A stretch of DNA of 62,057 nucleotides from Cyanobacteria bacterium P01_A01_bin.123 (GCA_039815185.1 JBCBZT010000046.1:1-62057); one strand, 5' to 3'; positions 1 to 62,057 are shown, counted from the stretch's first letter. Program-made: numbers and translations. The notes: generated from the letters alone by a model not told the origin.

Positions 1-161
1 ATAAACTGTCCCTGGTCAGGGGCGATTTGCATGATACTAGCTGGATGCTTGGCGGTGTCTTGACGCAGTTGGGTGAGGATTTCGGACTCGCGGAGGGAAA
101 CGGAGAGCAGGTAGTCGTAGAGATGGGAGCTTAGCTTGCCCGTTTTGGTAGACATAGTCAT
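1..161 (-). CDS. SAM-dependent O-methyltransferase (CCoAOMT/catechol-OMT type), 5' part; runs off window
   Basis: Manual translation MTMSTKTGKLSSHLYDYLLSVSLRESEILTQLRQDTAKHPASIMQIAPDQGQF closely matches the N-terminus of 50928..51614; GGAG RBS upstream. Confidence 0.85.
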   Translation of the reverse strand, partial: MTMSTKTGKLSSHLYDYLLSVSLRESEILTQLRQDTAKHPASIMQIAPDQGQF

Positions 162-339
162 GTTCTCCTGTGGTAGAGGCATTAAAAAGTACGCTCAGAG
201 GGGGGTGAGACTCTGGGCAAAGGCATCGTAATGCTTCTGGGGGTTAAAATTCCTTTGTCAGTTGGAGTTTTTTCTTCGCGAAATGGACTTTTTGAGGTGC
301 AATCTGACTTCAGTACTTTGGCTACTGATACTCTGATGC

Positions 340-645
340 TTAGTCTGGCGTAAGCAGTTGCTCTTTCAGCGCTTCGAGATATAGCTCCGTGTCAATGGGA
401 CCGGGTAATCCCAAACACAAATAAGCGGGAATAAAGTATACGCGTCCGGCTTTACTGGCATTTAGGGACTGGGCGATCGCATTTTTCTGTCACTGCTGCT
501 GGAGACTCTGAAGCTGATGCTACACAAAATCATTTTGAGAAAGGGACTTGTACTGAGCTGCGTTAGCTGCGTTGCCCAAAATCAAGTCTGGTTCAACTTT
601 GGCGATCGCGGCCTGTCTCAGCCTGAACATCGATGATGCCGACAT
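340..645 (-). pseudogene. Internally deleted iron-siderophore periplasmic binding protein (FecB/FhuD-like)
   Basis: Reads MSASSMFRLRQAAIA|KVEPDLILGNAANAAQYKSLSQ|NDFV*HQLQSLQQQ*QKNAIAQSLNASKAGRVYFIPAYLCLGLPGPIDTELYLEALKEQLLTPD*. Pieces align to the middle and C-terminus of 10509..11597; two deletions and two stops. Confidence 0.75.
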
Positions 646-656
646 CGACTATATTG

Positions 657-2685
657 CTATCCCACATCACTAAGCTCGACCTGTCGCAGTCTACGTATCC
701 TGTAACCCCCTGCAGTAACCAGCACACCACAGCTCGCAAATAGTGTCATCTGTAATGCCATGCTAGCACCGGGGCCAGTCCCAAAGATACCGCCAAAAAG
801 TTGAGATAGCGTCTCACCGGGTTGCATCGCAGGTTCAAAGACATGGTCGGCTAGGGGGCCTGAAATTGCCGCATCTAGAGGTGTCGCCAACTGTGTCAAT
901 AAGAATCGAGTGGCAAACACCCGCCCTTGCACCTCTGGTTCTACCTTGGCTCGCCAAATTGCCTGACTGCAACTGCCCGGAAACGGTGAACAAAACCCAC
1001 TCACTAATGCCGTTCCCATTTTGGTAGCGGTGTTCTGAGCCAGGGCCAGTATCAAAAGCCCCACTTTCCAAATCGCGCTGGTGATCAACACCCCATGAAT
1101 GCGCCGCTTCGGCCCCCCCCACAGACTGAGGGTTAACCCGCCCAGCACCCCACCAACACCAAAGCAGGAAAACAGCGTTCCCACCATGGCAGCATCGCTC
1201 CCGCTGCGAGCCAACACCATCGGCGGCAAAAGGCTAAAGCTGGCACTGTCGATAAAGTTGCTAATTAAGAAAAAGCTTAGGAGCGTTCTTAGATTCGGTC
1301 GCTGCCATAGATAGCGGATACCAAAGGTCAACTGTTGCAAAACCGTTTCTGAGGCTGCTGACTGATGGGGAAGGTGCTCGGTTTGGCGAGGCTGCGGGAT
1401 AGCAACCAGGCTAAGGGTGGCGATCGCGATCGCAAATGTCACCAGATCAATCACAAGAATCCCTCTAAGCCCCGTAATGGCATATATGCTCCCGGCAATG
1501 GCCGGAGCAACAATATAGCTGCCCGATAGCTGCAAGGATTCAAAAAGAGATTCTAAGGAAACATTTTGCGGACCTTGGGCCTGAGATTGGCTGGGAGGAC
1601 GGGCGATGCCTGCATCGGCTAACACGCTGCCCGCAAAGGGTTCGGTTCCCGAAGCCCTAATCAGCCCCGGCAAGATGGATACGATAGAGACTTGGGGTTG
1701 TGTGGCTTTTTGGGACAATTGATCTTTGACTTGCTGCACTTTGGCTGCGTAGGTGGCAGTTAACTTTTCAGTTTCGGTGGATTTGCCCAGTGCTTCTCCA
1801 CACAGGCGAGTGAGTTCTTTCCATTCAGCACTGCCATCAATATCCAGCACCACAGTGGGGGCAATCCGTGTCAACTGGCCATATCCATCGCCAATTCTAT
1901 ATTTACTGGTGAGAATCAAGTCTGGTTTCAGGGCGGCAATCTTCTCCAAATTAGGCTGATTTGGATCGCCTGCTTCTGACATTGTTGCCCTATCCAACGA
2001 GAGATGGCGCAGTTCATCAACGACACCGCTGGGCACCCCGATTGGCTGTACCCCATGGGCTACCACCGCTTCGACCGTGGTATATCCCAATGCAATCACC
2101 CGAGTTGGATTCGCGGGAACCTCGGTTTCGCCAAAGGCATGTTTGACGCGTTTAACATCTTTAGATGTAGACGCGATCGTTTGATTGAGCATCCCCATCG
2201 GCGTTGCGTGTGAACCGCCACCGTGGTATCGATCGATCAATTGAATAATGCGCGCGGCGGTACCTTGGAGTTGAGGTGACAGGCGTTCCACAAAGGCTTG
2301 AAAATAAGCGATCAGGGCAGGTCGTTTGAACCAAACTTCAACGTTGAAACAGTGTTTCTATGGGTGGCTTTATCCAAAATTCTTTTAAGCCAAAATAGGG
2401 CATAACGGAGCTGTATCCAGCGTCAGGGCCAGCCAAGCGAAACTCAAATTCCAAGTAATTGCTCTTACCGGGTCTGTCAATGACTGTTTCTTGGTTGAGA
2501 GTATAGTCGTGAATTTCCAGGCTTAAATCATCTCGCAGCGGAATTGCTTGGCAATAGCCTTGTCCCATGTGGGGCGAACAAACCTGAATGAAATCAGCCT
2601 CATCGGCATGGAACAGCCGTGAATCGCTCGGACTCCCAGGTAAAAAACAATCATCGAAACGATTTATAGCCAGCGGCGTTTTCAT
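657..2685 (-). pseudogene. Chimeric relic: AraC N-terminus (frameshifted near 2360) fused to a periplasmic binding protein core fused to an MFS C-terminal part
   Basis: 2685-2180 matches AraC 6754..7845 (VEVWFKRPALIAYFQAFVERLSP...YHGGGS); ~2170-1545 is FecB-like (KHAFGETEVP, PNLEKIAALKPDLI); ~1545-657 is MFS-like (WGGPKRRIHG, QGRVFA). Confidence 0.8.
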
Positions 2686-2714
2686 AGGGGCACTCAGTCC
2701 AAAGGCCAATCATT

Positions 2715-2733
2715 AATGAAAATAATTTGCATT
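2715..2733. promoter_or_regulatory. Fur box
   Basis: AATGAAAATAATTTGCATT, 19-bp imperfect palindrome resembling Fur consensus, upstream of the AraC relic. Confidence 0.65.
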
Positions 2734-2776
2734 ATAGACCTGCATTGCCAATTCATCGCTCAAATCAATCAGCCCC

Positions 2777-3874
2777 TCAATTCTGGAAGAAAAACTGACG
2801 TAACTGTTCTAGAACCAGCTCTGCACCAATGGGGCCATTAAGTCCATTCCATTTGTAGAAGGTGGCGAAGTAAACCCGGTTTTCTTGGCTGGCGGTGAGG
2901 GACTGGGCAATGTCATTGGCTTGCCAATTTTGCTGAATCGCGTGCACCTGATGGGACTCAACCCGCTGAGTTGCCGCCACATCGGCGGATGAGGCTAAAT
3001 TTTCTAGTCCCTCACTGACATCTGCATTCCAGCCCAGAACAATGATTGAGTCAGCATCATTGAGGGTCGGCAGCGCTTCAATGGACATGAGTGGATTGGC
3101 AGCATCAAGGGCAGCAGGCGGGGGGATGAGCTGAAATCCGACGCCACTGAGTAATTCACCCAAATAACTCTCAGGATTGACCACTAAAAAGCCCTCGTCT
3201 AGGTGGTTAGCCCCCAATAGCAATAGCTTTGGATGCGCCGAAACCACACCGGCCAGGTCAGCTCGCACATTGGCGATGCGGGTTTCATACTGCTGAATGA
3301 CTGATTCTGCTTTTTCAACTTGGCCCAGAGCAGCTGCCAGATCTCGCAGGCTCTCCTGCCACTTACCTTTATCGGTGCGATTCTGCCATAGGAGGGTGGG
3401 GGCAATCTGAGACAGCAAATCATAATCGTCAGCATTGCGGCTCGCCTCGCCGACGATCAAGTCTGGCTTGAGTGCAGATAGCTTTTCTAGGGAGGGCGTA
3501 TGATCATCCCCTAGGTTTACGGGCTGAGTTGTGAGGCGATCGCCCAGATAAGGAATTTGCTGGGCGGGATTGTCGAAAACTTCTCCCCGATGAACATTGA
3601 GCGTCATCGTCCCAGCAATCGGCTGGCCATCTAACGACAGCAGCAAATCCAGGACGTGGAGACTCAGCGTCACGACCTTCTGCGGTTGGCCACAGATTTC
3701 TGTTTCACCCAGATCGTGTTGAACGACCCGACAGTCTGCTGCTGGCTGAGTTGTTGATTCCAGTGCTGGGTTATTGGCTGAATGATTCCTCGTTAAGAGA
3801 CCACAGCCAACGGTAAGAACGACGGTCAGGAGACTTAGCACCAACCAATTTGCCAATCGCTTTAGCTCTTGCAT
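2777..3874 (-). CDS. Iron-siderophore ABC substrate-binding lipoprotein (FecB/FhuD-like)
   Basis: Lipobox LTVGC, HDLGETEIC, PSLEKLSALKPDLI, IAPT; ATG directly after the TBDT stop. Confidence 0.9.
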   Translation of the reverse strand: MQELKRLANWLVLSLLTVVLTVGCGLLTRNHSANNPALESTTQPAADCRVVQHDLGETEICGQPQKVVTLSLHVLDLLLSLDGQPIAGTMTLNVHRGEVFDNPAQQIPYLGDRLTTQPVNLGDDHTPSLEKLSALKPDLIVGEASRNADDYDLLSQIAPTLLWQNRTDKGKWQESLRDLAAALGQVEKAESVIQQYETRIANVRADLAGVVSAHPKLLLLGANHLDEGFLVVNPESYLGELLSGVGFQLIPPPAALDAANPLMSIEALPTLNDADSIIVLGWNADVSEGLENLASSADVAATQRVESHQVHAIQQNWQANDIAQSLTASQENRVYFATFYKWNGLNGPIGAELVLEQLRQFFFQN

Positions 3875-3878
3875 GGGC

Positions 3879-6590
3879 TCAAAATTCAATGGAGAATGAA
3901 CCAATTAGGGTGAACCCTTCACCCGGATCGATTCTCTGGGTTCTGCTGTTTCCCCCACTCCGAATGTAATCCACATCGAACAGATTACGAATGTTGAAAC
4001 CGATTTGCCAATTATCGTGCTGATAGGAAATCGCCGCATTCGTGAGGAAATAGCTGTCGAGTCCAAAGCTATTGGCATTGTCACCCAAGCGCTCACTGGC
4101 ATAGTTCAAGCCAAGGCCAAACCCCAAGCCTTCTAAAGGGCCATCTTGAATGTCGTAGGTGGTCCACAAATTAACGTTGTGTTCAGGTACGTTGAACAGA
4201 AGATTGCCTTCTAAACCGCTATTATCATCTGTAATTCTGGCGTCGGTATAAGCATAGTTGGCAACCAGGTTCCACCCCGGCACAATCTCGCCAATGACAT
4301 CTAACTCCACGCCCTGGCTACGCTGTTCACCCGTGGCAATAAAAGAGTCAGGAAACAGTGGATCTGGTGTGGCGACATTTTGGAGGGTAACGTCAAAATA
4401 GGCAAGACTCACGGCTAATTGCCCCGCTAGCAGTTCTGCTTTAGCCCCAATTTCAAACTGTTCACCGCTCTCCGGTTCTAGGATATCTCCGGCGGCAGTA
4501 GTGACAGTATTGGGAGAAAACGATCGGCTATAGCTGGCAAACAAAGACACTTCTTCAATGGGTTGATACACCACGCCAACTCTTGGGCTAAAAGCATCGT
4601 CTGAACGGGTCGATTGGGATGCTGTTGGCACGAAGAATGATGGATTATTGGTGGTGTTTTGATTAAACGTGTCGTAGCGAACCCCAAGCAGGAGATTGAG
4701 ATTGTCCAACACGGCTACCTGGTCTTGGAGGTAGATGCCAAGTGCATCTGTCCGAGACACATCAGAAAAAGCAATCGGAAAATCTGCTGGATTTTGATCA
4801 GAAACATTACCGTAGACTGGGTTAAAGACATTCAGCAGAGTGGGTGCAAATATATTACTTCGTAGCACAGTGCCACTATTCCGTCGGAACAGATCAACCC
4901 CAACTAACAAAGTATGTCCAATGTCTCCTGTGTTAAATTCAGCGACCAGATTCGTCTGCAGGTCAAAGGTCTCATCAGGCGGATCGTCTTCTCCCAAAAA
5001 GATAGTGAATCGGGTTAAATCTCCTGTCGCCTCGTTGAATCCCAAGAAGCCAAAGGCAGAGGTGTTTAGAGAGTCAAAGTCCACTCTGTAATAGCTGAAA
5101 GCGTTTCGCAAGGTCAAGCTGTCGTTAAAACGATGCTCGAAGGTGTATCCCGTTCGTAATGTTTCATTCTCGGAAAAATCACCGGGTTCTCCTAATGCCC
5201 GATCGGAGGGGATATCGGCGACTTCATTGCCGATCGCGACCAGACCAAAATCGGCAGGGCGCTCTTCATTGACATACTCTAAGTAAACGCTTAAATCGGT
5301 GCGATCGCTAATTTGCCAGCTGACAACAGGCGCTACAAAAAAGCGTTCAATATTGGTATCAAAGTCCCGATAATAGCCTTCATTGGTATAAGAGGCATTC
5401 AAGCGATACAGTAGGCGACCATCCTCGGTGAGGGGGCCAGAAATATCGATACTTGGGTTGAGTATTCCTCGACTGCCGCCCCTGAACCCAAATTCATAAA
5501 ATGGTTCACTCAATGGCTGTTCGGTGACCAAGTTAATCACGCCACCCGGCTCGGTGACACCAAACAAGATAGCGGCTGGCCCTTTGAGTACCTCAATCTG
5601 CTCAATATTAGACAAATCCTGAGTACTAATCGCCCCACTGGCACCAAAGGTCAGTCGAAAGCCATCCCGCAACACGGAGGCATTTTCAAACCCCCGCACG
5701 ATAAATCGCAGCCCTGTCCCATCGTTATTACTTCTAGAAGGCGTGACGCCACTAGCATTGCGCAGGGCCTCATCCAAATTTGTCACCCCCTGATCTTCGA
5801 GCACTTCCTGGGGAATCACCTGAATCGACTGGGGAATATCACGTAGGGGGGTATCGGTACGGGTGGCAGTGGTGGCATTGGGCTCATAGTAACGACTGCC
5901 TTCCTCGCCCGTTACCACGATCTGCAGTGCCTCATCTCCTTCAACCGCTTGGGCAATCCCTGGTACTGCCGTCAGGGTTAATGTCGTTGCTGCCGCATTA
6001 ACCTCAACCGCAGGGGCCGCGTCGGTGCCAGTAATCGCCACCTGCACCCGATCTCCCGGCAACCCGGTGACCTGCACCAGGGCAATGCCCTCGGCGGGTT
6101 CAAATTGTTCAAATGCCTCCCCTGTCAGTACCGCATTGGGAATCTCGGCAATCAGGGCATTGCCTGACACCGTCGTGGTGGGTGCAGTTAACTCACCGTC
6201 AGCGGTTTCTAGGATGACTTGCAGACCTGCTTCGGTTGCTTCTAGACGAACCCCGGTAATTTGCACCAATGAGGCTTCGATTTGAGCCAGCCAGTTTGTG
6301 ACGGTTGTGGTAGGTTGGCTTCGACGTGAGGCTTCGACGGTGAGCGGTTCGGCTGAGTTCACCGTCGAAGCTTCAGCCGAACCGCTCAGCCGTAGGCGTA
6401 GCCTTCCCGGAGGGAATACGGGAGCTTGGAAGGGGGAGACGATGGGTCGGGCGATTTCTTCAGTGTCTACCTCTCTAACATCTTCTAGCTCGGATGCGAA
6501 CTGACCAGTCAGCGCTTGAGCATTCGCCCCTTGGCCACTCACTACGGTCATCAGTGTTAGCAAACTCAAACCTGGCAACCATTTTTCCAT
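3879..6590 (-). CDS. TonB-dependent siderophore receptor with N-terminal AMIN domain
   Basis: Signal peptide, AMIN region, ATRTDTPLRDIPQSI, IEVLKGPAAILFG..GGVINL plug, C-terminal Phe; ATG after GTGTGAGG. Confidence 0.95.
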   Translation of the reverse strand: MEKWLPGLSLLTLMTVVSGQGANAQALTGQFASELEDVREVDTEEIARPIVSPFQAPVFPPGRLRLRLSGSAEASTVNSAEPLTVEASRRSQPTTTVTNWLAQIEASLVQITGVRLEATEAGLQVILETADGELTAPTTTVSGNALIAEIPNAVLTGEAFEQFEPAEGIALVQVTGLPGDRVQVAITGTDAAPAVEVNAAATTLTLTAVPGIAQAVEGDEALQIVVTGEEGSRYYEPNATTATRTDTPLRDIPQSIQVIPQEVLEDQGVTNLDEALRNASGVTPSRSNNDGTGLRFIVRGFENASVLRDGFRLTFGASGAISTQDLSNIEQIEVLKGPAAILFGVTEPGGVINLVTEQPLSEPFYEFGFRGGSRGILNPSIDISGPLTEDGRLLYRLNASYTNEGYYRDFDTNIERFFVAPVVSWQISDRTDLSVYLEYVNEERPADFGLVAIGNEVADIPSDRALGEPGDFSENETLRTGYTFEHRFNDSLTLRNAFSYYRVDFDSLNTSAFGFLGFNEATGDLTRFTIFLGEDDPPDETFDLQTNLVAEFNTGDIGHTLLVGVDLFRRNSGTVLRSNIFAPTLLNVFNPVYGNVSDQNPADFPIAFSDVSRTDALGIYLQDQVAVLDNLNLLLGVRYDTFNQNTTNNPSFFVPTASQSTRSDDAFSPRVGVVYQPIEEVSLFASYSRSFSPNTVTTAAGDILEPESGEQFEIGAKAELLAGQLAVSLAYFDVTLQNVATPDPLFPDSFIATGEQRSQGVELDVIGEIVPGWNLVANYAYTDARITDDNSGLEGNLLFNVPEHNVNLWTTYDIQDGPLEGLGFGLGLNYASERLGDNANSFGLDSYFLTNAAISYQHDNWQIGFNIRNLFDVDYIRSGGNSRTQRIDPGEGFTLIGSFSIEF
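6317..6420. repeat. Nested palindromic small dispersed repeat inserted in frame in the TBDT N-terminus
   Basis: GCTTCGACGGTGA (6331) pairs with TCACCGTCGAAGC (6359); TGAGCGGTTCGGCTGA (6341) pairs with TCAGCCGAACCGCTCA (6373); the segment is absent from paralogues. Confidence 0.65.
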
Positions 6591-6678
6591 CGTCTTCCTC
6601 ACACACGACTGCTGCTACAGCCCAACGAGTAGGCAGCAAACATCATCTGTTACTGCCAAAGCTCGATCGATTGAACTT

Positions 6679-6754
6679 AAAGCGAATTATTCTCGACTAG
6701 CGTATGGGAGCTGCCAAGCACTTCCTAGAGATTTTGAACGGTAAACGCATTTTT
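6679..6754 (-). promoter_or_regulatory. TBDT promoter: putative AraC site, -10 TACGCT, Fur-like box (6679-6697)
   Basis: Minus strand AAAAATGCGTTT...CAAAATCTCTAGGAAG mirrors the equivalent site upstream of the paralogous TBDT (~14284-14320). Confidence 0.5.
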
Positions 6755-7845
6755 TAGCTGGCTTGTTGCCAAGCTTGCATCTGAAATGATTTTGGGTTGA
6801 TGCCAAACGCCTGACGAAAGGCTAAGGCAAAGTGACTACGGTTGTTGTAACCGACAGCTGCCGCAACCTCAACGATAGAAAGATTTGAAATCATCAACAG
6901 TCGGTGGGCTTGCGACAGGCGATAGTCGCGGAGATACTCATAGGGAGTAGTGCCATACACGTTGTGAAAGCCTCGATTGAGCTTCAGCCGATTGGTGCTG
7001 ACCTGGCGGGCTAATGCTTCTACCGTTGGCGGATGAGCAGCTTGTTCTCTCAAGATGGCAGCCGCTTGGTGAATGCACTCCAGATCAGCCTGATTGAGGG
7101 GGGGATGCACCATCGCTTCTAAACGAAGCGCAACGAGTTTTAAGACTTGGCGTTCTAGATAGGTTCGACGGGTTGCCCCTTGATAAGGGCAGCTAAGAAT
7201 ATGCCCAATTACCTGCTTCATAGCAGGCGTGATCATGCTGCAAGTAGCATAGTCAAGGTCGAGTGCCTCGGTATATAGGACATTGGGGGCAACCTGCTCG
7301 AAGAGAAAGTGAGGATCGGGTGCGATAGAACGGTCAAAAATCCGGTTTAGCCTCCCCACCGGAGTTGAGCTAGAGCCGCCACCATGATAACGATACATCA
7401 ATTTAATAATGCGCTCTGCAATGGCCTGGGTGTGAGGGGACAAACGCTCCATAAAGGCTTTCAGGTAGGTGATCAGCGTCGGTCGTTTGAAGAAAACCTC
7501 GACTTTGAAAACCCGTTTGCGTGCTTGTTTAGGCCTAAGGGTTTTCCACCCGAAGTAAGGCACTAAAAAACTGTATCCAGCACCTGCACCTGCTACCGAA
7601 AAAGCAAACTCTAGTAAATCACCCTGACTCTGTATGTCCATCACTAAGTCCTGATTGAACATGTGATCATGGATAAAAAGGCTAACATCATCGCGCAGCA
7701 AGATTTCTTGAAAATAGCCTTGACCGAGGTGTGCAGGGCATACCAGAATGCGATCCGAAGCATCGGCATGCAAAAGCCGTGAATCGTTTGGGCTACCCGG
7801 TTCAAGCCAGTCGTCCCAATGATTCAAAACTAGTCGCGTTGTCAT
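6754..7845 (-). CDS. AraC-family (PchR-like) transcriptional regulator
   Basis: ILSCPYQG, PPTVEALARQV, AVGYNNRSHFALAFRQAFGINPK HTH signature. Confidence 0.93.
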   Translation of the reverse strand: MTTRLVLNHWDDWLEPGSPNDSRLLHADASDRILVCPAHLGQGYFQEILLRDDVSLFIHDHMFNQDLVMDIQSQGDLLEFAFSVAGAGAGYSFLVPYFGWKTLRPKQARKRVFKVEVFFKRPTLITYLKAFMERLSPHTQAIAERIIKLMYRYHGGGSSSTPVGRLNRIFDRSIAPDPHFLFEQVAPNVLYTEALDLDYATCSMITPAMKQVIGHILSCPYQGATRRTYLERQVLKLVALRLEAMVHPPLNQADLECIHQAAAILREQAAHPPTVEALARQVSTNRLKLNRGFHNVYGTTPYEYLRDYRLSQAHRLLMISNLSIVEVAAAVGYNNRSHFALAFRQAFGINPKSFQMQAWQQAS

Positions 7846-7874
7846 ATTGACGTTGGAACAAACGGTTAATCACT

Positions 7875-7893
7875 GATGAGAATAAGTTGCATT
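7875..7893. promoter_or_regulatory. Fur box
   Basis: GATGAGAATAAGTTGCATT, 30 nt upstream of the AraC start. Confidence 0.65.
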
Positions 7894-8002
7894 ATAGGAC
7901 AACCAAGGAAGGCTGACATCATTGCGGTTAAATCAGCACTGCTGTGATTTCACCGTTCAAGCCATTCCATATAATGCTGTCGAGCCTAAACCCTGATTAG
8001 TG

Positions 8003-8105
8003 ATAGCGCTGGTCAGATTGCTTAATGCACCGAGTATCGCTGGGATATTTAGTCTACAAGCAATCTGGCTCGCAGTCTTGTCCTTGTCAAACTAGCAACT
8101 GCTAT
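8003..8105 (+). repeat. ~104-bp two-hairpin dispersed element, copy 1
   Basis: ATAGCGCTGGTCAGATTGCTTAATGCACCGAGTATCGCTGGGAT...ACTGCTAT; homologous to 40521-40625 (-) and 45664-45768 (+). Confidence 0.8.
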
Positions 8106-8188
8106 TCAGAAAATTTGCGTTGTTACGTCACGATTGGCGATGGTGTGACTCTCTGCTGGATTGCGTTGCAAGCGCTATCCCCGCCTTT

Positions 8189-8989
8189 TTAGGTGTCTGT
8201 CTTTTGCAACCGTTCGAGGCGCAGCTGATGCTCTGGACTAAACAAAACGCGAAAAGCCAGCAGGATAACGCCAATACACGCTAGGGCAGTTCCGGCGGCA
8301 ATGGTGAAATAAATCACAATTTGATAGCGTACGGCATTGGCTGGATTTACCCCCGCCAGCATCTGCCCCGTCATCATGCCGGGTAAGCTGACTAAGCCCA
8401 GCACCATCATGGCGTTAATCGTAGGAATCATGCCGGTGCGCAGGGCTTCTTTGATAGTGTCGTTGGCAGCTTCCCAACGGGTGGCACCGAGGGCTAAGAG
8501 AGATTCAATCTGCGATCGCTGACTGACCACATCTTCCATGAATCGATCTAAAGCCAAAGACGTTCCTGTGAGGGCATTGCCCAACACCATCCCCAACAGC
8601 GGAATCACGTATTGCGGGTCATACCAGGGGTGGATATGAATAATGCCATCTACCAGCAGGCTGGTGACCAAGGCACTAGAGGCCAAAATTGACAGCAGAC
8701 TATTCCAATAGATAGACGGAAAACGGCGGCGAGTGCGGTTGACAGCGGCATTGCCGGCGATCGCGCTCATCGTTAGCACCAGCAACAAGACCGAAACGGG
8801 ATTATCTAAGGTAAACACCCAGCCCAAGATATAGCCGACCAAAAGGAGCTGAATGACCATCCGAAACGCGGCAATTCCCAGACGTTTGGCCAAACCAAGG
8901 CGCAAGCTTAGGGAAAGGATGATATTGATCAAAATCAGCGCAGCGGCGAGCAGGAGTTGCCAGTTGTCGATGGGGATATAGTTGGTCAT
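8189..8989 (-). CDS. fetB: Iron export ABC permease FetB/YbbM (UPF0014)
   Basis: RMVIQLLLVGY, PWYDPQYVIPLLGMVLGN, LALGATRWEA, GLVSLPGMMTGQ..AVRYQI; ATG at 8989 avoids overlap with the MFS gene. Confidence 0.9.
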   Translation of the reverse strand: MTNYIPIDNWQLLLAAALILINIILSLSLRLGLAKRLGIAAFRMVIQLLLVGYILGWVFTLDNPVSVLLLVLTMSAIAGNAAVNRTRRRFPSIYWNSLLSILASSALVTSLLVDGIIHIHPWYDPQYVIPLLGMVLGNALTGTSLALDRFMEDVVSQRSQIESLLALGATRWEAANDTIKEALRTGMIPTINAMMVLGLVSLPGMMTGQMLAGVNPANAVRYQIVIYFTIAAGTALACIGVILLAFRVLFSPEHQLRLERLQKTDT

Positions 8990-9011
8990 GGGGGAGTGGG
9001 GGAGTGGGGGA

Positions 9012-10286
9012 TTAATTGGACTCACTAGCTGCAATAGTTTTGAGTTGGGGGATAAAGAATCCGTTAACGCCAACTAGCATCATCATCAGTGCACAAAGGA
9101 CATAGAGCAAGCTCATTCCAGCCCCAACCCCAGTGCCAAAAGCTGGGCTAAACAGTTGGGACAAGCTACCCCCTGGCAACATTGCGGGTTCGACTCCTCG
9201 ATCGGCTAAAGGCCCAGCAATTAAGGCTGCGATCGCGCTCACGACCTGCGTTACCAGTGCCCTAGCCGCAAATACCCGTCCTTGTTTCTCAGGTACAACT
9301 TGCTCCATCCACAGGGCATTGCCTGAACTCCCCAATAGGGGAAAGTTAAGAGACGAACAAAATTGGGTGGGTAGCCAAACCTGGGGCGATCGCCCCAGGC
9401 CAAAGCCGATTTTGCAAATGCCTGCCCCGATAAACCCAGCTAACATGCCGTGAATGCGACGTTTGGGGCCGCCCCAAAGGCTTAGCAGCACTGCACCAGC
9501 CACACCGCCTAAGCCAGCCGCAGTCGCCGTACCGGCCAGAATTTCAGCACTGCCGTTAGTGCGGGCCAAAATCATCGGTTGGTAGATCGCACTGCCTAAA
9601 TCGTGGGCAAACCAGAAAATCGCCGCAAGCAGCAGCAGCGTTCGAAGACTAGACCGTTGCCAGATATATCGAAAACCAAAGGTCAGTTTACTCAAGATGG
9701 TTTCTGACTGAGATTTCTCCTGAGGCTGGGGTTGGGGAATCGGGACAGCCAATAGGGTAGCGATCGCGATCGTAAACGTTACCAAGTCGATCAGCAAAAT
9801 GCCTGCCAGACCAATTCTTGGATAAAGCATCCCGGCCAAAGCAGGGCCGATAATGTTTGAACCGTAGTGCACCACAGCAGCCATGCTATTGGCTCGGGTG
9901 TAGTGTTGCTTGGGCACGATCAGGGTCATGGAGGTTTGATAGGCTAACATCTGAATTTGCCCGAAGCTGCCAATCAAAATAGCGACCAAGTAGAAATGCC
10001 AGATTTGCAGATGACCCATGAGATAAAGCGCACCAATGGTTAGGGTCGCCAGGGCGGTAATGCCATCTCCGAGGATCATCAATCGCTTGCGATTAAAGCG
10101 ATCGACAATCAGCCCAGAAATGAGGGTGATTGGAATTCGAGAGAGCTGTAAGAAAAAAACTAGCAGGGCAAGCGCTGTGGCAGATCCAGTGGTATCCCAA
10201 ACCCAAAGAGTGAGGGCAAAATAGGTCATGTAGCTGCCAATCGTGGAGACAAACTGGCCAAACCAAATCAGCGTGAAAATCCGCAT
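9012..10286 (-). CDS. MFS transporter (DHA3/EntS-like)
   Basis: 12-TM hydrophobic pattern, WFGQFVSTIGS, VDRFNRKRLM, QGRVFA. Confidence 0.9.
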   Translation of the reverse strand: MRIFTLIWFGQFVSTIGSYMTYFALTLWVWDTTGSATALALLVFFLQLSRIPITLISGLIVDRFNRKRLMILGDGITALATLTIGALYLMGHLQIWHFYLVAILIGSFGQIQMLAYQTSMTLIVPKQHYTRANSMAAVVHYGSNIIGPALAGMLYPRIGLAGILLIDLVTFTIAIATLLAVPIPQPQPQEKSQSETILSKLTFGFRYIWQRSSLRTLLLLAAIFWFAHDLGSAIYQPMILARTNGSAEILAGTATAAGLGGVAGAVLLSLWGGPKRRIHGMLAGFIGAGICKIGFGLGRSPQVWLPTQFCSSLNFPLLGSSGNALWMEQVVPEKQGRVFAARALVTQVVSAIAALIAGPLADRGVEPAMLPGGSLSQLFSPAFGTGVGAGMSLLYVLCALMMMLVGVNGFFIPQLKTIAASESN

Positions 10287-10384
10287 GCATTAAATCCCCA
10301 TCCGATTGGAAAACTTGAGTGAGGCACAGAACCTGACACCCCCTAGGGACAACTTGGAGACCTGGATATTGCCAAGGCGTTGGG

Positions 10385-10465
10385 TTACTCCGTCAGTACC
10401 TGAGCGATATCGCTTAAAATTTGACGGGCGGCTAGAATGTTGCGCCCAGCCGACCACACCGTTAA
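10385..10465 (-). pseudogene. 3' remnant of a periplasmic iron-binding protein gene
   Basis: Reads ...VWSAGRNILAARQILSDIAQVLTE*, resembling the W..G..LAA..I..D. C-terminus of the FecB-like proteins here. Confidence 0.45.
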
Positions 10466-10508
10466 ATCGTGCTCCATGCCCCCTCCTCAGTGGCAACATC
10501 AAATCCCG

Positions 10509-11597
10509 TTAATCAACGGCAAAAAATTGATATAACTGCTCTAGAATCAGCTCGGCTCCAATCGGGTTATTCAACAGGCTCCACCTGGCATAGGTTGCAA
10601 AGTAAACGCGACTTTCTTGGCTGGCTGTCAGATTCTGGGCGATCGCATTTTTCTCCCAACTGGCTTTGATAGTTTGGAGTTGATGGGTTTCCAGCAAATC
10701 ATGGATTGGCTGATCCACTGATTTATCCAAGCTTTCTGCGTTAAGCTCGCCTAAGTCTCGGTTGAATCCAAGTAGAATGATGCTGTCTGCGCCGTTTAGT
10801 TCGGGCAAAGTTTCAAGTGAAATCGGCACCCCCGGATTAGCATCTGCAGCGGGGGGGACAATGAGTTCAAACCCCACCCCTTCCAATAGTTCGCCCAGAT
10901 AGCTATTGGTATTGATAATGAAAATACCTTCTTCCAAACGGGTGGCCCCCAACACCAACAGCTTGGGATGGGCTTTGACTACATCCGCCAGATCGGCGCG
11001 GGCCTCAGCTAGCCTTGCCGACTGTTGCGCGATCACTGCCTCGGCTTTCTCCTCCTTCCTAAAAGCCTGTGCGATCGCCCGAAGATTTTTTTGCCATTGG
11101 CCTTTGACCAATGGATCACCCATCAGCAAAGTCGGTGCAATCTGAGACAGCAGATCGTAGTTCCCCTCGTTGAGCCTGTTGCCTAAAATCAGGTCAGGCG
11201 CGATCGCGGTTAATTTCTCCAGGGAAGGTTCGCTGCCGTTACCCAGGTTTCCGGGTTGGGTGGTAAGGCGATCGCCCAGGTAAGGAATCTGTCGAGCCGG
11301 ATCGTCGAAGACATCCCCACCCACCACATCTGCATCCATCGCCAGGCCAACAGGTTGCACCTCTAGAGATAGCAGCAATCCTAAGGTGTGCATGCCGAAA
11401 ACCACTGCATTTTCGGGTTGCCCACAAATTTCCGTTTCACCAAAATTATGGTTGACCCGCCGACAGTCAGCTACGGTTGCTGGGTCAGAGGAATTGTTCT
11501 GGGTCGCATCATGGCTGCCCAAACTACACCCAATGGTCAGTACAGCAGTCAACAAAAACAGACCTACCCACCCCAAAACTCGCTGCCACAATGCCAT
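10509..11597 (-). CDS. Iron-siderophore substrate-binding lipoprotein (FecB/FhuD-like)
   Basis: Lipobox LTIGC, HNFGETEICG, PSLEKL..PDLILG; paralogue of 2777..3874. Confidence 0.9.
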   Translation of the reverse strand: MALWQRVLGWVGLFLLTAVLTIGCSLGSHDATQNNSSDPATVADCRRVNHNFGETEICGQPENAVVFGMHTLGLLLSLEVQPVGLAMDADVVGGDVFDDPARQIPYLGDRLTTQPGNLGNGSEPSLEKLTAIAPDLILGNRLNEGNYDLLSQIAPTLLMGDPLVKGQWQKNLRAIAQAFRKEEKAEAVIAQQSARLAEARADLADVVKAHPKLLVLGATRLEEGIFIINTNSYLGELLEGVGFELIVPPAADANPGVPISLETLPELNGADSIILLGFNRDLGELNAESLDKSVDQPIHDLLETHQLQTIKASWEKNAIAQNLTASQESRVYFATYARWSLLNNPIGAELILEQLYQFFAVD

Positions 11598-11640
11598 GCC
11601 CTTGTCCCCAACTCAACATTACCTTGCGCTAAAACCGGCC

Positions 11641-14163
11641 CTAGAACCGGATAGAGAATGATCCCAAAAGGGTGAAACCCTCACCGGGGCGAATTTCAAA
11701 GTCTCGACTGCCCTCAGAACTGTCAATGTAGGCCACGTCAAATAGGTTGCGGGCATTCAGGGCAAATTCCCAGTTGTTTCGTCGGTAAAAGATGCCCGCA
11801 TTAGTCAGGAAGTAGCTATCCAGCACAAAACTGTTGGCGTTATCGCCAAAGCGCTCGCTCACATAGTTGAAGCCGACACCAAACCCTAACCCAGCCAAAT
11901 CGCCTTGCTGAATTTCGTAGGTGGTCCACAGGTTGGCATTGTGCTCTGGCACGCCAAACAAACGATTGCCTTGGAGTCCGCTGTTGTCTTGAGTGATATC
12001 AGCATCGGTGTAGGCGTAGTTGGCGATGATGTTCCAGCTGGGCAAAATCTCGCCTGTGATATCCAGCTCAATCCCCTGACTCCGCTGTTCGCCTGTCGCC
12101 ACCACGAAGTTTTGTCCGGGTAGGGCTGTGGGGTCTGCCGTTGCCACATTGCGTTTGGTGAGGTTAAAAAAGGCCAGGTTTGCCGACAGCCGATCGTTAA
12201 AGAAATTGGCCCGCGCCCCAATTTCAAACTGCTGGCCGCGTTCGGCATCCAAAATTTCTCCGGTGCGTGTCGTGCCGGAGTTCGGCGAGAAAGAGGTGCT
12301 GTAGCTGGTGTAAAGCGACAGATCTTCAATCGGTTGATAGACAATCCCCACCCTAGGTGAAAACGCGTCGTCACTTTGACTATCACTGGTATTTAAGGTG
12401 AAATCCTCTGAGCTTTGGCTAACGGTGTCGTAGCGGACACCAGCTAGGAAAAATAAATTATCGGCCAGGGTAACTTGGTCTTGAACATAAATGCCTAGGT
12501 TGTCTGTGCGTGCAGTGTTTGTTACGGGCAAAGGGTCACTAAAGCTAGCAGGGCGCGGTACCCCATACACGGGGTTAAAAATATTGAAGAATGGTAGTTG
12601 CGGCGTGAGGTCAGCTCTCCCTGAGGCAGTAAAGTCTCGGCGAAACAGATCTACCCCCATCAGCAAGGTGTGCGCAATAGAGCCCGTAGAGAACTCCCCC
12701 ACCACGTTAGTTTGCAGTTCATAGCTGTTGATCAGCTGGTTATTTTGAACCCAGCCACGAAACAAATCCCCTGTGGTGGGGTTAATCACCTGAAACGCTG
12801 CGTTGGCAATGAACTCTGGATCAAAGCGCAAATATCGAAAGCTATTGCGAACTTTCCAACTGTCGCTGAAGCGGTGTTCAAACCGATACCCGACATTAAA
12901 CCGTTCATTGCGGGCCTCGTCATCGGGTTCTCCGGTAATTCGGTTAAACGGAACTTCGGCAACGCGATCGCCAAAGGCAGGCAACCCGCCAAAATCTGCT
13001 GGGCGGGTTTCGGTGCTGTACTCCAGCTCCACAACCCAGTCAGTGCGATCGTCGATGGCCCAGCTCACCACGGGTGCAATGAAGAACCGTTCAATCGGCA
13101 CATCAAAATCACGATAAAAGTCCTCACGCCGATACAGTGCATTCAACCGATACAGCAGCGCCCCATCTGCCGTTAGCGGCCCCGTAATATCAATGCTGGG
13201 TTCAACCAAGCCCCGGTTGCCCACCCGTACACCAATTTCATAGGCCGGTTCTGGCAGCGGTTGCTCGGTCACCAAGTTGATCACGCCGCCCGGCTGCACG
13301 GCCCCTGTAATCACTGATGCTGGCCCCCGCAGCACTTCAATCTGTTCAATATTCGACAATTCTTGATAACCCACGTTGCCGCTGCCTGCGTCCAGCAGTC
13401 TAAACCCGTCTCGCACAATTTCAGCACCGTCGAAACCCCGGACAATGAAGCGCGGCCCGCGCTGATCGAGAGAGCTAGACACCACACCACTGGCGTTCCG
13501 CAAGGCATCGTTCAATCGAAATACCTGTTGATCTTCCAGCACCGCCTGGGGAATCACCTGGATGGACTGGGGAATTTGATCTAACGGCGTATCGGTGCGG
13601 GTGGCGGTAGAGGCGCTGGGTGCCAGATAGCGACTGCCCTCCTCGCCCGTTACCACAATCTGGAGCGCATCATCTGCTTCCCCCGCTTGGGCAATGCCGG
13701 GGGTAATGGCCAGGGTTAGCCCTGTGGCTACGGTGTTCACCGCTGCGGTTGGGGGCGCACTGGTGCCGGTAATGGCAATCTGGACGCGGTTGCCCGGTAA
13801 CCCTGTCACTTGCACAAAGGCAATGCCTTCAGCGGGTTCAAACTGCTGAAACTCATTGCCGTCCGGTAGCGTCAGCACCGCATTGGGAATCTCCACAACC
13901 AAGGCATTACCCGAAACGGTTGTCGTTGGCGTGGCTAAGTCACCATTGACGGTTTCCAACACTAACTGTAGGCCCATCTCAGTGGGATCTAACCGTATCC
14001 CAGTAATTTGTACCCGTGAGGCTTCTGGACTTTCATCTATCAGCTCTGCGACTGTGTCTGCTTTTGACTGCTGTTGCGCCAATGCAACTTTTGCAACGAG
14101 TAGCTGTCCGCTGGTTACAGTCAATAGGGCCAGCAGCTTCAAACCGAGTAACGACTGTTTCAT
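11641..14163 (-). CDS. TonB-dependent siderophore receptor with AMIN domain
   Basis: Plug motifs and terminal F. Start taken as ATG 14163 because the TTG at 14259 lies inside the Fur box. Confidence 0.95.
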   Translation of the reverse strand: MKQSLLGLKLLALLTVTSGQLLVAKVALAQQQSKADTVAELIDESPEASRVQITGIRLDPTEMGLQLVLETVNGDLATPTTTVSGNALVVEIPNAVLTLPDGNEFQQFEPAEGIAFVQVTGLPGNRVQIAITGTSAPPTAAVNTVATGLTLAITPGIAQAGEADDALQIVVTGEEGSRYLAPSASTATRTDTPLDQIPQSIQVIPQAVLEDQQVFRLNDALRNASGVVSSSLDQRGPRFIVRGFDGAEIVRDGFRLLDAGSGNVGYQELSNIEQIEVLRGPASVITGAVQPGGVINLVTEQPLPEPAYEIGVRVGNRGLVEPSIDITGPLTADGALLYRLNALYRREDFYRDFDVPIERFFIAPVVSWAIDDRTDWVVELEYSTETRPADFGGLPAFGDRVAEVPFNRITGEPDDEARNERFNVGYRFEHRFSDSWKVRNSFRYLRFDPEFIANAAFQVINPTTGDLFRGWVQNNQLINSYELQTNVVGEFSTGSIAHTLLMGVDLFRRDFTASGRADLTPQLPFFNIFNPVYGVPRPASFSDPLPVTNTARTDNLGIYVQDQVTLADNLFFLAGVRYDTVSQSSEDFTLNTSDSQSDDAFSPRVGIVYQPIEDLSLYTSYSTSFSPNSGTTRTGEILDAERGQQFEIGARANFFNDRLSANLAFFNLTKRNVATADPTALPGQNFVVATGEQRSQGIELDITGEILPSWNIIANYAYTDADITQDNSGLQGNRLFGVPEHNANLWTTYEIQQGDLAGLGFGVGFNYVSERFGDNANSFVLDSYFLTNAGIFYRRNNWEFALNARNLFDVAYIDSSEGSRDFEIRPGEGFTLLGSFSIRF

Positions 14164-14241
14164 CCTCTTCCTCACACGCCATTTCCAAGCCCAATGGCAG
14201 ATCCAGCAGTGGTAGCACCCCCGCAGTTGCTCGTTAGGCTT

Positions 14242-14320
14242 AAAGAAAATAAGTTGCAATTAGCCTAGGCGTAAGGCCCTGTGGCTTGCTAGGGATTTTG
14301 CGCCCCAAATGCACTTTTTA
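14242..14320 (-). promoter_or_regulatory. TBDT promoter: putative AraC site, -10 TAGGCT, Fur box (14242-14260)
   Basis: Fur-like AAAGAAAATAAGTTGCAAT; upstream minus-strand AAAAAGTGCATTT...CAAAATCCCTAGCAAG is conserved with the first module. Confidence 0.55.
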
Positions 14321-14375
14321 GGGACGTTTCCCCGACGAATGTGAACCCTTGGCGGGTTTGATTGAGAACACCGAA

Positions 14376-15467
14376 TTAGCTAGCGCACTGCCAAGCCTGG
14401 ATCTGAAATGCCTTAGGGTTGATTCCCAACTGCTGACGAAAAGCGGTGGCAAAGCGGCTGCGACTGGTATAACCGACAACGCTAGCAATCTCTTCAATGG
14501 GGCATTCTGAGGTCATCAACAGCCACTTGGCCTGGTTTAAGCGGCAATTTCGTAAGTACCCAAAAGGCGTGGTGCCATATACCTGATGAAACCCCTCATT
14601 TAACTTGCGTCGATTAGTGCCCACCTGTCGAGCTAGCACATCTAAGGTAGGTGGATTAGCAATGTTTGCTCTTAAAATCGCCTCTGCCTGATAAACACAG
14701 TTAAAGTCAGGGTTGTTTAGAGGTAACTGCTTGAAAGCTTCTAGATAAAGCGAAACCAATGTCAGCGCTTTTCGCCTCAAGTAGGCGCGGCGGGTAGCAC
14801 CAGAGTAGGGGCAGTTGAGAATCTGCCCGATCACGCTCATCATGGCCGGAGTGATGGGGCAAGGCATTTCCTGAGCCAACGCCATGATGTCAGAGTAAAG
14901 GGTATCGGACAAAATTTGCTCAAAAGGTAGGTAAACGTAGGGATTAGCAGCAGGATCAAAAAGCCGATTAGTAATGCTGGCTGTATTCAGGTCTACTCCG
15001 CCACTGTAGTAACGATATATGGCCCGTAGGAACCGTTCAGCAAGGATTTTTCTTTGGGGTGGCAAGCTATCTAGAAAGGCTTGGAAGTAGGTTGTCAGCA
15101 CTGGCAGATCAAAGAAAACCTCAACCTTAAACGTTCGACTTGAGGGTTGCATGAGCTGCAAATCTCTAACGCGCAAGTGAGGATAGAGAAAGCTATACCC
15201 TGCCTGAGGACCTGCCAACTGAAACTCAAACTCGATGGAGTGACCGTAGCGTGGGGCATCCACCATCACAGCCTGAGTCAGCGTTCGGTCAATAATACCC
15301 AGGGTAATATCATCTTGTAGCCGAATTTCCTGGCTATACCCCTGACATAGGTGATCTGGGTAAATAAAAACAGCGTCTGATGGGTCTGAATGCAGTAACC
15401 GAGGATCATCGGGGCTGCCGGATAAATTCCAATGGCGGATGTGATTTATCTTTGCGGGTACAGGCAT
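14376..15467 (-). CDS. AraC-family regulator (paralogue of 6754..7845)
   Basis: ILNCPYSG, VGYTSRSRFATAFRQQLGINPK. Confidence 0.93.
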   Translation of the reverse strand: MPVPAKINHIRHWNLSGSPDDPRLLHSDPSDAVFIYPDHLCQGYSQEIRLQDDITLGIIDRTLTQAVMVDAPRYGHSIEFEFQLAGPQAGYSFLYPHLRVRDLQLMQPSSRTFKVEVFFDLPVLTTYFQAFLDSLPPQRKILAERFLRAIYRYYSGGVDLNTASITNRLFDPAANPYVYLPFEQILSDTLYSDIMALAQEMPCPITPAMMSVIGQILNCPYSGATRRAYLRRKALTLVSLYLEAFKQLPLNNPDFNCVYQAEAILRANIANPPTLDVLARQVGTNRRKLNEGFHQVYGTTPFGYLRNCRLNQAKWLLMTSECPIEEIASVVGYTSRSRFATAFRQQLGINPKAFQIQAWQCAS

Positions 15468-15493
15468 GGAGAAGTTAAGTCTGGAGGCTTCTT

Positions 15494-15512
15494 AATAAGA
15501 ATCAATCGCATT
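15494..15512. promoter_or_regulatory. Fur box
   Basis: AATAAGAATCAATCGCATT upstream of the AraC gene. Confidence 0.55.
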
Positions 15513-15659
15513 ATTTTTGCATAGACAGTCCATCTATGCTGTGTTCCTCGACGACTCAGTCAAGTATTGGGAAGCATCCTATTAACGACATCCAGACAAA
15601 TCTGATGTCTAACCCTTATGCTATGGTCGGAATAGCTCTCATTAAACCGGGGCAGTCTT

Positions 15660-16253
15660 ATGGTCAGGTCAATAATCGTTAACTTGAGCATCTTAAGTGT
15701 TTTGGCAAGCAGTGTGATGCCAGTTAATGCTTCAACTGATCTTGCTGTGGTTGACTCAGCAGCATTAGGCACTAACCGCAACCTCCCCTGGTCAGAACCT
15801 GTGCAAATTGACGATCCGTTTGAAGGGCGCTTTGTTGGCGTATTTGATCGACATTCTTTTTATGGGCGATTTCTCAACACTTACGCTCGTATTGAAGTGC
15901 AAAGTCTTTGGAGTCAAGAGTTTATTCGGGTTTTGTCAGTGATTCGCGATCGCGACTGTTTGAGCCAATCTATTGCTGTACCCGATCACATCTGTTCAGA
16001 GTTTAGTAACGCCCGGAACATCACCGAACTCTTCATCAAAATTGATGATGACGTGTTTCAAATTTCAGGCCAAGGCAGCACGTTCCCGGTTAGCCATGAG
16101 TTAGCTGAGGCACTCCAAAACGCACCAGAAACGAACATCAGTATCCGACTGGTGACAGAAAGTGGAGAAACGATTGACAGTGAAATCGGACAGGGCACTG
16201 TCGATGCCTGGAGAATGGTGTATACGTCTGAAAACAGTTCGGGGCTCGAATGA
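15660..16253 (+). CDS. Hypothetical secreted protein
   Basis: 197-aa ORF with a signal-peptide-like N-terminus filling the gap between genes. Confidence 0.7.
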   Translation: MVRSIIVNLSILSVLASSVMPVNASTDLAVVDSAALGTNRNLPWSEPVQIDDPFEGRFVGVFDRHSFYGRFLNTYARIEVQSLWSQEFIRVLSVIRDRDCLSQSIAVPDHICSEFSNARNITELFIKIDDDVFQISGQGSTFPVSHELAEALQNAPETNISIRLVTESGETIDSEIGQGTVDAWRMVYTSENSSGLE

Positions 16254-16337
16254 AAGCAAGCGTTTTCGTCGGATTAAGAGCATCCGCGATTAGCAGTATC
16301 TACCCATTGATCGAGGTTGCTGGTTTGATTCACTAGG

Positions 16338-17606
16338 TTAGTCTTGCAGATCTAGTGCTTTGAGTTGTGAAATCAAGCACCCGCTGATGCCAACAAACGT
16401 CATTGACAATGCACAAAGGACGTAAAGCAGGGCCATCCCGATCCCAGGCCCGGTGCCAAAAGCTGGGCCAAATAGTTTGGACAAGCTACTGCCGGGCGAC
16501 ATCGTGGGTTCAAACCATCGATCGGCTAACGGCCCGGCCAATAGGGCTGCGATCGCGCTGACGCTCTGTACCACAAGCGCATTGGCGGCAAACACGCGGC
16601 CCTGAATTTCTGGGGCAATGTGATTCATCCAAAGTGCGGTTTCAGAACTGCCTAGCAGCGGAAAGTTGAGGGATGAGCAAAGCTGTGCTGGAATCCACAC
16701 CTGGGGCGATCGCCCCAAACCAAACACGGTTTTGCTTACCCCCGCACCGATAAAGCCTGCCAACATGCCAACGACTCGTCGCTTTGGCCCACCCCAAGCG
16801 CTCAAAGCAATGGCCCCGGTAATCCCACCAATGCCAGCTGCTGCCCCGGCACTGGCCAGAACCCTAGCACTGCCGTTGGTGCGCGCCAAAATCATCGGAT
16901 CATAAACAGCGCCACCCAGGTCGTGGAAAAACCAAAATGCAGCCGTCACCATTAATAAGACTTGCAAGTTGGGCTGTTGCCAAACGTAGCGGAAACCAAA
17001 GGTAAGTTGGGCAAATAATGTTTCCAGTTTGGTTTCGGGTTGAGCTTGGGGTTGGGGAATCGAGAGATTGATCAGCAGTGCGATCGCGATGCCAAATGTT
17101 GCCAGGTCAATCAGTAAAATGCCCAGCAGCCCAATTATTGCGTAGAGCGTCCCCGCTAGAGCTGGCCCTAAAATCACAGCGCTATAGTGCACTGCCGAAT
17201 TCATGCTGTTGGCTCTGGTGAGCTGGTGCGGTGGCACCAGTAGAGAAATGGAGGTTTGGTAAGCCAAACTTTGAATTTGCCCAAAGCTACCCATTAAGCC
17301 CGCTGCCAGATAAAGATGCCAAATTTTCAGCGCGCCGCTGAGGTACAAAACGCCAATGCCGACGGTAGAGAGAGCGGCAATGCTATCGCCCAGCATCATT
17401 AACCGCTTGCGGTTAAAGCGATCCACAATTATCCCCGCAATCAGGGTAATGGGAATGCGGGGTAGCTGAGAGAAAAAGCCGACTAGCGCGATCGCCGTAG
17501 CTGAACCAGTCAGTTCCCAAGCCCATAGAATCAGGGCAAACTCACTCATGTAGCTGCCGATGGTCGAGACGAGCTGACCGAACCAGATTAGGGTAAAGGT
17601 GCGCAT
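16338..17606 (-). CDS. MFS transporter (DHA3/EntS-like), close paralogue of 9012..10286
   Basis: Same motifs and strong similarity throughout. Confidence 0.9.
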   Translation of the reverse strand: MRTFTLIWFGQLVSTIGSYMSEFALILWAWELTGSATAIALVGFFSQLPRIPITLIAGIIVDRFNRKRLMMLGDSIAALSTVGIGVLYLSGALKIWHLYLAAGLMGSFGQIQSLAYQTSISLLVPPHQLTRANSMNSAVHYSAVILGPALAGTLYAIIGLLGILLIDLATFGIAIALLINLSIPQPQAQPETKLETLFAQLTFGFRYVWQQPNLQVLLMVTAAFWFFHDLGGAVYDPMILARTNGSARVLASAGAAAGIGGITGAIALSAWGGPKRRVVGMLAGFIGAGVSKTVFGLGRSPQVWIPAQLCSSLNFPLLGSSETALWMNHIAPEIQGRVFAANALVVQSVSAIAALLAGPLADRWFEPTMSPGSSLSKLFGPAFGTGPGIGMALLYVLCALSMTFVGISGCLISQLKALDLQD

Positions 17607-17679
17607 AAAACTCGCAACCGGGTCAAGCGTAATAGAAGGGGGCTGTATGTAGACTAAAAATCTCGATGAGAAGCAATTT

Positions 17680-18630
17680 TTATGGCGCTCGGTCGTCTAC
17701 CAAATGTCTAAATAAATCATCAATGACAGCATTAGCAGCCAATGGATTTCCCCCCCGCCAAGTTGCTAGATTTACGGGATATACTTTTTCTTGCTGAACG
17801 GCTTTAAGCTGGTGCCACAAAGGACTATTTTGGAGCTGTTCAAAGACCACTCTAGAATCCTTGTCTTCATCGACAATGGCAAAAAGGATGTCTCCGTCCA
17901 TGTCTATTAAAGACTCTTCACTAAAAAAAACTAAGCCATTCTCTTCCTTACCTTGACTCATAGGACGATTAAGTCCTACATCGTCTAAGATAATGCCACT
18001 AAACGAATTTTTGACATCACTCGCCAGTCTATTACAGCAAATTCTCAAAACTGAGATTTCAATATCTTGATAGCGATCGTCCAAAGCTTCTCTGAGTTCT
18101 TCAATTCGCTGTTCGTATTGAAGCCAAACTTGCTCTGATTCGGCTGTCCTACCCAAGACTTTAGCTACGAAATCGAAATGGTCTTTCCAAGAGGGGTAAC
18201 CTTTCCAATTGTCGACAACTGTTGGTGCGATTTGGGATATTTTCTCATAAGCTAATCCCCAATCATTCATAGCAATGATGAGATCAGGCTTTAGAGTTAA
18301 AATTTTTTCTAAATTAGGCTGATCATCAGTTCCAACAAGTTCAATTCCATCTAGTTTCCCTTCCAAATAGGGTGGTGTTTGCTCAAAATAAAGAATTGTT
18401 CCAACAGGTTTGATACCTAAGGTAATGGCATCCACCATCGTAGGAGAACCCAAGACAACCAGACGTTCGGGACTATGGGGCACACAGGTTTCTCCTAGGG
18501 TGTGTTGTACAAGTCGGCAGTCTGTTGTTATCTCGCTATTAGATAGATCCCGCTGACAAGCTCCTAGAATAATGCTCAGCATTAATCCCAGACAAATTTT
18601 CAAAATCTGTCGGCGCTGTAAAGATGACAT
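17680..18630 (-). CDS. Iron-siderophore substrate-binding lipoprotein
   Basis: LGAC lipobox, HTLGETCVP, QPNLEKILTLKPDLI; TAATG stop/start overlap with the TBDT. Confidence 0.9.
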   Translation of the reverse strand: MSSLQRRQILKICLGLMLSIILGACQRDLSNSEITTDCRLVQHTLGETCVPHSPERLVVLGSPTMVDAITLGIKPVGTILYFEQTPPYLEGKLDGIELVGTDDQPNLEKILTLKPDLIIAMNDWGLAYEKISQIAPTVVDNWKGYPSWKDHFDFVAKVLGRTAESEQVWLQYEQRIEELREALDDRYQDIEISVLRICCNRLASDVKNSFSGIILDDVGLNRPMSQGKEENGLVFFSEESLIDMDGDILFAIVDEDKDSRVVFEQLQNSPLWHQLKAVQQEKVYPVNLATWRGGNPLAANAVIDDLFRHLVDDRAP

Positions 18631-21212
18631 TAAAACTCCCATCCTAAAGTTGCTGACATTTCAAACGGCGCACCTGGAAAGATACGGTTACGACCATTGG
18701 CCGACTCAAAATAGTAGGTGTTGAATAGATTCTTGAAATTCAACTGAGCCTGGAAATTTTCCCGCCGATAGTATATGGCAGCATCAGTCCGCAGGTAATC
18801 GGGCAGGGTAAAGGTATTATCTAAATCTCCTGGTCTACTCCCGACATAATAAAGTCCTAAACCAAATCCTAGTCCCGATAAATCGCCTTCTTGAATGGTA
18901 TAAGTTGTCCATAGATTGATGGCATGATTGGGGACATTGGCTAAATTATTACCTACTGGGAAATCGTTGTCTTGGGTGATACGAGCATCGGTGTAAGCAT
19001 AGCCGGCAATCACGTTCCATCCGAGTAAAATCTCTCCAACTACATTTAGTTCAACCCCTTGGCTAAACTGCTCCCCAGTCTGAATTGAAAAGTTTGTGTT
19101 CCGTGGATCGCTGGTAAGGACGTTGGAAAGTGTCAAATGGTATAGGGCTAGCGTCGTAGAAAGTCTATTATCCAACCAGTCGGCCTTGATCCCGATTTCA
19201 TACTGAGTACCGCGTGAAGGTTGAAACAGCGTTCCTTCTAGACTGCGTCCGGTTACCTGTTCAAACGACTGGCTAAAACTGCCATAGAGCGCAACGTTTT
19301 CGGCAGGCTTGTAAACTAAACCCACTCTAGGGCTAAAAGCGGTATCGCTCTGGCTACTACCCGTGTTGCTTAGAAAGTCAAGGCTGGCTTGGTTTACGTA
19401 ATCAAATCGACCACCCAACAGGACAATAAACTGCTCAGAGAAGTTGATCTGATCTTGTAGATAAACCCCTACGCTAGTCGCGGTATCACGCGACGGATCA
19501 AATACATCAGTAATTGGCCCAAGCGGCTGGTTGTATACCGGATTAAAAATATCGATAGATCCAATTTCTCGCTGTAGATAGAATGGACTCAGGCCAACTT
19601 CGTGGGAGAAGTCTGCTCCAATTGTGAGTTCATGATCTGCCCCAAATGCTTCAAAATTGCCGATAGCTGCGAGGGTTGTTTCGTAGTTATTCTGTGCAAA
19701 GCTGTAGCCTGCTTCACTACTGGTAATAAATGCCCGCCGAGGCTGGGTACGAAGATCTGCTTGTAGAGGGCTGGGACCAACGGAATCTTGATAGTCTTCT
19801 TCCCAGGAGAAGCGAAAGGTATTGCGTAAACGCCAGTTTTCGTTAAAGCGGTGCTCTAGGTCATATCCCACTCGTAAGGTCATGCGATCATTGCGATCAA
19901 AGCTAGGTTCTCCTAGATAGCGGTTGCGGGGCAACTCACCATTGGGGTTAGGCAAAATAGTGCCTTCAATTGGCAACCCTCGTTCGTTGGGGTATTGGGC
20001 ATCTAGGTACTCAGCTTCAAAGGTAATGTCGGTGCTGTCGCTGATGTTCCAGGTAATGACTGGGGCGATGAGATAGCGGTCGATGTCAATTTCGTCTACA
20101 AAGGTATCGGAACCAAAGATGGCAGCATTGAATCGATAGCTGACTGAACCGTCTTCTGTCAATGGTCCAGATAGATCGACTGCGCCTTGGTAGGTATTAA
20201 AGCTGCCATAGGTCACCTCCACATCATAGAAGGGGAATGGCAGGGGCCTTTTGGTCACAATATTAATGGCTCCTCCAGGAGCAATCTGACCAAAAAGGAC
20301 TGAGGCTGGCCCCCGTAGCACTTCAATACGCTCTACATTGGTCAGATCAAGTCCAGTTCTGCCCGCATCGTTATCAGGGACACCGTTGCGCAGGAAAGTG
20401 TTACCTGTATCAAATCCGCGAATTGTAAAGCCGGAAAAGAGATCCCTGGGTGATGTATTGGTGACGATGCCAGGCGTGTTGCGCAGCACATCCAGTAAGT
20501 CAAAGGCTCGCTGATCTTCAATTACTGCCTCAGGGATAACTTGAATAGAGGCGGGAATGTCAATCAACGGAGTATCGTTGCGTGTTCCCACAGATGTGCT
20601 TGAAGGGTTATAGCCTTCGTCTTGCTCTCCCGTCACCACGATTTGAATTGACTCATCTGCCTCACCCAACTGAGCAAAGCCTGGCACAATGCTCAGGGTC
20701 AATCCTGTCGCAGTAGCGCTCACCTCTGCCATCGGGGCGGCATCCACCCCAGTCACCGCAACCTGTACCCGATCCCCTGGTACCTCCGTTACCTGTAACA
20801 AAGCAATTCCCTCAGCGGGTTCAAACTGCTGAAACTCATCTCCCGCAGGCAGCGCCAACACCGCATTAGGAATCTCGGCAATCAGCGCATTGCCGGACAC
20901 CGTCGTTGTAGGAACAGCCAACTCCCGGTCGTCAGCAGTTTCTAACACCACCTGTAAGCCCGCTTCTGTAGCTGCCAAACGAACCCCAGTAATCTGCACC
21001 AATGCAGCTTCAATTTGCGCCATCCACTCATCAACGGTTGTGGCACTTTGCCCTTGCTGATCAACACTTCTGGCTTCCAAGACCGCGACGTCCTGCCCCT
21101 CAGCAGCTAACGCTAAGACACCCAACCACACCCCTGCCAAAGCCAACCCATAACCAAACTGAACAGGGCTGGCAAGCAGCCCCTGTCTCCCCACACCTCG
21201 AATGCTGATCAT
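18630..21212 (-). CDS. TonB-dependent siderophore receptor with AMIN domain
   Basis: ERIEVLRGPASVLFG, AMIN region, terminal WEF. Confidence 0.95.
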   Translation of the reverse strand: MISIRGVGRQGLLASPVQFGYGLALAGVWLGVLALAAEGQDVAVLEARSVDQQGQSATTVDEWMAQIEAALVQITGVRLAATEAGLQVVLETADDRELAVPTTTVSGNALIAEIPNAVLALPAGDEFQQFEPAEGIALLQVTEVPGDRVQVAVTGVDAAPMAEVSATATGLTLSIVPGFAQLGEADESIQIVVTGEQDEGYNPSSTSVGTRNDTPLIDIPASIQVIPEAVIEDQRAFDLLDVLRNTPGIVTNTSPRDLFSGFTIRGFDTGNTFLRNGVPDNDAGRTGLDLTNVERIEVLRGPASVLFGQIAPGGAINIVTKRPLPFPFYDVEVTYGSFNTYQGAVDLSGPLTEDGSVSYRFNAAIFGSDTFVDEIDIDRYLIAPVITWNISDSTDITFEAEYLDAQYPNERGLPIEGTILPNPNGELPRNRYLGEPSFDRNDRMTLRVGYDLEHRFNENWRLRNTFRFSWEEDYQDSVGPSPLQADLRTQPRRAFITSSEAGYSFAQNNYETTLAAIGNFEAFGADHELTIGADFSHEVGLSPFYLQREIGSIDIFNPVYNQPLGPITDVFDPSRDTATSVGVYLQDQINFSEQFIVLLGGRFDYVNQASLDFLSNTGSSQSDTAFSPRVGLVYKPAENVALYGSFSQSFEQVTGRSLEGTLFQPSRGTQYEIGIKADWLDNRLSTTLALYHLTLSNVLTSDPRNTNFSIQTGEQFSQGVELNVVGEILLGWNVIAGYAYTDARITQDNDFPVGNNLANVPNHAINLWTTYTIQEGDLSGLGFGLGLYYVGSRPGDLDNTFTLPDYLRTDAAIYYRRENFQAQLNFKNLFNTYYFESANGRNRIFPGAPFEMSATLGWEF

Positions 21213-21230
21213 GCCTCATACCACAAAATA

Positions 21231-21326
21231 ATTGCTAATCATTCTCAAGTGCAAGCATTGTATGGAGACAAACTATCGGCGTCAGTTCCGGGCGGGATCT
21301 TTTTCGTTCCCAGCGGGATCTTTTGG
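21231..21326 (-). promoter_or_regulatory. TBDT promoter: 21-bp tandem AraC repeats (21285-21326), -10 TACAAT, Fur box (21231-21249)
   Basis: GTTCCGGGCGGGATCTTTTTC / GTTCCCAGCGGGATCTTTTGG; ATTGCTAATCATTCTCAAG. Confidence 0.7.
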
Positions 21327-21387
21327 GGTGCACAGCATTATGGAGGATGACACAATAGGAAGAGTCCATGTTTTTGGGGAGGCGGTT

Positions 21388-21531
21388 ATGCTGCTGTCTC
21401 AAACTGATTTAGAGGCATTCCAGGCGCAACACCCAGACCATCGCCTGGAACTGGTGAGTGGCAAAGTGATTGTGATGCGTCCATCAGGCTATGAATCGGA
21501 TGAGGTGGCTGCTGAAGCCATTCGCCACTAG
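21388..21531 (+). pseudogene. Truncated Uma2-family endonuclease (N-terminal 47 aa only)
   Basis: MLLSQTDLEAFQAQHPDHRLELVSGKVIVMRPSGYESDEVAAE then stop; GGAGG RBS. Confidence 0.7.
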
Positions 21532-21541
21532 TTTTCTACCC

Positions 21542-22546
21542 TCAGTGGCGGAGCGATCGCGGATTCACCCCAAACCGTTGGCGAAAGGCAGCGGCAAAGT
21601 GCCCTTGACTGGCATAGCCAACCGCCAGTGCCGCCTGAGTGACTGTGACATCACCTGCCAATAAAAGCTGTCTGGCCTGCTCTAACCGCTGGGTTCTGAC
21701 ATAGCCAAACACGGTTGTCTCAAATACCTGTCGGAAGCCAACCTTGAGCTTGTGCTCATTTAGCCCCACCCGATGGGCCAAGGCAATGATCGATGGTGGG
21801 TGAGACAGCTCTTGTAGCAAGATATCCGCTGCGCCATGTACGCGCTCGATATCCCCTGCCTTGAGGCATGAAGACCGACGTTTGTTTTGATCCAGGGCCA
21901 GCCATTGCTCAAGCTGGAGCGCCAACAGTTCCAAGGCTTTGCTCTCTAAAAATAATCGCTTCGTTTCGTGGCGGTAGGGGCATTGCAAAATCTGCTGCAA
22001 GACCACCCGCATGGTAGGTGTCATTTTCCCCAGGGAACGATGGAAACGATAGCGATCACCGTGCTCTAGTGCCCGTTGCAGTGGCAGGGGAAGCGCATCC
22101 AGATCAAACCCTAGAGCCTGGAAAAATTTAGGGTCAATCTCCAGCCGAATCAGCTGTACGCGCTGGTTCGCTGGGCTGATCTCATCCTCTTCAATATCCG
22201 GCAGGGCAAAAAAATAGCTCTGCCCTGCGGTTTCAGAGTATTCAGCAGCAACATTGGGTATCCCAGGGCAGCGGACGTGATGCTCCCCAGACAGATAAAA
22301 CTTAGCCACCAAGGGCATATCGGCCTCGTGTCCAGACTTTAGGTATAAACCCCGGTGGTAGTCGTCATCACTCCATTCTAGACACAGTCCTGACTGGAGC
22401 TGCACTTCCCAGAAGTGATCGTTGCTATACCTGTGACGGCAATAGCTAACGCGATCAAAGCCGTTAGTATTGTAAGCAACAGCACCGCCGGCTTCAAGAC
22501 ATTCATGCCAGTGTTGGTTGTAAGCTTCCCGCGTCGTCGTTTCCAT
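21542..22546 (-). CDS. AraC-family regulator
   Basis: QQILQCPY, LESKALEL, VGYASQGHFAAAFRQRFGVNP. Confidence 0.93.
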   Translation of the reverse strand: METTTREAYNQHWHECLEAGGAVAYNTNGFDRVSYCRHRYSNDHFWEVQLQSGLCLEWSDDDYHRGLYLKSGHEADMPLVAKFYLSGEHHVRCPGIPNVAAEYSETAGQSYFFALPDIEEDEISPANQRVQLIRLEIDPKFFQALGFDLDALPLPLQRALEHGDRYRFHRSLGKMTPTMRVVLQQILQCPYRHETKRLFLESKALELLALQLEQWLALDQNKRRSSCLKAGDIERVHGAADILLQELSHPPSIIALAHRVGLNEHKLKVGFRQVFETTVFGYVRTQRLEQARQLLLAGDVTVTQAALAVGYASQGHFAAAFRQRFGVNPRSLRH

Positions 22547-22577
22547 AGCAAAATCAGAAACAGTTTTAGCCAGTATA

Positions 22578-22762
22578 AATGGGATTGATTCCTAAGAACT
22601 GTTAGCGTCCGATCAGCAATTGTCGAGTAGGTGTTGACTGACTACCGTCTGCTTTGAAACTTATCATTCTTAATCGAGAGAAACCCACAGATCTGAATTT
22701 GGCTCAGGTGTATTCCCTACACGACCTCGATATACTATCTACTAATGAAAATCATTAGCATT
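22578..22762. promoter_or_regulatory. Divergent AraC promoters, each with a Fur box (22578-22596; 22744-22762)
   Basis: AATGGGATTGATTCCTAAG and AATGAAAATCATTAGCATT. Confidence 0.6.
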
Positions 22763-22782
22763 TGTAGGGGTGAACGCCTGTT

Positions 22783-23802
22783 ATGGCAAATATGGCACTT
22801 TCGTTTTCAACCAATAATTTGAGTGAAATGTTTGCCGAAGCCCAACAGCAGACAGGGGCTGCCTGTTGGGCCAACCCGGACGAATCGCTCTATACCCTGG
22901 ATAAACCCTTTGGTCGTTTAGCCTATCGTCATATTCATCTACGAGAGGGGTTGGAACTCTCGATCAGCAGGCTCGACCTCTATGAGAATCTCAAGGTGAT
23001 CCAAAAAACAGAGGATTATTCAACACTGGAGCTGAGTTTTTGCATGACGGGTGAGTTTCAAGGACGGTATCATGCACCCTCTGCGCCCCAGTCTGCGGGG
23101 CCTGGTAAGAACTTTGTCAGCCTTTTGCAAGGTGATATTGACTTCACCAATGACTACTCAGCCCGTCATCCGATTTCGGTTTTGACGATCAATGTTGCCC
23201 CGAGTGGGTTAGGCGAGTTGATGCCCAACCGGCTAGACTATGAAGCCCTCGGCGAAACCGTGTCGATTCAAACCGCCCAGGCAGAAATCTTTGGCACGAT
23301 TGGTTGGACAACGCCGACGATGCTGGCTGCGATTCAACAAATTTTGTCTTGCCCTTACCAAGGCAAAATTAAGCAGATCTATTTGGAAAGCAAAGTTCTA
23401 GAGTTGATTGCCCTCAAATTAGAGCAAGTCAGACAGCGTGAGTTGCACCATGCCGCAAAAACTGAACTAAAGTCAGATGATCTGCATCGTCTCTATCGGG
23501 CAAGAGAAATTTTGCTGGCTGACATTGAACATCCCCCTTCCATTCTTGAATTGGCGAAACAAGTCAGCATTAATGACTTTAAGCTAAAGCGGGGGTTTCG
23601 CCAGGTGTTTGGAACGACCGTGTTTGGCTGTCTCTACGAGTATCGAATGGAGCGCGCCAAGCAGCTACTGGATACCCAAAGTTTGCAAGTGGCTCAGATT
23701 GCCCAAACGGTTGGTTATGCGAATCCTAGCCAATTTGCAGCAGCGTTTAAGCGTAAATTTGGGGTTTCTCCTAAGGTCTATAGAACCCAGCATCATCAGT
23801 GA
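22783..23802 (+). CDS. AraC-family regulator
   Basis: QQILSCPYQG, LKRGFRQVFGTTVFG, VGYANPSQFAAAFKRKFG. Confidence 0.93.
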   Translation: MANMALSFSTNNLSEMFAEAQQQTGAACWANPDESLYTLDKPFGRLAYRHIHLREGLELSISRLDLYENLKVIQKTEDYSTLELSFCMTGEFQGRYHAPSAPQSAGPGKNFVSLLQGDIDFTNDYSARHPISVLTINVAPSGLGELMPNRLDYEALGETVSIQTAQAEIFGTIGWTTPTMLAAIQQILSCPYQGKIKQIYLESKVLELIALKLEQVRQRELHHAAKTELKSDDLHRLYRAREILLADIEHPPSILELAKQVSINDFKLKRGFRQVFGTTVFGCLYEYRMERAKQLLDTQSLQVAQIAQTVGYANPSQFAAAFKRKFGVSPKVYRTQHHQ

Positions 23803-23837
23803 TCAGAGCCACTGTAAAAACGATAACAACAATGGCT

Positions 23838-23912
23838 AAACTCCCGCTCGGGGTCAAAGAAACTCCGTTTTAGAGTTGCAGTCGGCAGATTCTATTGCGT
23901 ATGTTTCTCAAT
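23838..23912 (+). promoter_or_regulatory. TBDT promoter: tandem AraC repeats, -10 TATGTT overlapped by Fur box (23894-23912)
   Basis: AAACTCCCGCTCGGGGT / AAACTCCGTTTTAGAGT; ATTGCGTATGTTTCTCAAT. Confidence 0.6.
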
Positions 23913-23913
23913 T

Positions 23914-26487
23914 ATGCGTTGGGAGCGTGGGGAATTGAGGCATATCAGTCGTGCAGGCAGTTGGGCATGGGCTATCAGCGGAGCCGTTTGGGTGGCAACG
24001 TTGTCATCGCCAGTACACGCAGCGCTGGTTGAAATCACTCAGGTTGAGTTGACGGTCACTGAAGGGGGTGTTGAATTACGCTTAGCGGTTGAGGACAGTC
24101 GTGAACTCCAGGTGTTTCAAATCCAGTCAGGCACCACTTGGGTTGTCGACATTCCGAATGCCCAGCTTGTAGATAGTGCTGCTTTTGAACAGATAGAGGT
24201 TTCAGAAGCGATCGCCTCTGTTTCTGTCCAGCCGTTAGAGAACGGCGGCATCCGGGTCACGGTGGTTAGTCAGGAGCAACCCCTGCTCGGCACTGTAGAA
24301 ACCCGCGATCGCGCCTTGGCTTTAACCATCACGCGTGAGGCCGTTGTCCAAGCTGACCCTGCCGATGCTGACTCTCCCAATGCGGATTCTGGCGATATTG
24401 CATCCCCATCAGATACCTCTTCTAATGGAGATGCGTTGCAGATTGTTGTGACTGGCGAAGCACTTGGCAGCGCTTATGTTGTCCCCCAAGCGACCACCGC
24501 CACCCGTACCGAAACGCCCCTACTCGAGATTCCCCAATCGATTCAGGTGATTCCCCAACAGGTATTAGAAGATCAGCAGGTGATTCGTCTCGATGAAGCC
24601 CTGCGTAACGTCAGTGGTGTCGTCGCTGACACAACCGAAGGTGCTGGCTTTCAGTTCAGCGTGCGAGGTTTTCCGTCGGCCAGACTCTTGCGGGATGGCT
24701 TTAGTCTGTCTGGGTCAGATGCGCTCTCCAATACCGGTATCTTGGCACTGCCCGAGATTGCCAATGTCGAACAATTGGAAGTATTGAAAGGGCCCGCTTC
24801 CATTCTCTATGGTGAAATTCAGCCCGGCGGGGTGATCAATCTGGTCACTGAGCAACCCACACCAGAACCGTTATATGAAGCGGAACTGCAACTCGGTAGC
24901 CGCAGCTTGATTCGCCCCCAGCTTGATTTTTCAGATCGGCTGACTGCCGATGGTCGCTTGCGCTATCGATTAAACGCGCTGGTACAGCGGGAAGATGGTT
25001 TTAGGGATTTTAATCAGGGTATTGAGCGTGAATTCATCGCACCCGTGGTGGCCTGGAACATCAGCGATCGCACCACATTGACCCTAGATTTTGAATATCT
25101 TCGGGATGAGCGTCCCAACGATGCGGGGCTACTGGCCTTTGGACAAGGCGTTGTGGATGTACCGCGCGATCGCATTGTCGGCGAACCTGACGACGTGGTT
25201 GAACGCAGCTTTATCACCACGGGTTATCGCTTGGTGCATCAATTTAGCGACAACTGGCAGGTTCGCCATGCCTTTCGCCACAGCAATCAAACCTATAGCA
25301 GCAACTTCTTTTTGCCGTTGACCTTCAACGAAACCACAGGCATCGTCACTCGCCTTGGTGGCGGCACGGAGTGGTATCAAGACTTCTATGGTTTGCAAAC
25401 AGATGTTGTGGGGAATTTCACAACGGGCTCCATCGAGCACACGCTGCTTTTTGGCATTGATCTAAGCCGAGACAGAAGCGATATTGAAAGTCGCGTCAAT
25501 CTAGCCGCCCTATCCCCCCTAGATATTTTCAATCCCACCTACGGCAATGTCCAAAGGTTGCCCTTTGAACAACTGCTAAACCCCGCGCGGGTTCAAGACG
25601 TCACCACCTCTCGATTAGGCCTGTTTTTACAAGATCAAATCGAACTCTTTGACACGGTCAACCTCTTAGCGGGGATTCGTTACGACACTGTTAGCCAGAC
25701 GGTGACCAATGCCCCGTCTTTATTTGATGCCACCGGCAGTGAATCGAGGCAAACTGTCGATGCGGTGACCCCCCGGTTTGGCCTAGTCTATCAGCCTATT
25801 CCTGAGATTGCTGTGTATGCCAGCTACTCCCAATCCTTTACCCCCAGCAGCGCCACCAATCTAGCCGGGAATTTGCTCGAACCGGAGACTGGGGAAGGGC
25901 TAGAAATCGGTTTCAAAACAGAACTCTTCAATCAGCGGTTGATTGCGACGCTGGCCTACTTTGACATCACCCGCCAAAATGTCGCCACCCTTGACCCCAA
26001 CGCCCCTCCCCTTTCTAACGCTTCAGTGGCCACAGGGGAGCAACGCAGCCAGGGCATAGAACTGGATCTCTCAGGGGAAATTTTGCCCGGTTGGCAGGTG
26101 ATTGCCAACTATGCCTACACCGATGCCCGAGTCACCCAAGATAATGCGATTCCCCTGGGCAATGGTTTAGCGGGCATCCCAGAACACAGCGCCAATGTGT
26201 GGACGACTTACACCCTGCAAGATGGAGATTTAGCGGGTCTCGGTTTTGGTTTTGGGCTTAATTACGTTGGAGAACGGCCTGGGGATCTCAACAATAGCTT
26301 TCGATTAGACGAATACTGGGTTACCAATGCAGCCATTTTCTACGACCGCAATGACTTTCAGCTGGCCCTAAATTTCAAAAATCTCTTCAACACAAACTAT
26401 ATCCAAGGCACCCCTATTTCTAGGGTGAGGGGAATTGAACCCGGTGAGCCGTTCACCATCGTGGGTTCTATTTCTTTTCGCTTTTAA
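23914..26487 (+). CDS. TonB-dependent siderophore receptor with a more divergent AMIN domain
   Basis: ATRTETPLLEIPQSIQV, EVLKGPASILYG, terminal FRF. Confidence 0.95.
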   Translation: MRWERGELRHISRAGSWAWAISGAVWVATLSSPVHAALVEITQVELTVTEGGVELRLAVEDSRELQVFQIQSGTTWVVDIPNAQLVDSAAFEQIEVSEAIASVSVQPLENGGIRVTVVSQEQPLLGTVETRDRALALTITREAVVQADPADADSPNADSGDIASPSDTSSNGDALQIVVTGEALGSAYVVPQATTATRTETPLLEIPQSIQVIPQQVLEDQQVIRLDEALRNVSGVVADTTEGAGFQFSVRGFPSARLLRDGFSLSGSDALSNTGILALPEIANVEQLEVLKGPASILYGEIQPGGVINLVTEQPTPEPLYEAELQLGSRSLIRPQLDFSDRLTADGRLRYRLNALVQREDGFRDFNQGIEREFIAPVVAWNISDRTTLTLDFEYLRDERPNDAGLLAFGQGVVDVPRDRIVGEPDDVVERSFITTGYRLVHQFSDNWQVRHAFRHSNQTYSSNFFLPLTFNETTGIVTRLGGGTEWYQDFYGLQTDVVGNFTTGSIEHTLLFGIDLSRDRSDIESRVNLAALSPLDIFNPTYGNVQRLPFEQLLNPARVQDVTTSRLGLFLQDQIELFDTVNLLAGIRYDTVSQTVTNAPSLFDATGSESRQTVDAVTPRFGLVYQPIPEIAVYASYSQSFTPSSATNLAGNLLEPETGEGLEIGFKTELFNQRLIATLAYFDITRQNVATLDPNAPPLSNASVATGEQRSQGIELDLSGEILPGWQVIANYAYTDARVTQDNAIPLGNGLAGIPEHSANVWTTYTLQDGDLAGLGFGFGLNYVGERPGDLNNSFRLDEYWVTNAAIFYDRNDFQLALNFKNLFNTNYIQGTPISRVRGIEPGEPFTIVGSISFRF

Positions 26488-26593
26488 GCCCCTGACACAA
26501 GCCTCAGCTGCAAATGATTTACGTTGAACAACAGCTCGTATCTAATGTTCACGCTCAACGCCAACGTCCTACTCCCAGCAAATAACCACCATT

Positions 26594-27886
26594 GTGATTG
26601 CAACCCTACCCCTCAAAAAATATGGCTTATTAGGCAGTCTCTATCTGTCTCAATTTATGCCCTTTTGGTTTCTCTACGAAGCGCTCCCCGTCTTGCTGCG
26701 ACAGCGGGGCATGTCTTTAGAAGCGATTGGGCTATTACCCCTCGTCGCGATCGCAGTTTCATTCAAATTTCTGTGGTCACCTTTGATTGATCGCTACAGC
26801 TTTGCCCGCTGGGGCCACTACCGCTTTTGGATTATCTTTTTTCAGCTTTGGATTGTTGGGATTACCGTGGTGTGCAGTCTGCTGAGTTTAGATCGCCAAC
26901 TGCCGTTGATTTTGATTGGGTTAGCGCTATTGGGGGTCGGCTGTGCTAGCCAAGATATTGCCACCGATGCCTTGGCGGTGAGGCTGTTAGATCCGGCAGA
27001 ACGAGGCACGGGGAACGCAGTTCAAGGCGTGGGTGGATCCCTCGGCAAAATGATTGGGGGCGGCGCCATGTTGATTGGATTGAACCGTTGGGGATGGCGA
27101 CCCAGCTTGCTGATGTTGGCAACGCTCATGCTGATCGCCCTCTTGCCGGTTCTCGCCTATCATGAACCTCGCCGCGAAGCCATCCCATCCCCGGTCAAGC
27201 GGGTGGAGAACGGCATGGGGCTATTGGCCTACTTCAAAATTTTTCTCCGGTTTTGCCAACAGCCGAATATGGGAACTTGGCTCTTGATATTGGGGTTGTA
27301 TGCGGCTGCCCATAATCTCTCCGCCACGATGTTTCGCCCGTTGTTGGTCGATGCTGGGTTATCGCTATCGGACATTGGGTCACTGTTCGGGATTGTCGGC
27401 ACCAGCACAACGATCTTGGGAACGTTATCCGCCGGTTTGCTGATCACTCGATGGGGCCGCAAGCGATCGCTCTTACTCTCTAGCAGTGTTGCCTTGCTCG
27501 GGATTGTGTCTTACTTTTTGCCGACGTTTGGATTCACCCAACTGCCTGTGCTGTATGGCATTGTCAGCCTTGCATTTTTCGCACTGGGGATGGTCGGTAC
27601 CACGGCTTTCACCATCATGATGGACAATAGCCGTCTAGCAACAGCCGGTACCGACTATACGCTCCAGACATCGCTGATTGCCCTGGGCGGCATCTTGTCA
27701 GCTGCCGTCAGTGGCGTACTGGCCAATGCGATTGGCTATCGAGGCGTATTTGGCCTGAGCGTTTTACTACTGCTAGGTTGCATGGCATTAGTGGCCAACT
27801 ATTTCACATCAGCTATCGACCCAAAGCTCAAAACTGCACCCACCCCCAGGCAGAATCAAGACCAGACCCCGATTAAAAAGCGCTAG
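26594..27886 (+). CDS. MFS siderophore importer (RhtX/FptX/YbtX, AmpG-like)
   Basis: LYLSQFMP, KFLWSPLID, SQDIATDALAV, GTDYTLQ. Confidence 0.85.
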   Translation: MIATLPLKKYGLLGSLYLSQFMPFWFLYEALPVLLRQRGMSLEAIGLLPLVAIAVSFKFLWSPLIDRYSFARWGHYRFWIIFFQLWIVGITVVCSLLSLDRQLPLILIGLALLGVGCASQDIATDALAVRLLDPAERGTGNAVQGVGGSLGKMIGGGAMLIGLNRWGWRPSLLMLATLMLIALLPVLAYHEPRREAIPSPVKRVENGMGLLAYFKIFLRFCQQPNMGTWLLILGLYAAAHNLSATMFRPLLVDAGLSLSDIGSLFGIVGTSTTILGTLSAGLLITRWGRKRSLLLSSSVALLGIVSYFLPTFGFTQLPVLYGIVSLAFFALGMVGTTAFTIMMDNSRLATAGTDYTLQTSLIALGGILSAAVSGVLANAIGYRGVFGLSVLLLLGCMALVANYFTSAIDPKLKTAPTPRQNQDQTPIKKR

Positions 27887-27963
27887 GTTCACAACACCGT
27901 CCCCATGACGACTTAAATTCCGAATGTCGGCTAAACCAAACTTTCGTTGTCCACCATCGACCC

Positions 27964-29736
27964 TCAAACCAGCCCCGACTGTACGTACCAAAGCTTAGTG
28001 TAGTGCCCGTTACACGTTAGCAATTCCTCATGGGTTCCCCGCGACACAATTTGCCCCCCCGCCATCACATAGATACAGTCTGCCTGTCGAATAGTGGAAA
28101 GACGATGGGCAATCACAATCGTGGTGCGATGCTGGGTAATCTTCGCCAACGACTTCTGAATCGCCGCTTCAGTCTCATTGTCCACCGCTGAAGTGGCTTC
28201 ATCCAGCACCAGAATCGGCGGGTCCTTGAGAATGGCACGGGCAATGGCAATCCGCTGTCGCTGCCCCCCCGACAGCTTTTGCCCCCGTTCGCCCACGATG
28301 GTGTCATAGCTCTGGGGAAGCTGGTCGATAAAGTCGTGGGCCTCAGCTAGTTTTGCAGCCTGAATGACTTGTTCGTGAGTGGCGTCAAAACTGCCATAGC
28401 GGATGTTTTCAGCCACCGTTCCATGGAACAAAAACACCTCTTGACTGACCCAGCCAATGCAACGTCGCAAGTCGGCTAAGTGAATAGCTCGACTATCCAT
28501 CCCATCAATCGAAATTCGGCCACTTTGTACCTCATAAAAGCGCAGCAATAGCTTCACCAAGGTACTCTTTCCTGAACCCGTTGCCCCCACAATACCAATC
28601 GTGCTGCCGACTGGAATCGTTAGGGAAAGCTGCTTAAGCACGGGATGACGACCATCATAGGCAAAGGTAATCCCATCAAATTGCACCTCGCCTCGAATGG
28701 TGCTGGCAGACAGAGCGCGATCGCCTGGGGGAATCGCAACCGGAGTATCCAACAAACCCATCACCCGTCGCACTGAAGCCATCGCCCGCTGATACTCATC
28801 CATGATTTCGCTCAGCTCAGTAAAGGGCCACAGCAAATCTTGCACAATGAACACCATGAAGCCGTAGGTGCCTACGCTGAGACCACCCCGCAGCACCTCT
28901 CGCCCCCCCAGAAACAGGGTGACGACAAAGCCCAACAGAATGAAGAACCGCAGCACGGGCTGAAAAGCCACACTCAACGCGATCGCCCGTTGGTTACTGT
29001 TGCGATAGGCCTGACTGTCTTGATAGACGCGATCGCTCTCAAACGCTTCAGCGGTAAAGCTTTTAATCGTGGCAATGCCGGAGAGATTGTTAGCGAGGCG
29101 ATCGCTGATTAGTCCAGCTTGGTCACGCACCGAGTCATAGCGGGGAGCCAATCGGGCTTGAAAGGTGAAGGTGCCCCACAGGATGAAAGGAATCGGCAGC
29201 ATCGCCAACCAGGCAATGCCGGGAGCCAGCATAACAAAGCTGAGACCCACGGCAACAACCCGAGTCAAAAAGCCAATCAGCTCCTGGGCACCGTCATTGA
29301 GGAAGCGTTCGAGCTGATTGATATCGTCGTTGAGAATGGATAGGAGGGTACCGCTGCTGCGGTTTTCAAAGTAGGCCAGTTCCAGAGTTTGCAGGTGGTT
29401 GTAGGTGTCAGTGCGGAGTTCATGTTGCAAGGTCTGGGCCAGGTTGCGCCAGAGTTTGTCAGCGCCGTATTGAGTGAGGGATTCTAATCCCCAAACCAAC
29501 ACGGTTAGCAGGGAAAGGACGAACAGTTGGGTGAGGGGGCTTGAAATGCCGAGGCGAGCGATCGCGGAGGTGTGTTGTTGAACCACGACATCGACGGCGA
29601 TACCAATCAGGTAGGGGGGAGCGAGGTCGAGCAGGGTGCGCAGGAGAGTGCAGAGGGTGGCGGCGATGATTTGAGGCTGGTAGGGGGTGCCGTAGCGGAG
29701 GAGGCGTGGTAGGGGTGGTGTGGGGCGGGTGACCAT
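27964..29736 (-). CDS. ABC transporter ATP-binding/permease (half transporter)
   Basis: TMD plus GATGSGKS, LSGGQRQR, LVLDEATS, IAHRLST. Confidence 0.93.
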   Translation of the reverse strand: MVTRPTPPLPRLLRYGTPYQPQIIAATLCTLLRTLLDLAPPYLIGIAVDVVVQQHTSAIARLGISSPLTQLFVLSLLTVLVWGLESLTQYGADKLWRNLAQTLQHELRTDTYNHLQTLELAYFENRSSGTLLSILNDDINQLERFLNDGAQELIGFLTRVVAVGLSFVMLAPGIAWLAMLPIPFILWGTFTFQARLAPRYDSVRDQAGLISDRLANNLSGIATIKSFTAEAFESDRVYQDSQAYRNSNQRAIALSVAFQPVLRFFILLGFVVTLFLGGREVLRGGLSVGTYGFMVFIVQDLLWPFTELSEIMDEYQRAMASVRRVMGLLDTPVAIPPGDRALSASTIRGEVQFDGITFAYDGRHPVLKQLSLTIPVGSTIGIVGATGSGKSTLVKLLLRFYEVQSGRISIDGMDSRAIHLADLRRCIGWVSQEVFLFHGTVAENIRYGSFDATHEQVIQAAKLAEAHDFIDQLPQSYDTIVGERGQKLSGGQRQRIAIARAILKDPPILVLDEATSAVDNETEAAIQKSLAKITQHRTTIVIAHRLSTIRQADCIYVMAGGQIVSRGTHEELLTCNGHYTKLWYVQSGLV

Positions 29737-29805
29737 GAATGCTACGTTTAGTCAGCTTTTTGGGTGAAGTTATAATGGGTCGTATAAACGTACTAGGTAG
29801 CTGCG

Positions 29806-30078
29806 ATGTCGTTGCACCCTCTATTGATTGGTTCATCTACGGCGTTGGGAATGGGTTATTTCTGTGTGGATGTTTATCGCAATCGGCACAGGTTATCTAA
29901 GCAGCAAGAGCCTGAAGTGGATTTGACCTGTTATGAGTTGGGTCTCGTTCCGGATAGTGGCGATCTGCAGGCAGTTGGTCAGGCGGGACATGCGATTGGA
30001 GACGCTTCGAGTGAGTGTATGAGTGGTGGGGTGGGGCATTGTTTGGAGGCGATCGCCCACGTTATTGCCCATCATTAG
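29806..30078 (+). CDS. Small hypothetical membrane-anchored protein with a Cys/His-containing C-terminus
   Basis: 90-aa ORF with a hydrophobic N-terminus, divergent from the ABC gene. Confidence 0.5.
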   Translation: MSLHPLLIGSSTALGMGYFCVDVYRNRHRLSKQQEPEVDLTCYELGLVPDSGDLQAVGQAGHAIGDASSECMSGGVGHCLEAIAHVIAHH

Positions 30079-30118
30079 ATGCAAACGTTTGAGTCTCTTT
30101 TGTGAGAACGACTTGACC

Positions 30119-30262
30119 ATGACTCCAAAATAAGAATTAATTCAAGCGATTGAGCAATCTCCCGATGAGTTAGTGCAGGCACTGTTGGGTCTGCTCAAGG
30201 TTTTGCAGCAGCCCTTATCTGAAGCAGAACCCTCTGGGCATAAAAAAGTGGATTGCAAATAA
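30119..30262 (+). pseudogene. Small DUF2281-like antitoxin relic with a premature stop
   Basis: MTPK*ELIQAIEQSPDELVQALLGLLKVLQQ...; TAA at codon 5. Confidence 0.45.
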
Positions 30263-30310
30263 AAAAATCATGGATTTGGCAACAAAAGCACTCGTTTAAG
30301 GAGCATCATC

Positions 30311-30538
30311 ATGCAAGTAAATTTGGCAGAAGTCTCTCAAGATTTGGTTCAACTGGTAGAAGCTGCTTTACACGGGGAAGAAATTATTATCCTTAAGGAG
30401 GATAAGCCTGTTGTGAAGTTGACTCCGGTAGAGCCAGTCCGACGTCGTCCTGCTAAAGCAGGTAGTGCTAAGGGACTAATTTGGATGTCGGATGATTTTG
30501 ATAAACCTTTGGAAGAGATGCGAGAATACATGGAATGA
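30311..30538 (+). CDS. Phd/YefM-type antitoxin
   Basis: LVEAALHGEEIII..PVVKL...GSAKGLIWMSDDFDKPL; AGGAG RBS. Confidence 0.8.
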   Translation: MQVNLAEVSQDLVQLVEAALHGEEIIILKEDKPVVKLTPVEPVRRRPAKAGSAKGLIWMSDDFDKPLEEMREYME

Positions 30539-30585
30539 AGCTTCTACTAGAGAACAGAGCTGTTGATTCAAGAGGTTTTGTCTGA
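30535..30585 (+). pseudogene. Stump of a VapC PIN toxin (first 5 codons)
   Basis: ATGA overlap with the antitoxin stop; reads MKLLL (cf. the typical MKLLLDTH start) then unrelated sequence. Confidence 0.5.
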
Positions 30586-30920
30586 TGCAACTGGAAGACT
30601 ATTTCAATGTATTGGCACCTGACGATATTCGGCTCCAAGGAACTCGGATTGGGATTGAGACGATTTTGTACGAATACATCTATCGCTGCAAAACACCCGA
30701 AGAAATCGCTGAGCAATTCCATACGGTGACGCTCGAACAGGTTTACGCCACGATTTTGTATTACTTGCATCATCGCTCAGAGGTTGATGCATATCTGGCA
30801 GATTGGCTAGAGTTTTCTCGAACGATGCGGGAAGAACAGGAGCGTAATCCGTCTCCTGCCAGACTGAGGTTTCGGAAAATGCGAGCGGAACAAGCTGAAA
30901 AGCAGCTACAGGAAAGCTAG
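30585..30920 (+). CDS. DUF433 antitoxin
   Basis: IRLQGTRIGIETIL..TPEEIAEQF..LEQVYATILYY. Confidence 0.85.
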   Translation: MQLEDYFNVLAPDDIRLQGTRIGIETILYEYIYRCKTPEEIAEQFHTVTLEQVYATILYYLHHRSEVDAYLADWLEFSRTMREEQERNPSPARLRFRKMRAEQAEKQLQES

Positions 30921-31282
30921 TGACCATTCGGTATCTGTTGGATGAACATCTTAATCCGGTGTATCGTTCCCAATTGGTAAGATGCAATCCTGAGTTGGTG
31001 GTGCGAATTATTGGCGATTTAGATGCGCCACCTAAAGGTACAGGCGATCCAGAAATTTTGATTTGGTGTGAAATCAATGGATTTATTTTGGTAACGAACA
31101 ATCGGAAGTCCATGCCTAAGCATTTAGCTGACCATTTAGCGCTGGGTCGCCATATTCCAGGAATTCTTACGATTAATATAGACCGTGGTATCGGACAAAT
31201 CGTTGAGGAATTAATCATCATTGCAGGCACCTCGTTTGAGAAGGAATATCAGGATCGAATTGAGTATCTACCTATAATCTGA
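30920..31282 (+). CDS. DUF5615 PIN-like toxin
   Basis: RYLLDEHL, DPEILIWCE..FILVTNNR, HIPGIL; coupled to DUF433. Confidence 0.85.
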   Translation: MTIRYLLDEHLNPVYRSQLVRCNPELVVRIIGDLDAPPKGTGDPEILIWCEINGFILVTNNRKSMPKHLADHLALGRHIPGILTINIDRGIGQIVEELIIIAGTSFEKEYQDRIEYLPII

Positions 31283-31570
31283 TGGCGTTCACGAAGTGCA
31301 TTCAAAGCACGATCGTACTCCATAATTCAGCAAGTTTGATGACAGCAGATCAGGCGTTTAAGAAAGTGAATAAATTGACGACGGCTAGCTGGTCGCGATC
31401 GCACTTTACAGTCCTCAATTGTCTGGAGAATTCCATTAAGATCCAGCGGAGCGAATTTTAGTTGAGACTGTTTGCTAAACACGCTGCGAAATCGCCAGAA
31501 GACACGATATTTTGCTGGCTGCGATGAATAGAAAGCAACAGGGTACGAACAGGGGCAGCTTAGTGAGCGA

Positions 31571-32563
31571 TCACTCGGTTTTCTGAAGGTTAGATATTGG
31601 TGTATCGACAAGATATCTAAAAAAGTCGTCGAGCATGGCATGAATAGCTAATATGCTGTGATCGACATACCAGTGGTCAAAATCTACAGCGTAGACTCGT
31701 TCGCTCTGAAATGCGTTCAACCGCCTCCACAGTGGGCTCTGCTGTAGTCGTTCAAAAGACTCTTGGTCTTCCTCTCTTGACCAGATAATAAAGAACAGAA
31801 CATCGCCATCAATTTCTGACAAACTCTCTCTAGAGATTTGCTCCGTGTAGATGACGTCTTTTGTTTGTGACGGTGGTCGCTGCAAACCAATATCATCCAT
31901 CACGACACTAGTAGGGTGCCTCGCGCCGTAGGCATAAATTCCATGGGCGCTCTGCACAGTAGCCGCAGAAATCTGAAGATCGGCTTGTTCGTTTCCCAAG
32001 TTCTGTTTCAGTTCATTGATGCGGCCCCAATAGTCATTCATCAACTCATCAGCAACATCTTCTTTCCCCAGTACCTGAGCCAAATCCAGTAATTTCTGCT
32101 TCCAGAGGTTCGGATGCTGCAAAATAACGGTCGGAGCAATTTGAGAAAGCTGATCATAAAAGCTTTCCATGTGGCTGTTGGCCAAAATAAGGTCGGGCTT
32201 GAGTAGTAAAACTTTTTCCAAGTTGGGCTGAGTTGCGGTACCAACGTATTCCACGTCATCCAGCTTGTCTTGCAGATGCTTGGGAAATGGCTCAGCAACG
32301 TCCCATCCCGAACTGGCGGCAATCGGCTGGATGCCCAACGCCAACAAGTTGCCGAGGATGTCGATGTCCAAGGCTGCAATGCGCTGAGGAGTGGTGGGAA
32401 TACAGCTCTCACCCATCGTGTGCTGCACAACCTTGCAGTCTTGTGCCAATGGCTCTGGGGTTGTTACGCTCTGGTCGGCTGAGTGCCCACAAGCTGTAAT
32501 TAAGGTAAACGTAAAGGTGGCTAGCAAAAGCAGCTTGATTAAGCGAGAGACGGATTGTTTCAT
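31571..32563 (-). CDS. Iron-siderophore substrate-binding lipoprotein
   Basis: LITAC lipobox, HTMGESCIP, QPNLEKVLLLKPDLI. Confidence 0.9.
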   Translation of the reverse strand: MKQSVSRLIKLLLLATFTFTLITACGHSADQSVTTPEPLAQDCKVVQHTMGESCIPTTPQRIAALDIDILGNLLALGIQPIAASSGWDVAEPFPKHLQDKLDDVEYVGTATQPNLEKVLLLKPDLILANSHMESFYDQLSQIAPTVILQHPNLWKQKLLDLAQVLGKEDVADELMNDYWGRINELKQNLGNEQADLQISAATVQSAHGIYAYGARHPTSVVMDDIGLQRPPSQTKDVIYTEQISRESLSEIDGDVLFFIIWSREEDQESFERLQQSPLWRRLNAFQSERVYAVDFDHWYVDHSILAIHAMLDDFFRYLVDTPISNLQKTE

Positions 32564-32612
32564 GAGTCAAAGAACTTCTCAACTGAAATCAAAACTCATA
32601 GCGACATCTGAG

Positions 32613-35168
32613 TTAAAAATCCCATCCAATAGAACCAACAATTGTGAAGGGTTCACCCCGCTCGACATTGGTACCGAAACCTGCGCTGGCATAGTCGATG
32701 TCGAACAAATTTTCGATATTAATAGCTGCGTTGAACTGCTCTCTTCGATAGTAAACTGCCGCATCAACGCGCAGATACTCCTCTAATCGCAAATCGCTAC
32801 CCAAATCATTGGCTCGCTCGCCGACATAAAACAGTCCGAGTCCAAACCCTAATCCTTCTAAATCGCCTTCTTGTATTTCATAGGTCGTCCAAAGGCTGGC
32901 TTGGTGTTCGGGTGTATTTTTTAAGGGACTCCCCACCGGAATATCATTATCTTCAGTTACTTCGGCATCGGTATAGGCATAGGAAGCGATAATATTCCAG
33001 CCGGGGAGAATTTCGCCTGAGACATCTAATTCGATGCCTTGGCTGCGTTGCTCCCCCGTTTGAATCGAAAAGGTCGGATTACCGGGATCACTCGTTACTA
33101 CATTTGTCTTAGTCAGATGATAAGCCGCAAGATTGGCGGATAGGCGACCATCGAGAAAGTCACCTCTAACTCCCACCTCATATTGCGTTCCTTCTGTGGG
33201 CTCTAACGGACTGTCATCCGCATTCAAGCCAGTACTTTGGCGAAAAGAAGTGCTGTAGCTGGCATAGAGAGACAGGATATCGTTCGGCTGATATACCAAA
33301 CCAATCCGAGGACTGAAGGCCCCATCAGTTAAGACTGGGTCATCAACCGTATTGCCAAAGGCACCAAAGTCATCGACCTCGTTTTCATATGAGACCCAGT
33401 CGTAGCGTCCCCCTAGCAGGAGCTTGAATTCATCATTCAACGCAATTTGATCTTGCAGGTAAACTCCATAGGTCTCAATCGTTTCACTAGATCGTATGGC
33501 TGGTTGATAAATAGGGGCTGGGATATCGTAGTCGGGGTCAAAAATATCCAAAAGTGGCAAGTTAGGGTCAAACTCGTTTTGGAAGCTATCGTTAAATCGA
33601 TTGTAGTCAAAACCAGCTAATAGCTGATGTTCAACTGAGCCTGTCTCAAATTCTCCCAATACATCAATTTGTGCAAAGTAATTCTCCCTTGAATATTCAG
33701 CCTGGTAAGCCTCAATGGCTAAGAAACGATTATTAATAGCGGGTGAAAAAGAAAGAACCTGGTTTTCGCTAGTGTCGCTTAGGGTGACAGCGAGGGCATT
33801 ACGAATTCGCCAATTACTACTCAACTCATGTTCCAGCGTATAGCCCACTCTTTGAGTTGTAATGTCAGCAAAGGATAAATCCGGGTAAGAAAGAAAGGTG
33901 TCTCGGGGCGTCAGGTCTCCGTTGCTGAGAATCTGTGCGTAGCTGAGCGGCGGGTCTCCCGAAAAGTCAAGGTATTCGTAGTACACATTTAGCTCGGTAC
34001 GATCGCCAATATTGAAAGTAAGTGATGGGGCAATCGTGATGAAATCGGTGGTCACAAACTCCTGAAAGCTATCGTTTCCTTCATAGGCGGCAATGAGGCG
34101 ATAAAGTACGCTCTCATCAACGGTCAAAGGGCCAGTTGCATCGACACTGGGCTGGTAGTAGCCATAGTTGCCTGCTTCGAGTTCCACATTGTAGGCAGGT
34201 TCGCTTTGGGGTTGCCGAGTGATGACGTTGACAATGCCGCCAGGTTCTACCTGGCCAAACAGCACCGAGGCTGGCCCTCTGAGCACTTCCACTCGTTCCA
34301 CTGTCGAAGTGCCACCTGAAAGGGAGAATAAGTCAACATCACGAAAGCCGTTACGGAAATTTCCACGCTGTTCGAATCCTCTAATGGTGAAAGCTTGCGC
34401 AGGCGCACCAAAGAAGCTGCCTCTGCTTAAGATGCCACTCACGGTCTCAACTGCCTCAATCAGGGTCGTGGCGTTGCGGTCTTCAATCACTTGTTGAGGC
34501 ACCACCTGAATCGACTGGGGAATATCTCGCAATGGTGTATCTGTTCGCGTTGCCGTACTCGCACTCCGTGGGTTGTATCCCTCATCCACTTCTCCCGTCA
34601 CCACAATCTGAATTGCGTCATCCGCCTCTCCTGCCTGGGCCACCCCCGGCACCACACTCAGTGTTAGCCCCGCTACATCGCTGCCCACCGCCACCTCGGG
34701 CACCGCATCGGTCCCCGTAATCACCACCTGCACTCGGTCACTCGGCAACGCTGACACCTGCACCAGAGCAATCCCCGCTGCAGGTTCAAACTGCTCAAAC
34801 GCTTCCCCCGTCAACACCGCATTAGGAATCTCTAAAATCAGCGCATCCCCTGAAACCGAAGTCATCGGTGTTGCCACTTCACCGCCAGCGATTTCTAACA
34901 ACACCTGCAAACCCGCCTCAGTTTCCTCAACCCGTACCCCGGTAATTTGAGTCAGGGAAGCTTCGATTTGAGCCAGCCAGGCTTCTACTGTTGTCGCAGA
35001 CTGGGGGGTAGAGAGGTGAGTGGAGAGATGAATGGATGGTTCGGACTCATCCACTCCCTCCATCTCCTGCGCTACCACGGGTAACGCTGCCATCATCGCG
35101 ATCGCGCTGCTGAATCCGCTCAGCACCACCATCCATCGCATGGATATCCCAAACTTTGCCATTGTCAT
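32613..35168 (-). CDS. TonB-dependent siderophore receptor with AMIN domain
   Basis: ATRTDTPLRDIPQSI, ERVEVLRGPASVLFG, terminal WDF. Confidence 0.95.
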   Translation of the reverse strand: MTMAKFGISMRWMVVLSGFSSAIAMMAALPVVAQEMEGVDESEPSIHLSTHLSTPQSATTVEAWLAQIEASLTQITGVRVEETEAGLQVLLEIAGGEVATPMTSVSGDALILEIPNAVLTGEAFEQFEPAAGIALVQVSALPSDRVQVVITGTDAVPEVAVGSDVAGLTLSVVPGVAQAGEADDAIQIVVTGEVDEGYNPRSASTATRTDTPLRDIPQSIQVVPQQVIEDRNATTLIEAVETVSGILSRGSFFGAPAQAFTIRGFEQRGNFRNGFRDVDLFSLSGGTSTVERVEVLRGPASVLFGQVEPGGIVNVITRQPQSEPAYNVELEAGNYGYYQPSVDATGPLTVDESVLYRLIAAYEGNDSFQEFVTTDFITIAPSLTFNIGDRTELNVYYEYLDFSGDPPLSYAQILSNGDLTPRDTFLSYPDLSFADITTQRVGYTLEHELSSNWRIRNALAVTLSDTSENQVLSFSPAINNRFLAIEAYQAEYSRENYFAQIDVLGEFETGSVEHQLLAGFDYNRFNDSFQNEFDPNLPLLDIFDPDYDIPAPIYQPAIRSSETIETYGVYLQDQIALNDEFKLLLGGRYDWVSYENEVDDFGAFGNTVDDPVLTDGAFSPRIGLVYQPNDILSLYASYSTSFRQSTGLNADDSPLEPTEGTQYEVGVRGDFLDGRLSANLAAYHLTKTNVVTSDPGNPTFSIQTGEQRSQGIELDVSGEILPGWNIIASYAYTDAEVTEDNDIPVGSPLKNTPEHQASLWTTYEIQEGDLEGLGFGLGLFYVGERANDLGSDLRLEEYLRVDAAVYYRREQFNAAINIENLFDIDYASAGFGTNVERGEPFTIVGSIGWDF

Positions 35169-35200
35169 TCGTCCTCACACACACCTACGGGCATCCTTCA

Positions 35201-35297
35201 GTTAAGAAGGATTCTTATTTACGTAGGCTGAGTGTAAGGATGGGGCAATGACGAGATCCACCCTAAAACATTGGCATCACCCCAAAATTCTGTTTTT
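35201..35297 (-). promoter_or_regulatory. TBDT promoter: tandem repeats, -10 TACACT, Fur-like box (35201-35219)
   Basis: Minus-strand repeats TTTTGGGGTG / TTTTAGGGTG; GTTAAGAAGGATTCTTATT. Confidence 0.5.
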
Positions 35298-35312
35298 GAG
35301 CAAGAAATTTGC

Positions 35313-36308
35313 TCAGCGGCTAACGGTTCCCCGCATACACTCCCTCGGCGTTATGCCAAAGTGACGCTTAAAGGCCGCTGCAAATTGAGCCGGGTTAGCA
35401 TACCCCACGCAATTGGCCACCGCCGCCACGGTAGCGTCGGGTTGTCGCAAGAGCCGTTCGGCTTGTTCCATGCGATGGCGGGTTAAATAAGCAAAGGGCG
35501 TCATATTAAAGACCTCCCGAAACCCTTTGTGCAGCGTGCAGTGGGCAATGCCGACCTGGTGAGCCAGTTCAGTTTGCGCAGGCGGGGTTTCCAGATGCGA
35601 TCGCAGTATTTCTGCCGCGTAATGAATGCGAGCCACCGTATCCGACTTTAGCGAAGGCGGCGGGGGAACCGTATTGCTAATGCCATCGAGCTGCAACGCC
35701 ATCAGCTCAAACACCTTGCCCTGTAGATATAGCCGCTTGGGCGCGCCCAAAAACGGACAGTCAATTATTTGCTGCACCACCGTTCGCATGGCCCCCGTCA
35801 TCCGGGGCGAAAACCGATACTGCCAGTCATGACCCCGCACTAAGGGCTGAAGCGTTGCAGGCAGGTCACGATTGGCGTTGGTAAAAAACTGCTGAAATAG
35901 GGCCGGGGTCATATGAATTTCAACCCCGATTTGATGATGCGATCGCGGGAACCGGACAAAATGGCGGGGTTGAATGCCGCTACCGCCAACATAGCCTTGA
36001 CGCGCACTGATCTGTAAGTCGTCACCACCCAAGTAATCACCACTGTCGATCGTGCCAGACAGAAACGCCACAAACTGCACTAAATGCTCGTTCACTGAAA
36101 CGCGCTCGGTCAAATCGTGCCGCACGAAGTCGAAAATAGATAGCTCTAGCCCCGGACATAGCTCAATCTCTCGTGTATGGCCACTGCCTAACTTGGGCGG
36201 CTCAGTATAAGTCGTCTCCAACTGATCGACCGACGTAACAGGCGGACAGTACTGCTCGGCTTCTGCCGCTATTGCATCGATATCGCGGGTCGTTAGGTCA
36301 AGACTCAT
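35313..36308 (-). CDS. AraC-family regulator
   Basis: QQIIDCPF, VGYANPAQFAAAFKRHFGITP. Confidence 0.93.
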   Translation of the reverse strand: MSLDLTTRDIDAIAAEAEQYCPPVTSVDQLETTYTEPPKLGSGHTREIELCPGLELSIFDFVRHDLTERVSVNEHLVQFVAFLSGTIDSGDYLGGDDLQISARQGYVGGSGIQPRHFVRFPRSHHQIGVEIHMTPALFQQFFTNANRDLPATLQPLVRGHDWQYRFSPRMTGAMRTVVQQIIDCPFLGAPKRLYLQGKVFELMALQLDGISNTVPPPPSLKSDTVARIHYAAEILRSHLETPPAQTELAHQVGIAHCTLHKGFREVFNMTPFAYLTRHRMEQAERLLRQPDATVAAVANCVGYANPAQFAAAFKRHFGITPRECMRGTVSR

Positions 36309-36333
36309 AGGAGACGAAGGCACATTAAGGTCT

Positions 36334-36352
36334 AGTGAGAATTAGTCTCAAT
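36334..36352. promoter_or_regulatory. Fur box
   Basis: AGTGAGAATTAGTCTCAAT. Confidence 0.6.
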
Positions 36353-36448
36353 AATCTCGGTCTAGCTTTGAGAAGTCAAGGGGCTAGGCCGATATGGCCG
36401 ATCGTCGCTTCGCCAGTTACTCGCCTACTGTCACTTGCTAAACCCATT

Positions 36449-36600
36449 TCAAACCCGACGGTACCCTGCCAAAGTTTTGCATAGGACTGTCGCAAGATAG
36501 CAACTCCCTATGGGTTCCCCACTCCACAATTTGCCTCCCCCTCCCTCGCATAGGTGCAATCCGCGTATCGAATAGTGGAAAGGCGATGGGCAATGACAAC
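36449..36600 (-). pseudogene. Degenerate 3' end of an ABC transporter related to 27964..29736
   Basis: Reads [36 protein letters not shown]..(frameshift)YAKLWQ, versus [36 protein letters not shown]..YTKLW. Confidence 0.75.
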
Positions 36601-36625
36601 AGGTTGACCTGCTAATCTATGGAAA

Positions 36626-36644
36626 GTTGGGAATTATTCTCATC
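36626..36644. promoter_or_regulatory. Fur box
   Basis: GTTGGGAATTATTCTCATC upstream of AraC 36727. Confidence 0.6.
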
Positions 36645-36726
36645 AAATCTGCGATTGTAGTAGCATGAGCGGCAAGCCCCTTGACCCTGCTGGGCAACGG
36701 GCTTAGACTTGCCGCGCACCTCTACC

Positions 36727-37770
36727 ATGCAAATCGAAGCTTCTTACAACGCCTACCCCGACCTGCTAGCGGAGTTCCGCCACAATCACTGGCTTTCCTC
36801 CTATCCAGACCGGGGGGCCATCCGGACGGATTGGGATTCTCCATTTATCAACGGATATAACCGTTTCTTTAACCTCTGCCCTGATCTAAAAATCCACAAC
36901 TGGAATCAAACTTTTTTAGACACCTTTGAGATGGTAGAGCGGGGAACCGATCCGGTACCTGTAATTTTGATTTTCTTGGTCAAAGGCCATTTGCAGGCGA
37001 CCTATCAAGATTCAACCTACCATCACGACATCTGCCTCAAGGCAGGGCACAACCTGCTGATGTTTAGCGGTTTGGGTAAGCGGGGAGTTTGGACCTGCCC
37101 CTATGGCGTACACAGTCAAACCGTAGAAGTGGTCATTGATGTGCAAAGGCTGGCCGCTTACTTAGGACCTGAATCAGCCCCTGATTTGGCTCAGTTTCGG
37201 CACCTGCTTTGCCAGCATGCAGAGCAGCCCTACTTCCATGGCGGCATCATCACCCCTGAGATGCAGATGGTGTTGCACCAATATCTACACTGCCCCTATC
37301 AAGGCGTGATGCAGCGACTCTACCTAGAGAGTAAAGCGGTTGAGCTGGTTGTCTTGAAGCTGGCTCAAATTCAGCAGATGGCCCAGGAGAGCAACGTTGG
37401 CAAAACGAATGGCAGCCCGAAGCGATCGCTGAAGGCCCAAGATATGGCACGAGTGCACCATGCCCGAGAGATTCTCTTAAACGACATGGCCCATCCCCCT
37501 TCTCTACAGCGGTTGGCCGAACAAGTGGGCATTGGGGATTACAAATTGAAGCAAGATTTTCGGATTGCCTTTGGCATGAGCGTCTTTGCCTATCTGCGAT
37601 CGCATCGGTTAGAACAGGCCCGTCAGCTATTAGCCAGCCAACACATGGGTGTGTCCGAGGCTGCTCGGTTTGTGGGCTACAGCAGCTTGAGTAAATTCAC
37701 CGCCGCCTTCAAACGTCAGTTTGGCATTGTCCCCAGCGCCTGCTTGGGCAAACGCCTGGATCGCTCTTAA
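36727..37770 (+). CDS. AraC-family regulator (YbtA/PchR-like)
   Basis: HCPYQG, LYLESKAVEL, VGYSSLSKFTAAFKRQFG. Confidence 0.92.
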   Translation: MQIEASYNAYPDLLAEFRHNHWLSSYPDRGAIRTDWDSPFINGYNRFFNLCPDLKIHNWNQTFLDTFEMVERGTDPVPVILIFLVKGHLQATYQDSTYHHDICLKAGHNLLMFSGLGKRGVWTCPYGVHSQTVEVVIDVQRLAAYLGPESAPDLAQFRHLLCQHAEQPYFHGGIITPEMQMVLHQYLHCPYQGVMQRLYLESKAVELVVLKLAQIQQMAQESNVGKTNGSPKRSLKAQDMARVHHAREILLNDMAHPPSLQRLAEQVGIGDYKLKQDFRIAFGMSVFAYLRSHRLEQARQLLASQHMGVSEAARFVGYSSLSKFTAAFKRQFGIVPSACLGKRLDRS

Positions 37771-37806
37771 TCAAAACTTCCCCCCCTTTCACACGACTTC
37801 CAGCTT

Positions 37807-37907
37807 AAGAAACGCCGTTTAAGGCTAAAAAAACGCCGTCTGGGTCATAGCAGCCCCGTCAAGAACGCCATATCATCCAAAGCATTCAATTGAGAAGCAT
37901 TCTTAAT
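37807..37907 (+). promoter_or_regulatory. TBDT promoter: 21-bp tandem AraC repeats, -10 TATCAT, Fur box (37889-37907)
   Basis: AAACGCCGT at 37810 and 37831; ATTGAGAAGCATTCTTAAT. Confidence 0.7.
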
Positions 37908-37997
37908 TGACTAGACATCAGGATGTGCAGTGGGCTAGAGCTTATAGCGCCTAGTCATCACCAGAAGTTTTGTAGTGTGCGTTGTGTGGCAGGGGTT

Positions 37998-40226
37998 ATG
38001 CGGCAAAGTTTGATTTGCAATGGGATCGGGCTATCGGGGATTTTCTGTTTACTCGCGATTCAACCCAGTTGGGCTCAAGAAAACCAACATCCGAAAGCGG
38101 CAATGGGGGAACCGATAAAACAACTGGAAGAAAACCCAGACTCCCCTGAATCTAGAGAATCTGATTCATCTGAAGACACAGACCCCACTGATTCACTACC
38201 GGAAGAATCAGCCGACCAGCCCTCCGATGTTGAAATCAACGACAGCGATACCCTCAGAATTGTAGTCACCGCTGAGCGCACCCCTGAAGATGCCCAAGAT
38301 GTGCCGCTGAGCATTACAACGTTTTCAGAAGATCAGATCGAAGACGCCAACATTACCTCGTTAGACGGCATTGCCGACAGGACCCCCAACTTTACTTTTT
38401 TCCCCAGCGGTGGCAACCGTACAGCCGCCTTCTACAGTTTGCGGGGGGTGACTAATTTCAATGCGTTTAGTCGGGATGCCGTTGGCTTCTTTGTGGACGA
38501 TGTGCCCTATGATTTTGCCGGGTTCATCGATCAAGATCTAGTTGATCTAGAACGAATAGAAGTGCTGCGCGGCCCTCAAAATACCCTCTATGGCAGAAGC
38601 GCTTCCGGTGGTGTGGTTAACATCATTACCCGCAGACCGACCAACGAATACGAGTTTGGAGCTGCCGCCAGCTACGGCAACTTTGACGATTTTGAAACCC
38701 AACTGAGCGTCAGTGGCCCGATTGTGGAAGATGAACTGCTGTTTCGCCTATCGGGCAGCTACGGCACCCAACGGGGCTACGTCAACAATACGTTTCTCAA
38801 CGATATTGTCGATGGTGGCCAAGCCTTTACCGGGCGCGGCCAACTGCTGTGGACGCCTACCGATGAGTGGGAAATTTTGTTCAATGCCTCGTTTGGAGAC
38901 TATCGAGAAGGGGCCGATCCCTTTGTGTTAGTGGGTGTGGGCGATCCGTTTGAAACTGAGCTGAGCTTTAACGGGTTCAATGATCTGGTGACCAATGCCC
39001 AATCTTTGCGGATTGAGTACAGTACACCTGTCATTCGGGCCACGTCGATCACGGTCAATCGCTTTTCGAGTCAGCGCGCTGCTTTTGACCAGGATGGGTC
39101 TTTAGCGGATCTGTTAATCAACGCCCCTGATTTTTCGTCCCAGGTGTTTAGTCAGGAGTTGCGGCTGCAGTCACCAGAAGGGGCAGAACGGTTTCAGTGG
39201 ATCGTGGGGGGCTACTTTGAAACCGCCTCATTTAGCAACAATCGCGACTTCATTTCTGGCACGGCAAACCCCCTGCCCCAACAGGGCACAGCCCGATCCG
39301 ATGGGGATGTCAATAACCGCAGCCTAGCGGCGTTTGGCCAGGTTAGCTACGGGGTCACTGAGGCCCTCACCGTCACCGCTGGCTTACGCTACGAAAATAC
39401 GCGTGCGACTAGTGACTATACTCAAACCTTTATTACCCTGGGTGGGTTAGTCTTACCCTTGCTCGATATTAATGATGCGGAGGTCACGGGTGCAGAACTG
39501 CTGCCCCGCTTTGTGATCGACTATCGCTTCACGCCCAACTTACTGGCCTATGGCAGCATCACCCGTGGGTATCGCCCACCGGGGGCCAGCTTTGAACCCA
39601 ATGACGTTGCCACCGCCGTGTTTGATGCAGAAACCTCCTGGAATTATGAAGTGGGTTTGAAATCTGCTTGGCTAGACGATCGACTAATCGTCAATCTGGC
39701 GGCGTTTTACAACGATACGTCGAATTTTCAATTTCCCAGTGATCAGGCCGGCAATTTCATCATTGGCAATGCCGATATTCGTACCATTGGGGCTGAGCTA
39801 GAGGTGCTTGCTCGTCCGGTTGACGGGCTCGAACTGAGCGCTGGATTGGGGTTGCTGGACGCAGAATTTCGCAACGGCAACAATGCCTTTACCGGAGCCG
39901 CTCTGGCAGGTAATCGGACGCCCTTTTCCCCCAGTTTGACTTACAACATCGCCGCCCAATATCGCAGCGAAAGCGGCATCTTGGGTCGATTAGAAGTGAT
40001 TGGGTTTGGCAATACTTTTTTTGATGATCTGAATACGGTTGACCAGGGGGCTTTTGCCCTAGTGAATGCCCGGTTGGGCTATGAGTTTGATAACTATGGC
40101 ATTTATCTATTTGCCGATAATCTGTTTGACACCCGATATGTCACCCAGGCCTTTGACTTCGGCGGCACGATTGCTGTTTATGGTGCCCCGCGCACCTTTG
40201 GGGTTCAAGTCAGGGCAAACTTCTAA
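37998..40226 (+). CDS. TonB-dependent receptor without AMIN domain (FyuA/pesticin-receptor-like)
   Basis: VTAERTPEDAQDVPLSIT, VGFFVDDVP, IEVLRGPQNTLYGRSASGGVVNIITR, SQELRL, PRTFG. Confidence 0.92.
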   Translation: MRQSLICNGIGLSGIFCLLAIQPSWAQENQHPKAAMGEPIKQLEENPDSPESRESDSSEDTDPTDSLPEESADQPSDVEINDSDTLRIVVTAERTPEDAQDVPLSITTFSEDQIEDANITSLDGIADRTPNFTFFPSGGNRTAAFYSLRGVTNFNAFSRDAVGFFVDDVPYDFAGFIDQDLVDLERIEVLRGPQNTLYGRSASGGVVNIITRRPTNEYEFGAAASYGNFDDFETQLSVSGPIVEDELLFRLSGSYGTQRGYVNNTFLNDIVDGGQAFTGRGQLLWTPTDEWEILFNASFGDYREGADPFVLVGVGDPFETELSFNGFNDLVTNAQSLRIEYSTPVIRATSITVNRFSSQRAAFDQDGSLADLLINAPDFSSQVFSQELRLQSPEGAERFQWIVGGYFETASFSNNRDFISGTANPLPQQGTARSDGDVNNRSLAAFGQVSYGVTEALTVTAGLRYENTRATSDYTQTFITLGGLVLPLLDINDAEVTGAELLPRFVIDYRFTPNLLAYGSITRGYRPPGASFEPNDVATAVFDAETSWNYEVGLKSAWLDDRLIVNLAAFYNDTSNFQFPSDQAGNFIIGNADIRTIGAELEVLARPVDGLELSAGLGLLDAEFRNGNNAFTGAALAGNRTPFSPSLTYNIAAQYRSESGILGRLEVIGFGNTFFDDLNTVDQGAFALVNARLGYEFDNYGIYLFADNLFDTRYVTQAFDFGGTIAVYGAPRTFGVQVRANF

Positions 40227-40280
40227 TCCCAATTATCAATATTGCAGATACGAATGGTGGGGACTTGGAGGTGAGGCTGA

Positions 40281-40475
40281 AAATTACTCCGTTTAGAGGT
40301 CAAAAAGATCCGTCTCGGAGTCCTGCTAGCACTGGCAATCGTTTACGTTGAAGGCCCATGCAACCTATGCCGTGATGGGTTGAATCCACGCGATCGCATC
40401 ACGCCCAGTAATCCACATAAAGTCACAATCCACATAAAAGTCAATGAAATCAATTAATTAAGAGTAATTCTCATT
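40281..40475 (+). promoter_or_regulatory. ABC operon promoter: 21-bp tandem AraC repeats, -10 TACGTT, Fur box (40457-40475)
   Basis: TCCGT at 40288 and 40309; ATTAAGAGTAATTCTCATT; a short tandem duplication of AATCCACATAAAGTCA at 40410-40443. Confidence 0.6.
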
Positions 40476-40520
40476 AAGCCATTTTTTAGAGTAGCCTGTA
40501 GGCACACCGCCACGGCCTGC

Positions 40521-40625
40521 TATTGCGGTAGTCATCAAGCGTTGTGTGCTACCGCGAGCCAGATTGCTTGTAGACTCAGCATCCTGACGATACTCGGTGC
40601 ATTAAGCAATCTAACCAGCGCTATG
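40521..40625 (-). repeat. ~104-bp two-hairpin dispersed element, copy 2 (inverted), in the ABC gene leader
   Basis: Reverse complement ATAGCGCTGGTTAGATTGCTTAATGCACCGAGTATCGTCAGGATGCTGAGTCTACAAGCAATCTGGCTCGCGGTAGC...CTACCGCAATA aligns full length with 45664-45768. Confidence 0.85.
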
Positions 40626-40648
40626 AGTGACACATTGAGGAAAACCTG

Positions 40649-43600
40649 ATGGTAACCATTGATGACAGTCGTTGGCCACTAGTATCGGCCCATTTCCAGG
40701 GGATGGGTACTCCCGAGGAAATGAATCGCTTCTATCGCTGCTTTGAAGCGTGGTTAGCCAAGCGAGAACGGTTTGCCCTGGTGCTTCAACGAGACAATGC
40801 CGAGGCCGCCGAAGAACAGGGCAAGCGCTCTCCAGTGGCCAAGCAAATGCGCAAAGACGGCATTGCCTGGACAAAAGCCCACAAGCCTGACATCTCCCAA
40901 TACTGCGCTGGGGTAGCTATGGTGCCCGACTCAGTGAAGCTGATCAAGCTATGGGGGCCGATGGTAGCCAAAGTAACCCAAAACATGTACGGCTGCCCCG
41001 GCAAGGTGTTTGGCTCCGTTGATGAGGCTAAGACATGGGCCGCAGACCAGTTAGGCATTGCCGCCAAGCAACCCACCACTCCATCAGGTTCAATATCGTT
41101 CAAACAGGTGGTGCTGAGACAACGCCTTACCCTAGCCCTATCGGGGCTGCTGGCTGCTATCGGGGCAGCGCTGGGCTTGGTGCCTTACTATCTGATTTAT
41201 TTGGTGAGTCTCAGGTTGTTTGATCAGAGCGCTTCTGCCTTAGATGGGCAGTACATTGGGCAGTTAGCCTGGATCGCTGTGGGGGCTGTGGTTGGCAAAG
41301 CGCTGTGTAATGGATTCTCAGGCCGCCTCTCTCACATTGCGGCCTATACGATTCTCTACGACCTGCGCATAGAACTGGCCCGCAAGCTGGGGAGTTTGCC
41401 TTTGGGTTACTTTACGAACCGCACGACGGGCGACATTAAAAAAATCATCCATGAAGATGTGGAACAGATGGAACAGGGGCTGGCCCACCTGATTCCGGAT
41501 GTGGTGGCGGGGGTAACGGTACCGCTGCTGGCGGGCATCTTGTTGGTGCTGGTGGATTGGCGCATGACCTTGGCGACGCTGGCGAGTGCGGTGATGGCCA
41601 TCGGCTTTTTTGGCTTTATGATGTCGCGCTTTGACATGAGTGCCTACAATGCGCTGCTGGCCAAGATGAACGGTGTGGTGATTCAGTACATCAACGGCAT
41701 GAAGGTGATTAAAGCCTTTACCCGCACTGATTTTTCCTTCGCTCAACTCCAGGATGTGGTGGAAGAAATGCGGCAAGTGTATGTGCGCACCACCCGCACC
41801 TCTGCCCTACCCATGGCGATCATGCTGACCCTGATGCGTTCAGCTGCAGTCACGGTGGTACCCGTGGGTATTGCCCTATATTTGACCGGTTCGCTCAGCA
41901 TTCCAACGTTCGTACTGTTTGTGGTGATGGGGATTGGTTTTAATCGACCGATTATGGCGGTAATTTTCCACGGACTGACAGGGTTTTACCAGATCAATGC
42001 GGCATCCCAGCGGATTGCCGCAGTCTTTAACCAGCCCGCGCTGGCTGACCCCCAAGATCCCCAGCAGCCTAGGGGCAATGCGATCGCGTTTGAGAACGTC
42101 TCCTTTAGCTATGGTGACATCCAGGTACTGAAAAACATTAGTTTTACGGCCCCCGCTGGGCAGGTCACGGCCTTGGTGGGGCCATCTGGGGCGGGCAAAA
42201 GCACCGTGGCCAAACTCATCCCCCGGTTTTGGGATGTGGACGATGGCGCGATCGCCATTGGTGGAGTCAATGTTAAAGCTATTGCCGTAGAGCAGTTAAT
42301 GAATCGGGTGTCGTTTGTCTTTCAAGACGTGTTTTTGTTTAACGACACCGTGCTGGAAAACATTTGTATCGGCAACCCCCACGCCACCCGCGCCGAGATT
42401 ATCGCAGCGGCCCACGCCGCCCGCTGCCACGAGTTTATTGAAACCTTGCCCCAGGGCTACGACACCCCCATTGGGGAGAATGGGGTTAACCTCAGCGGCG
42501 GTCAACGGCAAAGGTTGTCTATCGCCCGCGCCATCCTCAAAGATGCCCCGATTGTGGTGCTAGATGAGGCCACAGCCTACGTTGACCCCGAAAATGAAGC
42601 GCTGGTGCAGCAGGCTCTAGCCGGACTGTTAGCGGGGGGTAACAAAACCCTAGTAGTGGTGGCTCACCGCCTTTCTACCATCACAGAAGCCGACCAGATC
42701 TTAGTGATTGATCAGGGACAAGTGGTGGCCAAGGGCCGCCATGAGACGTTGTTGGCAAGTTGTGCCCTGTACCAAGACCAGTGGCAGGCCCATATGACGG
42801 CACAGCGTTGGCAGTTTGGGCAGGGGGAAGAGCGGGGGAGCGAGGGAGCGAGGGAGCGGGGGGGAGATGTAGACACGCAATTGATTGCGTCTCCCCTGCT
42901 AGGAAATATAGGGTATCAGGCTGTTTCAGAGCCTGTTTCAGAGCCTGTTTCAGAGGTGGATACTCCCCTGGAAAATCCCTATCGGGCGTTGGATGAAACC
43001 GATACCGTCTGGACAATGATGCAGAAGCTGATTCCACCCCATGCCACCCATTATTTTTGGCGGGCGGTGCGCTGGCGGATGATTGAAGGGATGGCCATTG
43101 GGGCCACCAGCTATGTGGTTTATTTGGTGCTGGTGGCCCTGTTTCAGGGAACCCAGTCAGGCATGGCTGACAGCGGGCAACTGTGGGGCTATGTAGCCGC
43201 AATTGTGATGTTGTGTCTGGCCCAAATTGGCTTTGGCTATCGGGCCAATGTGCAGGCCTATGCGTTGACCATGGCGGTGCAAACCCGGTTGCGACTGTTT
43301 ATCGCTGACTACCTACGACGGTTGCCCCTGGGCTTTTTTACCGAGCGTGCCACGGGCACCATTGATGCGCTGTACACCACCAACATCATGTATCTAGAAC
43401 CCCACCACGTTCTAGAGAGTTTGATTAACGCCATGGTGACACCCGTGATCATTTTTGTGGTGATGCTGGTTTATGACTGGCGATTGGCATTGGTGTTGGC
43501 CTCCAGCGTCCCCTTCGCAATATTGGCGTTGCGCTATGGGGAGAAGATTTTTGCGCGGGTTTGGCGATTGCAGGCGGCAGCGCGAGTGCGCTCCAATGCG

Positions 43601-44743
43601 CGCATGGTGGAGTATATACAGGGGATTTCAGTTGTTCGTGCCTTTAATCTCTCGGGGGATCGGCTGCGGCAATTTCGAGCGGGATTATGGGACTATCGAA
43701 CGGCTAGCCTCCGAACCTCAACTGAGTTGACGCCCGCGATGGTGATGTTTTTGTCGGTGTTAGAACTGGGATTTGCGCTGCTATTGGTAGTAGGGGCCAC
43801 CCTGTTTATACAAGGCAGTTTGAGTGGCGAGAACTTCCTCTTTTTTATGGTGTTGGGCTTAGCCTTTTACATGCCGCTGATGGCCATGGCCGACATGCTT
43901 GAGCTATATCGCATCATGCAAAACTGCGTCCGCAACCTAAATGAATTTTTGCGATCGCCCCTGTTGCCGACCACCCAAACACCTCAGCACCCCAGCGATA
44001 TCACCATCGAGTTCAAGCAGGTCAGCTTTAGCTACGGTAACGAACCCGTCCTCGATAACGTCAGCTTTACGGTGCCACCCCGATCGATGACGGCATTAGT
44101 GGGGCCAAGCGGTTCCGGCAAGACCACCATTACCAATCTGATTGCCCGTTTTTGGGATGCAAGTACTGGGGTCGTTGCGCTGGGGGGCGTCGATGTCCAA
44201 CAGCTCGCGACCAATACTCTACTGTCCCAAATGACGATGGTCTTCCAAGATGTCTATCTGTTTAACGACACAATCTTCGAGAATATTCGCTTTGGCAACC
44301 CCAATGCCACAGAAGCCCAAGTGATGGCAGCGGCCCAAGCCGCCCAGTGTCATCCGTTTATCTCCCGTTTGCCAGACGGCTACCAAACCCTAGTGGGCGA
44401 AGGCGGTGCCACCCTCTCGGGGGGTGAAAAGCAGCGGATCTCCATTGCCCGCGCCATGCTTAAGGATGCGCCGATTGTGTTGCTGGATGAAGCTACCGCG
44501 TCGGTGGATCCTGAAAATGAACGGCTGATTCAGCAAGCGATTCATGCCCTCAGCGCCCAGAAAACCCTAATCGTGATTGCCCATCGATTAACCACTATCG
44601 CGGCAGCGAACCAAATTTTGGTGCTTGATCAAGGTCGAATTGTGGAACGGGGGCAGCATCAGGACTTGATGGATCAAGGCGGGCTGTATGCCAGGTTGTG
44701 GGATGTTAGAGTGCGATCGCACGGTTGGAAAATTGCCGCATGA
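40649..44743 (+). CDS. Fused TMD-NBD-TMD-NBD ABC transporter (YbtP/YbtQ, IrtA/IrtB-like) with an extra ~140-aa N-terminal STAS/SEC14-like domain
   Basis: Two GPSG(A/S)GK Walker A, two LSGG and two LDEAT motifs; SHIAAYTILYDLR and VFQD motifs typical of siderophore importers; N-domain DDSRWPLV...FGSVDEAKTW. Confidence 0.88.
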   Translation: MVTIDDSRWPLVSAHFQGMGTPEEMNRFYRCFEAWLAKRERFALVLQRDNAEAAEEQGKRSPVAKQMRKDGIAWTKAHKPDISQYCAGVAMVPDSVKLIKLWGPMVAKVTQNMYGCPGKVFGSVDEAKTWAADQLGIAAKQPTTPSGSISFKQVVLRQRLTLALSGLLAAIGAALGLVPYYLIYLVSLRLFDQSASALDGQYIGQLAWIAVGAVVGKALCNGFSGRLSHIAAYTILYDLRIELARKLGSLPLGYFTNRTTGDIKKIIHEDVEQMEQGLAHLIPDVVAGVTVPLLAGILLVLVDWRMTLATLASAVMAIGFFGFMMSRFDMSAYNALLAKMNGVVIQYINGMKVIKAFTRTDFSFAQLQDVVEEMRQVYVRTTRTSALPMAIMLTLMRSAAVTVVPVGIALYLTGSLSIPTFVLFVVMGIGFNRPIMAVIFHGLTGFYQINAASQRIAAVFNQPALADPQDPQQPRGNAIAFENVSFSYGDIQVLKNISFTAPAGQVTALVGPSGAGKSTVAKLIPRFWDVDDGAIAIGGVNVKAIAVEQLMNRVSFVFQDVFLFNDTVLENICIGNPHATRAEIIAAAHAARCHEFIETLPQGYDTPIGENGVNLSGGQRQRLSIARAILKDAPIVVLDEATAYVDPENEALVQQALAGLLAGGNKTLVVVAHRLSTITEADQILVIDQGQVVAKGRHETLLASCALYQDQWQAHMTAQRWQFGQGEERGSEGARERGGDVDTQLIASPLLGNIGYQAVSEPVSEPVSEVDTPLENPYRALDETDTVWTMMQKLIPPHATHYFWRAVRWRMIEGMAIGATSYVVYLVLVALFQGTQSGMADSGQLWGYVAAIVMLCLAQIGFGYRANVQAYALTMAVQTRLRLFIADYLRRLPLGFFTERATGTIDALYTTNIMYLEPHHVLESLINAMVTPVIIFVVMLVYDWRLALVLASSVPFAILALRYGEKIFARVWRLQAAARVRSNARMVEYIQGISVVRAFNLSGDRLRQFRAGLWDYRTASLRTSTELTPAMVMFLSVLELGFALLLVVGATLFIQGSLSGENFLFFMVLGLAFYMPLMAMADMLELYRIMQNCVRNLNEFLRSPLLPTTQTPQHPSDITIEFKQVSFSYGNEPVLDNVSFTVPPRSMTALVGPSGSGKTTITNLIARFWDASTGVVALGGVDVQQLATNTLLSQMTMVFQDVYLFNDTIFENIRFGNPNATEAQVMAAAQAAQCHPFISRLPDGYQTLVGEGGATLSGGEKQRISIARAMLKDAPIVLLDEATASVDPENERLIQQAIHALSAQKTLIVIAHRLTTIAAANQILVLDQGRIVERGQHQDLMDQGGLYARLWDVRVRSHGWKIAA
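42830..42955 (+). repeat. Short tandem repeats in the linker between the two ABC halves
   Basis: GGGAGCGA octamer run at ~42836-42860; CTGTTTCAGAGC about three times at 42921-42955. Confidence 0.75.
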
Positions 44744-44985
44744 CGATTCCTCAGTATCCCGACCTGGGCGCTGCTATGCGAGGCGTGTGCCAGGTTTGGT
44801 GCAATCAACAAGGGTATAGCGATCCGTTTTCTCGCAATGGCGAATGGTGGGCGTTTCCGCCCCATGGGGTAATGCCGGTTCGCATTGCCACTGTGATGGA
44901 CCAAGGCGCACAGCAACTCGTCAAAATTGGCCCATTGACGCTAGCCCTTTTGCCGGATGGATCGGTGGCCAAGGGCAACGTGTAG
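44740..44985 (+). CDS. Small conserved cyanobacterial protein (WC...WWAFPP..VMP, possibly Slr1957-like)
   Basis: ATGA overlap with the ABC stop; aromatic motif. Confidence 0.6.
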   Translation: MTIPQYPDLGAAMRGVCQVWCNQQGYSDPFSRNGEWWAFPPHGVMPVRIATVMDQGAQQLVKIGPLTLALLPDGSVAKGNV

Positions 44986-45047
44986 TATTGGAGTTTGTTA
45001 GGCTAACGACAGGCTGGAGATTTCCCATCCGGAGGGTTTTCCATACC

Positions 45048-45629
45048 ATGGCACAGGCTGTGCAGTTCATGACGATAGAGGAGTATTTGGCGTATGACGA
45101 TGGCACTGATACTCGCTATGAGCTAGTGGATGGAGAGCTTGTAGAAATGCCCGTTGAAAGTCAAATAAATGCTTTGATTGCCAGATTTTTACTCCTGGAA
45201 TTACTGAAGCATTTTTCAATGGAAAGACTGGCCTACAAGGATACAGAAATTGAGGTCTCAGGTAGACGTGCTAAATCTCGGCTACCCGACCTAATGGTGC
45301 ATTCAGAAGAATCTTGCGCGGCTTTAGTCGGTGCAACGCGGGCTATCCTGTTGCGGGATATGCCCCCTCCAGCATTGGTGATTGAGGTGGTTTCACCAGG
45401 ACAAGACAATCGAGACCGGGACTATCGCTACAAACGTACGGAATACGCCGCTCGGGGGATTGCTGAATACTGGATCGTTGACCCAGAACTGCAACAGATA
45501 ACGCTGTGCTTATGGGTCAATGGGCAATATGAGGATACGGTTTACACAGGCAGTACGCCAATGCAGTCAACGGTCGTGGCAGAGTTTTCCCTGAGTGCTG
45601 CCCAGGTCATCGCCTTTGGCCAGAGCTGA
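45048..45629 (+). CDS. Uma2-family (DUF820) endonuclease
   Basis: RYELVDGELVEMP, PALVIEVVSP, DYRYKRTEYAARGIAEYWIVDP. Confidence 0.92.
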   Translation: MAQAVQFMTIEEYLAYDDGTDTRYELVDGELVEMPVESQINALIARFLLLELLKHFSMERLAYKDTEIEVSGRRAKSRLPDLMVHSEESCAALVGATRAILLRDMPPPALVIEVVSPGQDNRDRDYRYKRTEYAARGIAEYWIVDPELQQITLCLWVNGQYEDTVYTGSTPMQSTVVAEFSLSAAQVIAFGQS

Positions 45630-45663
45630 GGTCAGATTTAATCTAGATCACTGTTCCTATATT

Positions 45664-45768
45664 TATAGCGCTGGCCAGCTTGTTTAATGCACCGAGTATC
45701 GCTGGGATGCTGAGTGTACAGGCAAGCTGGGTCGCGGTAGCGCACAAGGCTTTGTGGCTACCGCTATA
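45664..45768 (+). repeat. ~104-bp two-hairpin dispersed element, copy 3, with TATAGCG/CGCTATA termini
   Basis: Stems CCAGCTTG/CAAGCTGG and GCGGTAGC/GCTACCGC. Confidence 0.85.
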
Positions 45769-45833
45769 AGTTTTTTGGCAAGGTTCGCAACTGGACAATT
45801 GAGCTAGCGTGACTTGACTGATAGCTGTGGTTA

Positions 45834-45852
45834 GTTGAGAATGATTCCTAAT
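45834..45852. promoter_or_regulatory. Fur box
   Basis: GTTGAGAATGATTCCTAAT upstream of AraC 45919. Confidence 0.6.
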
Positions 45853-45918
45853 TTATAGCCACAGCCTTATGCTTTAAGGCAATAGAAGCTTGCGATCGCC
45901 CGACTAGCCCTCAACACA

Positions 45919-46944
45919 ATGCCCCTCGATCACGCCCGGACTATCACTCAAACTGAATATGACGCCCTTTGGGATGACGCCTGTGAGTGCGGCGAGGTGG
46001 TTTGGGAGCAGGTCGATATCGAACGTCGACGGTTCATTCCTAAGCAGCTGGGACAAGGTGAGACACGGAAGATTAAGTTGCAGCCGGGGTTAGAGATTAT
46101 TATCGAGACGAGTTTGTATTGGCGATCGCTCTATTTGGACTACCAATTCGATCAGGAAGATAACCTGCTCTCTAATTTTTATCTATCCGGTAGCAACCGC
46201 ATGATCAATCCGGGCATTCGCTTCGAAGACGATCGGGAAGAAGCTGCGGGGGAAACCTGTCTGTGTTACCTGGCGGGGGCGCGGTCAATCGAGTATCGGC
46301 CTGCTGAGCAGCCGCTACAACAAGTCACGATTGTGGTGGATTTTGAGCAACTGCGCGCTTTCGGCGTGGAGGAGGAGCGCGTTTTCCCGCCACTGCGATC
46401 TTTAATGCAAGGCAAGCCTACAGATCTTTTCCATCAATCCTTGAGCCTTACCCCTGCTGCGATGCAGCCCATTCTGCGGCAACTGCTGGACTGTCCGTAC
46501 CACGGTGCAACCAAACGTATGTATCTGGAGGCTAAGGCGTTAGAACTGTTGGCATTGCAGTTTCATCAGCTGACTGAGGGACGGAGGTCTTCCTCAATGT
46601 CGCCCAATCTGCGCCCAGCTGATATTGAGCAACTGCAACTGGCGCGAGATATCCTACAAAAAAAGTTTGATCAACCGCCATCGCTGATGGCGTTAGCCAG
46701 ACAGGTGGGGCTAAACGACTATAAGCTCAAGCAGGGTTTTCGTCATCTGTTTGGCACGACGGTGTTTGGCTATGTGCAAACCTGTCGCATGGCGCTGGCG
46801 CAGCAATTGCTAGGCGATCTTGGCTTGAGTATTAGCAGTATTGCTGGACGGGTGGGCTATGTCAGTGCCAGTCGATTTTGCCAAGCTTTTAAGCGACATA
46901 CAGGTATGACACCCAGTCAATATCGTCGTCAGTTTAGCCGTTGA
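45919..46944 (+). CDS. AraC-family regulator
   Basis: QLLDCPYHG, LKQGFRHLFGTTVFG, VGYVSASRFCQAFKR. Confidence 0.93.
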   Translation: MPLDHARTITQTEYDALWDDACECGEVVWEQVDIERRRFIPKQLGQGETRKIKLQPGLEIIIETSLYWRSLYLDYQFDQEDNLLSNFYLSGSNRMINPGIRFEDDREEAAGETCLCYLAGARSIEYRPAEQPLQQVTIVVDFEQLRAFGVEEERVFPPLRSLMQGKPTDLFHQSLSLTPAAMQPILRQLLDCPYHGATKRMYLEAKALELLALQFHQLTEGRRSSSMSPNLRPADIEQLQLARDILQKKFDQPPSLMALARQVGLNDYKLKQGFRHLFGTTVFGYVQTCRMALAQQLLGDLGLSISSIAGRVGYVSASRFCQAFKRHTGMTPSQYRRQFSR

Positions 46945-46956
46945 GTTGGGCTGGGT

Positions 46957-47067
46957 TCGGCTTCGCTCACCCAGCGGTACTCACCCAGCGGTAGAGGATA
47001 TCCGTTTCCCTCGGCTTCGCTCACCCAGCGGTGGGAGATGTCCGTTCCCTGAGCGAAGTCGAAGGGA
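46957..47067. repeat. REP-like cluster of small dispersed repeats
   Basis: TCGGCTTCGCTCACCCAGCGGT at 46957 and 47011, a partial copy at 46980, and the inverted partner CTGAGCGAAGTCGAAGGGA at 47049. Confidence 0.75.
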
Positions 47068-47091
47068 ATAATCCAGAAAATCTATCGGGCT

Positions 47092-47185
47092 AAAAAATCC
47101 CGATCAGGCAAAAAAAGATCCGTTCCAGGCAATTGCAGAACTGGCAAACCGAATACGCTCAAGCTTATTAAGAACGTTTCTTGAT
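47092..47185 (+). promoter_or_regulatory. TBDT promoter: 21-bp tandem AraC repeats, -10 TACGCT, Fur box (47167-47185)
   Basis: AAAAAATCCCGATCAGGCA / AAAAGATCCGTTCCAGGCA; ATTAAGAACGTTTCTTGAT. Confidence 0.65.
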
Positions 47186-47203
47186 TAGCGTGAGGTGTGA
47201 GGG

Positions 47204-49795
47204 ATGCGTGAGCGAGATGTGCAAGAAGCAGGCCGAATTGGCTTGAGAGTGGAGTCTCTAAGATCATTGCTTTGGTTGGCAGGTGTGGTTGTGGCGATGA
47301 TGGGCCAACCGGGTTCGGCAGAGGAGGAGCGCGCAAGCGTTTCTAGTGCATCCGTTTACCCTGCCCCTCCTCCCCTCTCTGATCTCAATCCACCCGCCAC
47401 CACCGTTGATGACTGGATGGCCCAAATTGAAGCAGCGCTAGTGCAAATTACTAGCGTGCGTTTAGAGGCCACCGAGACCGGGTTGCAAGTCGTGATAGAA
47501 ACTGCTGGGGGTGAGTTAACAACACCCACAACCACTGTGTCAGGCAATGCGCTGATTGCCGAAATCCCTAATGCAGTGCTGGCCTTGCCAGCAGGAGAAG
47601 ACTTTCAGCAGTTTGAACCGGCTGGCGGCATTGCGCTTGTGCAGATGACACAGCTCCCCAATGACCGGGTGCAGTTAGCGATTACGGGTGTTGAGGCTGC
47701 CCCAACAGCTGAGGTGAGCACAGACGCAATGGGACTGACGATGAGTGTGCTCCCCGGCGTTGCTCAAGCGGTTGAGGACGAAGATGCGATTCAGATTGTG
47801 GTCACTGGAGAAGAGGATGAAGGCTATAACCCATCGAGTGCGAGTACAGTGACAGGTACTGATACTCCCCTGCGCGATCTTCCCTTCTCGGTTCAAGTGA
47901 TTCCGCGGGCAGTGCTGGATGACCGCAACATAACAGAGCTGGAAGATGCGCTGGAAACAGCAGGCGGAGTGACTCCTCCTCAAGGCCGAGGATCAGCTTC
48001 AGGTGGGGCGTTTTTTACTATTCGAGGGTTGGATGCGCTTGTCCTGCAAGATGGCTTTAGAGGGTTCTCATTTGCCCCTTTGAGCACCAATGATATTGAG
48101 CGAATAGAGGTCTTAAGGGGGCCAGCATCAGTATTATCCGCTCAAGGAGGTTTGGGCGGCACCGTCAATCTGGTGTCTAAGCGGCCCCTAAGTGAGCCCT
48201 TTTATGAGGTTTCAGCAACGGTTGGGAATTTTGACACCTATCGCGGGGCGGTGGATCTTTCAGGCCCATTGAATGAATCGAGAAGCCTTCGCTATCGCTT
48301 AAACCTGTCCTACGAAAACTATGGGAGTTTCCGCGACTTCGTAGACGGAGAGCGCTTATTAATTTCGCCTATTTTGACATGGGATATTGGGCAAAATACG
48401 TCGCTGGATGTGTATGGGCGATATACATATGACCGTGAAACATTTGACGACGGTATTCCCTTTACCAGCGATGGTGAACCGGTTGATGTCCCACGCAGCC
48501 GTTTTTTGGGTGAGGACTGGGGTGAATTTACCCAAGACCAATTCAGCGTTGGCTATCGTTTGAACCACGACTTTAGTGACAACTGGTCTGTGAGGCATAC
48601 CTCTGAATACTCCCAGTACCAACCTGAAAGATATTATCCGTCTGCTGGATTTGCCTTTGACTTTGACGAGGGAACTGGCGAGATTGGACGAGTCACAAAT
48701 AATGCTGACGGCACCTACCATCGATTTTTTACAAATGCCGAAGTGCTCGGTCGATTTAATACAGGAGATATCCAGCATCAGCTATTGTTTGGTATTGAGT
48801 ATCGCTACGCGGCGGAAGATCCAGGATTTCAATTCGGCAATCCTTACCCGTCAATCAATGTTTTTAATCCGGTTTATACGAATGAACCTTTTGAACAAGC
48901 GCAGTTCTTTTTCCGAGACGACAATATAGATAGTATCGGCGTTTATGTGCAAGACCAGATTGATATCACGCCCGAGCTAATCGTGCTGGCTGGGATACGG
49001 TTTGATTACGCTGATCAGTTCCGTACTACTCAAGATTTGGGTGCCCCCAGGGAAGAATTTACGCAGACAGACACAGCATTTTCTCCTAGGTTAGGTGTGG
49101 TCTATCAGCCCATTGAACCGCTCTCACTCTATGCTTCCTACAGCACCCAATTTGAGCCATCTGGTGCATTTAATCTTAACGCCGATGATTCAACCTTTGA
49201 CCCGGAGGAGGGACAACAGTTTGAGGTGGGTCTCAAAGCCGATTTATCCGACCGACTTAGCCTTAATCTGGCAGCCTTTGACATTCGTCGGCAAAATGTT
49301 TCAACCCCTGACCCGAACAGACCTGGCTTTTCGGTACAAACCGGGGAGGTGGCGAGCCGCGGTATTGAGCTATATCTCAATGGCGAGATTTTACCAGGTT
49401 GGAATATTACAACGGGTTACACCTATCTGGATGCTTTTATCAGCGAAGATAACACTGACATTGAAGGGAAGCGACCTGGTAACGTTCCGGAACATCAATT
49501 TAGCCTGTGGACGACCTACGAGATTCAGCAAGGGAATTTAGAGGGGTTGGGCGCAGGGCTCGGACTTTTCTATGTCGGAGAGCGGCCAGGCGACACCAGC
49601 AACACTTTTACGTTACCAAGCTACTTCCGCACAGACGCGGCTCTGTTTTATCAGCGAAACAATTGGCGGGCTCAGCTCAATTTTGAAAACTTGTTTGACA
49701 TTGAGTACTTTACGTCAGCCAACTATGAAATTCGAGAATCAGTGAATCCGGGCGAGCCCTTTGGTGTTACGGCATCCTTTTCTATAAACTTCTAA
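47204..49795 (+). CDS. TonB-dependent siderophore receptor with AMIN domain
   Basis: TDTPLRDLPFSVQV, ERIEVLRGPASVL, terminal INF. Confidence 0.95.
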   Translation: MRERDVQEAGRIGLRVESLRSLLWLAGVVVAMMGQPGSAEEERASVSSASVYPAPPPLSDLNPPATTVDDWMAQIEAALVQITSVRLEATETGLQVVIETAGGELTTPTTTVSGNALIAEIPNAVLALPAGEDFQQFEPAGGIALVQMTQLPNDRVQLAITGVEAAPTAEVSTDAMGLTMSVLPGVAQAVEDEDAIQIVVTGEEDEGYNPSSASTVTGTDTPLRDLPFSVQVIPRAVLDDRNITELEDALETAGGVTPPQGRGSASGGAFFTIRGLDALVLQDGFRGFSFAPLSTNDIERIEVLRGPASVLSAQGGLGGTVNLVSKRPLSEPFYEVSATVGNFDTYRGAVDLSGPLNESRSLRYRLNLSYENYGSFRDFVDGERLLISPILTWDIGQNTSLDVYGRYTYDRETFDDGIPFTSDGEPVDVPRSRFLGEDWGEFTQDQFSVGYRLNHDFSDNWSVRHTSEYSQYQPERYYPSAGFAFDFDEGTGEIGRVTNNADGTYHRFFTNAEVLGRFNTGDIQHQLLFGIEYRYAAEDPGFQFGNPYPSINVFNPVYTNEPFEQAQFFFRDDNIDSIGVYVQDQIDITPELIVLAGIRFDYADQFRTTQDLGAPREEFTQTDTAFSPRLGVVYQPIEPLSLYASYSTQFEPSGAFNLNADDSTFDPEEGQQFEVGLKADLSDRLSLNLAAFDIRRQNVSTPDPNRPGFSVQTGEVASRGIELYLNGEILPGWNITTGYTYLDAFISEDNTDIEGKRPGNVPEHQFSLWTTYEIQQGNLEGLGAGLGLFYVGERPGDTSNTFTLPSYFRTDAALFYQRNNWRAQLNFENLFDIEYFTSANYEIRESVNPGEPFGVTASFSINF

Positions 49796-49823
49796 GTCAC
49801 GTTTTCACTAGCAACTATGTTCA

Positions 49824-50813
49824 ATGACAACGAAAATGCTGCGTTTACTGAAGCACATTGTTTTAGCTGGACTGATTTTTGTACTAGCCATAGCCTGCAA
49901 TAGCGATGGTCCAGCAGATTTACCGACTGCCAGTGAAGCTTCTACCTCTTCAGCAACTCGGCTCATTAAACATGACCTGGGTGAAACTGAAATTCCTGTC
50001 GATCCTCAACGAGTAGTAACGCTCACGGAAGCTTGGTTGCTAGCTCCAGCCATTACGTTGGGGATCAAACCTATCGCCACAACAACTTACCAGGCTAGTG
50101 ATGGCATTCCGTTTCGAGGCGTTACGACTGAACAGGTGGAAGGAATTGAAATTTTGGGCGATGGGCATCAGCCCAGTTTAGAAAAGCTTCTAGCGCTTAA
50201 GCCAGATTTGATTTTGGCCGACGCCAATTTACATAGGCAAATCTATAATCAGTTATCCGCTATTGCGCCTACGGTTGCCCTTGATTTATTTTCTAAGGGC
50301 GATTCCTTCAAAGACGGTTTTCGCAGGATTGCCTATATCCTAGACAAAACTGAACGAGCTGAGCAGCTGTTAGATCAGTATCAAGACAGGGTCAATCAAT
50401 TCAAACAGGTGATGGGAAATCGGTTAGATGAGCTGCGAATTTCTTTTATAGCTATCTACGGAGAACTATCGACGTTAGAGTCTTTTTGGCTAGCTTACGA
50501 TGTTTTCTCTGATGTTGGACTAAAGCTTATTCCCATACAAGAGAAAATGGCTCATTCAGGTAATGCAGGTTTTAGTATTGAGACATTGCCTGAGCATGAT
50601 GGCGACTTTCTGTTTATTGAAAAATATCCTAGTCAAGACGTGGAGGATATTCTGAGTAGCCCCCTTTGGCAAGAACTTGATGCAGTTACGTCAGGCAACT
50701 ATTTGGAAGTTTCACCACAAAGATGGCAGGGTTTCTGTATGATTTTTGCCAATAACATTCTGGATGATTTGTTCAAATACATCGCTGAAAATCCTGCTCT
50801 GGAGAATATCTAG
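49824..50813 (+). CDS. Iron-siderophore substrate-binding lipoprotein
   Basis: LAIAC lipobox, KHDLGETEIPVDPQRVV, PSLEKLLALKPDLI. Confidence 0.9.
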   Translation: MTTKMLRLLKHIVLAGLIFVLAIACNSDGPADLPTASEASTSSATRLIKHDLGETEIPVDPQRVVTLTEAWLLAPAITLGIKPIATTTYQASDGIPFRGVTTEQVEGIEILGDGHQPSLEKLLALKPDLILADANLHRQIYNQLSAIAPTVALDLFSKGDSFKDGFRRIAYILDKTERAEQLLDQYQDRVNQFKQVMGNRLDELRISFIAIYGELSTLESFWLAYDVFSDVGLKLIPIQEKMAHSGNAGFSIETLPEHDGDFLFIEKYPSQDVEDILSSPLWQELDAVTSGNYLEVSPQRWQGFCMIFANNILDDLFKYIAENPALENI

Positions 50814-50927
50814 GAGACAGTGGTCTTAGCTAGAGTATAGTGCCTAATTTATCCCTCCTAATCGCTAGGTATTAACCTCTGTTTCAGGTCAATAATTCAC
50901 TCTCAAATAGCAGTGTTTACTATTGCC

Positions 50928-51614
50928 ATGACTAGTAAATTTTTAGACATTAGCAACGACTCCGGTCAGTTACAAGCACCTCTCTATGACTATCTCCTCT
51001 CCGTCTCCCTGCGCGAACCCAAAATCTTAACCCAGCTACGTCAGGAAACCGCCCAACATCCGGACGGCGACATGCAGATCGCACCCGATCAGGGACAGTT
51101 TATGGCGCTGTTGGTGAAATTAATGGACGCTAAAAAAGTGTTAGAAATTGGCACCTTCACGGGCTATAGCACCCTGTGGATGGCTTTAGCTCTGCCCCCA
51201 GATGGCTCCATAACCGCTTGCGATGTAGATGAAGACTACACTGCGATCGCCCGGCGTTACTGGCAGACTGCTGGCGTCGAAGCCAAAATTGATTTGTGCC
51301 TTGCCCCTGCTATAGACACTTTAGATGTCTTGCTAGCTGAAGGGCAGGCCGGTACCTTTGACTTTGCCTTTATCGATGCTGATAAAACCAACTACAGCCG
51401 CTACTACGAAAAATCTCTAGAACTGCTCCGCCCTGGGGGGCTGATAGCCATCGATAACGTGCTGTGGTCTGGAGCAGTGGTTGATCCAGTCATCACCGAC
51501 CCGGATACATTGGCCCTACGAGAGCTGAACCAAACCCTCCATCAAGATCAGCGGATTGAGTTGAGCATGCTACCCATTGCCGATGGGCTTACCCTAGCGT
51601 TAAAGCAATCTTGA
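50928..51614 (+). CDS. SAM-dependent O-methyltransferase (CCoAOMT/catechol-OMT type)
   Basis: VLEIGTFTGYS, FDFAFIDADK, LRPGGLIAIDNVLWSG, DGLTL. Confidence 0.92.
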   Translation: MTSKFLDISNDSGQLQAPLYDYLLSVSLREPKILTQLRQETAQHPDGDMQIAPDQGQFMALLVKLMDAKKVLEIGTFTGYSTLWMALALPPDGSITACDVDEDYTAIARRYWQTAGVEAKIDLCLAPAIDTLDVLLAEGQAGTFDFAFIDADKTNYSRYYEKSLELLRPGGLIAIDNVLWSGAVVDPVITDPDTLALRELNQTLHQDQRIELSMLPIADGLTLALKQS

Positions 51615-51937
51615 GCCTCAAATTAGCGGTGGAGGGCGCTGTCCTGGCAGAAAGACGGGCGGTGGTTTATGGCCAGGTGTGGTTGGCAGATCTGGCGATG
51701 GCACAAGAGGCATTTCAGCGGGCAGAATCCCTTTTAGAGCAGGCTTTGCCAGTGTTGGAAAAATATCAGGATCAGCGCTGTTTGGCACTGTGTCGGAAGT
51801 CTTATGCGCTGTTGGAGCAGGCGCGAGGCAATCCTCAGCTTTGCCGAACCTGGGCAAAACAGGCTTTGGAGGGATTTGAGCGGTTAGGAATGGAGCAAGA
51901 GGCTGTGGAAACAAAGCAGTTGATTACGAGTTGCTAA
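51611..51937 (+). pseudogene. TPR-like helical fragment, probably the C-terminal remnant of a larger protein
   Basis: AESLLEQAL..ALCRKSYALLEQARGN..AKQALEGFERLGM pattern; TTG start only. Confidence 0.45.
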
Positions 51938-52060
51938 TCACAATGATCAAACTTTTCGTACTTTACTCATCAGCCTTATGACGCGAATATACTGCGCTCC
52001 ATAAATTATTTTCTCAAAACGAATCCTAAACATGATTGAAATCTATTTCGAGGCATAGGT

Positions 52061-52309
52061 ATGCCTGTCATCATTCTGACTCTGGTTTTTCTGGGTTTTC
52101 TATGGTGGATGTTGAGTCGTGGAGGCCAAAGAAATTCTTCTAGCACTTTGCCTGCTTATTTAATGAAAAGACTTGACCGTTTAACCCACGATCGCCGTGC
52201 GTCAGAGCGCTTAGTCCAGAAAATTTCATTCAAGTACCCAGGGCGGTCACAACGTTGGTGTCTTGAAAAAGCTATCTTCGACATTGAGCTTACTCGACAC
52301 AGGTCGTAA
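52061..52309 (+). CDS. Small hypothetical membrane-anchored protein
   Basis: GAGG RBS, hydrophobic N-terminus, YPGRSQRWCLEKAIFD. Confidence 0.6.
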   Translation: MPVIILTLVFLGFLWWMLSRGGQRNSSSTLPAYLMKRLDRLTHDRRASERLVQKISFKYPGRSQRWCLEKAIFDIELTRHRS

Positions 52310-52539
52310 CTCTGTCGAGTGAGCTTATACAAAAACAGGCAGATTTTTCTGGATGCTGCCTACACTCAAGACATGGGTTCAGAACTGAGAGATGAGTTTC
52401 AAATCACACTGAGCTACAAGCGCATTCACCTAGCCCAAATTAGAGATTAAAAAGAAGAAAGCTAAGTCTTCGAGATGCCAAAACTGTGCGAATAAAACTC
52501 GCCTCAGTTTTTAGAAAAGGTTACTGCCTCAGAATAGCA

Positions 52540-53168
52540 TTAATCCCGGGGTCGAAGTTGAGCAAGCTTGAGCTTGTCAGCATAGCTTCGATCGATCATT
52601 TGGGTAGATGTATCACACCATTTTGCAATGATTGCGCTGGGGACACCTTTGATCAGTTGTGTGGTGATGAAAGTATCCCTACAGTAGTAAGGCGTTGTTT
52701 CTGGTTTGATGGGATCTACAGTTTTAGCCCAAGCTCGTCTTGCAAAGTTTCGATAACTAATCGAGTCTCCATTACGAGAAGGGAAACCAATGATTCAGGA
52801 TCTGGGTTTTCTGGTTTTATTGATTGCAGCAAGGCTTGTACCCGTTGAGAGACTGCAATCTGACGGGTGCGATTGTTTTTGCTGCCTTGAGTACGAACCC
52901 GGCGGTTGCCGATCTGCACTAGAGAACTGTCAAAGTGGACAAAACTGAAGTCTTCGGAAATATGCTTCCATTGCAGACCAATCGCCTCACTGGGCCGACA
53001 CCCCACTAAGAATAGAAATTCTACAAACGGCGCATAGTGTCGGTAGTTCATTCCTTTGCGACTATCTTCCTTAAAGGCATCGATAGTGCGATCGCGCTCC
53101 TCTTCTGTGAATGCATTAGGTTTTGGATCAACCTGATATCTATTGAACATTGATACGGAAATCGTCAA
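52540..53168 (-). pseudogene. Tyrosine recombinase/integrase, N-terminally truncated and frameshifted near 52785
   Basis: FLFLVGCRPSEAIGLQW (catalytic R) and SKNNRTR; after the shift, PSRNG..YRNFARRAW..TPYYCRDTFIT..IAKWCDTSTQMIDRSY (catalytic R and Y) to a stop at 52540. Confidence 0.85.
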
Positions 53169-53184
53169 ACGCGATCGCTAAAGC

Positions 53185-53220
53185 AAAAGCCCCGAGGGGT
53201 TTTTGACGCTCTCAGGGCTT
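53185..53220 (-). terminator. Intrinsic terminator downstream of the tRNA 3' fragment
   Basis: Minus strand AAGCCCTGAG...CTCGGGGCTT TTGC hairpin with a U-run. Confidence 0.55.
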
Positions 53221-53244
53221 GCGATTTGGGGCTTCAATTCAAGA

Positions 53245-53292
53245 TGGGCAATACTGGGTTCGAACCAGTGACCTCTTCCGTGTGAAGGAAGT
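53245..53292 (-). tRNA. 3' half only of tRNA-Val(CAC); att-site duplication, not a functional tRNA
   Basis: Minus strand ACTTCC TTCACAC GGAAG AGGTC ACTGG TTCGAAC CCAGT ATTGCCCA has the anticodon arm, T arm and 3' acceptor strand; no D arm or 5' acceptor strand upstream. Confidence 0.85.
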
Positions 53293-53511
53293 AAACTAAG
53301 GGCTGAAATCCTTATCTCAAAAGATTTATAAGATTCTTATTAGGTGGCTATAGCCATTTTATAGCTGCCGATCGAGTAATACCGCGTTAGGAAGTGCGCT
53401 ACTTGGTGGAATCTCCCTCGCGCGATCGCGCCTCCATAGCCCAGGATGACGGCGATTTGGTGCTAGGAATTCTTGGATTGCATTCCCTTGCGCGATCGCG
53501 CGGCAACAATA

Positions 53512-53868
53512 ATGCCTAATTCTGTTACAAATTCCTATCCTGGTCCTAGCGTCACCAAAGCGGTCGTTGTGATTGCCAGTGGAAACACCAACTCAGATGC
53601 TTTTACATTTCTTAGCCGTACGTGTCGTGCCCAAATCGGAGCTTTGTCGGGTACTCCTACCTTGACCTTGCAAGAGACGCCAGACCAAGGAATTACGTGG
53701 GTGGATACTGACCTTACAAAAACAACAGGTTCTGGCTGGACATCTTGGAGCGCAGAAGAATTAGCACCTTATACGGCGGGAGGAGCAAGACATCAAGGGC
53801 TGTACCGTCTACAGCTAAGCACTTCAGATGCCTCCGATCTAACCTTTAATATTCTGGGCAATGACTAA
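53512..53868 (+). CDS. Small phage beta-rich structural-type protein
   Basis: Thr/Ser/Gly-rich, TLTLQETPDQGITWVD; overlaps the next gene. Confidence 0.6.
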   Translation: MPNSVTNSYPGPSVTKAVVVIASGNTNSDAFTFLSRTCRAQIGALSGTPTLTLQETPDQGITWVDTDLTKTTGSGWTSWSAEELAPYTAGGARHQGLYRLQLSTSDASDLTFNILGND

Positions 53869-55240
53869 ACTGCTTGGACTAGCAACGCTTAATGTGCCAT
53901 TGCTTGGGGGTAATAGCTTTGTTGTGACCCCTACCAGTGCTTTGTTCATCGCTCCTAATACCAGTAATTGGTGGTATGACGAGCTGGCCGCGAATTATGA
54001 CGTCATCCATAGAATCCCGGCTAGCTTCCAGGTTAGCGATCTAACCAGTGCGGACTTTGTCTACGTGGGACGCGATTGTGAAATTGCTGATTTTGGCATT
54101 GATCAAGCGGCTCAGGATCTAAAGCTCAACGCCCTTAAAAACACAGAGAAGCCGCTTCTGTTGCAGTCCGGCCCGTTGGGTCAAGCACTTCAGTTTCACG
54201 GTAGTGGTGGCCCGATTCAAGCGGGCAGCATGAGGGAGTTTCAGCGCTACGAAAAGACTCACCCAATTTTTCAACCCTGGTCGTTTGCATCAGGGTCGTT
54301 GTTCACCTATGTCAACGGTGACAGCTCCTACTATCTAAACCCCGGCGATGCTGGGATTGATAGTGGCCAGTTCGTGGCCACAAACTCAGTTCAAAACAGG
54401 ATTTGGATTGGTGCGTGGGTGAAAGATCAGCTAATGGCTGCGGATGGCGGGAGCAACTTCCCTGCGCCTGGGCCGCGTCTGTTTATGTGGCTAAGAGAGG
54501 CGGATCTGGCAAACGTAACGCCAGATGGGATGGAAGTTTGGCACCGCTGCGTAGAGTGGGTTGCAGGCGATGGTACCTTAGCAAGTGTGCCATCGGTTGG
54601 CCCAAGTAACACCGTGCTTTATTTGAGTACTGCTGCCGATATAGCTGCTCCTGGCTATATGAGAACTAGGCTGGGTCAGCTCGGTTACACGGTAATAGAT
54701 CGAGATTACACTCAGTTTTCGACCGTCGATCTAAGCAGGGCAGGAATGGTTTTGATTAATGAGCAAGTCAACTCCGGCAATTTTTCAGCTCTGTTTAGCT
54801 CATCTGTTCGTGGGTGGCCGGGGAGCGTGTTTGTTAACGAAGTCTTTGTTAACGACGAGCTGGAAATGGTAAATGCCAGCAGTGGCTACAACGGCAATTC
54901 TGCGGCCCAAGACTTCTACACGCCCGATTCAACTCACCCTCTCGTTTCCGCTGTTGCGGTCAGCGACAGCGATCCGTTTCAGGTTCAAACCGGAACCGAA
55001 AACCATCAGTATCTAAATGCTGCGAACTGCGGCGGTTTGGGCTCACCGTTTCACATTGTCACCAATCAAGATGGCACAGAGGTTCGATTGTTGTACATTC
55101 CTGCTGGCTCTGCTCTGCCAGGGGGTGGCGGTGATACCGCTGCTGGGAAACGATTGTTTTGGCCCATCAAGGATGTTACCGCGATTACTCCTGCTGGAGC
55201 GACGATGTTCGACACAATAATCCAGTTCTTGACTACCTAG
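53861..55240 (+). CDS. Phage hypothetical protein with two tandem homologous ~210-aa domains
   Basis: Repeated motifs SDLTSADFV/VDLSRAGMV, THPIF/THPLV, APGPRLF/AAGKRLF, VTPDG/ITPAG. Confidence 0.75.
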   Translation: MTKLLGLATLNVPLLGGNSFVVTPTSALFIAPNTSNWWYDELAANYDVIHRIPASFQVSDLTSADFVYVGRDCEIADFGIDQAAQDLKLNALKNTEKPLLLQSGPLGQALQFHGSGGPIQAGSMREFQRYEKTHPIFQPWSFASGSLFTYVNGDSSYYLNPGDAGIDSGQFVATNSVQNRIWIGAWVKDQLMAADGGSNFPAPGPRLFMWLREADLANVTPDGMEVWHRCVEWVAGDGTLASVPSVGPSNTVLYLSTAADIAAPGYMRTRLGQLGYTVIDRDYTQFSTVDLSRAGMVLINEQVNSGNFSALFSSSVRGWPGSVFVNEVFVNDELEMVNASSGYNGNSAAQDFYTPDSTHPLVSAVAVSDSDPFQVQTGTENHQYLNAANCGGLGSPFHIVTNQDGTEVRLLYIPAGSALPGGGGDTAAGKRLFWPIKDVTAITPAGATMFDTIIQFLTT

Positions 55241-55338
55241 TCCACTCTGCTGGACTAGTCCCGGTCGCTTTAGCGGGGGGAAGACCCAGACGCTTTTAGC
55301 TTAAGCGCTAGAAAACATTGCTTGAAGTTCGCAGTGAT

Positions 55339-55800
55339 TTACCACTTGACATCTTGAACTTCTGACGGGATAAGCCGATGCGCGATCGCTTGAGAGGAAT
55401 ACACCCGCCCCGTTGCAGTCTGTGTCGCAGGTTGCAATAACGTTTCACCTTCAAGCATCAAATCCGACAGCCCTTTAATTTCTGCCTTATAAAGGCTGCA
55501 AGCTTGGGGAGTATAGCCACCCGTTTCGGATGGAGTCTGACTCAAAAAGTGCTGAGATAAAAGCTGGCAAACACAACCAAGCTCAACGATCATGGCAAGC
55601 TGTGGGTGGGTGCCGGTCAATGGCATTACCCATTTGCGTCTTAGGATCTCATCAATTTTTGCCTCAACTTGTCCCCCAACCTGCTCAACCAGCTCAGCCG
55701 AGATCACGGAGTCGCCCCAGCTGGTTGCCTGTCCATCAACTTGGAGCCGACCGTCAAGTCTTCTTTGAATGGCATCACTAGTTGTATATTTGAGTGCCAT
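55339..55800 (-). CDS. Phage head-tail connector/adaptor (Mu gp36/DUF1320-like)
   Basis: YTTSDAIQRRL..VEAKIDEILRRKWVMPL pattern; downstream of the capsid gene. Confidence 0.6.
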   Translation of the reverse strand: MALKYTTSDAIQRRLDGRLQVDGQATSWGDSVISAELVEQVGGQVEAKIDEILRRKWVMPLTGTHPQLAMIVELGCVCQLLSQHFLSQTPSETGGYTPQACSLYKAEIKGLSDLMLEGETLLQPATQTATGRVYSSQAIAHRLIPSEVQDVKW

Positions 55801-55910
55801 GGATTACGCGATCGCGCCTACTGTTTACTTCACAGCTTTGGGTGAACTTTTGGATGATTGCTCCGGTTGCTGCGATCGCTTGAGTTGCAATAACCGGCGA
55901 TCGCAGTTGC

Positions 55911-56972
55911 TTAATAAACTTTTCGCCCCCCCATTTTTCGGGTGTCAAAGACTAATGGAATGCCGGTTCCAACTCCAACAGAGCGATCAACAGGAGGCTC
56001 TTTACTAACTTCTTCAGTAAATGCGTAAATTCCTGCTTGCCCATCATTAGATTCGACTGGACCTAGAGCGCGTTCCCCCATGGCATTCCATAACAAAAAA
56101 TAATAGCCATCAGGGACAAAGAAACTTTCTGTGGTTGTTCCGTCTGCATTCTCCTCTTCATAGGTTTCGTCTACCACCAAAACAGGAGGTGCTAAGCGGC
56201 GCTGAAGAGCTTGGTTGAACTCTTCTAGAGTTGGGACTCTATTGTTGTCAGCACCGGTAGCAACAAGTTGACCCAAGTCAGAACTTACGCTATCTCTTAC
56301 CTCATAAGTATCAAACACCTGGCGCAGAGTGTTTGAATTCATAACCGTTGCAGCTGGATTTCCAACCTTGACAGTCCGCCTAAAAGTTTCGGCATGGTCG
56401 CGAAGGTTTTTGATCGGCGTTGCCGTAGCAGCTTGATTCCATCTTGAGGTGGTAGTCAGAGCAGACGGGTATTGATTTGAATCGGTTGTATAGGTCAGAG
56501 CAACATTTTGACTAGTTATATTGTCTTGAAAGGCGATCGCGCCTGAGTAAAGTGCCTCGCAAGTTAATCGTAGATGTAAATCTCCCAAAGCCATGGGTAG
56601 ATCTGATACTGTGCCAAAGAAGTAATCCCGAACTTGATCAGGAACACCGCTAACATTGGACTGCCACTTGCGCAACAGCTTCATGTCTTCTTCGTCATAA
56701 ATGTAAGACTTAGCAAGCTTAATTAGCCCGTACTCAAGCAATCCAATATTGCCCGCTTTAGATGCTGGAATTTCTCCTGTAAAACCTACGACATGAGCCA
56801 TTGACTTATTCTTTTTGGCTTGCAGAACCATCAAATCGTAGTCAACGTACGTTTGTAGAGGCATGTAAGGATTAAGCCACGGGTCACGGGTCATCAAGTC
56901 TAAGGACGTGATGTCAACCTGTCGATCAACTGTGGTCTTGTATCGCTTCAGAAAATCTTGAATCCGTCCCAT
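55911..56972 (-). CDS. Major capsid protein (lambda gpE-like family)
   Basis: 353 aa; ALTTTSRWNQAATATPIKNLR, VMNSNT, DGTTTESFFVPDG, EPPVDRSVG..IP; position in the head module. Confidence 0.8.
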   Translation of the reverse strand: MGRIQDFLKRYKTTVDRQVDITSLDLMTRDPWLNPYMPLQTYVDYDLMVLQAKKNKSMAHVVGFTGEIPASKAGNIGLLEYGLIKLAKSYIYDEEDMKLLRKWQSNVSGVPDQVRDYFFGTVSDLPMALGDLHLRLTCEALYSGAIAFQDNITSQNVALTYTTDSNQYPSALTTTSRWNQAATATPIKNLRDHAETFRRTVKVGNPAATVMNSNTLRQVFDTYEVRDSVSSDLGQLVATGADNNRVPTLEEFNQALQRRLAPPVLVVDETYEEENADGTTTESFFVPDGYYFLLWNAMGERALGPVESNDGQAGIYAFTEEVSKEPPVDRSVGVGTGIPLVFDTRKMGGRKVY

Positions 56973-56994
56973 GATTTCAATCCTTTATGGTCTT

Positions 56995-57882
56995 TTACGC
57001 AGCAACAAAGTCAAAGTCAAATAGTCGATCCAATTCACCATCCCAGTAAGGAAGAATAGAAACAGATTTGATGGAGCATGCGGTGTAAAAGCCCATCTGT
57101 AACTCATCATTCTCAAAATCAATTGAGCGTGACAGCATCCCGATTGGCATAGCATCAACCCCAATGGGCATCCCGATTGGAACGCTGATTGTTGCTGTGG
57201 ATGAAAGGGTGAGCTGGTCAGTGTCGGTGTTGACCCCGCTAGAAGCAATAGTGCCAATTGTTCGCATTGCAATTAGGTTAGTAGCGCTGTCAGTAACAGC
57301 ACCTGTTCCATCTCCAGCAGTAGTTGCTGTCACAGCGATCGCGTACTGGCTAATAAAGTCTTTGGCATACACAAAAACAGAATCACCACTAGCGATCGCT
57401 GTGATGAGCTTACTTAAGACAGGATCGACATTTATCTCGGTAGTGTGCAAAGTTGCGATCGCGCCTGTATCTGAACCTGCTGCTGTTGTGGTGAGGGTAT
57501 AGCCGTTGATCGTTGTTGCTAACGTATCGGATGCTGCCCAAGTCAGAGTCAAATCAATTTGTGCTGAAGGAGCTAAGATCCGCAGTACGTCTCCAGCAAT
57601 GAAAACCTGACTTTGGTTTTCGGTGACTTCAACAACAGTACTGCTAGATGCAGTCACAGCAGTCGTAGCGACTTTTGATCGTGGCAATAATCGAGCCAAA
57701 CTGCCAGAGGCAGCGCCAAAATAACCGGGTGCGAAACTCTTAGAACTTTCACCACTATTGACCGGAGTTTTGGCAGTGACTTTGGTCGCATCTAAAGTCC
57801 GATGAATAGGGGCTCTTAAGCCCCATACACCGGCAAACAATTCATTGTCGCTAGGGTAGTCAAACGTCTGAAATAATGGCAT
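56995..57882 (-). CDS. Putative head decoration/cement protein
   Basis: Thr/Ala-rich beta-type sequence between the scaffold and capsid genes. Confidence 0.55.
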   Translation of the reverse strand: MPLFQTFDYPSDNELFAGVWGLRAPIHRTLDATKVTAKTPVNSGESSKSFAPGYFGAASGSLARLLPRSKVATTAVTASSSTVVEVTENQSQVFIAGDVLRILAPSAQIDLTLTWAASDTLATTINGYTLTTTAAGSDTGAIATLHTTEINVDPVLSKLITAIASGDSVFVYAKDFISQYAIAVTATTAGDGTGAVTDSATNLIAMRTIGTIASSGVNTDTDQLTLSSTATISVPIGMPIGVDAMPIGMLSRSIDFENDELQMGFYTACSIKSVSILPYWDGELDRLFDFDFVAA

Positions 57883-59325
57883 TTACTTTACCTCTTGAAG
57901 ACCGTGTGCTTTGCGCCTAGCATTGAACCGCGCCATATCATCCTCGTGATTAGGGGGCAATGCTTCGCCATTTGGATTGTTTGATATTGGATCGTTGCCA
58001 GTCGCGATCGCGCCAAACTGAACCTTCTGTCCAAACTGCTCAACAAAATCAAGCTGGGCTTTGATTGTTTCTAGTGCAATTTGCGGTGCTTCACCTTCCT
58101 GCGGCGATCGCGCAAATTTGGCAACTGCTTGCTGTTGGTTTTCACCCTCGGGGAAGAATTTTGATAGAGCTGCTTTGGGCAGTTGTCCAGCGCGATTAAG
58201 TCTGATGGCTTGATCTTTTAGGGTTGACCACTGAGACGCGATCGCAGCTTCCCGTGTTTGCTGCTCATTCTGCGTTTTTAGAGCGTTGATTGTGGTGGTT
58301 TGCTGCTCAATGGTTGCCGCCTGCTGCTGCTCTTTTGCCTCCAGCGCGGCAATGCGTTCAGTTAAAGCAGCGATCGCGTCTCCCCCTGCATCTGCCGGGT
58401 CAAAGATTTCAGTTGTAGGCGTAGCGCTAGGATCAGTGGGCATTTCGGGAACCTCTCGGCTAAAAACTGGGACAGATGGGGGAGATGAGCGGGCAACGCC
58501 CAAGGCTTCTTGTAGGCGGGTGGTCAGGTCTGCGATCGCGCTGCGGGTTAATTCCCCGCGATCGCGTCCCAAGAGTTCCCCTGCAGGCGCGGACTTAATG
58601 GAACGAAGCGTTTCCATGAACGCCCAAAGTAAGTTATCGACTCCGCTCATGTCCTCCATGAGTGCAGACTGTGCTGCGATCGCGCCCTCTAGAGTCAGTG
58701 CATTCAGTGATTTTGGGGTACCCATGGGCTCATTAGCTTGTTCTGCGGGAAGAGTGCCCTTGGCATAGGGAGTTGTAGGATAGCGCCCGAATAACATGGC
58801 TTGAGGAACGGCACCCCACGCCACAGCGCTTATCTCGAATACCGCATTCTTTATCCAGTAATCGTCGTCAGCTAGCGTGATACCAATAGAGATCGCTTTG
58901 AGCAATCCTTGCTGGTAAAGAGCGATCGCGTCTGGTCTCAGAATTTCAATTTGGGTAAATAGCCCTAACTTGCCTGCGATTTCTACCATCTCAGGCTTAG
59001 GCAATAACTCAGGTGTAATTCGTTGGACAATGAATTGCCCACGCACCAGCCCTACCTTATTTCGATTTGCGTAACCGTTGGGCTCAAAGTCATGCTCAGA
59101 GTGAAAGAACGGGATTTCGCGCCCTTGGGCTAAGAGTGTGTTACTCGCGATCGCGATCGCATTCAGCCATTCTTCGTCGTAGGTATATTCCTTCCCTAGG
59201 GCATCAGTAAATGTGCCCTCAACCATCGCAAGAGCCAAGACAGTCAAGCCTTTCTCCGTGGCTTGAGATCGCTGAACGTCTGGCAGCAAACTGATGTATC
59301 GAATTGCCTGTAGTGCTGTGGGCAT
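57883..59325 (-). CDS. Putative prohead protease/scaffold (Mu gpI-like)
   Basis: N-terminal H..(K)AISIG..EISAV..GAVP protease-like segment plus a C-terminal coiled coil. Confidence 0.7.
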   Translation of the reverse strand: MPTALQAIRYISLLPDVQRSQATEKGLTVLALAMVEGTFTDALGKEYTYDEEWLNAIAIASNTLLAQGREIPFFHSEHDFEPNGYANRNKVGLVRGQFIVQRITPELLPKPEMVEIAGKLGLFTQIEILRPDAIALYQQGLLKAISIGITLADDDYWIKNAVFEISAVAWGAVPQAMLFGRYPTTPYAKGTLPAEQANEPMGTPKSLNALTLEGAIAAQSALMEDMSGVDNLLWAFMETLRSIKSAPAGELLGRDRGELTRSAIADLTTRLQEALGVARSSPPSVPVFSREVPEMPTDPSATPTTEIFDPADAGGDAIAALTERIAALEAKEQQQAATIEQQTTTINALKTQNEQQTREAAIASQWSTLKDQAIRLNRAGQLPKAALSKFFPEGENQQQAVAKFARSPQEGEAPQIALETIKAQLDFVEQFGQKVQFGAIATGNDPISNNPNGEALPPNHEDDMARFNARRKAHGLQEVK

Positions 59326-59525
59326 TTCCAACCGCGATCGCGTCGGGTTCAGAATGCCTTGGGTATTATTAGAGGGCGATCGCGCATCAGTGGCACCGTA
59401 CCAGGAAGGGCACTGCTCAGGCTTCCGAGGCGAAACCTATTTTTAGGTGGGGTACCCGACAAATTATCGGATAGAGCACTGATGTTTGCGTTGAATGCGG
59501 TAGCAAACAAGCGCGATCGCTACCA

Positions 59526-59792
59526 CTAAGATCTGGCTCCTTCCGGAAACTGATTCTCTGCCGGAAAAGTTAGCTCTTCACCTTCTAATAACTCAGGGTT
59601 AAACGCGGCGAATCTAGGCGATCGCATTGCAACATTCAAATCAACGGGGCTAGCTTCTTCACCAACGATATGTCCATACATACCGCTCGTAATCGCCAGT
59701 AAGTTTTCAACACGTTGCACCAATACAGCGTCGCCCTCAACCTGAATTCTTGCTGCAGTATCCGCGCGATCGCGGTTGGAGAGGTATTGCAA
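59526..59792 (-). CDS. Small hypothetical phage protein, possibly 5'-truncated
   Basis: 88-aa ORF whose TTG start abuts a HIP1 site. Confidence 0.4.
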   Translation of the reverse strand: MQYLSNRDRADTAARIQVEGDAVLVQRVENLLAITSGMYGHIVGEEASPVDLNVAMRSPRFAAFNPELLEGEELTFPAENQFPEGARS

Positions 59793-59896
59793 CGCGATCG
59801 CTTTTTTACCAGTAGATCGTGTTTAAATCTTGATCACCCTCGCCAACCCAGCCATGCCTATGCCATAACGGGACAGAACCCCACCATTCACTTCCC

Positions 59897-60340
59897 ATGG
59901 CAGATCCGGTTACCCTCACCGTCAGCACCATTGCCACCCTCGCCTTTACTAAGTTCCTTGAAACCAGCGCGGGTGAACTTGCTAAGAAATTTACCCAGAG
60001 CGCGATCGAACAGATGGACACCCTACGCCAGAAAATCTGGGCCAAGCTGAGGGGTAACTCCAGAGCAGAAGCTGCCCTCACAGCGGCTGAGGATGGCTCT
60101 AAAACAGATATTGAGAAGGTGGCAGACTACCTCAAAGTTGAGATGAATGAGGATGACACCTTTGCGACTGAACTCCAAGCCTTAGCCCAACAGATTCAGG
60201 CTGGGAAGATTCAAGACAAGAGCACCATGCACATGGAAGTGACGGGCAACGATAACACCAACATCCAGGCTAAAGCCGAGCAGGGTGGGATTCAGTACAA
60301 CGCCAAAGAAATCACCATTAACCAAAACCAACAGCCTTAG
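59897..60340 (+). CDS. Bell-like helical effector domain with a C-terminal N/Q/G-rich putative amyloid signalling motif
   Basis: MADPVTLTVSTIATLAF..LRQKIWAKLRG..AEAAL..DDTFATELQALAQ helical bundle, then STMHMEVTGNDNTNIQAKAEQGGIQYNAKEITINQNQQP. Confidence 0.75.
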   Translation: MADPVTLTVSTIATLAFTKFLETSAGELAKKFTQSAIEQMDTLRQKIWAKLRGNSRAEAALTAAEDGSKTDIEKVADYLKVEMNEDDTFATELQALAQQIQAGKIQDKSTMHMEVTGNDNTNIQAKAEQGGIQYNAKEITINQNQQP

Positions 60341-62057
60341 CTCCAGTCGTCTGAATCGGCCCGGACAAAGTTAACGCCGCCCAACAACATCCCTCGAAAA
60401 GGTTCTCGCCACTTCGTTGGTCGTGGTGAGGATTTACAGAGCTTGCATGAGCAGTTGCAGCAGTCTCAGCAGGTGGCAATCACAGCGATCGCAGGCATGG
60501 GTGGCATTGGTAAGACCGAGCTGGCGCTGCAATATGCTCGTAGATACGCTCAACAGGCTTACCCCGGTGGCGTGTGTTGGCTAGAAGCCCGCGATCAGGA
60601 TATTGCAACTCAGATTCTGGGCTTTGCTCAGGCAAAGCTAGAGCTAACCCCACCTGATGAGCTACCTGCTAAGGAACGGATCGCCCACTGCTGGGACAAC
60701 TGGCCTAACTTTGGCGATTCTCCCGCAGCAGCCTTGGTGGTCATCGATGATGTGAGCGACTACAGCGCCATTGAAGACTATCTGCCCACCCATGAACGCT
60801 TCACTCTGCTGTTGACCACTCGGCAACAACGGCTGGCTACCATCGTCAAGCCCTTCTCCATTGAGGTGTTGAGTGAAGAAGCGGCACTGGAGCTGTTGAG
60901 GCAGCTTGCAGAAGACGCTGAGCGCATCGATGCAGAGTTAGAGCAGGCCAAGACGCTTTGTAAATGGTTGGGGTATTTACCCTTGGGGTTGGAATTGGTG
61001 GGGCGCTACCTAGCGATCGATTTGGACTTGTCACTGGCCCAATTGCAAGAGCAGCTCGATGCTCAATCCCTTGAGGCCGAAGCGCTCACTGACATGGAAG
61101 TGGGGATGACGGCCAGCCTCAACTTGACCAAAGCAATTGAGTTGAGCTGGCAGCGACTCTCCTCAGGAGCCCAAGACCTGGCTGGCTTGTTAGGGGTGTT
61201 TGCCCCAGCCCCGATTCCTTGGCCACGGGTAGAAGCGTGCTACCCAGATGTTGAGCCTGCCACCCTGAAGCGGCTGCGTAACCTGGAGCTGCTGCGATTC
61301 AATCTGCTTCAGCGAATAGAGCAGGAGCGCTATCAACTGCATCCAGTGATTCACCGCTTCATCCGCACCAAGCTGGCTGACGATTCACCGCTGATTGCAG
61401 CTTACTGTGAGGTGATGGTTGAAGCTGCCCAAGAATTAGAGCAAACCCCGACCCTAGCTCAGATTGGGGTATGGCGTGAGATGGTGCCTCATGTCGCAGA
61501 GGCAGCAACCCAATGGGTATTGAGGGTTAAGGATGAGGCGCTGGCATGGCCCTTTATCGGGTTGGGACGGTTCTACCAGGGTCAAGGGTTCTATGCCGAT
61601 GCCGAAGTCTGGCGTGAGCGCTGTGTCACGCTCACACAAGCGCGTCTCGGGACTGAGCATCCCGATGTGGCCATGAGTCTGAACAATTTGGCCAATTTAT
61701 ACTCGGATCAAGGACGCTATGGGGAGGCCGAACCCCTGTTCTTGCAAGCCATCGACCTCGGTAAAGCCAGCCTGGGTGAGGCCCATCCCGATGTGGCCAC
61801 GAGGCTGAACAATTTGGCCCTTTTATACTCGGCACAAGGACGCTATGAGGAGGCCGAACCCCTGTACTTGCAAGCCTTAGAGATGACTAAAGCCAGCCTG
61901 GGTGAGGCCCATCCCGCTGTGGCCACGAGTCTGAACAATTTGGCCAATTTATACCAGGTACAAGGACGCTATGGGGAGGCCGAACCCCTGTTCTTGCAAG
62001 CCATCGACCTCGGTAAAGCCAGCCTGGGTGAGGCCCATCCCGCTGTGGCCAAGAGGC
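60341..62057 (+). CDS. NB-ARC + TPR NLR-like protein, in frame with 59897..60340 across a TAG; runs off window
   Basis: Manual translation is open to the window end: PNNIP..FVGR, GMGGIGKT, LVVIDDV, LTTR, GYLPLGL, YQLHP, then 42-aa TPRs. Confidence 0.9.
61658..62057 (+). repeat. 126-bp near-identical TPR-coding tandem repeats
   Basis: CATCCC at 61658, 61784, 61910 and 62036. Confidence 0.9.

Follow-up and report, generated by a model that had tools for sequence, protein, structure and literature searches.

Is the amber codon that separates a small helical effector from an NLR in a cyanobacterial genome a defect, or is it a working part of one gene with two products? We addressed this question at a locus lying at the end of a 62,057-nt stretch of Cyanobacteria bacterium P01_A01_bin.123 (GCA_039815185.1 JBCBZT010000046.1:1-62057), referred to here in its entirety as the window. 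An ORF of 147 aa begins on the plus strand at ATG 59897 and ends at TAG 60338-60340, after which its frame stays open for 572 codons, up to the window end. This layout, reported in the original prediction, was confirmed by the sequence and by Pfam, which assigns residues 31-248 of the downstream frame to NB-ARC (E 8.9e-17) and also finds TPR_12/TPR_10 arrays there. The same account had called the NB-ARC and TPR array complete; the frame and both domain types held up, but completeness did not, because position 62057 is the end of contig C10 and falls inside the TPR array, leaving the NLR C-terminus out of sight. It had also noted that ATG, GTG and TTG are absent ahead of the FVGR motif, and we indeed count zero of them between the TAG and this motif (F at 60413), with the first TTG at 60443 and the first ATG at 60497, within Walker A. 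An all-in-one effector-NLR gene is an uninterrupted ORF, which this locus is not, given the TAG at 60338. The TAG itself recurs in a contig from a public sequencing run (mean depth 33), identical to the window over 59862-60737, although this run is possibly the source sample and hence not independent. Neither a terminator nor a sigma-70 promoter was found within 59700-60600, and a prophage remnant adjoins the locus. The features discussed below are collected in Table 1.

Table 1. Features of the effector-stop-NLR locus, in window coordinates
Feature	Position	Strand	Basis
Bell-like helical effector domain, ~residues 1-103, with MEPxTL-type N-terminal hydrophobic helix	59897..60205	+	AlphaFold2 model and family consensus; no Pfam family above cut-off
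C-terminal N/Q/G/I/V-rich tail, predicted BASS-like amyloid signalling motif	60206..60337	+	Unstructured/low confidence in monomer model; homologous to L119 tail
In-frame UAG, inferred readthrough site	60338..60340	+	Position kept as stop in 106 + 65 loci
8-nt spacer starting with C, family consensus CUR CAG UC	60341..60348	+	+1 C and first-codon counts
Stem 1, 60349-60353 with 60362-60366, 8-nt loop	60349..60366	+	Pairing in 96.4% of cells; +10:+25 and +12:+23 show compensatory changes
Likely stem 2 (pseudoknot), loop 60357-60360 with 60376-60379; A-rich 9-nt connector 60367-60375	60357..60379	+	4/4 Watson-Crick here; 74.8% paired in family, +17:+39 covaries
Linker, NB-ARC ATPase (~60413-61084) and TPR array (from ~61540), cut by contig end	60341..62057	+	Ahead of the domain, lacks both a start codon and an amyloid motif of its own

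The junction recurs within the same genome, where two paralogues, with NLRs 76% and 42% identical to that of the window, carry TAG, in frame and with CTY CAG directly behind it, at the corresponding position, despite effector tails that differ between them; an arrangement common to three paralogues of one genome is not due to chance. Homologue searches across 41, 173 and 401 genomes, together with a single genome-contig scan, returned numerous matches that span the full length and are interrupted by just one stop; 271 loci yielded 225 unique NB-ARC starts, 120 of which have a Bell-like ORF upstream. Among these 120, the ORF lies in frame with a single stop in 89, out of frame in 24 and behind several stops in 6, with 1 weak fused match—proportions that do not represent a population frequency, as locus fetching favoured reported stops. 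All but 3 of the 89 in-frame loci have a linker of 22-31 codons (86 loci), and those 3 have their own ATG. For all further counts we used a set of 106 loci picked solely by a stop-to-FxGR distance of 20-33 codons. The stop in this set is TGA in 87 loci, TAG in 18 and TAA in only 1, compared with TAA 10, TAG 13 and TGA 7 in 30 other Bell ORFs (out-of-frame or multi-stop). In a phylogeny based solely on NB-ARC protein sequence (100 of the 106 were long enough; identity 25-98%, median 46%), the stop is retained down to 25% NB-ARC identity and its identity switches at least 6 times. Adding 65 loci found by the pattern search described below, 171 distinct loci keep an in-frame stop at the junction, mostly UGA, with UAG in the window's lineage and UAA once. 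The earlier proposal of amber readthrough thus stands in its essential part, as the conserved stop and the covarying fold described next strongly favour readthrough, but not in its codon, UGA being the usual one.

Carriers include Acaryochloris marina, Calothrix, Scytonema, Coleofasciculus, Rivularia, Moorena and Nostoc, and Nostoc sp. PCC 7120 has the element on plasmid pCC7120gamma, at PCC7120DELTA_RS01205/RS01200. Under strict filters, 16 of 150 evenly drawn other cyanobacterial genomes carry the element, several of these having contributed to the model used to find it. Plasmid matches of the effector comprise 12 records, all cyanobacterial; in GenBank phages the effector was unmatched, and viral contigs gave zero exact pattern matches and distant NB-ARC matches only. 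In the test that the original prediction had proposed for homologous loci, the downstream NLR proves to be under purifying selection, with an NB-ARC dN/dS of 0.21 over 26 disjoint close pairs. The downstream frame closes before 300 codons in 9 of the 106 loci, and it is likewise short in several of the 25 additional matches found with the covariance model (below). One locus (L385) has a 1-nt loop deletion that throws the NLR out of frame, and another (L349) has a second stop.

Directly downstream of the stop lies an RNA element that the original prediction overlooked: a covarying stem/pseudoknot that begins after an 8-nt spacer, as part of a cassette that also serves non-Bell effectors and NACHT receptors. 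Counting the first base after the stop as +1, we find C at +1 in 101 of 106 loci (background 808 of 3886 long ORFs in the window's genome) and CTA or CTG as the first codon in 90 of 106 (background 90 of 3886), with CTA commonest (56/106) and CTC in the window copy. Stem 1, which joins +9..13 with +22..26, is a 5-bp stem with very strong compensatory change, its pairs being intact in 105, 93, 105, 102 and 104 of the 106 loci. A second, weaker stem (+17..20 with +36..39; intact in 83, 99, 67 and 70 of 106) likely makes an H-type pseudoknot with the first, the failures of +19:+37 and +20:+36 in about one third of loci coming largely from one clade whose stem 2 is out of register. Across both stems 86.8% of cells are paired, compared with 72.0% when shuffled (0/500) and 28-50% for slid partners, although the pair-count control leans toward a structure that was derived from these same sequences.

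Evidence from substitution patterns supports the same fold. The top three pairs by MI-APC are +12:+23, +10:+25 and +17:+39, and on the NB-ARC tree compensatory changes make up 9 of 9, 9 of 9 and 8 of 11 of their double changes, respectively, placing these pairs at ranks 1-3 of 615 variable pairs for compensatory changes (mean 0.36, next best 4). The third-codon base at +9 changed once on this tree, versus 23-39 times at 15 conserved four-fold NB-ARC sites, and synonymous divergence is 0.12 in the element versus 0.30 in NB-ARC (26 disjoint close pairs). Stem pairs are commonly G-U and rarely A-C, which points to the sense-strand RNA as the folded molecule; a DNA recombination site is disfavoured by this G-U-rich, strand-asymmetric pairing. 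Where the element is longer, the extra length is a whole number of codons. The minimum-energy nested fold of the window's 48-nt element is without stem 1 (z 0.37), as computed by a program that cannot form pseudoknots, and an Rfam search of window positions 59600-60700 and six relatives gave only chance miRNA matches far below the gathering score.

We then ran an out-of-sample DNA pattern on metagenomes, in which the covarying bases and the 3′ side of stem 2 were left free and TAA, TAG, TGA or TGG was allowed at the stop position. This gave 84 loci with 68 unique motifs, 65 of them new, and the stop position of these 65 read TGA in 62, TAG in 3, and TAA or TGG in 0. Pairing exceeded expectation (n=64) at +10:+25 (62 vs. 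43.8), +12:+23 (64 vs. 37.1) and +17:+39 (56 vs. 47.4). A Walker A motif lay within 750 nt in 50 of the 65, stop-free and in frame in 49, behind a second stop in 1, and in another frame in 0. A covariance model of the element hit exactly the three known sites in the window's genome and matched 35 of 50 hand-picked genomes; in all 25 new model matches that were fetched, as well as 6 later ones, the modelled position is the stop closing an in-frame ORF.

How does the receptor come to be translated? Stop-type NLRs lack both a conserved start codon and a separate amyloid motif. Relative to FxGR, the position of the earliest ATG/GTG/TTG varies between -28 and +30 codons, and the earliest ATG falls mostly within Walker A. 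In two-gene pairs, by comparison, the NLR starts at an ATG of its own and repeats the effector tail, and the alignment score between tail and NLR N-terminus has a median of 74 in 28 such pairs (21 of 28 above 40), versus a median of 20 and a maximum of 40 in 104 stop-type loci. We also found four natural one-piece proteins, known from protein records, in which a sense codon at the stop position is followed by the same linker: W in P0001 (Nostoc sp. CmiVER01, RefSeq) and in P0017 (possibly a gene call reading TGA as Trp), E in P0062 and S in P0125. Sense-codon orthologues of this kind had been named beforehand as a sign of simple mutation or error, and they do exist, but as four singletons only, each the sole member of its cluster. 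Of the 150 best representative homologues, 134 are ≤200 aa, and a search for longer fused forms found one among 8000 candidates scored, which is weak evidence on rarity. The downstream frame looks like the natural continuation of the effector, yet selection keeps the stop, suggesting that both products are needed. Taken together, the sense-codon alleles, the strict frame, the CUR context, the covarying stem, selection on the NLR, and the lack of a separate start or second motif make readthrough the best reading.

An unlikely alternative is that ribosomes terminate and then re-initiate, either at the CUR codon or at a TTG or GTG in or after the linker, with the fold tuning this coupling or mRNA stability and the NLR made as a separate protein. 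CTG or GTG does follow the stop directly in 35 of 106 loci, the linker contains ATG, GTG or TTG in 48 of 106 (30 of them at one position), and RefSeq annotates such loci as two genes with NLR starts placed 48-63 nt after the stop. However, neither the commonest first codon, CTA, nor the CTC of the window fits such a start, the first ATG/GTG/TTG lies past the F of FxGR in 58 of 106, and initiation at 60443, which the original prediction had raised as a competing possibility, is not conserved. The resulting NLR would lack the effector and the amyloid motif alike, in contrast to that of the two-gene pairs, and the strict frame, the avoidance of UAA and the one-piece alleles would be left unexplained.

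We consider it improbable that the same two products arise by A-to-I RNA editing, in which the fold would act as the signal for converting UGA or UAG into a Trp codon. Such editing fits the 105:1 ratio of UGA and UAG to UAA, since the former need one edit each and UAA two, and it fits the Trp of two one-piece alleles; against it, the context is UGAC/UAGC rather than the UACG motif given for bacterial TadA in the consulted part of PMC12214031, the stop lies outside the fold, and the fixed 8-nt spacer matches the ribosome geometry of readthrough signals as outlined in excerpts of PMC3159437. Two further candidates were rejected: stop-hopping, as the stop is preceded by codons for 13 different amino acids, with no repeat of the preceding codon at a constant distance downstream, and a net frameshift at the site, as stops interrupt the other two linker frames in 96 and 90 of 106 loci. 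As a parallel, though no independent proof, in three loci of our own set a small ORF would be joined to the NLR by a -1 frameshift.

Returning to readthrough, we asked what its two products might do. The AlphaFold2 model of the effector (62-sequence alignment) has six helices over residues 9-102 with a mean pLDDT of 60.6. Fold and PDB searches gave no significant Bell/HeLo match (best Z 5.2, a level common for helical bundles), and an Atlas search returned cyanobacterial clusters with HetE-N in 18% of members, which offers a lead. The family consensus start, MEPxTL, the size and the tail composition fit the Bell and BASS descriptions in sections 5, 7 and 9 of 10.1101/2020.01.06.895854. Family-wide, the last 30 residues are rich in N (15.8%), G (10.2%), I (9.7%), Q (8.6%) and V (6.3%). 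Over a comparison that includes the tail, the window effector shares 52% identity with its counterpart in the two-gene pair L119, where the NLR bears a paired copy of a motif homologous to the window tail; section 7 of the same paper treats duplication of the motif on Bell and NLR as the defining sign of amyloid signalling. We therefore predict that the window tail is an amyloid signalling motif of BASS-like type.

Readthrough would probably leave most of the Bell-amyloid effector free, together with small amounts of an effector-NLR fusion acting as its amyloid seed. Within a single transcription unit, a minority of ribosomes would pass the conserved stop, a near-cognate tRNA decoding it with help from the C-rich context while the fold 8 nt downstream sits at the mRNA entry channel, as proposed for the MuLV pseudoknot, likewise 8 nt from its stop, in excerpts of PMC3159437. 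The output would be abundant free Bell-like effector together with a little effector-tail-NB-ARC-TPR fusion, in a ratio set by the readthrough rate. Upon sensing a trigger, likely phage, the fusion would oligomerise so that its tails nucleate an amyloid fold, and the excess free effector with its identical tail would be recruited to kill the cell at the membrane in abortive infection; these seeding and killing steps are modelled on Bab/Agp and fungal NLR systems as treated in the Discussion of 10.1101/2024.11.07.622273. As one motif copy would serve both partners, seed and effector could not drift apart.

The element also occurs with other partners. Upstream of it we find Bell-like, alpha/beta hydrolase, TIR or CHAT domains, and downstream NB-ARC-TPR, NACHT-HEAT, CHAT, membrane or PsbP-like proteins. 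It is likely that a portable, pseudoknot-programmed readthrough cassette, in a constitutive version and as a new class of bacterial recoding RNA, makes a one-gene seed-plus-bulk immune switch out of any effector, whether Bell-amyloid, TIR, hydrolase or CHAT. Since some cassettes lead to non-NLR proteins and some TIR and hydrolase effectors have no obvious amyloid tail, the amyloid step is not general; in these versions homotypic assembly on the fused copy might, speculatively, play the same part. A doubtful extension is a regulated readthrough rate: a ligand, a protein, or shifts in release factors or tRNAs brought on by infection would control it, and receptor amount would be set at the stop codon.

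The diversity of partners also bears on a quite improbable alternative, namely that the readthrough fusion is real yet involves no amyloid seeding in abortive infection, the cassette only setting a short-to-long isoform ratio for other signalling. The membrane/PsbP-like and CHAT proteins downstream and the TIR and hydrolase domains upstream, some without an amyloid-like tail, would suit this role, and PADLOC matched no system at the locus beyond a generic TPR model. The homology of the window tail to the motif duplicated on Bell and NLR in two-gene pairs, and its BASS-like composition, speak against it.

Two readings have almost nothing left in their favour. The first, that an all-in-one gene acquired a nonsense mutation, such as the CAG-to-TAG knockout suggested at the outset, or was mis-sequenced, could draw on the four one-piece proteins and the neighbouring prophage remnant, but the stop's conservation across 171 distinct and divergent loci, with repeated switches of stop codon, rules the knockout out, and both selection on the NLR and the depth-33 contig oppose mutation or error. 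Decoding by Sec, Pyl, a suppressor tRNA or a reassigned code is just as implausible: a stem-loop just after UGA does resemble the position of the bacterial SECIS (as given in part of PMC7026636), but in this genome, rated 99.99% complete, SelA was not found, SelB and PylS gave no match over the cut-off, and no tRNA with a CUA, UCA or UUA anticodon was found. Among the 3886 long ORFs of this genome, moreover, 1317 terminate at TAG, and UGA and UAG interchange at the site.

Readthrough in bacteria has precedents, and amber readthrough has reportedly been seen in the CS3 pilus genes of E. coli. The phage Qbeta coat/A1, B. subtilis sacB and cat-86 examples, the only bacterial ones given in parts of PMC7026636 and PMC13517186, resemble our proposal in the near-cognate decoding of a leaky stop, at a few percent in those cases; they are single cases, and the same excerpts mention neither a gene family nor a conserved, covarying 3′ structure in connection with them. 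The anatomy resembles that of the gammaretroviral (MuLV) gag-pol signal, Beier-Grimm type III, which in excerpts of PMC3159437 comprises a stop, an 8-nt spacer and a compact pseudoknot, and gives a fixed ratio of short product to fusion. Unlike that signal, ours lies in bacterial cellular genes read by 70S ribosomes, uses UGA/UAG-C rather than UAG-G, and has a smaller fold; the likeness is one of anatomy and implies no sequence kinship. The UGA-CUA context is shared with type II UGA-CUA/CGG signals with a 3′ stem (excerpts of PMC3159437), and part of PMC7026636 describes both UGA-CUA as a readthrough context and the low readthrough of UAA. Like the bacterial SECIS, the element is a stem-loop just 3′ of an in-frame UGA within a coding region; it differs in that no Sel machinery was found in this genome and in that UAG and UAA are also used.

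On the protein side, the locus resembles the Bell/BASS-NLR pairs of Dyrka et al. (10.1101/2020.01.06.895854) and Bab/Agp (10.1101/2024.11.07.622273), the latter an antiphage amyloid signalling system. Shared features are a small helical effector with a MEPIS-like N-terminus and an N/Q/G/V/I-rich C-terminal motif, a collinear NB-ARC/NACHT-repeat receptor in cyanobacteria, and alternative alpha/beta hydrolase, TIR and CHAT effectors. In those systems, however, the receptor is its own gene with its own start and its own motif, whereas here it has neither start nor motif and follows, in frame, a stop and an RNA element. Because it departs in one defining feature from each, we class the locus neither as a two-gene Bell/BASS member nor as a type III signal, even though it would work like both. 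The main texts of 10.1101/2020.01.06.895854, 10.1101/2024.11.07.622273 and PMC8195603 do not contain 'readthrough', 'read-through' or 'stop codon', and a full-text literature search, covering titles and abstract openings with most subscription journals outside its scope, returned no report of readthrough in bacterial NLR/Bell genes or of pseudoknot-stimulated bacterial readthrough. This widespread recoding cassette is thus apparently undescribed and comes close to a new class of bacterial RNA element.

If this reading is true, the element would represent widespread structure-programmed stop-codon readthrough in bacterial cellular genes, whereas the consulted portions of reviews describe such structural signals, SECIS apart, only for eukaryotes and their viruses. 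It would also provide a testable element of ~40 nt with which to study the competition between RNA structure and RF1/RF2 on 70S ribosomes. Many cyanobacterial NLRs would by implication be annotated with wrong starts, and such loci would be invisible to screens requiring the motif on both genes. For NLR-amyloid immunity, the arrangement would constitute a third architecture beside two-gene pairs and all-in-one fusions, one in which the problem of matching seed to effector is solved by a single copy of the motif.

Among the 106 cyanobacterial loci chosen by stop-to-FxGR distance alone, the base directly 5' of the stop was a pyrimidine in 102, compared with 58% for long ORFs of the P01_A01_bin.123 genome, a preference that possibly reflects a P-site effect on termination. 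Upstream of the effector, approximately 60 nt 5' of its start are common to the window locus, its paralogue on another contig of the same genome (C85) and the fetched loci L047, L053 and L036. This shared stretch contains an extended -10-like element, TG-CCATAA(C), which a promoter scan of window positions 59700-60600 did not flag.

The effector-NLR locus adjoins a prophage remnant (see table), and on C82, a further contig of this genome, a degraded NLR fragment by eye adjoins an apparent portal-protein end. Elsewhere, the window holds a long array of ORFs that, judged from their starts only, resemble TonB receptors, AraC regulators, periplasmic binding proteins and MFS/ABC transporters, with one gene of 1364 aa; from these resemblances, the array is probably a siderophore uptake island.

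Positions of features in the window and in the fetched loci (L)
Feature	Sequence	Position	Match
Uptake-like ORF array	window	660-50813	
Prophage remnant	window	52719-59792	
Head maturation protease	window	within 52719-59792	phrog_976
Probable capsid and decoration genes	window	within 52719-59792	
Mu gp36-like gene	window	within 52719-59792	Pfam (weak)
Integrase fragment	window	within 52719-59792	
Shared stretch 5' of effector	window	59835-59896	
-1 frame junction	L095	1482	
-1 frame junction	L102	2431	
-1 frame junction	L108	2479	
Stem and linker, stop absent	L252	1379-1420	
Site with motif-only ORF before the stop	L073	2489-2548	

At three loci, the upstream ORF meets the NB-ARC gene at a -1 frame junction, where an A-AAA-AAG heptamer is immediately followed by TAG. 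The upstream ORF of L298, a locus with the UGA element, resembles by eye those of L102 and L108, and on such visual comparison the -1 frame heptamer and the UGA element look like two recoding answers to one problem.

We also observed variant forms of the cassette (stop, spacer and stems). The element is longer by one codon in a NACHT-HEAT subclass (L276-L286, L393, L395), with a stem 1 of 4 bp and a potential stem 2 of 5 bp. In L289, L295, L296 and L299 the cassette is fused to non-NLR partners: a CHAT domain and proteins predicted to lie in the membrane, one of which has a PsbP-like domain. The NLR of L252 is of the two-gene type, having an ATG and a copy of the motif to itself, yet it keeps the stem and linker without the stop and may represent an evolutionary intermediate. 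Finally, the ORF 5' of the stop and element in L073 consists of an amyloid-like motif alone (37 aa), such that readthrough there, if any, would yield a motif-NLR protein without an effector domain.
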